Shown here: positions 1-64,000 of the stretch, one piece after another
How the letters are laid out: each line of letters opens with the position of its first letter
How positions within the stretch are numbered: the first letter of the stretch is position 1
Source of the DNA: Syncephalis fuscata S228
Lineage: Eukaryota > Fungi > Zoopagomycota
Direction: 5' to 3'
DNA length: 64,000 nucleotides
Assembly (NCBI GenBank): GCA_025786725.1
Contig: JAHLTZ010000009.1
Coordinates: 62,001 to 126,000, forward strand
The notes under the pieces: generated by a model
Database searches by the model: none
What the model was told of the DNA's origin: nothing
The model's input: only the letters and a program-made list of their open reading frames with translations
Program-made: the position numbers and the translations under genes

Positions 1-1878
1 TGTCAATTATAATATCATGTTCTATAATAATGGCATTTGTTTATGCATTGATGTTATTATTCTTATTTCACTGATGACATTGTTCTATAAATATACTTGT
101 TTTTATTGTTTGTTGTTTGTCATTATTATTACACTCATTGTTCTACTGTTGACATTGTTCTATAATTATATTTGCTTTTATGCTATTACTTTTTATTCTT
201 TATTCTATTCCACCACTTGAACAACTCCCTCATCTGTATTTCAATTTGTTCATAGTCTTTTTATATACAATGCCACTCGATTCATGGATTGTATATATTA
301 AATAATTTATTAATTAAATAAAGATAATATTTTACATTAAACAATTTATTAGTTATTTATTGTGATTTGGAATCAAATGACTATTTTTAACAACATTTGC
401 GTAATTGAACTACACATTTAATCTATTGAACATGAAAACAAGTGGTGAGTGACATCAATCACTAAATACTCATCATTGTAGATTCATTATCTAGTATGCA
501 TATATCCAGTACACATATATACTCTATTCACCTATATCATTACCATTCTATTCCACATTACTATATACCATTATATAATATACTAGACATATTTTATTGT
601 TTATATGCTTCATTACACTCTACTCATTCCACTCATTGCATTATATGCACTATAAATTCAATAACGTTTTATATAATTTTTTACCGTACATTTATCATTT
701 TATATACCATTATATAATCGCCTATCCTCCTCTATCCAAACCTATTTTTGTTTTTGTTCTAGCTGTATTATTAATAAATGTCGACTAATTCCGCTTATTG
801 ATCATGCATATATGCTCAATAACTTTAACATAACTAATCGTCATTTCACGCCATAGATTCTTTACAATTTATATTATTTTATTGTTTAGTATATACGCGC
901 TAGTTATTGCAGTTTTCCTTTTTGTTTTAGCTTTATTATTAAGTTCGACTAATGTCGGTCATCTGCTCATGCATATATGCTTAATAACTTGAACATTGCT
1001 AATCTCGCTTAATATTGCGTATTCATTATAATGTTTATCATCTTATTATATATTGGCTACACGCTGTCTATATTCGTTGTCGATATGGTTCAAATTTTTT
1101 ATTAATAAAATTGACATATTGCATTTTGTTCACTGAGTTATATTGATAGAACAAACAATATAAATATGAACAGAGTTATGTTTTATTAAGATTATTTATA
1201 AATAGATTAGATCATGCTAACTAGATATGGTTTAATGTTAAGCAAAACAAAGTGACAGGTATACATAGTAATAATACATACTGCAATAATATATGCATAT
1301 TGGATAATGAACCTATGATGATGAGTATTTGATGATTGCTGTTATTTATCACTCATCATCATGTTTAATAGGTTAGATATTGTTAAAAATATTCATTGTC
1401 CCCCAAATCATACTAAATGGCTAATAAATTCAATTAAATTATATAATAATGTTAAATGACACACAATATTCTATATAATGATACAGTTTATTTAGTTCAA
1501 TTAACAAATATTAAAATTAAAAGTAAAAAATAAAATGGTACATAGCATATATATATATTAGTGCAACAACACTACCACAATCAAATAAAACAATTGACTA
1601 AATAATTGCTAATATCATTACTAAAGTAGCTAACATGGTTGTAATTGTAGTGAATGTAACTCATTGTAATATGTTAATATTCAATCAATCTTTCTATACA
1701 TGCCCAACAACAATAACAATGATCAATCTTAAATGTTTCAAGTAAATTAAATAGTATGTTACATTCTTTAAATCAATTTATTAACAACATTTTAATGGAA
1801 ACCAATATAATTATATTGCGTATAACAACAGTATAACTTTAATTGTAATAAACTTTGTTTTAAGGGCTCAAAATAGAG
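1..1878. mobile_element. Foldback/MITE-like non-autonomous element, left end outside the window
   Basis: Internal inverted arms at ~340-560 and ~1270-1470. Collinear but inverted with 27502-28396. Ends in AGGGCTCAAAATAGAG (~1863-1878), similar to the terminal repeat of that copy. Confidence 0.5.
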
Positions 1879-2114
1879 GATACAAGCAGAATTTAACTGT
1901 TATCACTATTATTCAATAACTATAGTAATAGCAATAGTATTTTCAAACATAATCCATGATACGTATTACGAGTAAAAAGACACTCTTATAAATACAATGT
2001 ATCTATTTATTTTCTTATTTTTCTATTTCATTCTATTTACATCACAATATATCGGTTTTTTTTACATTACCGATTATATCTGACTACTTGTGCGTAGTTT
2101 TTCTTTATTTTTCG

Positions 2115-2216
2115 TTATCAGCGTGTGCATTTATTATAATTGGCGTGTGCATTTACTATTATCGGCGTGTGTATTTTTTGTCGGAGTGTGTATTTGCTGT
2201 TATCGGAGCATGTATT
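2115..2216 (+). repeat. Degenerate ~20-bp tandem repeat, about 5 units of TTATCGGCGTGTGYATTT
   Basis: Units read directly from the sequence upstream of the ACS-family gene. Confidence 0.7.
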
Positions 2217-2952
2217 AGTTATTTGTGGCAACGATGACACTGGTCAACTATTGTGCCTGCCTTTTTTGTCTATATCACGGTATCTCAGCTGTATTTCACT
2301 TACTTTTGTCCTAATAGCTGCACTCACCAGTATAGTAATAATAATAAATTTTATTGTAATTTCCCAACATATGCCCCAATCCTTTCGTATCAACAATCTA
2401 TTGTGCATAGACTTTTTGCAATGGGGTTCTTTTGTCCTTTGTTCTGACAAGTCGTCCATGGCTTATCCTAATTATGTGGTCATGTGAATAAACCGATAAC
2501 GAGAGATGCGATGTCATGATGCGTATTTTCAATCTCCATTCGTTTTCTCTGCACCTGGCTAGCAATTAAAGGAAGTCAGTGTCAATGAATGATCATTTAA
2601 TACTCAGCTTATTTTTCCAAGTGTAATTTATTAGCCAAAATCTTGACACTCAAAATACCACTACAAATAAAGCACTGGTTGGCGAGTGATCCGCCTATTT
2701 GACATACAACACCTGTATTCCAGCTCTTCCTCTCTATCTCTCACTCTCTATCTTTTTAAGCCTGTGTTCCACCACATTATTACCTGTTTGCACTGCACGT
2801 CACATTGCAGTTCTCAATTGAATTGTCCACAAGTGACGACTATTCTTCTTTATCATCTTCACCATCGTCTATCTTTCACTTCGTGTCCGTGTGATTAACT
2901 GACGTGAAGTGGATCCACATCTACTTGTTCATTTTTATTATTAATTTCTATT

Positions 2953-4989
2953 ATGTCTACCACTAATGACAAAGTTACCGATGCTACAATCTTTTATCCT
3001 GAGTTGCTAGAGCCGACCATTGATGGTGTCAATGCCATTGCCGTGCCCAAAGCACTACAAGATGGTAGCGATGGTTGGCCCAAGGCCCATGTCAGCTCAC
3101 TTAAACAATATCGTGAAATGTGGGAGGAAAGTGTACGCAACCCAGAAGACTTTTGGTCAAAGCTAGCTAAAGAAACACTTCATTGGTACCATCCATTCGA
3201 AGTTGCTACTAGCGGTGGCTTTGAACATGGCGATGTCGCGTGGTTCCGTGGCGGCAAGCTTAACGTATCCTACAACTGTGTGGATCGCCATGCGAATGTC
3301 GACCCAAATCGGGTAGCCATGATTTACGAGCCGGATGAACCAAACCAATCGCGTAAAATCACTTATGGCTGGCTATTCCGTGAAATGAATCGTGTGGCTA
3401 ATTTGCTACTTAGCTATGGCTTACGTAAAGGTGATACTGTGGCCATTTACATGCCTGTAATACCCCAAATAGCTGCAGCTATGCTTGCCTGTGCCCGTAT
3501 TGGCTGTCCACACATCGTTGTATTTGCCGGTTTTAGCGCTGAAGTACTTCGTGGCTGTATTAATAATACCAAATGCCGTGCTGTTTTCACTGTTGATGAA
3601 GGCCGCTATGCCGGTCGTCCTGTCGCTACTAAGCATATAGTTGACCAGGCATTAGCCCATGGCTGTCCATCAGTTGAAAAGGTCGTTGTATTCCAACGCG
3701 GGCCTGAACCAGCCGACATTGTTATGACAGAAGGCCGTGATGAATGGTGGCATACTGCTGTTGACCGCCATCGTGCGTACTGCCCACCTGAATGGATGGA
3801 TGCTGAGGATCCACTATTCTTGTTATACACATCTGGTTCAACGGGCAAGCCAAAAGGTCTCGTTCACACGACGGCCGGCTATTTGTTAAATGCAGCCGTT
3901 ACGACCAAATACATGTTTGACTATCGTCCCGGTGATATTCTCGGATGTACAGTCGATGTCGGTTGGGTTACTGGTCATAGCCATATTGTTTATGGACAAA
4001 TGTGTCTAGGCGGTACTTCAGTTTTATTTGAATCGGATCCGGCTTATCCTAATGCCAGCCGATGCTGGGATTTAATTGCTGAGCATAAAGTTACACACTT
4101 TTACACACCGCCAACAACTATTCGCGCTTTGCGTCGTCTCGGTGACCAATGGTTTGAAGGCAAGGACCTATCATCATTGCGAGTCATCGGCTCTCTTGGT
4201 GAACCAATTAATCCTGAAGCATGGTATTGGTACCATGAGAAGGTTGGCAAGAATCGCTGTGCCGTTATTGATGCTTATGGGCAAACGGAGGGGGGTGGCA
4301 TTTTATTGTCACCCTTGCCTGGTGCCATCGCTGCTAAACCAGGCAGTGCATCTACGCCTTTACTTGGCATAGATCTGGCTATTCTCGATCCAGCCACCGG
4401 TCAAGAGCTTACGGGTAACGATGTTGAAGGCGTGCTAGCTATTAGGCGCCCTTGGCCATCACTTGCGCGTACTGTGTACAATACACATGAACGCTATCTT
4501 AATGAATACATGCGTGTCTATCCTGGCTATTACTTCACTGGCGATGGCTGTTACCGCGATGCCGATGGCTACTACTGGATTCGTGGTCGTGTTGATGACG
4601 TTATCAACGTAAGCGGCCATCGATTGAGTACGGCGGAAATCGAATCGGCTTTGATTCAACATCCAGCAGTTGCTGAAGCAGCCGTTGTTGGTCAAAACGA
4701 CGACATGACCAACCAAGCTATTTGCGCCTTTATCGCAATTAAACCAACGCATAGTGATGTCGCGTTTAAGGAGCTTGCATTACAAGTACGCAAAACAGTT
4801 GCACCATTTGCTGCACCTAAATATTTTCATTTGGTGGCTGATTTGCCTAAAACACGCTCAGGCAAAATTGTCCGCCGTATACTGCGTAAGATTGTTAACG
4901 GTGAAGCTGATAATCTTGGTGATCTAAGCACCATTAGAGATCCAAGTGTCGTTGATGATATCATCAAACTAGTCGCTGAAAACCAGTAG
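2953..4989 (+). CDS. Acetyl-CoA synthetase-family acyl-CoA ligase, intronless, 678 aa
   Basis: Motifs WFRGGKLNVSYNCVDRH, YTSGSTGKPKG, GEPINPEAW, YFTGDG, GRVDDVINVSGHRL and LPKTRSGKIVRR. The acyl pocket is atypical (see findings). Confidence 0.95.
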   Translation: MSTTNDKVTDATIFYPELLEPTIDGVNAIAVPKALQDGSDGWPKAHVSSLKQYREMWEESVRNPEDFWSKLAKETLHWYHPFEVATSGGFEHGDVAWFRGGKLNVSYNCVDRHANVDPNRVAMIYEPDEPNQSRKITYGWLFREMNRVANLLLSYGLRKGDTVAIYMPVIPQIAAAMLACARIGCPHIVVFAGFSAEVLRGCINNTKCRAVFTVDEGRYAGRPVATKHIVDQALAHGCPSVEKVVVFQRGPEPADIVMTEGRDEWWHTAVDRHRAYCPPEWMDAEDPLFLLYTSGSTGKPKGLVHTTAGYLLNAAVTTKYMFDYRPGDILGCTVDVGWVTGHSHIVYGQMCLGGTSVLFESDPAYPNASRCWDLIAEHKVTHFYTPPTTIRALRRLGDQWFEGKDLSSLRVIGSLGEPINPEAWYWYHEKVGKNRCAVIDAYGQTEGGGILLSPLPGAIAAKPGSASTPLLGIDLAILDPATGQELTGNDVEGVLAIRRPWPSLARTVYNTHERYLNEYMRVYPGYYFTGDGCYRDADGYYWIRGRVDDVINVSGHRLSTAEIESALIQHPAVAEAAVVGQNDDMTNQAICAFIAIKPTHSDVAFKELALQVRKTVAPFAAPKYFHLVADLPKTRSGKIVRRILRKIVNGEADNLGDLSTIRDPSVVDDIIKLVAENQ

Positions 4990-5067
4990 ATGAATACTAC
5001 ATTTGAATTCATTTCATTTCATAATAAACTGCTTTTATTTATAATTAATTAACATGCTTAATATCAA

Positions 5068-6423
5068 TGAAAATTTTCGAAAATAGGCTGTTTTCAAATT
5101 TAATTTATTAATTAGATTATTTTTTGCTTATATCAAACTTTGTTTTCTTATAATGACGTTCACTACAGATTAATCACTCTTCATGGCATATTTTTTATGT
5201 AGCTGTTTTATTAGTAGTTTCTATTTACTCTAACAAAAACCTTTATTTCAACATTTTAGTGCTAATCTCTATATAACATATTTTTGTATTGTATTTTTGA
5301 GTTTCATTTGCCACAAGTATATTGTTGAAAGTCTTTTAACAAATAAAATACAATTGGTATTGCTGTTAATATTACTACAATTAACTAAATTACTCAAATA
5401 AACAAAGTTTTAAATTAAATTGTTGCATTTATTGTAATTAGCTTTTTCCCATCAAAGATTTTTAGCTTTGTAACTCTTATTACTCAACAATATTATAAAT
5501 ACATAATACTGTTACTCAAATAATAATAAAAATGACTTTTTATAATCCAATTCATTTAGTTTATTACCAGAATTTATACAATTATGACTTTTGTTATAAA
5601 TATGTTAATTAAGCTATTGTTATAAGTTAAAGTCATTTGATACTAATTATATTTTCCTAAATTGATATTGACACATTTGACTAAGCTACCATCTTTATTT
5701 CTTTTTCTTCTTTGGTCACTTGGTCAATGTTGCATCATTTTATCACTATTGTTGTAACAATGTCATTTTTATTGAATCAAAAGCATATCGAATTTTGTAA
5801 TAAGAAATAATAGCATTTATTGAGCTATCACAATCGTTGATGTATATTAAATAATTAAATCTGTACTTAATGCTTGTACACCTGTTGATTTTACATTTAA
5901 AAATGTAGCTACATCATTTGTAATAAATTATTAATATATTAATAGTATCAGTACCATAATCATATGGACGGCCATTAAAATATTTAATACTGCACTAGGC
6001 AATTTTTAATAGGTTAGTTTTCTGCTTTCTGGCAATTAAAGCAAACTGACATTTATTACTAGAATTGTCTTTATAAAAATAATTAAGATGAATTTTTTTG
6101 AATCAATATTTTTCTTTTAAAATTGCAATTGTTAACAAGTTTAAACTCGTCAACGGCAATCATCAGCTTTTTGATACTGGCAAATATAGGTCCTTTAAAT
6201 AGTCCAGTAAACATTGTGGTAGCTTTTTTAAATTGGTGTATTTTAATAAATAAGATTCAAAAACGGTCTATTTTTATTTATTAGTTTAGTATAATAAATT
6301 AAAAGAGAAATTTATTATGGTAATTTTTATTTTCTTCAAAACAGTATAGTTGGTAAGATAAAATTTAAAAATGATCTATTTTGGTAAATAAAATCAAAAA
6401 GTGGTCTATTTTTGAAAACTCAC
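5068..6423 (-). mobile_element. Decayed Mutator-like (MULE) DNA transposon
   Basis: Imperfect TIRs (TGAAAATTTTCGAAAATAGGC vs revcomp GTGAGTTTTCAAAAATAGACC) and an imperfect 9-bp TSD (TAATATCAA / TAATATACA). Minus-strand remnants from ATG 6214 read MFTGLFKGPIFASIKKLMIAVDEFKLVNNCNFK (MuDR-like), then CQFALIARK and ISYYKIRYA. Confidence 0.65.
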
Positions 6424-6655
6424 TAATATACAACTGATTCTATTTATAATAATTAACATGTTCAATATTAATAACATTTAGAGTAAGAAAGCTTTACTAA
6501 GAGCCGGGAAATCATTAATTGGATTTCTTCATGCACGAAAACAAACACAAATTGGATAACAGGGCGGAATGATATAGATGGTTGGCGCACACACACAGAC
6601 ACGCACACGAATAGAGAAAACGAAATAGAATAATATGCTGATATCGCATGTTGTT

Positions 6656-7467
6656 CTAGTTAACTCGAGACAGTGTAATTTGGTATTCTCCTTCTATATT
6701 TTGTGCCACCCATAATATGGCCGAGCTATATGAATGTCATCGTGTATATAATAAATAAATATATTCATTTTATTGCAACTATACCAATTTTCTTACCTGA
6801 AAATCAATAGACAGCATTGAGCTACAATGCAATAGCCAGCGTAGGCATAGACATCGGCAAATTTGACACAGAGCATTGCCTAAAACGTGCAATTAATATA
6901 ATAATAATAATTTAAACAATATTATATATTTGCATACTTACAATAGATCCAGCTACACCGCTTACCATCACGGTAACACCTATAAATAGCGCAAGACGTG
7001 CACGCCACGCAGAAACGGGATCAAGTAAGTAGCCGTCGCCGGTAAGACGTGCTTGATCGATAGAATTCACACTAGCATAGTAAATAAAAAATTAGTACAC
7101 TTCGTGCTTGCCTTCATGTTATTGCTACTATAGCTTCCACGCCTTTACTTACATAAACATGCCTAGCATAACACAAACACCTGGTGTCCACTCAGCACTC
7201 ATGCTAATATTACGTTGTATTGCTTGAATCGCTCCATCAATAAATAGCCACCAAGCGGCTGCAAACTAGCATGATTGAAATGACAGCATCGCAATGACGT
7301 ATATAAGGTACACAGTCTAATGATCTATTTTGAATACCTACCAAGCCACCTGATAGATAGACGCCACCCTCATGGCGTAAATGGGGCGCGAATGCCGGCA
7401 ATGCCGGTATCGGAAATAGACATAGACGATTTTGGGTCGTGCCCGCACGCCACCCGCCAGCAGACAT
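6656..7467 (-). CDS. VPS68: Vacuolar protein sorting 68 (UPF0220/TMEM50 family), 5 exons
   Basis: Spliced translation GVYLSGGL|FAAAWWLFIDG...EWTPGVCVMLGMF..NSIDQARL...AWRARLALFIG...GVAGSI...SAILWVAQNIEGEY matches the fungal Vps68 pattern. Confidence 0.85.
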
Positions 7468-8032
7468 TGTAAATTGGCTTAGTTAACAAACGATTGGCGT
7501 TTAGGCAAAAGTGACAAGTAGTCAAGGTAACAGTAAAAGGGGTGTAGTAGTAAGCAATAAACAGGCCACTGTATTGAATACACTAATATATAGGACCAGT
7601 GACGGAGTAATAGTGCCGATAAAACGACGTGACTACAGATATACAAGCCAGTGGTAGTGGGACAAGTGTATTTGTCTGTGTATAAGATGACGAACAACAA
7701 ACAAACAAACAAGCAGACTAGCTCACAACCGTTCTTTCTTTACTTAGACAGTCGTGGTGGTGGAGAGGAGAGGCAAATAGTTGTGAAGTAAAAAGAGAAA
7801 AGTGGGGACAATTGTGCGTGCGTGTGTGTGTAGATGATTAATAGTTTTTTTAATTAATTTGAATTTGAATTTATATTCTCATTATGTTATTGGTTCCTTC
7901 AATGCTTCTACACATTGTATTCATTTGCGTCGTATTTTATTTATCTTTTTCTGGTTGGTTAATCAATGAAAAGTGGTGCTTACATCCACACACAGCATAA
8001 TACATCATAGTATAATGTTGTAGTTGACAACA

Positions 8033-9361
8033 CTAAAGCATTTCGCGTTTCTTGGCCGTGCGATGGTATGGACGCAATACCCATTCGACATCGGCATCTG
8101 GTATATCGACGGTGCCCAGACGGATTTCGTAGGCTAAAAGATAATACAATTATAATCAATAAGTATTCTGTTTGTGCAACGGTGCAGTTACTTACGTCGC
8201 ATCTCAAATCGTGGACCAACTTCGGCTAGTTGTACTTCTTTGGGTCCAGATTTGTAGAATACATGATGACTATTACAGTATTGATATTTTAATTAGCAAA
8301 CTATAGTGAATTAAAAGAGTATAAATAGATAAACTTACCGGAATGAAATAAAATCATTTTGATTTGAAAAAGTCATGACACGTTTGCTATCTTCTTTTGG
8401 CACAGGGAATAAATACTTCAAAGAATTGGCTACCTAGTAAGCATTGGCATTAGCATACTGAGCTTATGTTTATAATAGATTCATTGCTTACTCGTTGACC
8501 AAGTTTAGTAGTAAAATTCTCCATAATTAAATGCGGATATGCCTCGGATACAGTGCCACGATCGGCAATATCATGTCGTAGTACAACATTGTAGAGTGTA
8601 TAATAGCAAGTGGGGCCATATGGGAAATGGCACACAATCATACCGTCTAATTAAATAATATAAGTAAAATGCGGTAAAGTGTATAGCTTGAATCTACTTA
8701 CTAGGCTGGCCGCGATGCTCATGGAGAATAACAAGATCGGAAACTTCATTGGAGCGACAAGCATCGACTAAATCTTTCATAACATAGTTACCACGATTAA
8801 TACGCTGTGATCCTGGAATACATAGTCGCATTTCCTATAAACATCGCCTGTTATTGGCTGGCTAATTATAACTTATAGTGAGATGACTTACTTTGGCAAA
8901 CTGTTGTAAACGGCTGCTTGGATCGCGTGAAGTTGTTACTACAACCTTAGGGTCGTGCACTCCAGCATTGGCGTATTCATCGTCCGCATGATTTGTAGGT
9001 GCTAGTTGGTAAATGGCACTTAATATACGTAAATGCATATTCGGCCATAAACTTACCTTCCTGTGCCTCATCAAAAGGTAGTTCTTTGCGTAAACGGGCT
9101 GTTTCGTTGCGTGATTCCGTTGGCAATGCCTTTCCTTCTATTTAAAAAGTATGTCAGAATTGGTACATACTTGCAATCCTCACAGTGTACTTGCCATCAA
9201 GTGCTTCTTTGATTTTCTGTTTACGTTCAAAAATCTGGCCTCTTTGCTCTCTAGTGCTTTGCGATACAAATACTCGCGGCGTAATCGTGTTTGACGGCGG
9301 ATCTAAATAGTAGCAATAGCTAATTAGCAAAGGATCTATACACTGGTAGCTGTTTTACCAT
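8033..9361 (-). CDS. IMP4: U3 snoRNP protein Imp4 (Brix domain), multi-exon
   Basis: ATG-only first exon, then [65 protein letters not shown] and [17 protein letters not shown]. One apparent 1-nt deletion near 9240. Confidence 0.93.
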
Positions 9362-10072
9362 TTTGACTTGAATAATGAAAAGAACACGGAAAAGTTTTTT
9401 CTTTTTTTTTAATGCTTTGTGATTAAATCAATTAAACGTAAATCCAATAAAATCCTTGTTTAAATAATCTTATGATTTGAATTTAATCCATTTACTTTGT
9501 ATGTCACTCAAACGCAGTGATGGAAATTTACCCCATGCAGCGACTATTGTATGCGTCAAATGTGATGCGTCGATTTCAAAGCACGATATGACTAGTACAC
9601 ATAAAAGGATGATAATCCATAAAATATAATCTTTAATTCATTTGTCAGCAATTGATTCCAAATTATAAACGGACAACTGCAATAGCTGTTGTGTGGGTAC
9701 TATCGATAGATTGGTATAGATATTTTTAAATAAAAGTTATTACTATTATAGATAAAGCTAATGCTTGAACATAAACGAATTATCAATCGTAATATCGTTA
9801 CTGCAAGTCAACCATGTGAGGAGCAAAAAAATTCAAGTTTTTACTGCATATCATCAAACTTTTTGTGTCGATGTTCTACCGTACTATACGGCGATAGCTA
9901 TTGAGTTACACTCAGACGCAGCTTCTGGTACAATTACTAAAAATACAGGTTTGGTGCGCATGTGCCTCGTTTGGAAGATGATAAGAAGTACTTGCTGTGT
10001 GCTTTGGTCGCCGTAATATGTATAAGCCTTTTATATATCTATCCTTGTAGCTTTACTTTTAGTATTAGGATT

Positions 10073-11081
10073 ATGTTGGGAAGCAACGCTGGTGCAGAAA
10101 TAGATAAGAATTGGACTAAAAATGCCACGTATTTATGGGGCATTCCACTGCATCCATCGGGCGAAATGGACATAGATGATTTTTTTAAAGTAATGGCAGA
10201 AAGCCCAGGCTCGATACACGATCACCTAAAGGGCATTTGGATGCAACTTGTTGTTCATTTCTTCGTGGGCTGTATTCACGCACGCAATATTAATATCGCG
10301 CTCAGAATGATTATAGTCCAGCCACGGGCAGTCACTAGATGGTGCTGCCTATTACCCTCGCTTGCGGGTGCAGTGCTATCAATCATCTCATTACTATTCT
10401 ATTTTCTTCCAGGAATCAACTGTCGTATATTATGTTGGTACGCTGGACTTGAAATAAGTATTTCAATCATATGCTATAGCACTATTTTGCTTCAGAAAGC
10501 ATACGTAATACTTGATAGACAACGCTGGGTAATTGTAGTTGGCATATTGTTTATCTCTCCACAGGCAGGCATTCCTATTATTGTAATAACATCTACAGTT
10601 ATTATATTAAGCTTTGAATGCGGCTGCGTAATAATCTATCCACCTTACCTGGCCTGGTATTGGTTTGGCATATCATTGCTTGCTAATGTGTTTTTCTCAA
10701 GTATATTCAGCTACACTGCCTATAAGCAATACCGCGTATTTGGATCAGAAACCTGGAAACGTTTGGCCAAAGACGGCATTCAAGCCATGTGTCTTGTTAT
10801 GCTTTGTAATATTGTCTGTAGCGCTATGCTATGCTTTCGTCCACTGGGTGATGCCTCTGAATTTTTTTTCCTTATTGATTGGTAAGTGCCAGCCAATATT
10901 AGTATATCGCTTACTTACGCATCATTATTCTAGTTTAATCAGCTCAGTGATTCTTATTAAAAACTGCCAAGAGATGCACTATGCACTCAGACTATCTAAT
11001 CGTCCGAGAACAGACAAAATGCTGCACATTTCACAAGTGCCATTACCAATCAATAAGGGAGCCTATAATGCAATTACTTAG
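10073..11081 (+). CDS. Multi-pass (about 7TM, GPCR-like) membrane protein of a lineage-expanded family, 2 exons
   Basis: About 7 hydrophobic segments, N-terminal WGIPLHP motif, CxxxYP loop and FGSxxWKRL motif. Intron ~10882-10932. The ORF-track GTG start at 9962 was replaced by ATG 10073. Confidence 0.7.
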
Positions 11082-11931
11082 TTAACCATTAAGAAAGTAC
11101 CGAGACTGATAATGCCGTATTTTTGAGCACATTTCATCAGTGGCCATTATACCAATTATTGTAAATAAAATCAATGGCATTTGTTTAAATTATTTACAGT
11201 ATTGGTTATATATTCACTAACTCCATAAAGGTTTTTAAGCTATTTATTGTTTTTAAAGTAATAGCTCAGCTTATCATTTAATTTACATATTTTATACTCA
11301 ATTATGCAACTGTAAATCAATATGAAACTATCCATCATTACTGCCGAAAAATTAAACTCAATATCAGTAGCTCAATCATATGCCATAGTATCATTACGTT
11401 TTAAAAAATGTACGCAATAATTGCCATATAACACTGTATAATTGTGGTAACATACTGTTTGTTGTTTTACATATAAACATATTCATTCTTTTAGTATTAT
11501 TCGCCACTTGCGTATTAAATATTAAAAATGCCTGCACATTGCTCTAGTAGTTTTAATTATGTATCATTGATTCGTTGTTATAATCGCTATTTATATATTT
11601 TTCAATTATATTCAGTTATGTGGACTATGGCGATAATGCGCGTTTGTATATAAAGTTTCTAGAGTCTTAACCAAAAACTATATTATACTATTTATTTTGC
11701 TATACTGATAATGTTGCTATAAAATAAAGTAGTAACTATAAACACATAAATACGTAAAACTATATGTTAAAAAAGCTAAAATATTTTTTATTAAAAGTAA
11801 AACTAATTAATATGCAGTTAATTATTTTTGTGTATGTAGAAAATAGCAATAATTATTTAATTCATTTGCGTTATTTTAAAGCTAAAATAGCACAGACTTA
11901 ATAATGCTGCAGTTTTATTTTTTTTTGAAAT

Positions 11932-14900
11932 AAAAAATACAATATGAATATTAATGTGCTAATGGCTGCAGCTAAATACACTACTTTAATTTAGTCAGCT
12001 TGTTATGATAATTGCTGAATTGTACATTGTTATGTTAAACGACATAAAACAACATGAAATTAAAAAGAAAGCGCTTCATGTTAAGATCAATCATCAATAG
12101 GCCACATGTGCTATTGGAATAAAAGCGTTTTTTGTTTACTATTTTAGTCAGGATAGCTCGCTATTTGCTATAAAAAAATACACGTGAAATGTAAATCGTC
12201 AGTATCTTTATAAATATCTATCTATTATAAATTCAGGAATGACATTGCCGCATAGAAAGAATATTTTTATACTTTTTTTTACTAAAGAGTGGTTTATTTT
12301 GTTTTAAATTGGCAAATAAACTTGATAAAGGAAACTTCGATATTTATTGGTCTTGCTTTATCCTAGTTTGTATTATAACCACGATGTATATTGGCAGTGA
12401 CGAATCTGTTCAGTCTAGCAAAATATTATTTTTCTTTCATTTAAAATACTAGACATCCATTTTACAATGCAGTATCACTTTGCTACACTGTCTTTGCCTT
12501 GTTTATTATGGGCTACTGCACTGATTGCCTTGATTTTACGCTGTAGTGCAGCTCCAGACAATTCTAGACATCCATCAGCACTATCTGCTACATTTCAATA
12601 CAATGCCAACGTACCTGATGCTGATGCATCGTCGGTTCAAAATAAGCAGAGTAACGCGCATATCAATAGACGTTCTAATTATAAGCAGCCAGCGATATCA
12701 CCAGAAGGCAATATACTTTATGATATTGGAAATGGGCTTATTATGCAAAATACAAAATCAAAGATTTTTTTCGATGTCATGATGCCGCATCTGACGACTG
12801 GTGCCAATGCTATGCACGATAAGGATATAGTGGGCAAAGGTATCAATATAGGAATTATTGATAGCGGGGTTGATTATACACACCCGGCACTTGATGGCGG
12901 ATTTGGTCCAGGCTATAAAGTGCGTTATGGTTATGATTTTGTTGGTGATGCTTATGATGGAACAAACGATCTTAATCCCAGTGGAGATCCAATGGACTGT
13001 GTAGGTCATGGTACCATGGTGGCCGGCATTATCGGAACGCAAATAGGCAACTATCATGGTGTTGCGCCAGGTGCTACTCTTGGTGCTTATAAAATAAGCG
13101 GATGCAAAGGTGCTTATGCAGCTCATGCAATAGAGCCAGCACTAAAAAAAGCGAAAAAAGATGGAATGCATATTGTCAATACGTTTTTGACAGTTAATTT
13201 AAAGATCGGGGGATTGGCGCTAGCCCAAATGGTTCAAAAGTATGCCGACGACATGATTATAATTTCTAGTGTTTCTGGTGTATCTAAAGGCCAGCCAGGA
13301 ATATGGAATTCAGACGCACCTGGTATTGCTCCATCAGTAATATCTGTCGGTGCAATGGAGGCGCCTTACAAAGCTGTTTACGCATTCCGTATTTTCAATC
13401 CAAGTATAACTGCCAATATTATCCGATATGCAAATCTATGTGCAAATAAGCAGTCAATACTAGGTGAATATCCACTTTCTATCATTCCATCAGTCCCAAA
13501 CACAGACCCGTGCAAGGTACCTCAAAATGTAAACGGCAAAATGGTCTTAGTCATGTCAAATCAGTGCGATATTCAACAGCTAGCCGCAGAAGCAAAAACA
13601 CAATCTGCCGCTGGATTAATCGTTAGTAAGATAGCATCAATAGCTGAATGTTCACTACCAATCATTTTTGTGGCTACAGCATCTATTCAGTTGATATTAA
13701 GTTTATATATTCAAACCAAAGGCGTACTTTCTACTGCATTTTATATGAGAACAATAGCGGATCCAGATCCAACCCAAATGACAGGTGCCAGCTATTTGAA
13801 TTGGGGACCATCACTATTACTTGGGCTAAGCCCAGAACTACTAGCGCCCGGCTATGAAATGGCCACAACCACCAATGATAAAACTGAAAGATATAATTTA
13901 TGAAAGGGACATCGCTTGCTACACCTTATATGGCTGGCTTGGCCGCACTCTACCTTGATAACTGCTTTAGAAGCAATATTCATCCACCGAACTCCATTGA
14001 ACTTCGTTCAATTTTTCAAAATACAGCCACACCTTATATGATACCGAACAGCAAATTAGCTGGCTCAGTGGCCCATCAAGGTGCAGGTATGGCCAATATC
14101 CAGCGCGCTGTATCAAGAAAAATTAGCGCTTCACCATCTTCAATCGAACTTGGTGATAGAAAGGAGACAGGGGATGGCTCGCGCCAAAAGTCAGGAGCCA
14201 TAACAATCACGAATTTATTCACTGAAGAAAGAGAGTTTTACATTACTCATCTTCCGTCTAAATCTATGCACGGATTCAGCGTTAGAAGTGCTTTACAGGA
14301 TGTCCCAATTACTATAGACATATACGCTGGAGTTAAAATTACTCCAAACAGGATTAAAATGAAGCCAGGAAACACTGCAGTAATTAATATCGAATTTAGC
14401 ATACCAGAATCACTTGCTTATAAAGATCATTGGGTCTACTCTGGCTACATCATCACTGATACAAACCCACCAAATGGCGTTAGACCATCAGATCAGGCTA
14501 TCCATGTTCCATATCTTGGTCTAAATGGCGATATCAGCAACATTATAAACTGGCTTAGCACATAAACACACCCTTACAATAAAGCACGCAATATGCAACA
14601 TTTACAAATAATTACCACTGCAAAGCTATGGATAAAATGCTTTAAATTTATAAATTAGCTCATAATGAGTATTTAACATATTCCAAAGCATAGATATGTT
14701 TCTATACATCCCAGATATGGCATTGAAATGAAACCTCAAGTTAATCCAGCTAGCTTACAATTAAGTACTTGATATCAAATTTGAACTACATTGCAAATGA
14801 TATCCACTAGAACATTACACAAGTATTTAATAATAGATCAGCGAATAAATATTAGCTTTTAGAACATAGCAAATTTGTTCAAATAATCATGCTAAATTCT

Positions 14901-15254
14901 TTCCATTCTTTTTGCAATAAAATATGTAGTAGATGGAAAGTAGTATAGCATATTGGCAGTTAAATCATTGGCGGTCTTAGCACATCATCTAGTCACCTGA
15001 ATCGTATTACAATTAATCAAATTTGATACAACTATAATCATGCTATCTAATTTAACAATAATACAAGTGTCATTTATATTAATATAAAAGGATTCATTAG
15101 CCATTTGGCGTGATTTGTAATTAAAATGACTATTTTTAATAACACTCAATCTATTGAACATGATGATAGATGATGAATGACATCAATTATTAGATACTTT
15201 ATCATTGTAGATTCATTATCCAATATACATGTATCCTTTATCTTACACGTCATT
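11932..15254 (+). repeat. Segmental duplication copy 1 (~3.3 kb), direct repeat of 55726-59040
   Basis: Near-identical promoter, CDS and 3' flank on visual alignment. Confidence 0.95.
12467..14565 (+). CDS. Secreted subtilisin S8 protease (PA-like insert, Fn3-like C-terminus), copy 1
   Basis: Signal peptide and triad motifs IIDSG, GHGTMVAG, GTSLATP. The frameshift at ~13896 (TATAATTTATG) is intact in copy 2 (TATAAGTTTATG). Confidence 0.9.
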
Positions 15255-15760
15255 CTATTATATACGCATATTGATATATATCATTTTGTATCTGTATACT
15301 TTACCACACTTTATTCTACTCATTGCGTTATACATGCTATAACTTCAAAATTGCTATTCATGCACTATCCATTATATATATATTCTATTATGTGTCATTT
15401 AATTTATTAATTTGTAACGCTTTACTAATGTTTCCGCTATTGTACATTAATTTAACAATATATGTACAATCTATGGTTAATTTAAGTGGTTACAAGTTCA
15501 TTTTATACTTTACATTAATGATATTGGCATTATTATAACTTTCTAGTACAAGTATATTAGAATTTAGCAATGACTAAAGAAAATATTATTTATATAGCTA
15601 AACCTTAATGACTAACATTTAATTATTAAATATTTAAAATTTACTATGTATTGTAATTCGAATTCATGCTTATTATTGGTGTTAATAATGATATATAGTT
15701 AAAAATAAACAAGAGAAAATGTAGACATTAAACTACACGGTCCAATAAAAGCCACACTGC

Positions 15761-18499
15761 TTATCTTGGATCAAATGTAAGATGTAGCGTAACACTCCCT
15801 GTTCGTCTGGCGTTGGATAAACGGAATGTATTTTTAGCCGACTTGCCACCATATTGATCCAATGTAGAAAGATCAATTTCTGCGCTGCCCAGAAATTCTA
15901 ACAACATATTATTATTAACCTTGTATTTTCATTACTTTACAAACAACCGTTCCACTTACCAGGCTGGCTATACTTTGAAATTCGATGGTAGACATCCACT
16001 CGAACTGTTTCACGCATATCATCCACGGGAAATACAAACGACTAAAAATTTCGTTAATTTTCAAAACTATAAACTTTTCAATCTTTAAGTAAGCTTGCCT
16101 CTTGCCAGCGTGGATTATTACTATTCTCAATGGTGACCGTTCTCTTTTGTTGCCCACATACTGTCACTACGCAATAAGCATCGACTGTGGTACGAAATGC
16201 TAGTTCATATTTTAGTATTCATCGACTATATTTACAAGTGTATTTACCATATTGATCCGGATTAACTAAGGCACCTGCTTCACATACTAGAACACGCAGC
16301 ATGCCTAATACCGAGCTTATAGGAGGTGGCGCACCTACATCAATTAAAGTATTATTATATAAACATTACAATTGGCGTACTTTCTCTTACCATCTAATCG
16401 TTCTTTGGCCAATTCAAACTCTTCTTTGGCTTTAGTGATTTCTTTGATCCATTTATTCTTGCTTCCAATATTTGCTGTTTTCAGTGTAATAGTGTTGTTA
16501 TCGTGTACAATTTGAAAGCAACATTCGGCTGTTTTAATCGTCAATATCGCCACCTATTAAATCCATTTGCAATGGCAACTAACCTGATGCTTTTCGCGAT
16601 GTAGGTTCGCCACGTACTTGAATTTCATTCAGTAACAATGGCTAAATTCGTTGATTAGCACACCTATATAACTAGAGATATATGTTGTATGTATAGCTTA
16701 CTTCGCGATAAACCGCATTTTTATAACCACTAGTCGATCGATGTTTGGGTGGTTGTGTCAACAAAAGCATGTCTGTAAATAAATAGGCGTGCAATTTTCG
16801 TCCACTGTTTGCTTTTACAATTGCGCTATCCATAATAATATATCGTTGTTCAAAATAAATAGTCTGACCTGTCAAATCAAAGTGCTATAATTTACATTAA
16901 TTAATTAATCAGTTTATATATTATTCCATGTTTTAAAATTACCTTGCCCAGATCCGAAAGATCCACCCATGAGTTAATTTCACGTAAACGAGCAATATTC
17001 TCTAGTACACGTGTAGATTCATTTGTTTCCTCTAGTAACGTTTCTAGCCCATCAATCACACCAGAGAGTTGTATACTATCCGCATTGTCTTTCGGTGTCA
17101 ATTTATGGATCTAATTATTATAAACAAGCTATTATTTAGCAAAAAGCGCATTCCAATAATTAAAAGTCCATTATCTACCTGATTCAATAAAAGTTTATAG
17201 CGAGTAATACGTTGCATAGGTTCAATAAGTAGCGTGCTTAAATCTAACTTATGTGATCGAGAATTTTGACGTGCTTCTTGTAAAATAGCCACAATACGTG
17301 GATCTTGCTACGATGATGCTGTAAACATCGGGCTGCCGTGGATGCTCGCGAGCAATACGAACGGAAACATTGCATGGCCGATAGCTAAAACCGTAGAAAT
17401 AAATATAATATGCTCGAACCATTTGATAAATCCAAAAATATCACTAATACCTACATGTAATCCAAATATGTCACCAATAGACCGTAGAATACGTTTATCC
17501 GACTCTTGTCGCTCCAACAAATCGTTCAGCAATTGAGCACTGTACATAATAATTTCATCTAAATTTAAAAATACATTTTTGATATCCTTTGATGGAAGTA
17601 CACTTTGCAATGGCTGTCTAAATACCTAATTATCGTATTATATGTAAATATTGGTATGGTAATTGCTAATACAACTTACTTCAATGACTGTTACCATATT
17701 ACGTAGAAATACGTGTTCGGTAATAATCAATTCAAAAATTGATTCTTGGCGTTTTCGCTCCTTTTCACTCATTGTGGCCAATGTGTGAGCGGATACTGTA
17801 CCCGACCATGTCTATTTATGGGTGTGCCATACAATCCATTAGAATAGTAATTACCTGTGTTATCCAATGCCACCATTCTTACCTGGGCCCGATCCACTGA
17901 GTTCTGCTTATTGGCATGCGATAACACGGCCACTATAAACTGATCTGTAGTTGATGCGTCCATACTGGCTCGTCGCTGTTCTATTCGGGGATGAGGCGGT
18001 GCCAAACCACCATTCGTGGTATGCGATCTACCATTCATAGTATAGTAGCCGCTATCATTGTCATGGTTCATCTGGTGCAGATTAATATGCGACCGAGATC
18101 GTGGACGTAAACCCAACCCATGTACAGTATGGCTAAGGTTAGACATTGGCCTAGACGCTAGATGAATTGCTGCCATGGCCGATAATGGCCTATTATCTTC
18201 TGCATCGCTGTCATCCTCCGAGTATTCGAGCTCAGAGCATTCGAACGGATTCTCCAATGGCTCGTCCGTCGACCCGTAGATACCATCATCTTCGATAATC
18301 TCTGCCGTTTCAAATGGGTTCTCTATACACGTGTTGACGTTGGTATATGCTTTCTTTATCTGTCTATGGTGTATACGAATACTATTGGCCATATCGACCA
18401 CCTACCTGGCTCAGTGTCCTCAGGACTGCTCGCGTACTGCTTGTTAGCAAAGATAGCTGCCTGACTCCGATAAGGAGATATATGACCTGCACGCATCAT
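15761..18499 (-). CDS. RhoGEF DH-PH-C2 protein (intersectin C-terminus-like), multi-exon
   Basis: ERKRQESIFELIITEHVFLRN, LSTLLIEPMQRITRYKLLL (DH), KANSGRKLHAYLFTDMLLL (PH), and a C2 domain ending GSVTLHLTFDPR*. The start codon is inferred. Confidence 0.85.
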
Positions 18500-19111
18500 A
18501 GCATACAATTGAAGGAATCCAGTCCTGTGCTGTCTACAAGTCTACCAGCTTACTACTTCTTTTACCTGTAGTCAGCCTATCTTTTAGTCTTTGGCAATGC
18601 GGTTATTGATACTGTAGTTTTTGTAAAAATACAATCAACGATGAATAGCTCATTTAGCCAATGAACTACGATTGAAGAAGGCGCAACAAGTACTTGGTTT
18701 GTAAGAATGTGTTTTGAAAGAAAAGGCAAGTGTGAACAAGTGAATTAATCCACTATCGGTCTAATCACTCAATGCAACAATGACCGCGTATCAAATGACT
18801 GAGTGTATTTACACGTGAGGCTCGGGAATTCAGTAAAGCCTGGCCCGTCACTTTTTTTTAATTAGAGATAATAATAAAACTGCTTTAAATAGTAAGTAAT
18901 TTATAATTATCTAGACACTGAAATAAGTAACCATTGTATTGTATTGTATTGTGTGTGTGTGTGTATATGTATAATAGATTATTTTAACTAATTTTGTTAT
19001 TATTATTAATAAAAACACAAGTTATTGTTATTGTATTTATTGATATCAACCATTTTAAAAGTGCTAAGTGTTGTCAATATACTTTTTTAATTTTGATATT
19101 TCGCTATTAAC

Positions 19112-22100
19112 ATGAATAATACTTACTACCACAAACAAAAAGATAGGACAATGAATCGCGATGACGACAACGATAGTAGTAGCAGTAGCAACAGTGGCCA
19201 CGACAAGAATGGCGTTATCGATAGTATACCCACAATGTCCAATGAGCCTTGTCCACGGTGCGCAGGAAGAGACGCGTCCATCTGGACCGGCAGTATGCTA
19301 GAAACTTGGCTGGCCTGTGATGTATGCGATACGTGGTTTCATGCCGCTTGTGTAGGCCTTCGTGCTCAGGAATGCGATCAGATTGAACAGTTTCACTGTC
19401 CAAACTGTACTGTCCAGCATGGACCTAGCATCTGTAAGTAGACGCGATAATGGTGATGGCATATTATGGCTATAGCGATGACAAGGCTCATTAAGCTTAG
19501 TCGAGGCACGATTGTGGCCTAAGGCGTATAAAGATCTTTTAGCATTTGCACTTATATACTGCTATATTACTAGATAAAAAAGAGATTCGAAAATCGCAAC
19601 GAGAACACACGCGTATTGATTATCGCGACCTGGTCAATGCCGATGTCATGTTACCGCGCGACCGTCTAGCTACACTAGCCAATTTTCCCTTTGTTGCCGA
19701 TAGATTTCCTCGGGTGCCGGGTGAGCAAGCGACCCTTGAATGGGCACAGGATAACGGTTTAGAAACACCGGTGATATTTACAGGCCATACCGTAAAAGGT
19801 ATGCGTATGCCACCATCAACACTTACAGTCAAGGATATTGCACGGCTTGTTGGTAAGTAACAATCTAACCATCGCCATTTGTGATGTCATTAGTCCACTA
19901 TCAGCAGTGTATGCACTATCCATCAATGGATACTAATGATATGCTTGTTATAGGACATGATACACCGGTCAATGTGATGGGTAGGCGATACCATCGGTAG
20001 GAAGGTGGCAATCGATGCTAAACCATCCATCGACATGTCTACTAGATGTTACAAGTCAATCGGATGTTACAGGATGGACCCTTGCCAATTGGGAGGCCTA
20101 TTTCTCGGCCAGTGGAACACGAACACGTACGCTTAATGTTATTAGTCTTGAAGTGTCACAGAGCCAATTAGCGGAACAGATTGAAAGACCACAGCTTGTA
20201 CGGTAAGTCACTGGTATATACTATAAGTAGTACATGCTTATATATATATATATATATAATCATTAGTGACTTGGACTGGGTATCGCAGGCCTGGCCTAAA
20301 GAGCGACGTAGATCCAATGATTATCCACAAGTACAGCTTTACTGTTTAATGAGCGTAAAAGATTGCTATACTGATTTGTAAGTTTAAAGGTAATATTATC
20401 CAATACACTTTACTTACTACTACTACTACTACTACCAATCAATAATAGCCATATAGATTTTGGAGGTTCTTCTGTAGGTTAATAATTAGAACTAATGGAC
20501 AGTATATGCAGCATTAATAAGCATATATAGGTATTTTATCATATATTATCAGGAAATAAGACATTTTACTTTATTCCACCAACATCAACAAATTTAAAAA
20601 AGTACGAGAAATGGTGTAAATCCCCCGAACAAGCCTCGACCTTTTTGGCCGAAGAAGCGCGTCCTTGTTATCGTGTCAATTTAGAAGCAGGTGACACAAT
20701 GTAAGTGTTAATGAAAGAGGGAGGCCAATACTCTTCATAAATAGTTACTATAATATGTCAATTATAGGATTATTCCTACTGGATGGATCCATGCCGTATA
20801 TACACCTAGTGATGCCATTGTAATAGGTGGCAATTTCTACATGGATTACATATGGGACGCCAATTGGATATTTATGCGTTAGAAAAGCGTACATCAGTGC
20901 CCCAAGCATTCCGATTTCCCTATTTTGAACAATTATGCTGGTACGCAGCCATGCAATATCAAAACTTATTACACGGTATAGTAGTAATATCAATTATATA
21001 CTATATAACCATCTAATATAAATCCAATAATAATTAAACTAAAATAGAACAAAAAAAGTTAAGCGATCAAGAAATGAATGGCTTAAATCGTTTAATTGAA
21101 TTTCTACGCGAGACAAGAACAAATTATCAAAAAGATTTAATACCACCAGAAATGAAACACCAGATGCTTTTATTAATCAATTAGAAGAACAAGTAGATAA
21201 AATACACTTAATTAAAGAACAAACATCAGATGATACAAAACAACGATTAAAAGTTAAATTGAAATTAGCATCTAGTCATTCTAATGATAAAGACACTACA
21301 ATACCACCACCATTAACAACAGCAACAACAACAACATATCAAGAAGTAAAAGAACCATTAACAAATGTAAATACAACCACACCGATCATCAATGAATCAG
21401 GTGTAGCAATGTCAAAGAGTAATAGTGAAAATAATGGTAAATTACGTATTCGTATATTACCTCAACAATTACGCACTGTTACTTCTACTCATCCATCAAG
21501 TGAAGAACAAGAAGAACAAGAAGAAGTGATGATGAGGATGAGGAGAACAGTATAAGTGAATCAGATGATGATCATGAACATCAATCCATTCATCATGACA
21601 ATAACAAAACATTAACCCTATCTAATCATAATGTAATAACTAATTATGATGATAGTTCATTACATTCTATTTATAATCATCAACAAGAACATCATCAAAA
21701 ACAGACATCTACATTAATGCCTATTGTTATGGATGATCCTAAAGATGAAGACTTTGAATTGATAGATCAAGAAGAAGAAGAGGAAGATGAATATGATACT
21801 ACCTATACACCTTCTTTCAATGAACCTACACGTAAACGGCCCCGTCGTTTACCGACTAGTAAAACATCTACTATAGGGCGTCACTCTACTACTAATCTAT
21901 CAACATCAGGACAGAGTGCCGTATTTGATCCACTTGATGTACTAGGACTGATGAATGATAATGATACATCCACTAGAAGTAGTCATGGTCGCAGTAAAGA
22001 TAGTAACTCAAGTACCAGTAACAAGACATCACTTAGTCGTAGTAGATCGCAAGGTGGTGTAGGCAGTAATGGTAGTGGTGGTGTTGTATCAAAGATTTTA

Positions 22101-22124
22101 CGTGATATGAAACGACGTCGTTAA
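19112..22124 (+). CDS. JHD1: PHD finger-JmjC histone demethylase (Jhd1/KDM2-7 type), multi-exon
   Basis: [19 protein letters not shown]...FHCPNC. JmjC motifs [50 protein letters not shown] and GGNFLH. The low-complexity C-terminus has apparent indels. Confidence 0.9.
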
Positions 22125-22349
22125 ATGATTTAATGTAATTACAATTCAATTGAATTTCAATAATTATAATAAATACTTTTTAATTACCAAACACTATTTT
22201 ATGGTTATTAAATGATACGACGTCATCCATTGATACTTTCTTTTGTTCATCTATTTCTTGTCATTGACTAAATAGCTACCTATTATTGTTTATTACTGAG
22301 TCAGTAGTACTATTTACTATTTGTACTGTTCTAGTAAACAGTTAAAGCA

Positions 22350-25300
22350 ATGGAGTTTAACAATTTGCTTAATACTGAACATGCTACTGTGGACAATGAT
22401 TTGGCTGAGTCTGCTGCCTTGATGGAAGAAGTGGTGCATTTCCGAGAGAAGACTGAAGTATATCAATTGATAGACCAGTTAGTAGCGCCTAATGTTACTA
22501 AAGACCGTTTAAAGGATATCCAATACCAGCTTGATACGAAGGTATTCAATAACAATAACAACATATATATTCGTGTATATAGTATACTAACATTGAACGA
22601 TGATAGATACATCCTTATTTGGAGCAGCCTCATTTACTGGATCCATATCTTGATTATTTGGTACAGCCAGCAATGGAACGTCTAGGTGTATTGGTGCGCC
22701 AATTCGATGATCATGCACAACAACAACGAGAGAAGATAGCTGAATGTAGTGTATTACCACTAGCTGAAGTAGAAATGCTTCAATTAGAGACAATTTGTGC
22801 CTATTTATATACTGTCACGAAAATACGCGGTTATAAAACCATTGGTAAATTGTTTTGTTTAATTGTTTGTTAATAGTGTGTACTTATCTAGAATGTAATC
22901 ATTAGTGCGGTTTATGACCCATCAAGTAGAGGATTTAGAGCCGGTATTTCAATTTTTATATGCACAGAAACGTAAAAGTGGTAATCCATGGAAGGTCTAT
23001 TATATTATGCTTTTATGGTTATCTCTACTATGTACAGTGCCATTTGATCTTAAAATTGTTGATAGTCAAATGGGTGACAATAATAAGGTAAATAGATGGT
23101 TGATTGAATAGTTGAGTATTATTAATGAGTAATTATCATGGTTAGAGTGTGCTTGTGGATCGATATATTGAAGAGTTTGAGACTTATTTAGACTCATCGG
23201 GTAAAGTATTGGATGCAGCTGCCTATTTAATTGCCAAATTAGTGACCCGGTAGGATTATAGGATAGATTAATATATATATATATATATGTAGATATGTAT
23301 ATTAATGTAGATATATGTTATGTTATATTATATTATATAGACAAGATACGGCAAAGACTCATTTATTGAAATATATAGATCATTGTTTAGATCGATTAAA
23401 GCCAAATGAGAGTGCATTTATGGTAAGTTATTTATTTATATTTATATTTATATTTATATTTATATTTATATTTTATATTTTATTAGAATGCTGGTGCTTA
23501 TATACATTATGTTTTATTTATAAAATGGGTTCAAGAAGTGATCTTGTTCATACAGTACCTCGAGTTCTATCGAGTCTAAATCGATTAAATGAACAGCCGC
23601 GAATAACTAGTAATCAATTAATTAGAACATTAAGAATGAAACTGATTGCTAGATTGGGAACTTGTGTTTTACCTAATCGTATGGCTGTATGGAGATATAC
23701 TATGGGTAAGAGGCATAGGCTCTATTAGTACGTAATAGTTAACTATATTATATTATATTATATTATATTATATATAGGCAAACGTCGACTTACTGACCAT
23801 TTAAATGCTACAACTGAAACAAAGAATGAAGAGTCTAGTACAGCACCCACTATTGCTGATGATGAAGATTATGCAGAATCTATTGAAGAGATTATTGAAC
23901 ATTTGGTACAAGGATTGAAAGTAAAGGTGCGTTTGTATTTATATTGTATAGAGTAAATAAGTATTTATACCATCTAATAATCAGGATACTGGTGTACGTT
24001 GGCTTGCCGCTAAAGGTATTGGACGAGTAACACTACGTCTACCATTGGAGATGGCCGATGATGTTATTAGTTATGTACTGTCACTTTTCTTGGAGGATAC
24101 TTATGAAGAAAAAGACAAATACAACTTAATTTGACTGCAGCCTCTGATAATACATGGCATGGTGCAACACTGGCCATTGCCGAACTGACCCGTCGTGGTC
24201 TATTATTGCCAGAACGATTACCAGAAGCAATGCCGTGGATTGAGCAGGTAAAATAGCATCATTATAGTTACATTATAATTACTAAAGATAGATACTATAT
24301 ACTATATACTATATACTTATAGGCATTGTTATTTGATATTAAACGTGGTTCGCACTCTATTGGGTCGAATGTACGTGATAGTGCTGTTATGTTTGTTGGT
24401 CATTTGCCCGATCCTATGCACCTAATGTTATGGCACCGTATATGCCTCGTTTGGCCAAACATCTAGTAACTGTAACGTTATTTGATCGAGAAGTACATGT
24501 TAGACGGGCAGCCAGTGCAGCAATGCAAGAGAATGTTGGTCGACAGGTAAGTATGGTTATTAGTAATGTTAATAGTCATAGTAATCGTGTATTTAATAGG
24601 GCAATTTCCCTCGTGGTATAGAGCTAATTACTATGGCCGATTATTTTGCTGTGGGTGTACGCTCCAATGCTTACTGTTCGGTAGCACCAGAAATTGCCAA
24701 GTAATATAGATGGTATAGCTATAGTTCATTCTATTATTATATATTGTATAAATTAGATTTGAAGAATATCGGCCGGCTTTAATTGATCATTTATTAAAGT
24801 ATAAGGTGACGCATTGGGATCAAGCTATTAGAACGATTACCGCTCAGGCTATTGGTAAAATGACTCTACTGGATCCAACGTATTTACAAGAACATGCACT
24901 CGATGAATTGGTAGGATATAATACGGCTGAATAGTTAGTAAATAGCATCTAATACGCTCTATAATGTATACTAGGTCAAATTAGCACTATCTCGTGACTT
25001 GGATGCTCGTCATGGTGCCATTATGACTATGAGTGAAATATGCACTACTTTGTCACAACTACCAAATATTGATGGTAATTCTGAAAGTATACAGGTAATG
25101 TTAATAGTATAATGTATATGTATATTGTATGTTGTAATTAATACAATAGTCTGTATTACTTTATTAATTATTATAGCGCGTTATAAAGATGGTTGATATG
25201 CTTGATCCAGCGTATTTAACCAGTTTTGGTTCAGATATTGTCTCTTATGCCATGACTCAATTGGCCATTGCTTTAAGCCATGGTGCTTGGCCTATGACCG

Positions 25301-27366
25301 ATGAATTACAACAACATTGGAAACAGTTAATTATGGATACGCTTTTTCGTATAGAGGAATGGGTACGTCAAAGTGCCAGTAAAGCATTGGCGGCATTTGA
25401 TTCTGGTTATGGATTATCATTACAAGAAATGAAGAAATATCCTTTATATTTAATAGACGATTATATGGTTATAGTACTTAATTCATCGTATTACGCTATT
25501 TTCAGATGCTGTTTCCAACCATAATCTAATGATTAGAAGTAGTCTTGTTGATGCTATTGGATGGCTAAAGCCAAAGACACTGCAACAATACCAAACACAG
25601 ATTCTTCAAGTGCTATATAGCACAGCCATGGCTCAGGTAATTTTATTTAAATACTAAATAATAGTAATAAGAGTATATGGTAACCCGCTATTGATTGGTA
25701 GAATAATCCACTTGATGTAGAGACACGTCGAAATGGCATGAAGACTTATGCCAAGTGTTTGAAACCTACAGTGAAGGTAATACTTGCTAGCAATATACGA
25801 TATTATTTACCGACACAAACTAGATATGAGTCCTGAAGATTTTGATAGCATGTTGGATGGAATGCTATCTGGTCTTAAAGATTACACGACCAATTCACAT
25901 GGTGATGTTGGTTCATGGGTTCGAGAAGCGAGTATGTCTTCGTTGGAACATGTTGTATTATGGCTTAAGCAGCATGCATCGTCATCACCATTAAGTGCAC
26001 GTCTCCGATCCGATACGGCCCGAATTGAGCAAATGATATCCGGTGTATTACGTCAAGCAGTTGAGCGCATTGATCGTATACGTCTAGTAGCCGGCCAGAC
26101 AATATTTAGTCTATTGTATAAATCGGATTTAGAGATACCCGGTCGGTCAAAGCTAACCGAGGCTATTCCAGAGTAGGTTAAACAAATAGTTTTATGAACA
26201 CTGATTTAGATAGGGTGATCATTATAGAGAAGATGTTATTGAGTGGATATTAGCAGAGACGATCTTTTCACGCATAACACCGCTGCTAAGTCTTGCCGTC
26301 TATCGGAAGGAGCTATTTGTCGGTCTTATTACGAGTGCTGGTGGCATGACCGGATCAGTGGTAATGTGAAGTAGCAGTAATGCCTAGTATGATTCTATTA
26401 GCTAATAGGACGATGATAGACTGAAGTGGCTATTAAAGAAATGGTTGAGTATTTACGCTCATTGCCAAAAGCCGACAAAGATACGACACTGCCCACTGAA
26501 TGGACAATTGATCAATTTGTTGAATTGGCCGAAACAGTAGTTGTCGAAAATAATGCCAATGAACGAACACTTTTACCATTATACGAGGTATTAGCCGCCA
26601 TACTAGATACTGGCCTGGGACAGGAATTGAATGAATCAACCCGACGGTCAGTACACGTGTATTTGTAAATAGGTTTACTTTAACTAATAGATGGTATTTA
26701 GACTACTATTACGTCTGACAAATCAACGGCCATGTCATGCCGCAGTATACAAAAAATGAAGCCATGTATTCAAATGTAAGTCCGCACTTAGCCTTTAAGT
26801 AGTAAAATGACTAATGAATGAGGCACTATTGCCATCGATAGTTATTGCGGTCTATTGTCTAACCATGCTGACGATCCAATCCGGACACTTGTATGGCGTC
26901 GTTTACTAGACTGTCTATTCCATACGGTATCCCATGTAAGTTTGCGCAATTGTTTTACTGGCTACTTGCTTATTGGCAGCATAAAATTACTAATACCATT
27001 TGGATCAATAGATCCGACGTGATACCGCGGAACAATTGTATCTTTGTTTATCGGGACTTGACACCGATAGGGTAGAGGAGAGTGTCGATAACGATGACGA
27101 CAACTTGCAAGCCACCGATGCCAATACTACACTTGAAGACTATCTACTCATGACTGAATGGTATTATCCGCCTTAATAGACTTATTCTTGGCTGCCAGTA
27201 CTAATGCATTGCCTTTTTTTATTATCAATTTAGGGATTTACCCTTAGCGGAGTTACGCCCTCTTTGTCTACAATTGCATGATAGGTTGAAAATTGAACTT
27301 ACCGACCGATTAAAGAAACGGATGAAGTTTGACAATGTTCCGGCTAAAGAAACGGATGAGATTTAA
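22350..27366 (+). CDS. TBCD: Tubulin-specific chaperone D (HEAT repeats), many exons
   Basis: [87 protein letters not shown] and [10 protein letters not shown]. Confidence 0.93.
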
Positions 27367-27501
27367 TAGTGTTCCGGCCACGAACTGACTAAGACATCGA
27401 ATTGACTATTTGAATAAATAATGACTCAGTCACTCATTTTGTTTAACTATGCTCATGATATTTACTTTTACATAGTAAAGGCGATAAAGTAAATAGCTGA
27501 A

Positions 27502-28396
27502 GTCTACTTTGTGTCCCCTCCCCTTATTTCGAGTCCCCAAAGTAAAGTTTTATTCCAATTGAAGTCATGCCATTGTTATGCACAGCATAGTTACCTTATT
27601 TTCTATTGAAATATTGCTAATAAATTGATTTTAAATACATAATGTAACATACTATTTGATTTTATTGAAACATTTGAGGTCAACTATTATTATTGTTGGC
27701 CATGTGTAGAAAGATTGATCAAATATTAATAGAAGCCATATAATGGCAATTCCGTGTCATTTCATAGATGTTGTCGCGTTAATATATACATGCTATGTAC
27801 CATTGCATTTTTAACTTTAATTTTGATGCTTGTTAATTAAGTTAAATAAACTGCATAGCCATCATATAAAATATTGTATGTCATTTAACATTATTATACA
27901 ATTTAATTGAATTTATTGGCCATTTAGTATGATTCGTGGTCAAATGACTAGATTTAATAATCTTCAATCTATTAAACATAATGGTGAGTATTTTGGATCC
28001 TGATGTGAATTACTCCTAGTTTCATGTTTAATAATAAAGTCTAATTTAAAAGTGTAAATATTATTAATTGTGACCATTTGACCTCAAATCACAATAGATG
28101 ACTAATAAATTGTTTAATGTAAAAAGATATTTTTATTTAATTAATAAACAAGATATATATACAAGCTATAAATTAAATGACATTGTACATAAAAAGACTA
28201 TGAATAAATTGAAATACTGATGAGGAATTGTTCAAGAGGTAGAATAAAACCGATGGCATAAAAGCGAGTATAATTATAGAACAATGTTGTCAGTAAAGCA
28301 TTGTGCTAATAAGAAAAATAGATGATGAGCAATGGTTAAAGTAAAGTTTAGCCCCATATCCTTTATCCCCAAAAAAGTAGGGGGCTCAAAGTAAAC
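27502..28396. mobile_element. ~0.9-kb TIR-bounded foldback/MITE-like element, internally deleted relative of 1-1878
   Basis: Ends GTCTACTTTGTGTCCCCT (27502-27519) and AGGGGGCTCAAAGTAAAC (28379-28396) are inverted, 15/18 matching. Interior blocks are reverse complements of ~1670-1765, ~1350-1470 and ~145-435, in that order. Confidence 0.55.
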
Positions 28397-28833
28397 CACT
28401 ATGCCGAGATGTCGGTAAAGTCTACTGTTGGCTTTTTATCAGACCAAAGTAGTACGATGAAAGTAGGAACTGTGTGTGTGTGTATTAAAGTGTGTTTATC
28501 GTAATAGCATGCTGCCCTCACATTGTCGGTACCGTTACCGCCGAGGTGACTAATTATAAAACCGATGTGAAAATACACGGTAATTCGTGGTTATTCGGAC
28601 AACTAGTTCCGATTATTCACTGCTACCTAATTGGTGCTAGTATGGTAGGGTGTGTATGGGTGCGTATGCGCTAATTACCGTCAAAAGTAGTCCCGATTAA
28701 GTAAAATTTTATCCACTCTACATTTACACATGGCTCGGTAGCATACACCGGTCCATCCACACCTGCTGAATTAAGCCGTGACGAAGCCTGCCTGAGCTGT
28801 GATCAATATAAGACAGCCACGGTCAATAAAAAC

Positions 28834-29048
28834 CTTGGCTTTTGGTACGAAACTTTTTACTTTCGTAATTCAGATACACCTATTTTCTTGGCCTATCTCA
28901 ACTTACTCTTGGCGCTCATTATTCACTCACTCCTACTCTCTTGGCAGGTGTATAGACACGTGTTTATTTTTGCTACTATAAAGCATCTGTACACCTGGCC
29001 TCTAAGGTCTTTTTATTGTAAACACGTCATATGAAGACATTTCTTGGC
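28834..29048 (+). promoter_or_regulatory. Cluster of six CYTGGC (GCCARG) motifs around a TATA box (TATAAAAG, ~28977)
   Basis: Sites at 28834, 28887, 28908, 28940, 28994 and 29043, all in the same orientation. GCCARG is the PacC/Rim101 consensus. Confidence 0.45.
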
Positions 29049-31476
29049 AGGTACTACCTAGCCAACCACTAATATTGATACTACACTAATTTAACAGTAT
29101 TGCTTAACCGGATTGTAAGTAAGTAAAGTGATATGGGTGCCAATAACACAAAGAAAGAGCAGGATGAACAGATAATGGCGACTACTTGCTCGTGATAAAC
29201 CGAGCATGCATTGACGAATAAATGGATTCCTTATGCATATGCGAGTATTTGCGTATGTCTATGTAACTGATATGTACGCCGATGCGTTGAAAAAAAGGAC
29301 AAAGCATACCAAGTGAACCAGTAACATAGAAAGAAAAGTGAAAGGAAGGGTGTGTGTGGTGTGTGGTGTAAGGAGGGGAAGAATGAACACAGTTTTTTTA
29401 ATTCCTCACCATCATCCATATGGCGTTGCATTTCTTTAATTCGATAATGAGGATTACTCTGTATAGTATTCGTTGTATCTCGGCACTGAACACCCATGAG
29501 GTTAGTGTCTTGGCTCTACACTGCTACTATTGTTATGATTACCTTTTTGTCGTTATGATTACCATAATGGTTGTTATTATTGTTATATTACTATTATGAT
29601 TAATCTATTGCCACTACTATTGTGACTATGGAAAGTGATCTGTATTGGTGTGTTACATGCGCTCATTCATCCATTCGACTTATTGGGCCCATTTGGCAGT
29701 CCGTGAACTAGTCAGTTGGCGGTTAGATAGCTTGTTTGTTAGCTAGCCAGCCTGTCTGCCTGTCTATTTAATCCATTGATTTGCTGCCTATCCATAGACC
29801 ATAGCAACGTTCTAAGAAGGCGTGTATCAGTTTTCTTTTTTTTTACTATTGTATCATCTTAGCAACTACTATTACCACTTTCTAGTTAAAGCACATTTTG
29901 GACGGTCATTCTTCACTTCTATCTCTGGATTTGTTTAACTCTAAGGTACCTTTACTATTACCACCATCACAATTAGCACATAATTCGGTTATTGTCGTTT
30001 TCGAATTGTTTCAAGCGCTGATATTTACAGCGAGGCAGCCTATACTGTAGGCCTTGACAGTTTCCAGACCATTAAACTGGTGGTCAACCCCTTCTCCTCT
30101 TTTACCTGATAAAGTGTAAAAATAGGTTAAACTATTCATTTGTTAATATCCATTTCTTACCTATGTTAATTTCACGTTCTATCGATTTTTCGTTCTATGG
30201 ATTGATCCATCTATACCCGTGACAATAATGTCTCAGCAATAGCCAGTAACACTCCTTTTGTTGCTGTAGGCATTATCAAAAAACTGGCCTATGCAACTGC
30301 CTTTTAGTCTATTTAATCTATAAAAAGATAGATTTTAACAACTATGCTATTACATTTACCACATTTTGTTTCCCCTCTACCATTTCTAGTAACGTTATAG
30401 TGAAATTTACACACACGCACTAGTACGCAAACACTCACTCACCCATGCTGGTAGCAACATTGAACACTGGTACAACATTCAATTTTCATACACGTGACAA
30501 CATCACGCCACGCCATTCATTTGCATTGTTTTCTCCCATTACAATACTATTTTAGTTCTTATTGCCAAAAAGGGATTATCAACTTGTCTACTTTGAATCT
30601 TTACATCGTATTCTCTATAGTCTGGTTGATATTGATTCCGTTCTTTCTTTTAAATTATTTATTTTCTCGTGTTATTCTTTGCACCACCTTGCGTCAGCAT
30701 AGTATACGTGTGTGCCGCCTACTTGCACGTATTTCTATTGTCATAGTATCTTTATAGTTAATGGTATTTTATTATTGCTTTTTTGTAAGTTTTTGTTGAT
30801 ATTTATTATCTGGGGGTCGATGAAATATTTTGCGTAGAACATTCGAATTGCCTTGGCATTAAATATTGGATATTTGAATGTATTGCCTTGTCGTTGTCAG
30901 GTATATAGCTATACTATATAGTGGCTGCTTAACAATAAGATATATTGCGTAGTATCCAAATGTATTCATTCATTTATTTATGCAAAACTGGTATGATTTT
31001 ATATGCATGATTAACGGCGATTTAAGTATTTGTTTGACGTTTTGCAGTGCAAAAAGCACTCTGATGAATCAGTCATGTTTGATTCTTAATAAGTAATGTT
31101 CAGCGACTTTCTATCACTAATTAATTGTTTCGTTTCGTGCTGAATCGGATTCTAAGGCTATTCTGCAATGCATAATCATGCACAATGCAGACAGTTATTC
31201 ACGATGGCTTAAACACTCCTGAGCAATCAATGTCTTGTCGTTGTTGTGACTGTTGCTTCTTTTTCCCCGCTTGCCAAGTGTACCGTTAAACACTTTTGTA
31301 AGCACCTGGTTACTGCGTTATCGCGTACACCATTGCGATTCGAACAGTTACCATTATTGTATTATCCATTGTTACTTATTTGGATGATTGTAGTCTTGAC
31401 TACGCGTTAAATGCTTTTATTTTATAACAATTTACTAACAACTCTCCGCTGCGATTGTACTCGTAGATTTTATTGA

Positions 31477-34400
31477 TTGAAGCTCTGGTTGCTGTGCACG
31501 CCATCAAACTTTAGACAAAACGCTATTGTTTGTGTGTGCGCACGTCCACGCGACTCTCTTCCTTTCAGCCATGACGCAAACCGCTTCAGTGCCTCCCTCT
31601 CCCCTAACGCGGAGGATACGGTGCAGAATAAAGGCAGCTGGTTTAAGGAGAGGCTTGTCCAACGTCGTGGTCGTGGCCAACAAGCGTTGAATAACGTAAG
31701 CTGGAGGCCAGATGTTAAAGATGCCACCACTGTTGCGTTATTCTCGCCCAAAACGAATGAATTAATACAGAGTGACCCGCATACCTCCCAATCACTTAAC
31801 ATACAAACGGTAACAGCTCCGCCAGTATTAACGAAGAGTTGGCCTTTATCGTCAATTGCTGCTATTTGGCCACGTTCTATAAACCGTTCAATGCATCGAT
31901 CAAGCGACTCGTTTTCGCTTAAACGAAGTCATTCAAGACCAATGACACCTCAATCGGCCTCCTCTACATTTACATCCATCTTTACAGGCCGTCGCCGTTC
32001 ACATAGTTTCAATAGCCAACCTAGTACACCTGATACAATTGCTCTACCAACACCTAAATCATTTCGGCATAGCTCATACTTTCCAACAACATCATCGACC
32101 TACCAGTCGGATTCCCCTCCCCCATGGCACTCATCTAGCAATTCACCTCGAGTATCTATAGACTTACCAAGCGACAACACGACAAAAGAGACGACAAAAA
32201 ATGCTAAAGAAATTGTAAAAGATCAACCATTGGATACTGATACCAATGCTACTATTACACTTGAAAAGTTTCCTAGTTTGGAGAAGAATACCAACAACAA
32301 CAACAACACACTTACCAGTGACCAACGTTCAATGAAAAAGCGATTTCCTGAACTTGATGATGAAGTTCACTTGCTCATTGACAGTAAGTTTGTTTAATAT
32401 TATTATTTTGACAATTAATTAACTTTTTGCACAAAAGGCTATGCCTGTGTTTTACAGCGGGATTTACCATGGCACGGTCGTCTTTACATTTGTCCAGGTA
32501 TGGCTTGTTTTTATGGCGTACTTTTTGGTCGCCGTATCCGAGAAGTATTTCCCTTGGGAGAGGTTAAAACAATAGATAAGGAGCTTCGGTTTAAGCTATT
32601 TCCAAGTGCTATTCGCATTTCAATGCATAATGGTCAGGTAGGTTTTATTAACATGGAGTCATTGAATACATATTAATTTAGTATAGGAATGTACATTAAG
32701 ATCTTTTATTAAACGTGATGCGGCATGGAAAGTACTGACCACGGCATGTCAAGCCTATCAACAACCATCGGTAAGTACTTGCATTAATATTGTTACAAAA
32801 ATAGACCATTAATACAATATTAAATAGACTTTACCCACTCCTCTGCCACGCAAACATCGCCGTTCAATTACCTCGATTCTAACTCGATCATCTGACGATT
32901 CAGCAGTTAATCGTGGTATGGAAGCAATGATTACGCCACAAATACAAAAGAACGATCGTAAAGATCAAAGTGATGCTATTACGCACAGCAGTGATAACAA
33001 ATCGCTAGATCGATCACAAAGTGATGTACAGCCTATTAGTGCTGATAATAGCGAACATTTAACACAGCGGCGTAGCCAATCACTTAAACGTGACAACCGC
33101 ACCGTTAATAAGACACAACATCAACACTCAGTTACACTCGATCTATCAAGTGAATCGTCTAGATCGAAGCGTTGTGCTTACACCAAATCGGCTATTATTA
33201 AAAGCTTAACGATAAAAGAGCCGTCGCCTACAATACATCCTGCTACCGCTCCAACGAGTCCAGCGGCATTGTCACCTCCACCGAACTTTGCCAGTGATAC
33301 TACTAGCATGTAAGTTGTAACTATATTATTGGTTAGTAAGTAATTAACATTAGTATCATTTAATTAGTAATGAAGTAAATGATAATCATTTATGTGGCTG
33401 TACCAATCATGGTAAATACAAGCTGCTGGATACTCAACTGGCCATTAAGCCAAATGTAGCATTCCGTGCATTATTTGGTGAAGATGGACATGCTATTCGA
33501 CCCAGTGATCGTGATCAGCGCTGGAACCGTGATAGCAATGGTCATTGGACTGAGCGTGATTTAGCATACACATCATTCTTCCGTCCGTTATCAGGTAAAG
33601 CATTATTACTAATATTAGTATTAATAGCTTATAAAATACTAATAATGGTTGCTATAATAGTACCCAAAAAACTGCCCGTCACCTATGAACACCAGCGCAT
33701 TCGTGCATGTGAACATCAACAGGGCGTTTATATGGTTGACACCTGGACTCGCTTTACAGCCATAACTGCAGCCGATCGTTTAGTGGTTTACGTGCGGTGG
33801 TGTCTTACAGGTACGGCACCCAACGAGCAGGGGATATTTACTAGTACACGAGTGGTGGCAACATCATTTGTTGAGTTTACACGTAAAGTGCTCATTCGTG
33901 AAGGTAAGGCTTTATAACAATAGTATTTAATGATGAAATAGAATATAATTAACCATTAACATCTTAATCCTATAAATAGGTGCTGCAGAACGAGCTGCCA
34001 TGGAACGTATGAGATCTCGTATCCAAGAGTTATCCGGCATGTTAGCGGCTTATGTTAGCCAGCTATCGACACTACACAAGCTAGATGCATTAGCGGATAT
34101 TGGCACGACTACTAGTGCTGATTCGAAGTTAACACACTCTTTAGCCTTGCCTCGAGATAAAGACTCGCAAAGACATTTCAAGTTACAAACGATTTAAAAC
34201 GGTCGTCACCGCCATCTTCAATGACACTTGATGAAACAAAAAAAGATACCAATGACAAAGCTGCACCAGGCTTCCTTCAACGAATACTGATCAATCCTTT
34301 GTTCTGGCTCCTTAATAACCTACCTTCTTTGTTACTGTTTCTACTCATCGCAATTACCATTCAAAATGTTTGGGCTGTTTCACAAGGCAATACGTTGTCA

Positions 34401-34829
34401 GTAGCATCAAGAAAAGTGCCTGCAACTGATGCATTCGCGGAAGTATCGAATCAACCTGATTCTTTTCCTGAACAATGGTTACAGGACCAAAAACATATTC
34501 AAATTGAGAACGCTCTGACTAGAATGTATCAACTGAAGCATCATATTCACCAACTCAGTAACACAGTATCACAATCACATCAAGATACTCATTCGACGCG
34601 TGATATCATATGGACCACACTGGTGGATCAAATAGCCCGAATGGTACACGAGGATCTTCAAGATTACTATCCTACAACGACTACTCAGCCCATTGCCGAA
34701 TCATCTGATATATCAATGCCAGAAGAACTAAGCGATACCTCTTCAGAATTTTTATTGTCCTTGGAACATTTAATCAAGGCTAGAACTACACAAAGAACAC
34801 CCCGTCCGGCAGATTGCGTTTGCTCTTAA
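31477..34829 (+). CDS. GRAM-VASt-TM sterol transfer protein (LAM/Ltc/Aster family), multi-exon, 5' end uncertain
   Basis: GRAM domain KRFPELD...YACVLQRDLPWHGRLYI...CFYG...FPSAIRI...SFIKRDAAW. Divergent VASt beginning CGCTNHG. C-terminal TM segment and coiled coil. Confidence 0.8.
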
Positions 34830-35918
34830 CGAACGTTAGTGCTGTCTTTTACATTTGCATGATTTAAGTTTCTGTTGTACATTATTGTTGTGATGTCGTA
34901 TACTATGACTTTGTTTTCAATTGTTTCATTTATTCACCGATTAATACATTTTATGAGAATTTTGAAAAATGCTTTGTTTATAAATTTTTAAAAATTATTA
35001 TTAATTAAACTTGTAATTTATTATGGCAAATAATTTTTAATTCATCTTTTTTATTTTGTTTATCAAGACAGTGTTTAGTAGCCATTTAATGTAACAAATA
35101 AGCAGTATTTAGAAACCAGTATTGTTCAAATTAGTTAGAAATTCATATTAATATCGTGTAATTGTAGTAGATACTGATACATATTCTATCTATCCATCTA
35201 TTTAATGGTATTGGCTAGTATCAATAATGGTGTAACCGGGTGATACTGTTATGCAGTTACAGTTGCTATTTAGCACACAGCACAGCAAATTATATGAATA
35301 AAAGTATTACAATATGTTGTTTCGAATTGTGGTGGCAATTGTATATTATATCTCTTTTTTAATAGCTGGTGTTCATCACCATATTTTATTAGATAAACAT
35401 ATTGGAGAACAAAGAATAAAATAGTTTATGTTAATTGAACAAAAGATAAGTATATTCAGAAATGCAATATTCAAAAGTGTTGCCAAGTGTTCTAGTACAA
35501 TAGTCAATTTCAAAAGAGTATACGGGGCATAAGGCAAACCCCGCAGAGATAATGATAATTGTTTAAGGGGAGCATGGGCACCTACAATCACATTCAGTGT
35601 CACGCACCATAGTTTAAAACGGCGTGGCAGAAACACTCCGCAATGACGCTGTGTAATGTATATATATGTGCATGGCGTGCATGTGCATTATACCAAAATC
35701 TATCATAATTACAGGCTTCACAAATCCCGCCGCAGTTAAGGCTTTTATAGAACAACGAGTTCAGTACTTTTCTTAGCCAATTCGAACTTTCTTTAACGGA
35801 CTTTGACTTTTCACCTGAACTTGTAGCGCTGGTCGTTATACTAACCTATTTCCATCAACTCTCTTCAACAAACAAGCAAACATCACATTCAATTTACCCA
35901 TTTCCGTTCGCTTCAATC

Positions 35919-37181
35919 ATGTCTCGCTACACTATGCTGGTGACTTTATTGGTGGCAGCTACGATGCTGTCGGCCAGTCCAGCTTTAGCACAGGATGCTA
36001 AGATCTGCAATGGTTCGGCCGATATTGCCGTCTTCCCTATACCGATACACATTTGCCGGTACTCACAACTCGGCCGCTTATGGACTAAGACCCGACTGCA
36101 CAAACATTGAAAAGTGTGATGGTGCACAAAACTTCTGCGTTAAAAGCGAACAACAATGCACTGGAGGTTGGTCCGAAAAGTGCGAAAATACGAGCAAGGA
36201 GTGTGCAAATAAATTGCCAAAATTCCTCGGCGGTTTATGTACTGCCTGGAACACCGTGTGCAAGTCCCCTAACAAAGTATGTGGCGCTTGGAGCACGGCG
36301 TGCAAAGAATCAGTCAACATGTGCAACAAAGGACTCCCCACTATGTGCAAGAATGCTCCAGGATGGATGCGCGAATGCTTTTGGGAAAATCAGCCTAATC
36401 ACGACATTGGTGCTCAGTTGAACGATGGTATTCGTGCATTTGATATTGATACCTGTGTATTGGGTGATGGCAGTGTTGTTACTTGTCATGGTATGGGACC
36501 TTCACGTGCTCTAGGCAGTCCACTCGACAACCATCTAACTCAAGTGCGTGACTTTTTAAAGTCACATCCTAATGAGGTCATTACACTTGAATATAGTGAT
36601 TATGACGGTGATGCCGCAAAGATTGCTGCAATCATTAAGCAAAAGCTTGAAGAATATTTGCCAGGCAAAATGCTTGAACGCAAAAGCAATAGCGATCCTT
36701 GGCCAACACTTGGTGAAATACTTGGACAAGGCAAGCAAGTAGTCGTTTTTTTAGGTCGTCAAATTCCTTCCTTCCCTGATGGTAAGGCTCCAGCATGGGC
36801 TAATGATCGTTTTTCCACTTACGCAAGCACTTGGGCTACACGAATAATGCCCATGACGAAAAGGCAGTGGCTGCGGCAATGATTGATTACGCTAACAAAA
36901 ACGACGGCAAGTCTAACTTGTGGCAATGTCTTGACTTTGAATATTCTCCCGACAAGAAAAGCATTATGGACGATGTTAAGCAGTTAAGACAGCCGGCTCT
37001 TTGCTTAAAGCGTTTGGCCAAAAACATAAACGCACAAATGGATGCTGTATCCAATGCCTACGGCGCCAAATTTCAAAGCATCCATCGTGTTCGCGTAGAC
37101 TATTACTACAACGTTAAAGGGCAGCTACTTAAGGTAGTTGAGCGTTTAAATGCACGTGCTGTAAACAGCATTAAAGCATAG
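35919..37181 (+). CDS. Secreted PI-PLC-like phosphodiesterase with Cys-ladder insert, paralog A (intronless)
   Basis: Signal peptide, CNGS, TFAGTHNS, NQ..QLNDGIRAFDID, VTCHG, PNEVITL, WPTLGE and RVDYY. Two apparent frameshifts (~36030, ~36835). Confidence 0.85.
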
Positions 37182-37824
37182 AAGACTCTTTGGCTCAGTA
37201 CTTATGAATTAATCCATCTTAATGAATTTTATTAAATTTGAATAAACTAATGTCTATGTTATTGTTCCTTGATATTTACTTCAAACATACTATATCATTT
37301 ATTATAATCAAATGGTATTGCAATTGATATTGCATTGATAATAACTTTTATAAATTAGCGTTGGTTTTTTTACATTCTATATATATTATTTAAATAGTAT
37401 ATGCAACATATTATTAAATGTATTGCTACAATTAACTAAATACATAAATATTTGGAGGTTTAATTTAAGCCTCGTTGCATTTATTGTATTTTAATTTTTT
37501 CCATTCAAAACCTTACTCAACAAAACTGTCATCACTGTTAAAATGAGCGCAAAATAGAAAAAAGAACCATGTTTATATACATACACGTTTAAGTTGTAAT
37601 TATACACTTTTTAATACTGTTATTAATATTCATTATAATTTTGTGTGGTTGCAGCAAAAGCGCTTGGTATTTCACATATTCAAGTTATATGCATAGACAA
37701 GGCTAGACCTAAAACCAACTTTGTTAAGACGCAGTCTTAAGCCATGTACTTGACTTTTGTATATACTAGTACTCGAGCTCAATGACTAAAACGCACACAT
37801 GCCATTTTTACTTTGACCTACAGT

Positions 37825-39684
37825 ATGCATACTCTATACTACCAAAAATTAGGCATAATTTTTATTATTTGTTCGTTAATACAGTTTAAATCACCAGCGC
37901 AAACACTACTCTTATAAATGAGTTAGGCAATACGGCTTTTCGTTAAATAACCATTTTTTTATTTGCGGTCTTATTATCGTTATGAAGGCATGGGACTTCT
38001 GTGAGATCTTGAATACAATGACGCAACCGACACCTGCCACTTTTTACCAATCGATGAAAGCAACCTACGTCTTCAACTAGCAGCTAAATAGTTTACTAAA
38101 TATCCAAACTTTGCACTATTTATATTTTACCATACTCCTCTAAATCTATACCGCAAGAAAACAGCAATTCTAGCTGTCATAAAAAAAGTTTACTTACATG
38201 TTTTAGATGGCTGAGTCATTAGGCCGTCTTATGCAGCAACTAACAAGAAATGGATTTCCACTAATCAAACTACTTATTATAGACAAGGACTTTACTTCAA
38301 ATTCTGGATTTAAAAATGACTACATTATGGGCTAGAATGTGCAGCAATACTATGATACGTTAGTTAAATATAGTCCTGTTAAGATTGCAATAATAAATGA
38401 AAGTACTTATATGCTCGAAAGTCAGACAATGATTAAAGGATTTACGGCTTTCCGTTACATCGCCAAACAAGGTAATTGCTCATTATCTTATTATTATTCA
38501 TCGTTAACTTTTCAATATAATCCAGTCCATGGTATGGCATACTTATATCGAAGGGACACATTGCTTACAAAATCACGTATTCTGCAATAGTAAGTAAACA
38601 ACAAGCTGATTGTAACTGATGCTAATTTTACTCACACAAATATTGTTGGTTTTATTATACGCATGTGTTCGCGTCATAATGTTAGCTAAATTGAAAATTT
38701 TGCATTTGAATCTACTTTTAGTATCGTTTATTGTCACCGTTATATATTGCATATGTAGGTACTGGCAATACGTTTAGTGACTAACAACTTATGTGTATGC
38801 ATTAGTTCTTTAATGCATCTGTCTATTCTATATCGGCCGTATATAGCAACTGGATTGCATACCATATACACAATTATATCAGATACACCGTTTGATTTAA
38901 TACTGTGGCATTGGTGTGTAATTAATGTAGCTTAATAACTTGAACTAACAACCGAAAGGTCAATTGTTAATAGAAATTTATTTTCAAAAAGATCTATTAT
39001 ACTACTTCGTTCAACTGTTATACTAAATATTACTCCAAACATTACTCGCATCCTATTTATAATAGTAAACAATAATATGCGTATTAATAAATATAAAATG
39101 TTGTTTAAAGTTTAAATGACTACTTATGCTGTTATGCTTGCATTATCCTGGTTCAATACTATTTTTTTGGTGGATTTGGTAAGTTGAATGTATATTATAT
39201 AAGCCAACCAGTATAATATAACCATTTATTAGCAACATGGTTTGGAGTAAATGCCTATAAACTTAATAATCTCCCTGAAGGTCTTTATCGGTTTATCAGG
39301 ATAAGTAGCAGAATAAAGCAATATGCAAGATATACTAATAGTCATATGCTCCATTAGTTAAAGCTATTTGCATTACTGGGCTTTGCTGCATATATATTAT
39401 TTACAGTATGTTATACTACCAACATTATTGACAAATATTGGTTATCAACTGCCAAAATACTTGCAACAATAGCTGTATTTAATACACCACGTATGTTACA
39501 CGCACTCATATTTTTAGCAATATTTAGCCTACAATGGCCACAGCCAAAAGAGGCCGCTAAAGAAGATCGAATACCACTTGGTGGAATGACAACTATTGAG
39601 TTCCATACAACTACTGAAACAAGGTCATTACATAAACAATTGACTCGTAAATTTGCACAAATAATCAGAAAACAAACAATTTAA
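37825..39684 (+). pseudogene. Pseudogene of a large-ectodomain multi-TM (7TM-like) protein
   Basis: Coding-like frames (YYRYEGMGLL*DLEY..CHFLPID..AAK*FTKYPNFALFI; QLTRNGFPLIKLLI...G*NVQQY; PFDLILWHW) are interrupted by in-frame stops at 38002, 38089 and 38333. The 3' half is hydrophobic. Confidence 0.55.
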
Positions 39685-40081
39685 ATAATTAAGGATTATT
39701 GGTATAATCATTAATAGTCAATTAATAAAATAATCGCTCTTTATCTCATACATACAATAGCTTTCATTATTTTATTTTTATTTTAATAATTATATTACAA
39801 CAATCATATGAGTCAACGTGTATAATACTGATAATGGCTACAAAGCAAGTAGATTAGTATTTTATTTTGATTTAAATCCCATTGCAAAAGTTCACAAACT
39901 CACAATTTTTAGTTTGTTTAAACTTTTTACAATTTTTAGCGTGCAAAAAAAGCGAATTAATAATTACCAAATATGTTAATTACATCACTAAGCATCCAAA
40001 AATAGACTCATCAAGAAAAACTCCCTTAGTAATTTACTTTTAACTATTACAACTGCTCATTCTATAATTATCGTTTTGTTT

Positions 40082-43000
40082 ATGAGTGATTACAAATATG
40101 AAAGCATAAATAATCAATTAAACTCAGTCAGTACACTTAATATGTCCAATAACGAAGGTCCTGATCTCACCAGTGACGAAGATGATGGGCCGCACCCATT
40201 TAAGCCGAAGCAATCCCCAGCCTTGAATTCAAATACTACCAATAGTGATAGCAGTAGTAGTAATACTAAAGAAATTAGTGTGCTGCCTATTGGTAGAGGA
40301 AGCGCTGCAACTGTAGGAATGGAAAATACAGAACTGCGCAATCGTCGGTATCCTACGACAGATACAACACAGCAGTATGAAAATCCAATGCCCATGATTT
40401 CTACTAGTCATTCAAATCAATGGAATTCACTGGAACGGGAAATCACTGGCTATGATTCTATTTATTCCGAGGCAGCCATGGCAGCAGCAGCAGCAGATGT
40501 AATACGTAATGTACATCGCACTGCACTTGAAAACAATCAGCCCACACTACTATCGGCTCAGCATAAAAAGTGGAAAAAGCATTATAACTGGTTGCGGCAA
40601 TGGCTACGTGATGTATTTGAACCGACAGTGTTGCGACGTGCCACTAAAGGATCGATGCTTTTCTTTATAGCGATGTTGCTTGTATTGATTAAACCAGTTG
40701 CTCATGCATTAGGCCGATCAAGCTACCTAATTATGATTTCGATCATTCTGATTCAGCCAGCTCGTCCTATTGGTGCGCATCTAGAAGCTACAGTGCTTAG
40801 TGTTGTTGCGCTGGTACTGGGTATTGGTTACTTGGCTGGTGCGCTTAGTATTAGTGCAGCTGCCAATGCAGCGCAAGTTCGACGTGGTGATGATCCTAGC
40901 GATGGCCGCTGGATTGCCATGGCTTTTCTATTATTTGGTGTATTCTGGGTGACGTGGATACGAGTACGTTTTCCACGTCTTTCTCAACCAGGTCATTTTG
41001 CCATTCTTACTATGGCATTCGGTTTGACAAAGGGCACTGCTGTAACATCATTTCAGCCCATAGTACTTTTTAATATTGGCATTCCTATTATATTGGGAAT
41101 TGCTCTTTCCTTAGGCGTTAACTTGTTTATTTTTCCAACTACAGCAAGTGATCTTAGAAGGTGAATTTAGTAAATACAGTAGTAATTGTGCTAATACACC
41201 AATACACGCTATAGAACGGCTACGACAAAAGCAATTAAAACGATCAAAGTACAGCTGATTCAGACAACTAGTGAGTTTCTGGCTCCTTCGCTTGAAACGA
41301 TCATTAATACGCCAAATCCATCACGTCGTCAAAGCACTAGCAATATCGGCCTAGCCTACAATGTATCGGTGTTACACTCGACCAAGACACGATCAGAACG
41401 TATTGATGATTTAATTAAGACCAAGCATCAGCTATCATTATCTATTCCATCATTAGTGGATTTAACCAAACATGCAGTGTATGAGGTCAATATTGCTCGC
41501 CATAATCCACGGGATTATAAACGGCTTTCTGGCGTACTAGCTGGTATTCAGCAACATCTGGCCAGTATGGTATTAGCGCTAAGAAGAGAGGAGGAATGGA
41601 TGCAAAAAGAAATGGAGATTGCTCGAATGGCACAAACTGAAAGTGTACAACCAATGAGATCTCCATCCCTCGAGGAAAGTACCTACGATAGCTCAATACT
41701 ATCTAAAGATCTGGGCCGACGATTAGGCCGAGTTACAATTAGACAACGTTTACAAGGAAGAGGCGATATTATATTACTTGCTCATATGGTTGATTTAACG
41801 CGTGACGCGGCACTTAAGCTAATGGAGGCATGTACGAGCATACTGGATTCTATGCATGATACAGTCGAACAAGATGTGTTTCCACAATCTGACCTACGGG
41901 CCATTTGGATACTGCTTACTTCTTGGATGCCCTTCCGATGGGCACAAGCAGCAATACCAGCTATAGAATTGGAAGAGGGCCATAATCGCCAAGAACAGCT
42001 GAATCAATTACTTGACGATGCACTTACCTTTTACGATATAGCAGAAAAGGATTGTATACGAGAAATGTATTCTCATTCAAAGCTAATTGGGCAGCGTGAA
42101 GAGCATTTTTTAGCATTTGGTTTTATTTATTCACTAAGAGAGATTGCCATGAAAATGCGGGAACTATTAGAGTTGGAGCCACGATTTTCGGTAACGCCTA
42201 ACTGTAGACAATGGCAAATCTGGTGGCCAAGTGTTGGTATTAGAAAATGGTTGCGTCGACGAGAAGATAGCGCAGAAGATGTTATTAATGGCGGCAATTA
42301 CATGGAATATGGTAAGATAGATTGCTGTTACTTGTATTTATCTAATTAAATAGTAATCGCTAGCGGAACGATTATGCGAAACAACCGAAAGAGCCGTAGA
42401 CGACGAGCAAACAAGAAAGCAAAATGCACGCTGGGCAAGAAAGAGAAACAAACGTTTAAGTTCACAACAAACGATGCACCAGCCAAGAGGTAGCCGGGTA
42501 CGCTTAACAATATGGCATATGATCCACTGGTTTCAAGGCTATCGGGTGAAATTCGCGTTTAAAATGATGCTATGTACATTTGCTATATCATTGACTGGTT
42601 ATATCAATGCAGATACCGACGCATTCTTTCAGAATGTGCATGGGCAATGGGCATTAACAACGGTATGGAGTAATTAGCAAGTGTTACTACCACGGCTAAT
42701 ATTTGAACATAGGCACTTTTTGTTCTTAGTATTGATATGGGTTCAACGTTTCTTTTGGGATTGTTTCGTTTGTTGGGTACTATATTTGGAACAGTTTGGG
42801 CAATATTTATTCTATCAGTTACTGAGCGTGAAAGTCCTTATATTATTGGCGGTCTAATGATGTTACATGGTAAGTATTGCGCGTAATACCATTAGAATTG
42901 GTGGTTAATAACACTTAATATTGTCGGTTTACTAGGTGTTATTGCTTGGAGAATGATGTACAGTCCAAAGACGCTACGTTTTGCCATTGCCTCGTTACTT

Positions 43001-43983
43001 ACCATATCATCAACTGTGCTTGGTTTCTACACCGGTTCGTACGCAGGACAGGATGTCATTCTTATTTGTCTTTATCGTGGTGCCGGTGTCTCTATTGCAC
43101 TACTTGTATCAATTACTATTCACCAACTTTTCTGGCCATTTTTTGCACGCAATGAGCTACGTAAACTACTTAGTTTATTGATTCATGAACTAGGACAAAC
43201 ATATGCAATGATTTCATCACTGCGACTTGTCGATCGCACTGATGCAGAATATCCAACAGTTTATACCAATGTTGAAAAGAGAATACATCTACTGCAGAGC
43301 GGACTGGTACGTGCCAATGAGCTATTGACGGCTGCAACCTCCGAACCTCGTTTAAAAGGACCATTTCCAGCTGATGTTTATCTAAAACTAATCCGTGCCA
43401 TGCGAGATAGTGCTGCATGGCTAGTAAGTATGCGATCAGCGGCACTTCAATCTCATCCGGCCAATGTGCGCCGAATTCTATCACCAAACATTTCGGCTCA
43501 TAGAGATTTGGTAAGTAGCTAATAAAGGCATTGTGATAAATAATACTCCAGTATACTAATAATAAATGGATGGCTAATTGGTATTAGACGGCCGCCGTGC
43601 TCCTGTACTACCACGTTGTGTCAGGTTCGCTACGTTCTAAACTGCCGTTGCCTGCCTATCTACCTTCGGCCCGTGCTGCTCGTCGACAAGCACTGCATTC
43701 CACATGGCCGGTATTCGAGTCGTTTAGTCCACGCGAAGACGAGCTGCGAAAGGGAAAAGATATAGCAGCATCGCCCAAGTCCATCAAATCAGACGACAAT
43801 ACTCCTGAATCGTCATCATCATCGCCGCTTTATGAGATATCCGACTCAGCCGGCATGCGTATGGCCTATTGGTTTGCCTACTCAGCTGGTCTATCTGAAC
43901 TGATTCGCGAACAAGAGAGACTGGCAAGTTATGTACAAAAACTTATTGGCGTTGATGAATTGATGGCATTTCATCTTGAGTAG
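40082..43983 (+). CDS. ArAE/FUSC/ALMT-superfamily membrane transporter (Bre4-like architecture), multi-exon
   Basis: Two TM clusters, each followed by a helical cytosolic domain. Motifs PARPIGAHLE, VNLFIFP, KFAFK, GQWAL, RLLGTIFG, LFWPFFAR, EPRLKGPFP and PLPAYLPSAR. Confidence 0.85.
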
Positions 43984-44119
43984 TAATTTATTTTTTTAAT
44001 TTCTAGATTTCATACAATTTTTAATAGATCATATATTTTATTTAATAATAAAGCGATTAATATTGTAAAAGTGGCAATTTGATTATCAAGTTATTTAAGT
44101 ATTTATTGTTTTGTTTGAT

Positions 44120-44565
44120 AGTCAAATGACTAATATTTAATAACATCCAATCTATTGAACATGATGATGGGTGGTGAGTGACATTAGCCATCAAATACTC
44201 ATTATTGTAGATTCATTATCCAATATGCATATATCCACCATTTACCTATATCATTCCCATTTTATCCCATATTACTATATATCATTTAGCAAGTTATATG
44301 TAATTGAAGCATAAAGAATATAATTTATTTAGTATAGTATAAAATGATATATAATGGCATAAGCATACATTGTTAATAATATAGGTAAATAGAGGATGTA
44401 TGAATACTGGATAATAAATCTATAATGATGAATATTTTGATTCATGACGTCACGCATTGCCCAGTTCCATGTTTAATAGAACAAATGTGTAGTATGACCG
44501 CGCAAATAGTATTAAATGTAGCCATTTGACATCAAATCACACTAAATTTCTAGTAAATTGTTTAA
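44120..44565. repeat. Inverted pair of the dispersed repeat core (foldback hairpin)
   Basis: Plus arm ~44120-44260 (AATCTATTGAACATGATGA...GTAGATTCATTATCCAATATGCAT). Minus arm ~44380-44565 is the reverse complement of the ~340-560 type. Confidence 0.7.
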
Positions 44566-45003
44566 TAATATTTAATTTACACTTGCCTTAATGTTATTAT
44601 TTCACCTATGGTCATTATGTAAACTATTATGTTTTGTTTTCTAAATATGAAAAACTAGCGAAAGCAAATACAACTAAAGAATGTTCGAATGTTACCTTGT
44701 ACTCGTGAGACGAACTGGCGCCGTGCTTATTCTCAATAGGCCTTGAGTGGGTATGTAGGCCATCTTGAATGGAAATGCACGTAGTGTGGGGTTGTGATAC
44801 TCTAATACCAGTAAAAATAATTTTTAGAGGTCAGCTGAGTTAACAAGCTTAAGCATCGTAAATAAATATAAACACTTAGTTTGCCAGCCGAAAAACTTCG
44901 TTTTTTAGTGCCGCCACCTTCGTTTTAACGACTTCATCCAATACCAAAGTATTAGTTTATTACGACTAACATCAAGCGTGTTATTTATTGATTTTATTTA
45001 GTT

Positions 45004-46328
45004 ATGACAGTTATGAATTTATTTGTGTTATTTCTCGCAGCGGCCATTAGCAGAGTACCTATGCTAGCTGAGGCTGCGACCAGCTGCAACGGTTCGTCAA
45101 ACTACTGCCAGCTACCGTTTGATCGCTACACTTTTGCTGGTACGCATAACTCGGCTGCTTACCATCTAAAGCCGGATTGTACACTGGCAACTGGTAAATG
45201 TTCTAAAGCCATTGGCACCTGTATTGAGACTGGCTCCAAATGTTCCCAGCCATGGCGCGAGAAATGCCGTGAAACTCAAGAAAAATGTAATAGCAAGGTG
45301 CCACCATGGCTGGGCAAAGTGTGTGACACGTGGGGCAAGACATGCACGGCAACAAGCCGCTTATGCGACGGCTGGACCGACATCTGCAAAGTGCCACTAC
45401 AGGCATGTTCAGGTAGTGCGCCGATTATCTGTAACAATGCACCCGAATGGTTTATGAAGTGTCTGTGGGAGAATCAGCCTGGCAAAGACATTAAACAACA
45501 GCTGGCTGATGGTAAGTAATATGTAATATAAGTGTATTATTATATAATAATTAATCTTATTTAACTATTAGGTATTCGGTCGTTCGACATAGATACCTGT
45601 GTGACTCATGATGGAAATGTTGTCACTTGTCATGGTATGGGCGTCACACGAGCGCTAGGTGATGGCCTAGATGTTCATCTTCAACAAATAGCCGAGTTTC
45701 TTAATGCAAACCGAGATCAAGTGATTGCCATCGAGTATATGGATACAGATGGTGATACTGCCGTTATTGCACGCGAATTAACTGCGCTATTAAACGCCAT
45801 TTAAACGGTCGACTATGGGAGCGTTCGTCGACTGCTGAACCATGGCCAACTCTTGGGCAAATGATTGATATGGGCAAGCAAGTAGTGATCTTTTCAGGTT
45901 CTATTGCCGACTCGCTACCTGGATCCGCTCGTCCTGCCTGGATTCATAATCGCGATAGTTACTATCGTAACACTTGGAATTACGCTAATGGTGCGCACAG
46001 TCCCAATCAAATGGCCGATATTATGCTGGCATACAACCCATCGGGATCCGATGCCGATCGCTGGCAATGCGTTGACTTTGAATACTCTCCCGATAGCAAA
46101 ACACTGCTTGAACAAATGAAGAATGGAAATATTCCTAGTATTTGTTTGGAACGTCTAGCAACCGACATGAATCGACGTGTGCCCGAAGTTGTAAACAAAT
46201 ATGCAGATCGTTTTCGACATGTACATCGTGTTCGTGTAGATTATTACTATAATGCTAAAGATCTGTTATTCAACTCGGTAAAAAAGATGAATGCACGTAA
46301 TTTCCAATTATTTGCTCGCCCGCAATAA
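45004..46328 (+). CDS. Secreted PI-PLC-like phosphodiesterase with Cys-ladder insert, paralog B
   Basis: Same motifs as paralog A. Intron 45512-45571 and one apparent frameshift at ~45800. Confidence 0.87.
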
Positions 46329-46523
46329 AGGCCCGCAATAATAGTATTTATTTATTATTAAATATTGGCTAGTATTTAAATTCAAGGGGGTGTTATCTAT
46401 ATATCGCCCCTGGAGGAGAAATAATAAATTTATATTACAATGTCCTTATAATAATTCTGATTAATAACTTTCTATACTACGATGCCTCTACAGTAATTTT
46501 AATTGACAACCTTTTGTATTAAA

Positions 46524-47947
46524 ATGTATCAAAGTTCTATTATTTACGCTTTGTGTATTTTTCTGTGCATCGATATTGTCGTTCGTGCCAATACATTGAG
46601 TCGACGCACTGACACCAATTGCAACGGAAGTACATCTTTGTGTAACTTACCATTTGACCATGTAACTTTTGCTGGCACTCACAACTCGGCTGCATACCAT
46701 TTGAAGCCCGAGTGTCCTCAGACACTAACCAGCTGTGGCGGTAGTGAACAATCTGTGTGTCAGAACACAGAACGTCAATGCTTAGATGGATGGGAAGAGA
46801 AGTGTACACAGTCTACTCAAAGCTGTAAATCCAACTTGCCAGAAATATTATCGTTTCTTTCAGTGTTTTGTACAGTATGGGAAGACACCTGTACATTAGC
46901 TGAGAATGTGTGCAAAGGATGGCAACTAGTATGTACTAAAACAGTAAAAGCCTGTTCCACTGGAATCAATTGGATGTGTGAAGCTACACCAGACTGGCTA
47001 AAAGATTGTGCATGGCAAAATCAGGCCAATCATGATATTGCCCAACAGTTAAATGACGGTAAGAAATAATATGGTTTATTTAAATTGATTAATTAACAAT
47101 TACAATAATAACAATAATAACAACAATAATAATAATATAGGAATACGTGCACTTGATATTGATCTTTGTCTTGATAAGATGGCCAGTTGGTAGTTTGCCA
47201 TGGTATGGGAGAATTACGTGCACTAGGAGCCGGTCTTGTCGAAGTATTAGGCCAAGTAAAAACTCACTTAGAAACAGTACCAGATACAGTGCTTGCCATT
47301 GAGTTTGGCGATGTGGATGGAGACAAGTTAAAAATTGCTCCTCTTTTACGCGATACGATTAAAGAACAGCTCAGTGGCTATCTTATCGAACATCCCGATT
47401 CCAATTCAACATGGCCAACCCTTGGTCAGCTTATTGCTAAAAAACAACGTGTAGCTATTTTTGCCAGCGACTGGATTAACACATTAACTGATACTGAAAG
47501 ACCTGCGTGGCTACTATCTCGTGGAGATTATTAATTGGTAGTTGGAGTTATACAGGACAGCGCCATACTGCGGATGAGGTTGTTGCTGCACTACACGAAC
47601 ATGTCAATGCAGCAAATAACAGCAATCAGAAGATGGAGTGCCTTGACATGGAGTAAGTAGTTTGTTTGCATAGTTATTTATTTATTAACTCATACTTGGT
47701 GCATTGTAGATTATCGCCAAATATAGACGGTTTTCGAAATAAGATTACGCAACTTACCGATGTCTGTTTGCCAGATCTAGCAATGTCAATGAACAAGCAT
47801 ATTATTTCCATTGCTCAAGAGTATATTGCAGTCAAGAAACGCGTCCATCGCATACGTATCGATAATTATTGGACTGTTTTACCACAACTGTTAGAGGCGG
47901 TTTCGCTGTTAAACGATATGAATCTGACATCCAATGAAAATTATTAA
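46524..47947 (+). CDS. Secreted PI-PLC-like phosphodiesterase with Cys-ladder insert, paralog C
   Basis: Same motifs as paralogs A and B. Introns 47059-47140 and ~47653-47709, with apparent frameshifts at ~47180 and ~47530. Confidence 0.85.
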
Positions 47948-48017
47948 TTAATAAAATTTTTTAAACTATTTTATTTGAAGTAATTATCTGTAGTCTATAA
48001 CTGAATCGTTGATCGCC

Positions 48018-50207
48018 ATGGCAAACAGCAGCAATGGCTTTGCTGATCAGCCCACGAATACAGCATTACGATCAAATGATCATGTTAATGAGCATAATAA
48101 TATGAAGGAACAAGAAGATTTTATTGCTTTTGCGCCTTCCGACGAGGAGATCAATGTAACAAATACACAAGGTATAACACAGCAGGAGAGTAGAAAAGAG
48201 CAAATAGAGGAGAAAAGCCCAGAGAATCGAGGTAAACACTACCGCGATAGAGATCGGGAACAGGACGAAAGTGACGACGATGACTATCGCAATAGAGCTA
48301 AGAGCAGTAAAAGCCAAACGAAACACGGTAAAAAACGAGCTAGATCGCCTTCGGAAAGCGACTCGCCTTCCAACCAGCGGAGTAAGACATGGAGGGATGA
48401 GGCTGCAATGGATATTTGGCGGGAGAAGGAAGCGCCATGGGCAATTGAGCAGCAGTATTTGGGAGAACCAGCGGAAAGGTAAACAACAAAGCAACACTTG
48501 ATTAAATCAAAGACGACTAATATGTGATGTTAGATTACATCAGGAAATAGTAGACTTTATAAGTTATATATCACCTAGTCCTGAAGAACATGAAATGAGG
48601 TTATTAGTGGTGAAGCAAATTGAACAAGTAGTTGAGCATTTGTGGCATGATGCAAAATTATACATTTTTGGCAGTTACGAAACGCAAATTTACTTGCCTA
48701 CAAGGTACATTAGTAACGATAAGCTATAAGCTATTTATCTAACTGTTGACCTAAAATATCAGTGACATTGATGTTGTAATTACTGCTCCACATCTTACCG
48801 CGCTTGATAAACATCGGCTGGTTGATGAACTCTATTACCTATCGAACACATTAAAAAGAAAAGGAATAGCAGCGGAAACACGCGTAGTTGCTAGAGCCAA
48901 GGTCTGTGCTAAACATGAGTAATCAAGCATGCATTAATTTAATTGTTATATGTTAGGTTCCAATTATTAAAATGGTTGAAGCAGCTACTGGATACCATCT
49001 AGATATTTCTTTGAATATCACAAACGGTATCAGTAGTGCGCGTACGGTAAAACGATTTATTGAACAAATGCCTGCTCTTCGCCCAATTATGTTATTGGTC
49101 AAGCAGTTTTTGACGCAACGTTCAATGAACGAGGTGTTTAGCGGCGGTCTAGGCTCGTATTCTTTAATGATTATGACTGTGAGCTTTTTACAGGTAGATT
49201 AGCTGGCTATTGCTTTAAACATCTATCTAATAGTTTATAGATGCATCCGTTGGTACAAACGAAGCAAATACAAGCAGAGGAGAATTTGGGTACTTTATTT
49301 ATGGAGTTTCTTGAGCTGTATGGTCGAAACTTTGCCTACGAAAATGTCGGAATTCGAATAACTAAAAATGGCTCATATTATAGAAAGGTAAGCGAAACTG
49401 CATTATATTTATAAACATAATAACAACAATATTATTGATTTGTAATAGAGAGATATGGGACGATTACAGCCAAATGTAGCGTCAGCGCCATCATTGGAGG
49501 ATCCAAATGATTCGAGCAACGACGTTGGTGTTGGAAGCTTCAACATGCATCGTGTTCGACAAGCATTTAATGGAGCGTTTGAAAAAATGAAAATGGCACT
49601 CGTTCAGTCTATAAGAGATCCACGTGCTAGTCAGCATCCTACGCTGCTATCTCACATCATTAACATACAGGATAGAGCACGCAACCATCGATTGCAAGTA
49701 GCTGAGGTATATTTAAATGGCGAAATGCACAGAACGCTCAATCTAAACCAAGGATTTACAGCTGACAGCGCAGATAATCGTAAAACAAATGCAATGCCAA
49801 TTACATCCCGTGCTGCTCAAAAGGCTCCACAGATATCTTATGTCGATGAAAGCGACGAAGACTTTGAGCAAATGGCTAAGCGAATGACGGAAGATCAAGG
49901 ATTTTCTGATGATTTTGATGATTTTGTTGGTGGTTCAGACGAACACGAGCTGACATTAAGTGCGACACACGATAATTCCTCACGGGAGCTAGACAGTGTT
50001 GTTCAGAAGTTTTCAGTTCGTATTCCTTCTGCAACATCAGGATCGACAAACGGTCATGACTCCAACTCGGAGCATGAACTATCCGCCGATGAAGTGGCAT
50101 TGGAAACGACATTTTCTAAGGCAAATAACCAAAAGCAACGGCGTCAAACGAACAAACGACAAAAACAGTACAAGAACGTTTTTAGAAAACAGCGGAAAGC
50201 TCGCTAG
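48018..50207 (+). CDS. TRF4: Non-canonical poly(A) polymerase of the TRAMP complex (Trf4/5, Cid14), multi-exon
   Basis: RLHQEIVDFISYISPSPEEH, FGSYETQIYLPTSDIDVV, ARAKVPIIK, NEVFSGGLGSYS, ENLGTLFMEFLELYG and EDPNDSSNDV. Confidence 0.92.
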
Positions 50208-50527
50208 TAGTTTGGAATTGTATAAAAATAACTTAGTTGCTTATTAAAATTGATTAACGTAAGCTATTTTCTTACATAATTTGAATTTAACAATACATTA
50301 CAATAAAACATTGGTTTACATTATGTTTTTGCTTTTATTAGTATGTAAATATGGCACACATTAAAATTAATTTATAAAAATCTTATTAGGTTAAAATAAA
50401 TGGTTTATGACTATCATATTAGTAAATAGATTTAAACGCATACTATCAACAATGTATTTACAAATAATAGAGCCTTTTAATAGAAAAAATAATGCCACAA
50501 TATTAAATAAAGAATATTTGATTGTTA

Positions 50528-50682
50528 ATGTGCTATAGCACTTTCCACTTAGTACATATTGTATTGCAAAGAGGATGAAAAGAATTTAGCATGATTATTT
50601 TGAATAAATTTGCTATGTTCCAAAAGCTAATATTTATTCGTTGATCTATTATTAAATATTTGTGTAATGTTCTATTGGATAT
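50528..50682 (-). repeat. Dispersed AT-rich repeat, inverted copy of ~14798-14955 and ~58588-58742
   Basis: AGAATTTAGCATGATTATTTTGAATAAATTTGCTATGTTC is the reverse complement of sequence 3' of both subtilisin genes. Confidence 0.75.
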
Positions 50683-50911
50683 TATCTGAGATGCAGTGTA
50701 ATGATAAGACAATTAACTAAATAATAAATTGTATTTTCTAGAATTTCTAGACAATTTATTTCGCTTTAATTAATAAACCATAACTACAACAGATGCAATA
50801 TATTTATAACGCAGCATGTACTATTGTTACAATCAGCGTGTCTTGAATCAAAATTTGCTAATATTTTTAACAAATATAGCATTAATTTATTAGCTCAAAT
50901 GGTAAAGTCAT

Positions 50912-52399
50912 TTACAATTTTGCAACTGAACGGCTATAACTATTTGCAGTTAAATTGATCTCCAACAATTCGTGCACTTTTTTGGCACTGCCCCAGCTAC
51001 TTTGATATCCTAATAACAACAGTAAATTTTAGCTTGTGTTTTGCTATATTAGACACACAAACCTTGACCGCCATGACCGTAGTTATGAAGTAACAGGATT
51101 GATCGACCATTGATTTCTGCATTCAGTTGGTTAGTGTTTTAATAGTATTATTCTTAGTTGGTATACCTTTCTTTTCGGCTTCAATGCGTATTCCTCCTAC
51201 ACGTGTTGTACGCATCCCAACCGCATGTTTAACAACATCAAGCTTGCCTGTCTTGGGATCAACTAAATCGGGAAGACGAGAAACTGCATGCTCCATAATT
51301 TTACTGGCTATCTTCGGATCTGGATTTGGATCGCTAAATGATCAGATATCAGGCAGTATTAGCATTAATGGCACAAGTGCGATTTAATATTTACCAGTTG
51401 TAAGATTGATAAGTGCCACCTAGCACGACGATACCATCATTACGTGGAATCACATAGTTAAAAATATCAGCTGTAAAAGTAACAATAAATACAGTGTATT
51501 TTAGTTACAGCAATATACTAGACTTGCCTCCGACCAACGTAATTGCTTTGCGAAAGCCTGGACGTCGTACTAGTACAGTCTGTCCACGTGTGGGATAACA
51601 ATTGGGATCTTGAACTCCACCGAGAGTATGTGCACCATTGCCCGAGCAATTGATCACAACTCGGGGCGTTGAGTAGTTTGTAGTTGGAACGACACGTAGT
51701 ATGTCGCTCCAATTGGCAAGACGAGCACGATAGAGCGTACCACCGCGCTGTTCTATCTGACGCTGAAGCCAACCAAATAAATGGGTGTATTTATTGTTAC
51801 TAACACGTGCCACATTATTAATGAAGAAATGGCCATCGTAGTAGAAAATACCGAAAATCCACTTACTAGTTTGGTAGGCATAGCCAATCTGATACTGCGG
51901 AAGCAACTCATGCTTTTCCAACACGCGGAACTACCATGTATAGTTGCGATTAGCTATCTCACTAGCCGATAAGCTACACTTTGGCTTACGAACATTCTTA
52001 ACTATCGTTCGGAACCACGGGATAGCCCCCTGTTGCGATATGTCCGAGTAGTTGTCCTCGTTATCGACAAACATAATACCGGCGTCACGGCCGACTTCCG
52101 CTTCGAGCTGTGTCAACTTTTCCAACGTGTACGTATCCATTTCTAGATATCAACGCGGTGAGGTGAAACCAGCATGTCACCATGCTAAACTTACCTCGCT
52201 GCAGCAAGTCTTCGGAATGTGCCATGGTGCGCCAGTGCGCGCCGGCCCATGGCGACGTGTAATCGGGATGATATTCCCCAGGCAAATGCTCGCCCACCAA
52301 GCTAACTCGATATCCTTGTTCGAGCAAAAATAATGCGGTTGTTAGGCCGATCACACCCGCGCCAATAATCAACACTTCTGGCTGTTTAGGCATTGCCAT
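50912..52399 (-). CDS. DAO1: D-amino acid oxidase family flavoprotein, peroxisomal, multi-exon
   Basis: IIGAGVIGLTTA, YTSPWAGAHW, VINCSG, PTRGQTVLV, YVIPR and HNYGHGGQGYQSSWGSA. C-terminal AKL is a PTS1 signal. Confidence 0.9.
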
Positions 52400-52891
52400 G
52401 CTATTGCGATAAAGTAACTATAAAAACCAATCAAGGTAACAATGTTATACTGGAGTCAGTGACAAGTCGTAATACCCGTTGTGGCAATTGCACGGCATTA
52501 TCCACGTTTCTCAAGTGCTCATTTATGTCGTCCAATCAAAATGTAGTAAAAATATCAGGTTCTGCCTAAACTGTTTATCACATGGTGGCACCAATAAGAT
52601 ACTGCTTCAAGCAAAGACTCTGTTTGAATAAATAAAAGACAAAGCTGCTCCATTTTGCATTGTTCCTTCTTGCTTGTTCGCATACACAATAACGCAGCCC
52701 AACAGCTTTGGTGATTTTATGCTTGCTAGCTTCAGCTTTGAATTGTTCTTAGATACGTTTACTATAAATATAGAGACCATTTGAAAGTTAAATCGACACA
52801 TTAGTAAAACTTTTATATTTTGCATTACTAGGCCTAAATATAGCAACCCATCAGGGATTCATTGATTAAATACCTTTATTGTCTATTCAAA

Positions 52892-53283
52892 ATGCTTCGC
52901 TATATTGCATTTCTTACTTTGATATTGGTATTAAGTATTATTGGTCAGGGATTAAAAGCAGATGCGGCGGCTATTTTGAATGAAGCAAGCGGTAATTTGG
53001 CAACCAAATGTTTACGTAATTTGCTAATTTTAATTATATTTTAGATGGTGGCGATATTAAAGAATATACATATGATACTAAAGTAGATCAAGTCTCCTCT
53101 GTTAATAAACAAGACGATGCACTTGAAGCCACGGCCTCAGATACAAAAAAGCGATCTCGGCCATGCATATCATGTTTCTGGCTTCCTACATGTGACAAAA
53201 TACCGTGTACCAATGGTACTTGTCGCGAAACACCGCAGACTTGCTATAAATGTGGTACAGCTATCTGTTTTCCGGATAATTGA
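52892..53283 (+). CDS. Small secreted precursor (112 aa): signal peptide, acidic pro-region, KKR, then an 8-Cys Opy2-like peptide
   Basis: Exon 52892-52991, GT-AG intron 52992-53044 with GCTAAT branch, exon 53045-53283. Predicted mature peptide SRPCISCFWLPTCDKIPCTNGTCRETPQTCYKCGTAICFPDN. Confidence 0.8.
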
Positions 53284-53830
53284 AAAGTATAGTTATATTC
53301 GAATATAACAATTAGCATTCGCTACGTGATGTCGTTGCATTCCATTCTATCTTATAGCATTGTTATCCAATAAACCAATTACTGCGCTATACGGAAAGTA
53401 ATTCATAATGTGGCTATAGTAGAAATTTACATAAAAATGCAAAGTAATGCACTGAGAAGAGATCTAAATTATTACATTTTATTTAGCCACAAAAAGCTAT
53501 CAGTTTCAATTTTATCATGTTAAATCAACCAACCAACCAACCAGCCAATTAGCCATTAAAAATAATTAAATCGTTAAAGCAGATATTCATCGAATAATAC
53601 AATGGTTGTAATAAGATATGGCTAGGACTAAAAATAATATAATTGGTGTTGACTAAATAAAAAATATTTTATTTGTCCCTCGTTGATTACTAAGAAAATG
53701 TTCTAAAAATAAAAGTGGACTGCTTAGCGCAAAATAACACCCATTGTCATAAAAAACAAACAGAATAAATAGGGTGTATTATTATATTCCTGGTCTAACA
53801 TTATTATCCACTTGTCTTTAATTTTTAGCC

Positions 53831-54943
53831 ATGCATCAGCAAAGTCCCAATGCTCTGCGTCAATTTGGCCGCAATGGACCAATGCTTTCCGCCGTTGGTC
53901 TCGGGTGTATGACCATGTCACCAAGTGTTGAAAATTACAAAAAGGACGCGGCTGTCAACCTTCAAGATCTGCCTGTGGATCTAAACGACAAGAACACCGC
54001 TTCTGGACTAGCTACACTTTCTCATGCTAAAGAAATAAATTGTGCGCTCTGGGATACGGCGGTAAATATTGACGTTTGCGGCTGCAATATATTAAATTAA
54101 GCAATGATGACGATAGGACGCATTTGGTCGTGGCCATAACGAGAAACTAGTTGCTCATGCACTTAAGAAAGGCCGAGACAAAGTGTTTATTTGTACAAAA
54201 TTCGGCTATAAATACACTGACAACAATAGCGTTAGTGTTTGTGGTGAGCCTGCCTATATTCGTCAATGCTGTGAAGAGAGTTTGAAACGGTTAGATGTCG
54301 ACTATATTGATATGTACTATCAGCACCGCATTGACCCCAATGTTCCGATTGAAACTTCAGTTGCTGCCATGGCTGAACTTGTTCATGAAGGCAAAGTTAA
54401 GCATATCGGGCTAGTGGAGTGCTCAGCCGAAACACTACGCCGTGCTTATAAAATCCATCCGATTACCGCCATTCAAGTTGAATATAGCCCCTTCGTACGT
54501 GATATTGAGAAAAATGGCGTTTTGGACGCATGCAAAGAGCTGGGGGTTGCGATTGTAGCCTATTCGCCACTGGGCCGTGGATTTCTGACTGGTGAGATGT
54601 GTACCGCCGAGCAATTGCCAGCGGGTGACAAACGTCATCTGCATCCTCGTTTCTACAACGAAGTTTTTACTATTAATTTGGCCGCAATCGAGGCTTGTCA
54701 GCGCATGGCTACAAGTAAGAATTGCTCGGCAGGCCAGCTTTGCCTTGCATGGGTATTGAAACAATGGAAAATATATTCATTGTTGCTGGAGCAAAAAACA
54801 TCAAGTATCTTGAGGGAAATGTGCAAGCCGAACGTGTTATACTATCGGATGACGATGAAAAACTGTTGCGTGAACAAGTTGGTGAGGTTGACACCATTGT
54901 TGCCGATTACAGTGCTAAACGCTTGGATTTTATTAACGCCTAA
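53831..54943 (+). CDS. Aldo-keto reductase family protein (YakC/AKR13-like)
   Basis: SAVGLGCM, WDTA|DAFG..HNE, FICTKFG, SLKRLDVDYIDMYYQHRID, QVEYSP and VAYSPLGRG. Intron 54062-54116 and an apparent frameshift at ~54755. Confidence 0.9.
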
Positions 54944-55725
54944 ACAGAATAAAATTTACAATATTATATACTGAATTCTGTCTACTCAGGCTTAAACAGT
55001 GTTAATTTCCGCGATAAACAATACGGAATACAAAAAAATAGTTTATGATTTTATTATCATTTGTAGTCCATTTTGAACAATAATAATAAACATTTTTGTT
55101 ATCTTATCTTATTACTATTTAATTACAATAGTTATAATAAAATAATTTAAGTATCTAATACCATAGTAATAGGATAGTGTAATGAATCTACTGCCATTAC
55201 AAACATTTATTGATATGATTCGTTGCAGCTATTTTCTTGTTAGCAATGCAATAGTACCATTGATAAAAACGAAATAGCCAACGATATAAGCCGTGTTTCG
55301 ACGTATGAAATATCATGCAATGCAATCGCCAAATAACCCTGTTTAACGTCAAGTATGTAGTTAAATATGCTATAGTAGCCATTAACACTTTAGTTTTTTT
55401 TGGCTTATCACTTATTTTATATGTAATTAATAATTTAGCCACTTACTGCACAGTTGCATAATAATATAAAAATATGGTTACTAGTGCCGAGATACTTTCT
55501 AAAGTGTTTAATTCTAATTTAAATTATTACTGCATAAAATGTACATTGCAATTCGTTATACTCAAGTATTATTTTTATGAGTTTTAGTAAATTTTATTGT
55601 TAAAGTAGCAATTATAAATATAGAAAGTGCGTAAAATTATAAGTTAAAAATTGGATATTCCTTGCATAATTTTCAAAAGCAAGATGACATTAATTTGGTA
55701 AAGCTGTAGCTTTACTGTTTGAGCT

Positions 55726-58700
55726 AAAAATACAATATGAATATTAATGTGCTAATGGCTGCAGCTAAATACGCTACTTTAATTTAGTCAGCTTGTTATG
55801 ATAATTGCTGAATTGTACATTGTTATGTTAAACACATAAAACAACATGAAATTAAAAAGAAAGCGCTTCATGTTAAGATCAATCATCAATAGGCCACATG
55901 TGCTATTGGAATAAAAACGTTTTTGTTTACTATTTTAGTCAGGATAGCTCGCTATTTGCTATAAAAAAATACACGTGAAATGTAAATCGTCAGTATCTTT
56001 ATAAATATCTATCTATTATAAATTCAGGAATGGTATTGCCGCATAGAAAGAATATTTTTATACTTTTTTTTACTAAAGAGTGGTTTATTTTGTTTTAAAT
56101 TGGCAAATAAACTTGATAAAGGAAACTTCGATATTTATTGGTCTTGCTTTATCCTAGTTTGTATTATAACCACGATGTATATTGGCAGTGATGAATCTGT
56201 TCAGTCTAGCAAAATATTATTTTTCTTTCATTTAAAATACTAGACATACATTTTACAATGCAGTATCACTTTGCTACACTGTCTTTGCCTTGTTTATTAT
56301 GGGCTACTGCACTGATTGCCTTGATTTTACGCTGTAGTGCAGCTCCAGACAATTCTAGACATCCATCAGCACTATCTGCTACATTTCAATACAATGCCAA
56401 CGTACCTGATGCTGATGCATCGTCGGTTCAAAATGAGCAGAGTAACGCGCATATCAATAGACGTTCTAATTATAAGCAGCCATCGATATCACCAGAAGGC
56501 AATATACTTTATGATATTGGAAATGGGCTTATTATGCAAAATACAAAATCAAAGATTTTTTTCGATGTCATGATGCCGCATCTGACGACTGGTGCCAATG
56601 CTATGCACGATAAGGTATAGTGGGCAAAGGTATTAATATAGGAATTATTGATAGCGGGGTTGATTATACACACCCGGCACTTGGTGGCGGATTTGGTCCA
56701 GGCTATAAAGTGCGTTATGGTTATGATTTTGTTGGTGATGCTTATGATGGAACAAACGATCTTAATCCCAGTGGAGATCCAATGGACTGTGTAGGTCATG
56801 GTACCATGGTGGCCGGCATTATCGGAACGCAAATAGGCAACTATCATGGTGTTGCGCCAGGCGCTACTCTTGGTGCTTATAAAATAAGCGGATGCAAAGG
56901 TGCTCATGCTGCTCATGCAATAGAGCCAGCACTAAAAAAAGCGAAAAAAGATGGAATGCATATTGTCAATACGTTTTTGACAGTTAATTTAAAGTCGGGG
57001 GATTGGCGCTAGCCCAAATGGTTCAAAAGTATGCCGACGACATGATTATAATTTCTAGTGTTTCTGGTGTATCTAAAGGCCAGCCAGGAATATGGAATTC
57101 AGACGCACCTGGTATTGCTCCATCAGTAATATCTGTCGGTGCAATGGAGGCGCCTTACAAAGCTGTTTACGCATTCCGTATTTTCAATCCAAGTATAACT
57201 GCCAATATTATCCGATATGCAAATCTATGTGCAAATAAGCAGTCAATACTAGGTGAATATCCACTTTCTATCATTCCATCAGTCCCAAACACAGACCCGT
57301 GCAAGGTACCTCAAAATGCAAACGGCAAAATGGTCTTAGTCATGTCAAATCAGTGCGATATTCAACAGCTAGCCGCAGAAGCAAAAACACAATCTGCCGC
57401 TGGATTAATCGTTAGTAAGATAGCATCAATAGCTGAATGTTCACTACCAATCATTTTTGTGGCTACAGCATCTATTCAGTTGATATTAAGTTTATATATT
57501 CAAACCAAAGGCGTACTTTCTACTGCATTTTATATGAGAACAATAGCGGTTCCAGATCCAACCCAAATGACAGGTGCCAGCTATTTGAATTGGGGACCAT
57601 CATTATTACTTGGGCTAAGCCCAGAACTACTAGCGCCCGGCTATGAAATGGCCACAACCACCAATGATAAAACTGAAAGATATAAGTTTATGAAAGGGAC
57701 ATCGCTTGCTACACCTTATATGGCTGGCTTGGCCGCACTCTACCTTGATAACTGCTTTAGAAGCAATATTCATCCACCGAACTCCATCGAACTTCGTTCA
57801 ATTTTTCAAAATACAGCCACACCTTATATGATACCGAACAGCAAATTAGCTGGCTCAGTGGCCCATCAAGGTGCAGGTATGGCCAATATTCAGCGCGCTG
57901 TATCAAGAAAAATTAGCGCTTCACCATCTTCAATCGAACTTGGTGATAGAAAGGAGACAGGGGATGGCTCGCGCCAAAAGTCAGGAGCCATAACAATCAC
58001 GAATTTATTCACTGAAGAAAGAGAGTTTTACATTACTCATCTTCCGTCTAAATCTATGCACGGATTCAGCGTTAGAAGTGCTTTACAGGATGTCCCAATT
58101 ACTATAGACATATACGCTGAAGTTAAAATTACTCCAAACAGAATTAAAATGAAGCCAGGAAACACTGCAGTAATTAATATCGAATTTAGCATACCAGAAT
58201 CACTTGCTTATAAAGATCATTGGGTCTACTCTGGCTACATCATCACTGATACAAACCCACCAAATGGCGTTAGACCATCAGATCAGGCTATCCATGTTCC
58301 ATATCTTGGTCTAAATGGCGATATCAGCAACATTATAAACTGGCTTAGCACATAAACACACCCTTACAATAAAGCACGCAATATGCAACATTTACAAATA
58401 ATTACCACTGCAAAGCTATGGATAAAATGCTTTAAATTTATAAATTAGTTCATAATGAGTATTTAACATATTCCAAAGCATAGATATGTTTCTATACATC
58501 CAGATATGGCATTGAAATGAAACTCAAGTTAATCCAGCTAGCTTACAATTAAGTACTTGATATCAAATTTGAACTACATTGCAAATGATATCCATAGAAC
58601 ATTACACAAGTATTTAATAATAGATCACGAATAAATATTAGCTTTTAGAACATAGCAAATTTGTTCAAATAATCATGCTAAATTCTTTCCATTCTTTTTG

Positions 58701-59040
58701 CAATAAAATATGTAGTAGATGGAAAGTAGTATAGCATATTGGCAGTTAAATCATTGGCGGTCTTAGCACATCATCTAGTCACCTGAATCGTATTACAATT
58801 AATCAAATTTGATACAACTATAATCATGCTATCTAATTTAACAATAAAACAAGTGTCATTTATATTAATATAAAAGGATTCATTAGCCATTTGGCGTGAT
58901 TTGTAATTAAAATGACTATTTTTAACAACACTCAATCTATTGAACATGATGATAGATGGTGAATGACATCAATTATTAAATACTTTATCATTGTAGATTT
59001 ATTATCCAATATACATGTATTCTTTATCTTACACGTCATT
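55726..59040 (+). repeat. Segmental duplication copy 2 (~3.3 kb)
   Basis: Near-identical to 11932-15254. Confidence 0.95.
56258..58355 (+). CDS. Secreted subtilisin S8 protease, copy 2
   Basis: Same protein as copy 1. The 1-nt deletions at ~56615 and ~56994 are intact in copy 1. Confidence 0.9.
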
Positions 59041-59935
59041 TATCATATACTAAAAACATTATATATATTACAAGCTTCAATGTACTTTATTTATTCCATT
59101 CATCGAGTTATATACGTATAATTTTAACCTTACTATTTATACTTTTATCACTATATATTTATTATAATCTATATCATTCCGTCGTTTGCCAATTACACGC
59201 TATTATTCATGTAACTTATTTTTATCTATTTGTTTTATTAATTATGTTTTACTCTTTATATTTCAATGTGGTTCACTAAAATATATAAATAAATACTATG
59301 CCTGTATCACCAATACTATACACACTCTTTTGACTATTTATTTAGATTTGCATTACTTATTTTAATAAATGTGTAAAATGGTTTTTTGTTTCCATAGCTC
59401 AAAGTTACATTTCTAATACAATGGAGGAACATGTGGTCAGTATTGCTCGATTTATATTCAATATTAGCTAAACTGGCTTATAACACGTCAGATTAAAAAC
59501 TATGAGTATTGCTAGCATGTTCACACTTTAGTTAATACATGTATATTATTTAATAAATGATTATGGAGTGTATAAGTATGTGTAGTGGATAGATGTTATC
59601 AAGTGTAAAGAAAGAGAAAGGGAAATGTGATGACGTAGATTGTATGTTGTATTGTTTGAGTGAATTAAAAAAGTGATGTCATTTGACACTAAAACTACTC
59701 ATTATCATAGAACAATTAAAAGCGAATAAATGCATTAAAAAATAAATTCATTTAATCTCTAAAAACTACTTATTAATACAAAACATGCTAAAGCAAAAAA
59801 ATTAAACAATAAAAATTAAACGTTTTGTTTTATAGCTCTGCTGCCATTAGGCTAATATTTAATAAACATTTGCTAAAATGTAAAAGCGCCGAGATAATAA
59901 ACATAATTTATGGTTATACTTTATTTGATGCTTGT

Positions 59936-61035
59936 TTATGCCTTAGCCTCCATGGCTGAGTTGCTAGTGATTCGTCTTACAAATGAGCGAAGACGGCCAT
60001 GCGTACGTGTATGTTCGTGAACAGCCACAGGCCATCCGCCGTTTGGAGTGCCTGTCTCATCCAAATTATACTCATCGTTAAGTCGAATAATATAGCTTTC
60101 AAGTCGTACTCCCAGTTTGATCTGTATACCACGACCAACGGGCGCATCAGCAATTAAAATCTCTTGACCAAAGGAGCTTTGTAAAATTGATGCAATTTGA
60201 TATTTTGGTTCATCGCGCATCGAGCTTATCAGTCGGCTAAAGGAGAAGCTATTCGAACGTTTTACCGAGCTGCTGCTATCTGTTTTAGGCGGTCCCGGAT
60301 AAACACGAATTTTTTCGCGTCCTTCGTAGCCACGCCGATATGGCGGCCTAATATAAGCCCGAACTACTTCAAAATTACCCCAATGCGTGCTGCGTCCAAT
60401 TTCCCAAGCAATGTCCCGCGAAGAGTAAAAATAGTAGCCAGCACCCAACTCCTCATAAAAGTCATATGTATCGAAACCGGTTGTGTCGCGCTGTACTGGA
60501 CGGTATCCAAGAAAAATGTCAACTTCTGGGTCAATTGCACGCACTGGATCCTCAGGATCGACAGGAAGTGTTTGCGCAAGTGCCCATGCCTGCTCGACAT
60601 TGCCTCCGCTTGCATTAGTCTTATTATTAAACGGACATCGTCGAGAGACATGCCCGAAAACCCACTCGGGTTGCCAAGCGGCGGTGCTGATAATGGTGAT
60701 GAACTAGATGTTGTGGCTAAAAATAAATCTGCAATACGTTGTGGTGAGCGTGGTGGCAATGGAGGTGGTACTTGAGGTGTAACAAGCGTCAGTGCTTCGG
60801 GAATAGGCCGACGAGATGGACTTTGACCGCGCGGTGGTTTAGGCGGTGGCGTAGATAGATGGTCATCATCTAGCGCAGTAGTAATCGTGATACTTGCTGG
60901 AGGTTTGGTTTCACCTTCAAGTAGTGGTACAGCCAGTGGCACCAGCTCACTTTCCTCTTCATCTACATAGTCGAAAAGAGTAGAATGCTCGAGAGTGCTG
61001 TCGTTCGAGACGACTGAGTCGCGAATTACCGTCAT
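59936..61035 (-). CDS. Hypothetical protein (~366 aa): Pro-rich N-terminus plus possible ADP-ribosyltransferase-like domain
   Basis: ORFs 60364-61035 and 59936-60544 join if one base is restored, most plausibly in a T run near 60630. GC content is coding-like throughout. Confidence 0.65.
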
Positions 61036-61516
61036 ATGGTAAAATACGTATGAGTATCAACAGAGATGTCTTTTGTAAAGCGTAGTTGGAAAGGAGGTTT
61101 AAATTACATGAGAATATAGTTTGATAGAAAGGCAAAATATTTATTATTCAAACGCCAAGATAGTAAACGTCTTTTTAGAACGTCTATTTTTTATAAATAG
61201 CAATCACTTATGACATGGAAGAAAAATAGAACCTGTGGTTTAAGTCCATTTGTACACAAAGGTGTTACCAAGTACTGTTTGCCAGCAACGCCCATGTTCT
61301 ATAATTAAAACCATACATATCAACTATTACTTCAACTTCCCCAAAGCAGCAAATTATTTTATGCAATTGATTGTAATAAGTTGATTAGATTAATTTGTGT
61401 TTAAACCATTATTTATAATAAATGTTAATGTAATATAATATCATTATCATTTCCATAACATAAAATTAAATGTGACTAAACATTGTATCAGCAATAATAT
61501 TAAACATTTAAATAAA

Positions 61517-61640
61517 CAATGTAGCATATTATTTGATTTCTTTGGAACATTTGAGGCTGATAATTGTTATTGTTAATCATGTGTAGAAAGATTGATCGAA
61601 TATTAATAGAAGTAATATTGTTACTGTTCTATAATTCCGG
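61517..61640 (+). repeat. Dispersed repeat, same as ~27640-27755 and the reverse complement of ~1670-1765
   Basis: Shared AACATTTGAGG...CATGTGTAGAAAGATTGATC.AATATTAATAGAAG. Confidence 0.7.
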
Positions 61641-63044
61641 GCAGGGTCTTGTAAAAGTATGACTAAGAGATATACCATGTGATTGGATCACCAGGTAAAG
61701 TCGCATGTGATTGATTACAAGAATAATCTACCTATCGGATATTAGTACCGATTACTAGTAACAAATGCCTATTACGACAATACGACGAGTAGCTACTTGT
61801 TAGTTGTGAGCATATGAGCAGTCACCTGAACTAATATGCTGCGCTAATGATGAAATACTACAAGGCATTTCAGTTCTATTATTAGTTATGTTTACTATAT
61901 AATGATAGCTTTGTTCAATATCAATAAAGGAATAATCAAGTTTCTAGTTTAATATTATTTCTACTTAGTGTCATACAAGTTATTCAGTTTATTATAGTTA
62001 AACTGTGGTAATTAATGATCAATAAGAAATAATTTATTATAAAAGCAATACAACCAAACAACACATTGTATTCTGAGCGTTAAGGTAAACGTTAATAAGC
62101 ATCAGAAATTAGCGTTATAGGATAGCGATAGGATAAAGTGTTGCTTGGTCATCTAAGTTGCGATTTCTAAAACTAGAAGCGTGACAATATGATTGCGATT
62201 CCATATCGTTCCGCAGTTGTTATTGTTGCATCTATGTACAGTATGGATTATTGCATCTAAATTATCTATTCTATTTTCTAATCTTCTAATATTGTATTTT
62301 GGACATATTTGTGATGTAAGATAAAGATTAATATAATTATTATAAAGTCGTTTATTAAACAGCCACTTTTCCTATAGCCAATCTGACTAGATAAATGGCA
62401 TTTGAAAAATTAATATTATAAATTGCAATAATAAAGACAACTGATTAATCACATTATTGTATTGATAATTACACATGAATTAATTAATGTTGGATTTAAT
62501 ATTATACATGTTATAGTGATGAATAGATGTTTAATTGTATTTAAAAATGAAGGTGTGAAATAGATAAATAAAAGATGTGGGAGTCAAGATACAGTAGCTT
62601 TATTTATTAATATACTTTATATTAATTATAAAATATAGTATGATTATTTATACGTGTATATGCTGAACGAGTGGAATAAATTAAATTCTATAACAAATGC
62701 ATTAAAATAAATAAATAGCTTTATTAACAGTTTGTATTTGTATAAAATAGAATGACATACATTATAAGAATAAAGTATATATTTATACAGAATATCAATA
62801 ATAACACTAATAAATTGTTTAATGCTAATGGGATAGAAATAAACAATTAAATGAATTGCTAATAATAATAGTACTAAGTTAGATAGCATGAATATAATTG
62901 TATCATGTGTAATTGATCTTAATATATCAGCATAATAAAAAAGTATCTTTATTTAATAAAGAAATATTAAAAAGGAGACATAAATCATATGCTAAATAAT
63001 TTTATTTCAATTTTACTTAAAAGTTTATTAAGATTCAAATATAA

Positions 63045-64000
63045 CTAGAGCCTTTGGCGTACCCAAGATTCAAGACCGCCGGACGCAATAACATCTTGTG
63101 CTGCACGTCCTACGCCTGAGCAAGGCCAGTGGGCGCTTTGGTCAGACTTAGTAATTTGCCGCTGTGCAAAATTAACAACAGCTTCCTCGCCCGTTCGTAC
63201 TGTCAGTTGATCACGGCCATATTTGGCTAGTAGTGCGCGTACTAGCTCTGGTGCTTCAATGCATACAAGTGCATTATTGACAGCGTTACGTTTATAAGTT
63301 TCGCTAAATGAACCGGCAACAACACAACGAATACCAGCATGGAGCAAAGCAGTAGCGGCTTGTTCGCGGGATGATCCGGTGCCAAAATTGAATCCAGATA
63401 CTAAAATATCTCCCTAATTAACAACAAAATTAGGAAAATTCATTTATAATTAAGCAATTGCTTACTTCTTTAATGATATTAACAAATTTTGGATCGTAAT
63501 TTTCCATAACGGCTCGTGCCATTTCTTCTTTCGTCAAATCGTCTTTATAGGTGTATTTACCGGGATAAATACCGTCGGTATTAAGATTATCGGCGGGACA
63601 GAAGATAATTTCACCCCGTAGTTGTTTGGGAAAGCCAGCAATGATATCCATTGCCGTACTCTTTGTAGCGTCTGGTCCTTGTGTCGCTGCAATAGAATCT
63701 GACACGTTGATTTTAACTGAATTGGTTGTACTTGACGTACCAGAAGTAGCATTGGATTGTAATAAGTTTGGTGAGGTAATATAGCCGTGGATGGCCGATG
63801 CCGCAACAACTGCAGGCGATGCTAAATACGCTTTTGCTTTTAGAGAACCCATACGGCCTTTAAAGTTACGATTTGTAGCGGAAATACCCACTTCTCCATC
63901 TTCAAGTAAGCCGGCACCCAGTCCTATAATATTCAAATATATTAGTAAGGTTTTTGAAGAATAGTTGCATTAGTCATACCAATACATGGTCCACAGCCAG
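63045..64000 (-). CDS. LYS4: Homoaconitase, 3' part (gene continues beyond the window)
   Basis: GCGPCIG|[67 protein letters not shown] and GGLESWV. Confidence 0.95.

Follow-up and report, generated by a model that had tools for sequence, protein, structure and literature searches.

The three neighbouring plus-strand genes for secreted-looking PI-PLC-like enzymes found in a 64-kb stretch of Syncephalis fuscata DNA (the window; Zoopagales, a mould parasite) raise the question of what an enzyme of this kind does with a large extra segment placed beside its active site. In all three, an insert of ~95–100 amino acids lies between the motifs GTHNSAAY and WENQ, next to the catalytic histidine, as the original prediction had claimed.

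The features of the locus are collected in Table 1. Each of the three genes has its own intact orthologue in S. plumigaleata (gene 1 is 77% identical to the orthologue P0002), and they are old paralogues. Their N-terminal leaders are signal-peptide-like and look secretory, in line with the secretion predicted from the translations. The interruptions of the reading frames had all been put down to indels; six are indeed single-letter frame changes, and the three others are GT..AG introns. At each of the three frame changes in genes 2 and 3, public transcript-like contigs (run X1) have one additional letter, so that these changes are most likely assembly errors. All three introns of genes 2 and 3 are removed in the same contigs, and these two genes are transcribed and spliced. 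In gene 2, the extra letter stands directly behind position 45785, near which 16 residues are missing from the NCBI model P0008; the gene lies within a high-depth transcript contig, depth being a poor measure. At gene 3 intron 1, contig record 2 links 47059 to 47144, beside a skipped repeat. For gene 1, identical letters occur as loose ends of one run X1 contig, and P0002 is continuous at the position of its third frame change (~36834). Database and profile searches were run with single-frame pieces or intact orthologues as queries, with no frames joined or repaired.

Table 1. Coordinates of the three PI-PLC-like genes and their features within the window.
Feature	Position	Strand	Remarks
Gene 1 (paralog A), PI-PLC-like	35919..37181	+	Intronless; three reading frames as assembled (ORFs, three-frame translation)
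Gene 1 signal-peptide-like leader	35919..35990	+	~24 aa, hydrophobic core, A-L-A at the end; read off the translation
Gene 1, two single-letter frame changes	36020..36050	+	NGSAD, RYCRLPY and YRYTFAGTHNS each in a different frame
Gene 1 THNS motif	36061..36072	+	His equals catalytic His32 of Bacillus PI-PLC; Asn where Asp33 sits
Gene 1 ladder proper, C1–C12 (6+6 Cys)	36097..36348	+	Alignment, Cys spacing
Gene 1 tip loop, C6 to C7	36202..36240	+	11 residues, K-L-P-K-F-L-G-G-L type
Gene 1 C13, core Cys outside the ladder	36376..36378	+	Directly before F-W-E-N-Q; invariant in family alignment A5
Gene 1 D-G-I-R	36424..36435	+	Arg69 equivalent; no intron here, unlike genes 2 and 3
Gene 1 C-H-G	36484..36492	+	His82 equivalent
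Gene 1, third single-letter frame change	36830..36838	+	ORF 35995-36882 overlaps ORF 36831-37181 in another frame
Gene 2, whole	45004..46328	+	Two exons, one intron
Gene 2 exon 1	45004..45511	+	Leader, THNS, ladder, NQ..QLADG
Gene 2 ladder proper, C1–C12	45178..45432	+	Tip loop 45286-45324; C13 at 45460-45462
Gene 2 intron	45512..45571	+	GT..AG, phase 1, splits D-G from I-R; skipped by run X1 contig
Gene 2 exon 2	45572..46328	+	One single-letter frame change at 45785
Gene 3, whole	46524..47947	+	Three exons, two introns
Gene 3 exon 1	46524..47058	+	Ladder C1–C12 inside 46698-47009
Gene 3 tip	46824-46871	+	14 residues: longer, more hydrophobic
Gene 3 intron 1	47059..47140	+	GT..AG; phase and position as gene 2 intron; splice sites read in the DNA
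Gene 3 exon 2	47141..47652	+	Single-letter frame changes at 47178 and 47533
Gene 3 intron 2	47653..47709	+	GT..AG; spliced out in transcript-like contigs
Gene 3 exon 3	47710..47947	+	I-D-N-Y (Asp274 equivalent) and stop codon

Profile comparison and structure prediction assign the enzyme part to the bacterial-type PI-PLC (β/α) barrel. The family profile (A3) matched Listeria PlcA (PDB code 2plc; 8.8e-13) and Bacillus PI-PLC (1gym/1ptd; 9e-10) with the motifs in register: T-H-N-S, D-G-I-R, C-H-G and V/I-D-Y/N-Y align to bacterial G-T-H-D, G-I/A-R, H-G and M-D-F. An AlphaFold2 model of P0002 (pLDDT 86.8, with barrel blocks mostly at 80–98) likewise retrieved bacterial PI-PLCs as the best Foldseek matches, 3v1h, 1aod and 1ptd all having a probability of 1.00, E-values of 4e-6 to 1e-4 and TM scores (by target) of 0.5–0.6. 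Both motif histidines are retained, as anticipated for a PI-PLC-like TIM barrel, and equivalents of the catalytic residues His32, Arg69, His82 and Asp274 are present in all three window genes. The position of Asp33, which in Bacillus PI-PLC partners His82 in general-acid catalysis, is occupied by Asn in each of the three genes and across most eukaryotic members of the family; the chemistry may consequently not be the same, or the protein may bind its ligand without cleaving it. The Pfam PI-PLC-X profile (PF00388) stayed below its gathering threshold of 23.1 bits, with 22.1 for a piece of gene 1 and 19.1 for P0002. The protein database lists precomputed PF26146 and PF26178 for the family, and the Pfam copy searched returned neither. 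The proteins consist of a single domain of ~420 amino acids, with no Y box, EF or C2 domain found by the Pfam scan. A eukaryotic Ca2+-dependent PI-PLC was ruled out, as the Y box and accessory domains are missing and PLC delta, beta and gamma match only partially (TM 0.2–0.3).

Each insert contains 13 Cys at spacings of 5/6, 6/7, 6, 7, 6, 11/14, 6, 6, 6, 6, 7 and 9 (scripted on alignment A1), and the insert alignment has two invariant Trp, W30 and W95. The number and spacing of the Cys and the Trp conservation are as first described; the ladder itself, though, comprises 12 Cys (6+6) rather than 13, because the last one, which precedes F/L-W-E-N-Q, is kept by animal homologues that lack the insert and is, therefore, a core Cys. 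In insert-less homologues, just 14–16 residues separate the equivalent motifs. Searched against 1.84 billion representatives, a profile of the insert alone finds relatives with E-values of 1e-35 to 1e-10, so that the pattern lies far beyond chance. In all 29 sequences, the Cys positions are mirror-symmetric around a basic/aromatic tip of ~11 residues, with arms that are equal throughout (6+6, 5+5, 8+8, 9+9 and 11+11 Cys). The i+j sums of nested Cys pairs are near-constant within each sequence (n=29), staying within 3 residues in the PLC ladders, the B2 ladders and the inner rungs of the B1 ladders (B1 and B2 being two non-PLC families described below); at the outermost B1 rungs the sum drifts by up to 9. 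The tip is built of basic residues followed by L/V-P-x-W/F-L/F and, apart from the Cys, is the part of the module conserved best in all contexts; the central loops read as originally quoted, and their hydrophobic character extends to a basic and aromatic/hydrophobic tip across contexts. Equal numbers of heptad-spaced Cys on both sides of such a tip, the definition of a Cys-ladder hairpin used here, were found in all three window genes and in every one of the 26 other sequences of alignment A4. In the predicted heptads, Cys falls at a, Trp/Thr at d and, in the second arm, Val at g. Both arms contain much Thr, Ser, Gly, Val and Cys in a super-repeat of 14–15 residues; Glu/Lys/Gln abound in arm 1, which has a/d periodicity. 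With 19 Cys, the count in the mature proteins is odd, which leaves one Cys free or in an intermolecular bond.

The insert is predicted to form a long antiparallel two-helix hairpin, as had been proposed. In the AlphaFold2 model of full-length P0002, helices span residues 67–102 and 105–140, with an insert pLDDT of 57–87 and just 57–76 in the second arm; the gene 2 module modelled alone with the 29-sequence ladder alignment gave helices 7–45 and 48–91 at a mean pLDDT of 83. The predicted arms of 39 and 44 residues would be ~6 nm long as ideal helices. Because the Cys are mirror-symmetric about the tip, six nested inter-arm disulfides, from C6–C7 out to C1–C12, are the predicted natural pairing, which is consistent with the disulfide stapling suggested at the outset. 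The arms contain Gly-Gly, Thr, Ser, Val and some Pro, less than ideal for helices, which counts against the hairpin model.

Neither Pfam nor the PDB gave a specific match to the insert by sequence or structure comparison, and by this measure the Cys-ladder hairpin is an undescribed module, as supposed. Generic long helical hairpins (ROP, the AcrA hairpin, Esx/WXG100, ESCRT-III and SMC arms) are alike in shape, with Foldseek TM scores of 0.5–0.6 and VIA Z scores of 8–9, Z values of this size being expected for any two long paired helices, but they have no Cys ladder and share 1–16% identity with the module. The CHCH proteins (twin C-x9-C) and plant alpha-hairpinins (C-x3-C ... C-x3-C) are antiparallel helices of 35–60 amino acids with two disulfides. 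They resemble the module in that two antiparallel helices are tied by inter-helix disulfides, whereas the module has 6 rungs (up to 11 in relatives), C-x6/7-C heptad spacing and a conserved aromatic tip. No sequence match or specific fold match to either group came up in the comparisons, and membership was ruled out since the module contains no twin C-x9-C or C-x3-C, but C-x5-7-C, six times per arm. The beetle Cys-rich antifreeze protein is a β-solenoid of 12-residue T-C-T coils; the period of 14–15 residues, the AlphaFold2 helices, the mirror symmetry of the arms about one tip and the absence of a Pfam hit all speak against this β-helix.

In the profile alignment, the insertion point corresponds to residues 38–47 of Bacillus PI-PLC, that is, to helix B, the deepest bilayer anchor of that enzyme (PMC4816757). 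The Syncephalis proteins and the bacterial PI-PLCs (B. cereus/thuringiensis 1ptd, Listeria PlcA 2plc/1aod and S. aureus 3v16) are all single-domain barrels that look secreted and have an interfacial element immediately after the first catalytic His. They share just 15–19% identity, and helix B has only ~7–10 residues in the bacterial enzymes, in contrast to the ~95-residue Cys-laddered hairpin of the Syncephalis proteins, which also have an extra N-terminal C-N-G-S..C motif.

The S. fuscata genome contains ~11–12 loci of the family, 6 of them with a ladder, and S. plumigaleata at least 6 members. Ladder-less proteins from Dikarya (P0016, P0026 and P0030) and animals (P0084 and P0085) belong to the same family (E 1e-9 to 1e-28, PF26146/PF26178) and share the motifs CNG..C, THNS, NQ..QL.DG.R, CH and WPTLG with the Syncephalis proteins; the Dikarya homologues have a hydrophobic GPI-like C-terminal tail that is absent from ladder-bearing forms. 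The architecture had been viewed as a possible speciality of a parasitic fungus, a view that its distribution contradicts: PLC and ladder are combined in Mortierellomycotina (the saprotrophs Podila, Gamsiella and Gryganskiella), in Glomeromycotina (the arbuscular mycorrhizal Ambispora and Entrophospora) and in one free-living amoeba. Forms with 2 rungs occur in one chytrid and in Geosiphon, and a one-rung loop in paralogues such as P0010 and P0012. Nor is the module tied to PLC-like proteins, since the insert-only profile also finds it, with 8–11 rungs, in two unrelated non-PLC protist families, B1 and B2 (proteins of ~870 and ~1100–1500 amino acids); some of these multidomain extracellular proteins carry PAN and Laminin_G_3 domains (B2, adhesin-like). 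Newly found here is that the module is confined neither to PLCs nor to parasites; its recurrence in unrelated proteins points to an autonomous unit.

The most likely role of the ladder, we infer, is that of a rigid spike outside the cell that docks to membranes or surfaces, and we give about an even chance to the complete reading of the proteins as PI-PLC-like enzymes whose disulfide-laddered hairpin attaches them to a lipid interface or some other surface. The ladder would form a spike stable to oxidation and proteases, and its cationic/aromatic tip, possibly together with a Trp/Val face, would dock the enzyme. In this way it would stand in for helix B and perhaps also for the GPI-like C-terminal tail of the Dikarya homologues. 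Once docked, the enzyme could cleave the head group of an inositol-phosphate lipid, candidates being PI, GPI anchors and inositol-phosphoceramide. Against this reading stand the PF00388 scores just below threshold, the Asn in place of Asp33, the odd Cys count and the geometry: with a ~6-nm spike at the rim of the active site, insertion of the tip alone would leave the active site far from the membrane, so that either the hairpin would need to lie flat on the surface or something else would be the target.

The same geometry, a 6-nm rod (roughly 11 nm in B2) being poorly suited to a simple interfacial anchor, favours a module that is a rigid spacer or serves oligomerisation or protein/glycan binding instead of lipid anchoring, perhaps as a four-helix bundle fixed by the odd Cys or through a tip that binds a wall or surface ligand. 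Most of the structural neighbours (ROP, Esx, ESCRT-III, SMC and AcrA) act by bundling, the mature proteins have an odd Cys count, and the occurrence of the module beside PAN and Laminin_G_3 would suit binding in the adhesin-like B2 proteins. We nevertheless consider this account possible rather than probable, given that conservation outside the Cys is highest in a basic/aromatic tip of the kind typical for interfacial binders, that the insert replaces a known membrane-anchoring helix, and that no partner is known. An altogether different disulfide-rich fold, for example a solenoid with intra-coil disulfides like that of the beetle protein, is quite improbable. It would agree with the Thr/Ser/Gly/Val/Cys-rich arms and their super-repeat, and the moderate pLDDT of the full-length model and an alignment of only 29 sequences would allow the helices to be a shallow-alignment artefact; however, two independent AlphaFold2 runs arrived at the same hairpin, with a pLDDT of 83 for the ladder-only alignment, arm 1 has the composition and a/d periodicity given above, and equal Cys on each side of the tip in five rung counts with near-constant i+j sums are what a hairpin, but not a solenoid, leads one to expect.

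That the parasite secretes the enzymes as a host-attack effector system to cleave PI or GPI lipids of the mould it infects, as first suggested, appears unlikely as the explanation of the ladder. The expansion of the family in S. fuscata together with at least 6 members in S. plumigaleata, the presence of gene 2 in a contig of high depth (with the reservation made above) and the secretory-looking leaders all speak for it, as does the fact that bacterial PI-PLCs are virulence factors (PMC4816757). Yet the identical architecture is found in saprotrophs, arbuscular mycorrhizal fungi and a free-living amoeba; mycoparasitism is therefore not what the ladder arose for. That the three genes are decaying pseudogenes, whose pattern has no present function, is very improbable indeed: the six frame changes of the assembled genes and a true family pseudogene with six stops elsewhere in the S. 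fuscata genome would be in keeping with decay, but the transcript-like contigs supply the extra letters in genes 2 and 3 and splice correctly, all Cys and catalytic residues are conserved, and every gene has an intact S. plumigaleata orthologue.

Returning to the docking spike, the expansion of the family in Syncephalis fits a use at the host interface without proving it. More broadly, and tentatively, the Cys-ladder hairpin may constitute a hitherto undescribed, autonomous class of extracellular domain, a disulfide-zipped antiparallel coiled coil with a conserved cationic/aromatic tip, tunable from 1 to 11 rungs and grafted repeatedly onto different proteins in Amoebozoa, in other protists and in early-diverging fungi. 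Such a domain might act as a long-reach probe that penetrates membranes or surfaces and, in the PLC proteins, would bring a barrel that cuts lipid head groups to the surface of the target cell.

Three neighbouring genes for PLC-like phosphodiesterases, here called genes 1, 2 and 3, lie in eukaryotic sequence of about 36% G+C with short GT..AG introns. S. fuscata is placed in the Zoopagomycota, Zoopagales, Piptocephalidaceae, and Syncephalis lives as a parasite on other fungi, namely mucoralean and mortierellalean moulds. The translations of the three genes start with a hydrophobic N-terminal leader with a small-x-small end, followed by a conserved C-N-G-S..C motif in which C-N-G-S contains an N-glycosylation sequon. 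Judged from the leader and this motif, the proteins have the usual look of secreted ones. A phase-1 intron between D-G and I-R is common to genes 2 (45511/45572) and 3 (47058/47141), and the equivalent codons of gene 1 (36424–36435) are read straight through; this intron was either precisely lost from gene 1 or gained after duplication.

The original prediction attributed the interrupted reading frames to indels. Frame breaks are indeed present, and they are of two kinds: three are real GT..AG introns, and the other six are single-letter frame changes, distributed over about 3.9 kb of coding sequence in genes 1–3 as assembled. Transcript evidence for the stretch comes from the contigs of one public sequencing run (X1, 2017). 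All three introns, with GT..AG borders, are absent from the X1 contigs, and one contig stops about 40 nt past the gene 2 stop codon, with only sequencing-adapter letters beyond it; the contigs thus behave as transcripts. They hold one additional letter at each of the three frame changes in genes 2 and 3 (three of three examined), which together with the missing introns demonstrates that both genes are transcribed and spliced and have open frames. The loose-end letters of one X1 contig are identical to gene 1. On these transcript contigs, which cover genes 2 and 3, the interpretation of genes 1–3 as pseudogenes was rejected.

Errors of assembly are the most likely origin of the frame changes, as judged from the three in genes 2 and 3 that were compared with X1. 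Differences between isolates are a less likely one; the X1 contigs also display eight transitions. These are the only substitutions between the assembly and the contigs across 45414–47571 (eight of eight; T>C, A>G, C>T, G>A), and they could reflect allelic variation, a difference between strains, or error. The NCBI models P0008 and P0032 skirt the frame changes and consequently lack residues, and P0001, the recorded protein of the window, is cut short at 295 aa. Six frame changes in this length of coding sequence, with all three that were compared absent from X1, suggest a high one-letter error rate in the assembly, by which many gene models would be shortened or distorted.

Genes and further family copies in the S. 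fuscata assembly (G000); positions of genes 1–3 are those of the window
Feature	Position	Strand	Introns	Frame changes	Remark
Gene 1	35919-37181	+	none	two within 36020-36050 (three frames used in turn), one near 36834	
Gene 2	45004-46328	+	one, 45512-45571	one, at 45785	
Gene 3	46524-47947	+	two, 47059-47140 and 47653-47709	two, at 47178 and 47533	
Ladder copy	G000:C1:577963-579036	-			one of two C1 copies
Ladder copy	C1:606715-607787	+		also with a frame change	other C1 copy
Pseudogene of the family	G000:C224:189710-190475	-			six in-frame stops

The enzyme family is already known and annotated as 'PLC-like phosphodiesterase'; P0008, recorded as 'PLC-like phosphodiesterase [Syncephalis fuscata]', is the gene 2 product except for one badly modelled stretch. 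Folding and searches were performed with single-frame pieces or with P0002, the intact S. plumigaleata orthologue of gene 1, rather than with joined full-length models of genes 1–3. Searched against the PDB, a family profile matches Listeria PlcA at E 8.8e-13 and Bacillus PI-PLC at about 1e-9, and scores against the Pfam PI-PLC-X model fall slightly under threshold. The AlphaFold2 model of P0002 (mean pLDDT 86.8, pTM 0.81) finds bacterial PI-PLCs as its best Foldseek matches, with a probability of 1.00. T-H-N-S aligns with G-T-H-D (His32) of the bacterial enzymes, D-G-I-R with G-A/I-R (Arg69), C-H-G with H-H-G/Y-H-G (His82), and V-D-Y with M-D-F (Asp274), whereas Asn takes the place of Asp33 of the Bacillus enzyme. 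The barrel is therefore bacterial-type PI-PLC-like, with the catalytic set retained but for Asp33.

Into this barrel is set a Cys-rich insert, the ladder. A scripted count on the family alignment bears out the predicted 13 Cys between T-H-N-S-A-A-Y and W-E/Q-N-Q in all three genes, with spacings of 5/6, 6/7, 6, 7, 6, 11/14, 6, 6, 6, 6, 7 and 9. The pattern is identical in relatives from S. plumigaleata, S. fuscata and Thamnocephalis; Dikarya and metagenome homologues have just 14–16 residues between the same two motifs. The Cys are conserved while the remainder diverges, as had been noticed: among the paralogues, identity outside the Cys is 17–45% in the insert versus 40–64% in the rest of the protein, and every Cys and two Trp of the insert are invariant. 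The thirteenth Cys, counted originally as part of the ladder, falls outside its mirror symmetry and is a core Cys, because insert-less animal homologues retain it (S-C-W-Y-R-N-Q).

The other Cys, in a count that involves no predictor, are always equal in number on both sides of the tip loop: 6+6 in the PLCs, 5+5 in P0051, and 8+8 or 9+9 and 11+11 in two non-PLC families, B1 and B2, respectively. The position sums of nested partners are near-constant within each of 29 sequences; their spread is at most 3 residues in PLC ladders, B2 ladders and inner B1 rungs, and drifts up to 9 at the outermost B1 rungs. An antiparallel hairpin with Cys pairs (rungs) between its arms would require just such a mirror symmetry. 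The residues at the heptad positions agree with a putative coiled coil: Cys occupies position a, and Trp and Thr/Ser take turns at position d; Val is found at position g of arm 2 in 99 of 148 rungs, and the rest of arm 1 has many Glu, Lys and Gln residues. The tip loop has 11 residues in most sequences, with basic residues followed by L/V-P-x-W/F-L/F-x-x-L/W/F-C; that of gene 3 is longer (14 residues) and more hydrophobic. Shorter natural versions follow the same rung scheme, with 1+1+1 Cys in the S. fuscata paralogues P0010 and P0012 and 2+2+1 in Geosiphon, one Ambispora protein and the chytrid Powellomyces.

Structure prediction agrees with the helical hairpin proposed originally. The full-length P0002 model has helices at residues 67–102 and 105–140, the second kinked (pLDDT 57–87), and the gene 2 module, folded with a 29-sequence ladder-only alignment, has helices at 7–45 and 48–91 (mean pLDDT 83). 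The ladder is thus predicted to be a rigid hairpin of about 6 nm with six disulfide rungs, and a solenoid or other non-helical fold ranks low. Neither Foldseek against the PDB, nor an ESM-Atlas shape search, nor a VIA wide search returned a specific structural relative of the model; the matches are generic helical hairpins of 1–16% identity. The insert had not been recognised as a described domain, and Pfam gave no match on exon pieces, full-length orthologues, the isolated insert or the non-PLC carriers. No published description of the insert, or of the family in Syncephalis, was found in the literature searched, which left out most subscription journals. Neither the ladder module nor its rung arithmetic, its placement at helix B (the membrane-anchoring element of Bacillus PI-PLC) or its unrelated protist carriers turned up in the Pfam copy, PDB and literature searched, and the ladder looks like an undescribed domain on a known enzyme family.

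To establish its taxonomic range, as originally proposed, 1.84 billion representative proteins were searched with an insert-only profile, which matched 36 proteins, about 30 of them genuine, in three groups; P0046, P0052, P0057, P0059, P0062 and P0063 proved on reading to be simple Cys-containing repeats and were discarded. PLC-like proteins with a full ladder occur in Zoopagales, Mortierellomycotina (Podila, Gamsiella, Gryganskiella), Glomeromycotina (Ambispora, Entrophospora) and the amoeba Paradermamoeba levis. The reading of the ladder PLCs as a parasite-specific effector system, which the original prediction had raised, is improbable. B1 (P0036, P0045, P0054, P0055, P0061 and P0042; loci L008–L010) comprises secreted-looking proteins of about 870–1100 aa on eukaryote-like metagenome contigs from soil or peat, with a ladder of 16–18 Cys near the C-terminus that runs on into flanking helices. 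A word-index homologue search with P0036 gave a single relative, and no Pfam match was found for B1 proteins. Gene neighbours of B1 include WD40, PTEN-C2, kinase and EF-hand genes. B2 (P0034, P0038, P0039, P0041, P0049 and P0050) consists of protist proteins of about 770–1530 aa with an N-terminal ladder of 22–23 Cys (11 rungs) and a conserved region of about 450 aa; Pfam, run on three members, identified PAN/apple in two (P0038 and P0041) and also Laminin_G_3 in P0038. Neither B1 nor B2 proteins gave a match in sequence searches of the PDB. The B1 ladder is closely similar to that of gene 1 across its central part. A tree of the ladders only, built on a short alignment, unites the fungal PLC ladders in a single clade (support 95/92) and places the two non-fungal PLC ladders among those of B1.

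Other architectures were observed among the homologues. In the gene model of P0082 (Ambispora gerdemannii, 816 aa), a 2-rung PLC-like protein is joined to multi-pass membrane sequence that has a precomputed PF03824 match; the fusion may be genuine or may result from the merging of separate genes in the model. Metagenome homologues of about 700–730 aa, of probable bacterial origin (P0107, P0118, P0130 and many more), match the same PLC-like family, and several have a precomputed DUF308 (PF03729) match or an HdeD/DUF308 membrane protein source name, which suggests that in these homologues the enzyme is tethered to a membrane.

The S. fuscata assembly contains about 11–12 loci of the family, six with a ladder: the three window genes, two on contig C1, and one 100 kb away on the contig of the window. 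The C1 copies, which are oppositely oriented, lie about 28 kb from each other and have identical ladder scores, may be a recent inverted duplication. The C224 copy, another of these loci, appears to be a true pseudogene, in contrast to the three window genes. The S. plumigaleata partners of genes 1, 2 and 3 are P0002, P0006 and P0033, respectively, all on one contig, so that the paralogues and their linkage are older than the divergence of the two species.

When the family profile is aligned with Bacillus PI-PLC, the opening of the insert falls exactly on residues 38–47 (l-q-n-p-i-k-Q-V-W) of that enzyme, which are its helix B. Helix B and two neighbouring loops constitute the interfacial binding site of the Bacillus enzyme, in which helix B is the deepest bilayer anchor and its Lys44 is critical (PMC4816757). 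Since the insert occupies the position of a known membrane anchor, the ladder would take the place of helix B, and perhaps also that of a GPI-like C-terminal tail, which is present in ladder-less Dikarya homologues and absent from ladder forms. The ladder may serve to dock the enzyme outside the cell by means of its cationic/aromatic tip, to which its Trp/Val face possibly adds. The main difficulty is geometry. Membrane contact by the tip only would keep the active site several nanometres off; either the hairpin would lie along the surface, or the tip would bind something other than lipid. That the ladder is instead a spacer, oligomerisation or ligand-binding module seems rather unlikely, and docking is the reading that we favour.

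If the prediction holds, the ladder would be a new structural solution, a helical hairpin held together by six disulfides (as many as eleven in relatives) that sits exactly at the membrane-anchor position of bacterial PI-PLCs, and would offer a compact, very stable, length-adjustable scaffold for protein engineering. The coexisting 1-, 2- and 6-rung paralogues would likewise represent a natural experiment on interfacial enzyme targeting. The domain family, missing from the Pfam copy and PDB searched, connects secreted enzymes of early-diverging fungi with large uncharacterised surface proteins from amoebae and further protists. In Syncephalis, the analysis points to an expanded, expressed family of secreted enzymes, whose members are candidates for the poorly understood biochemistry of mycoparasitism.
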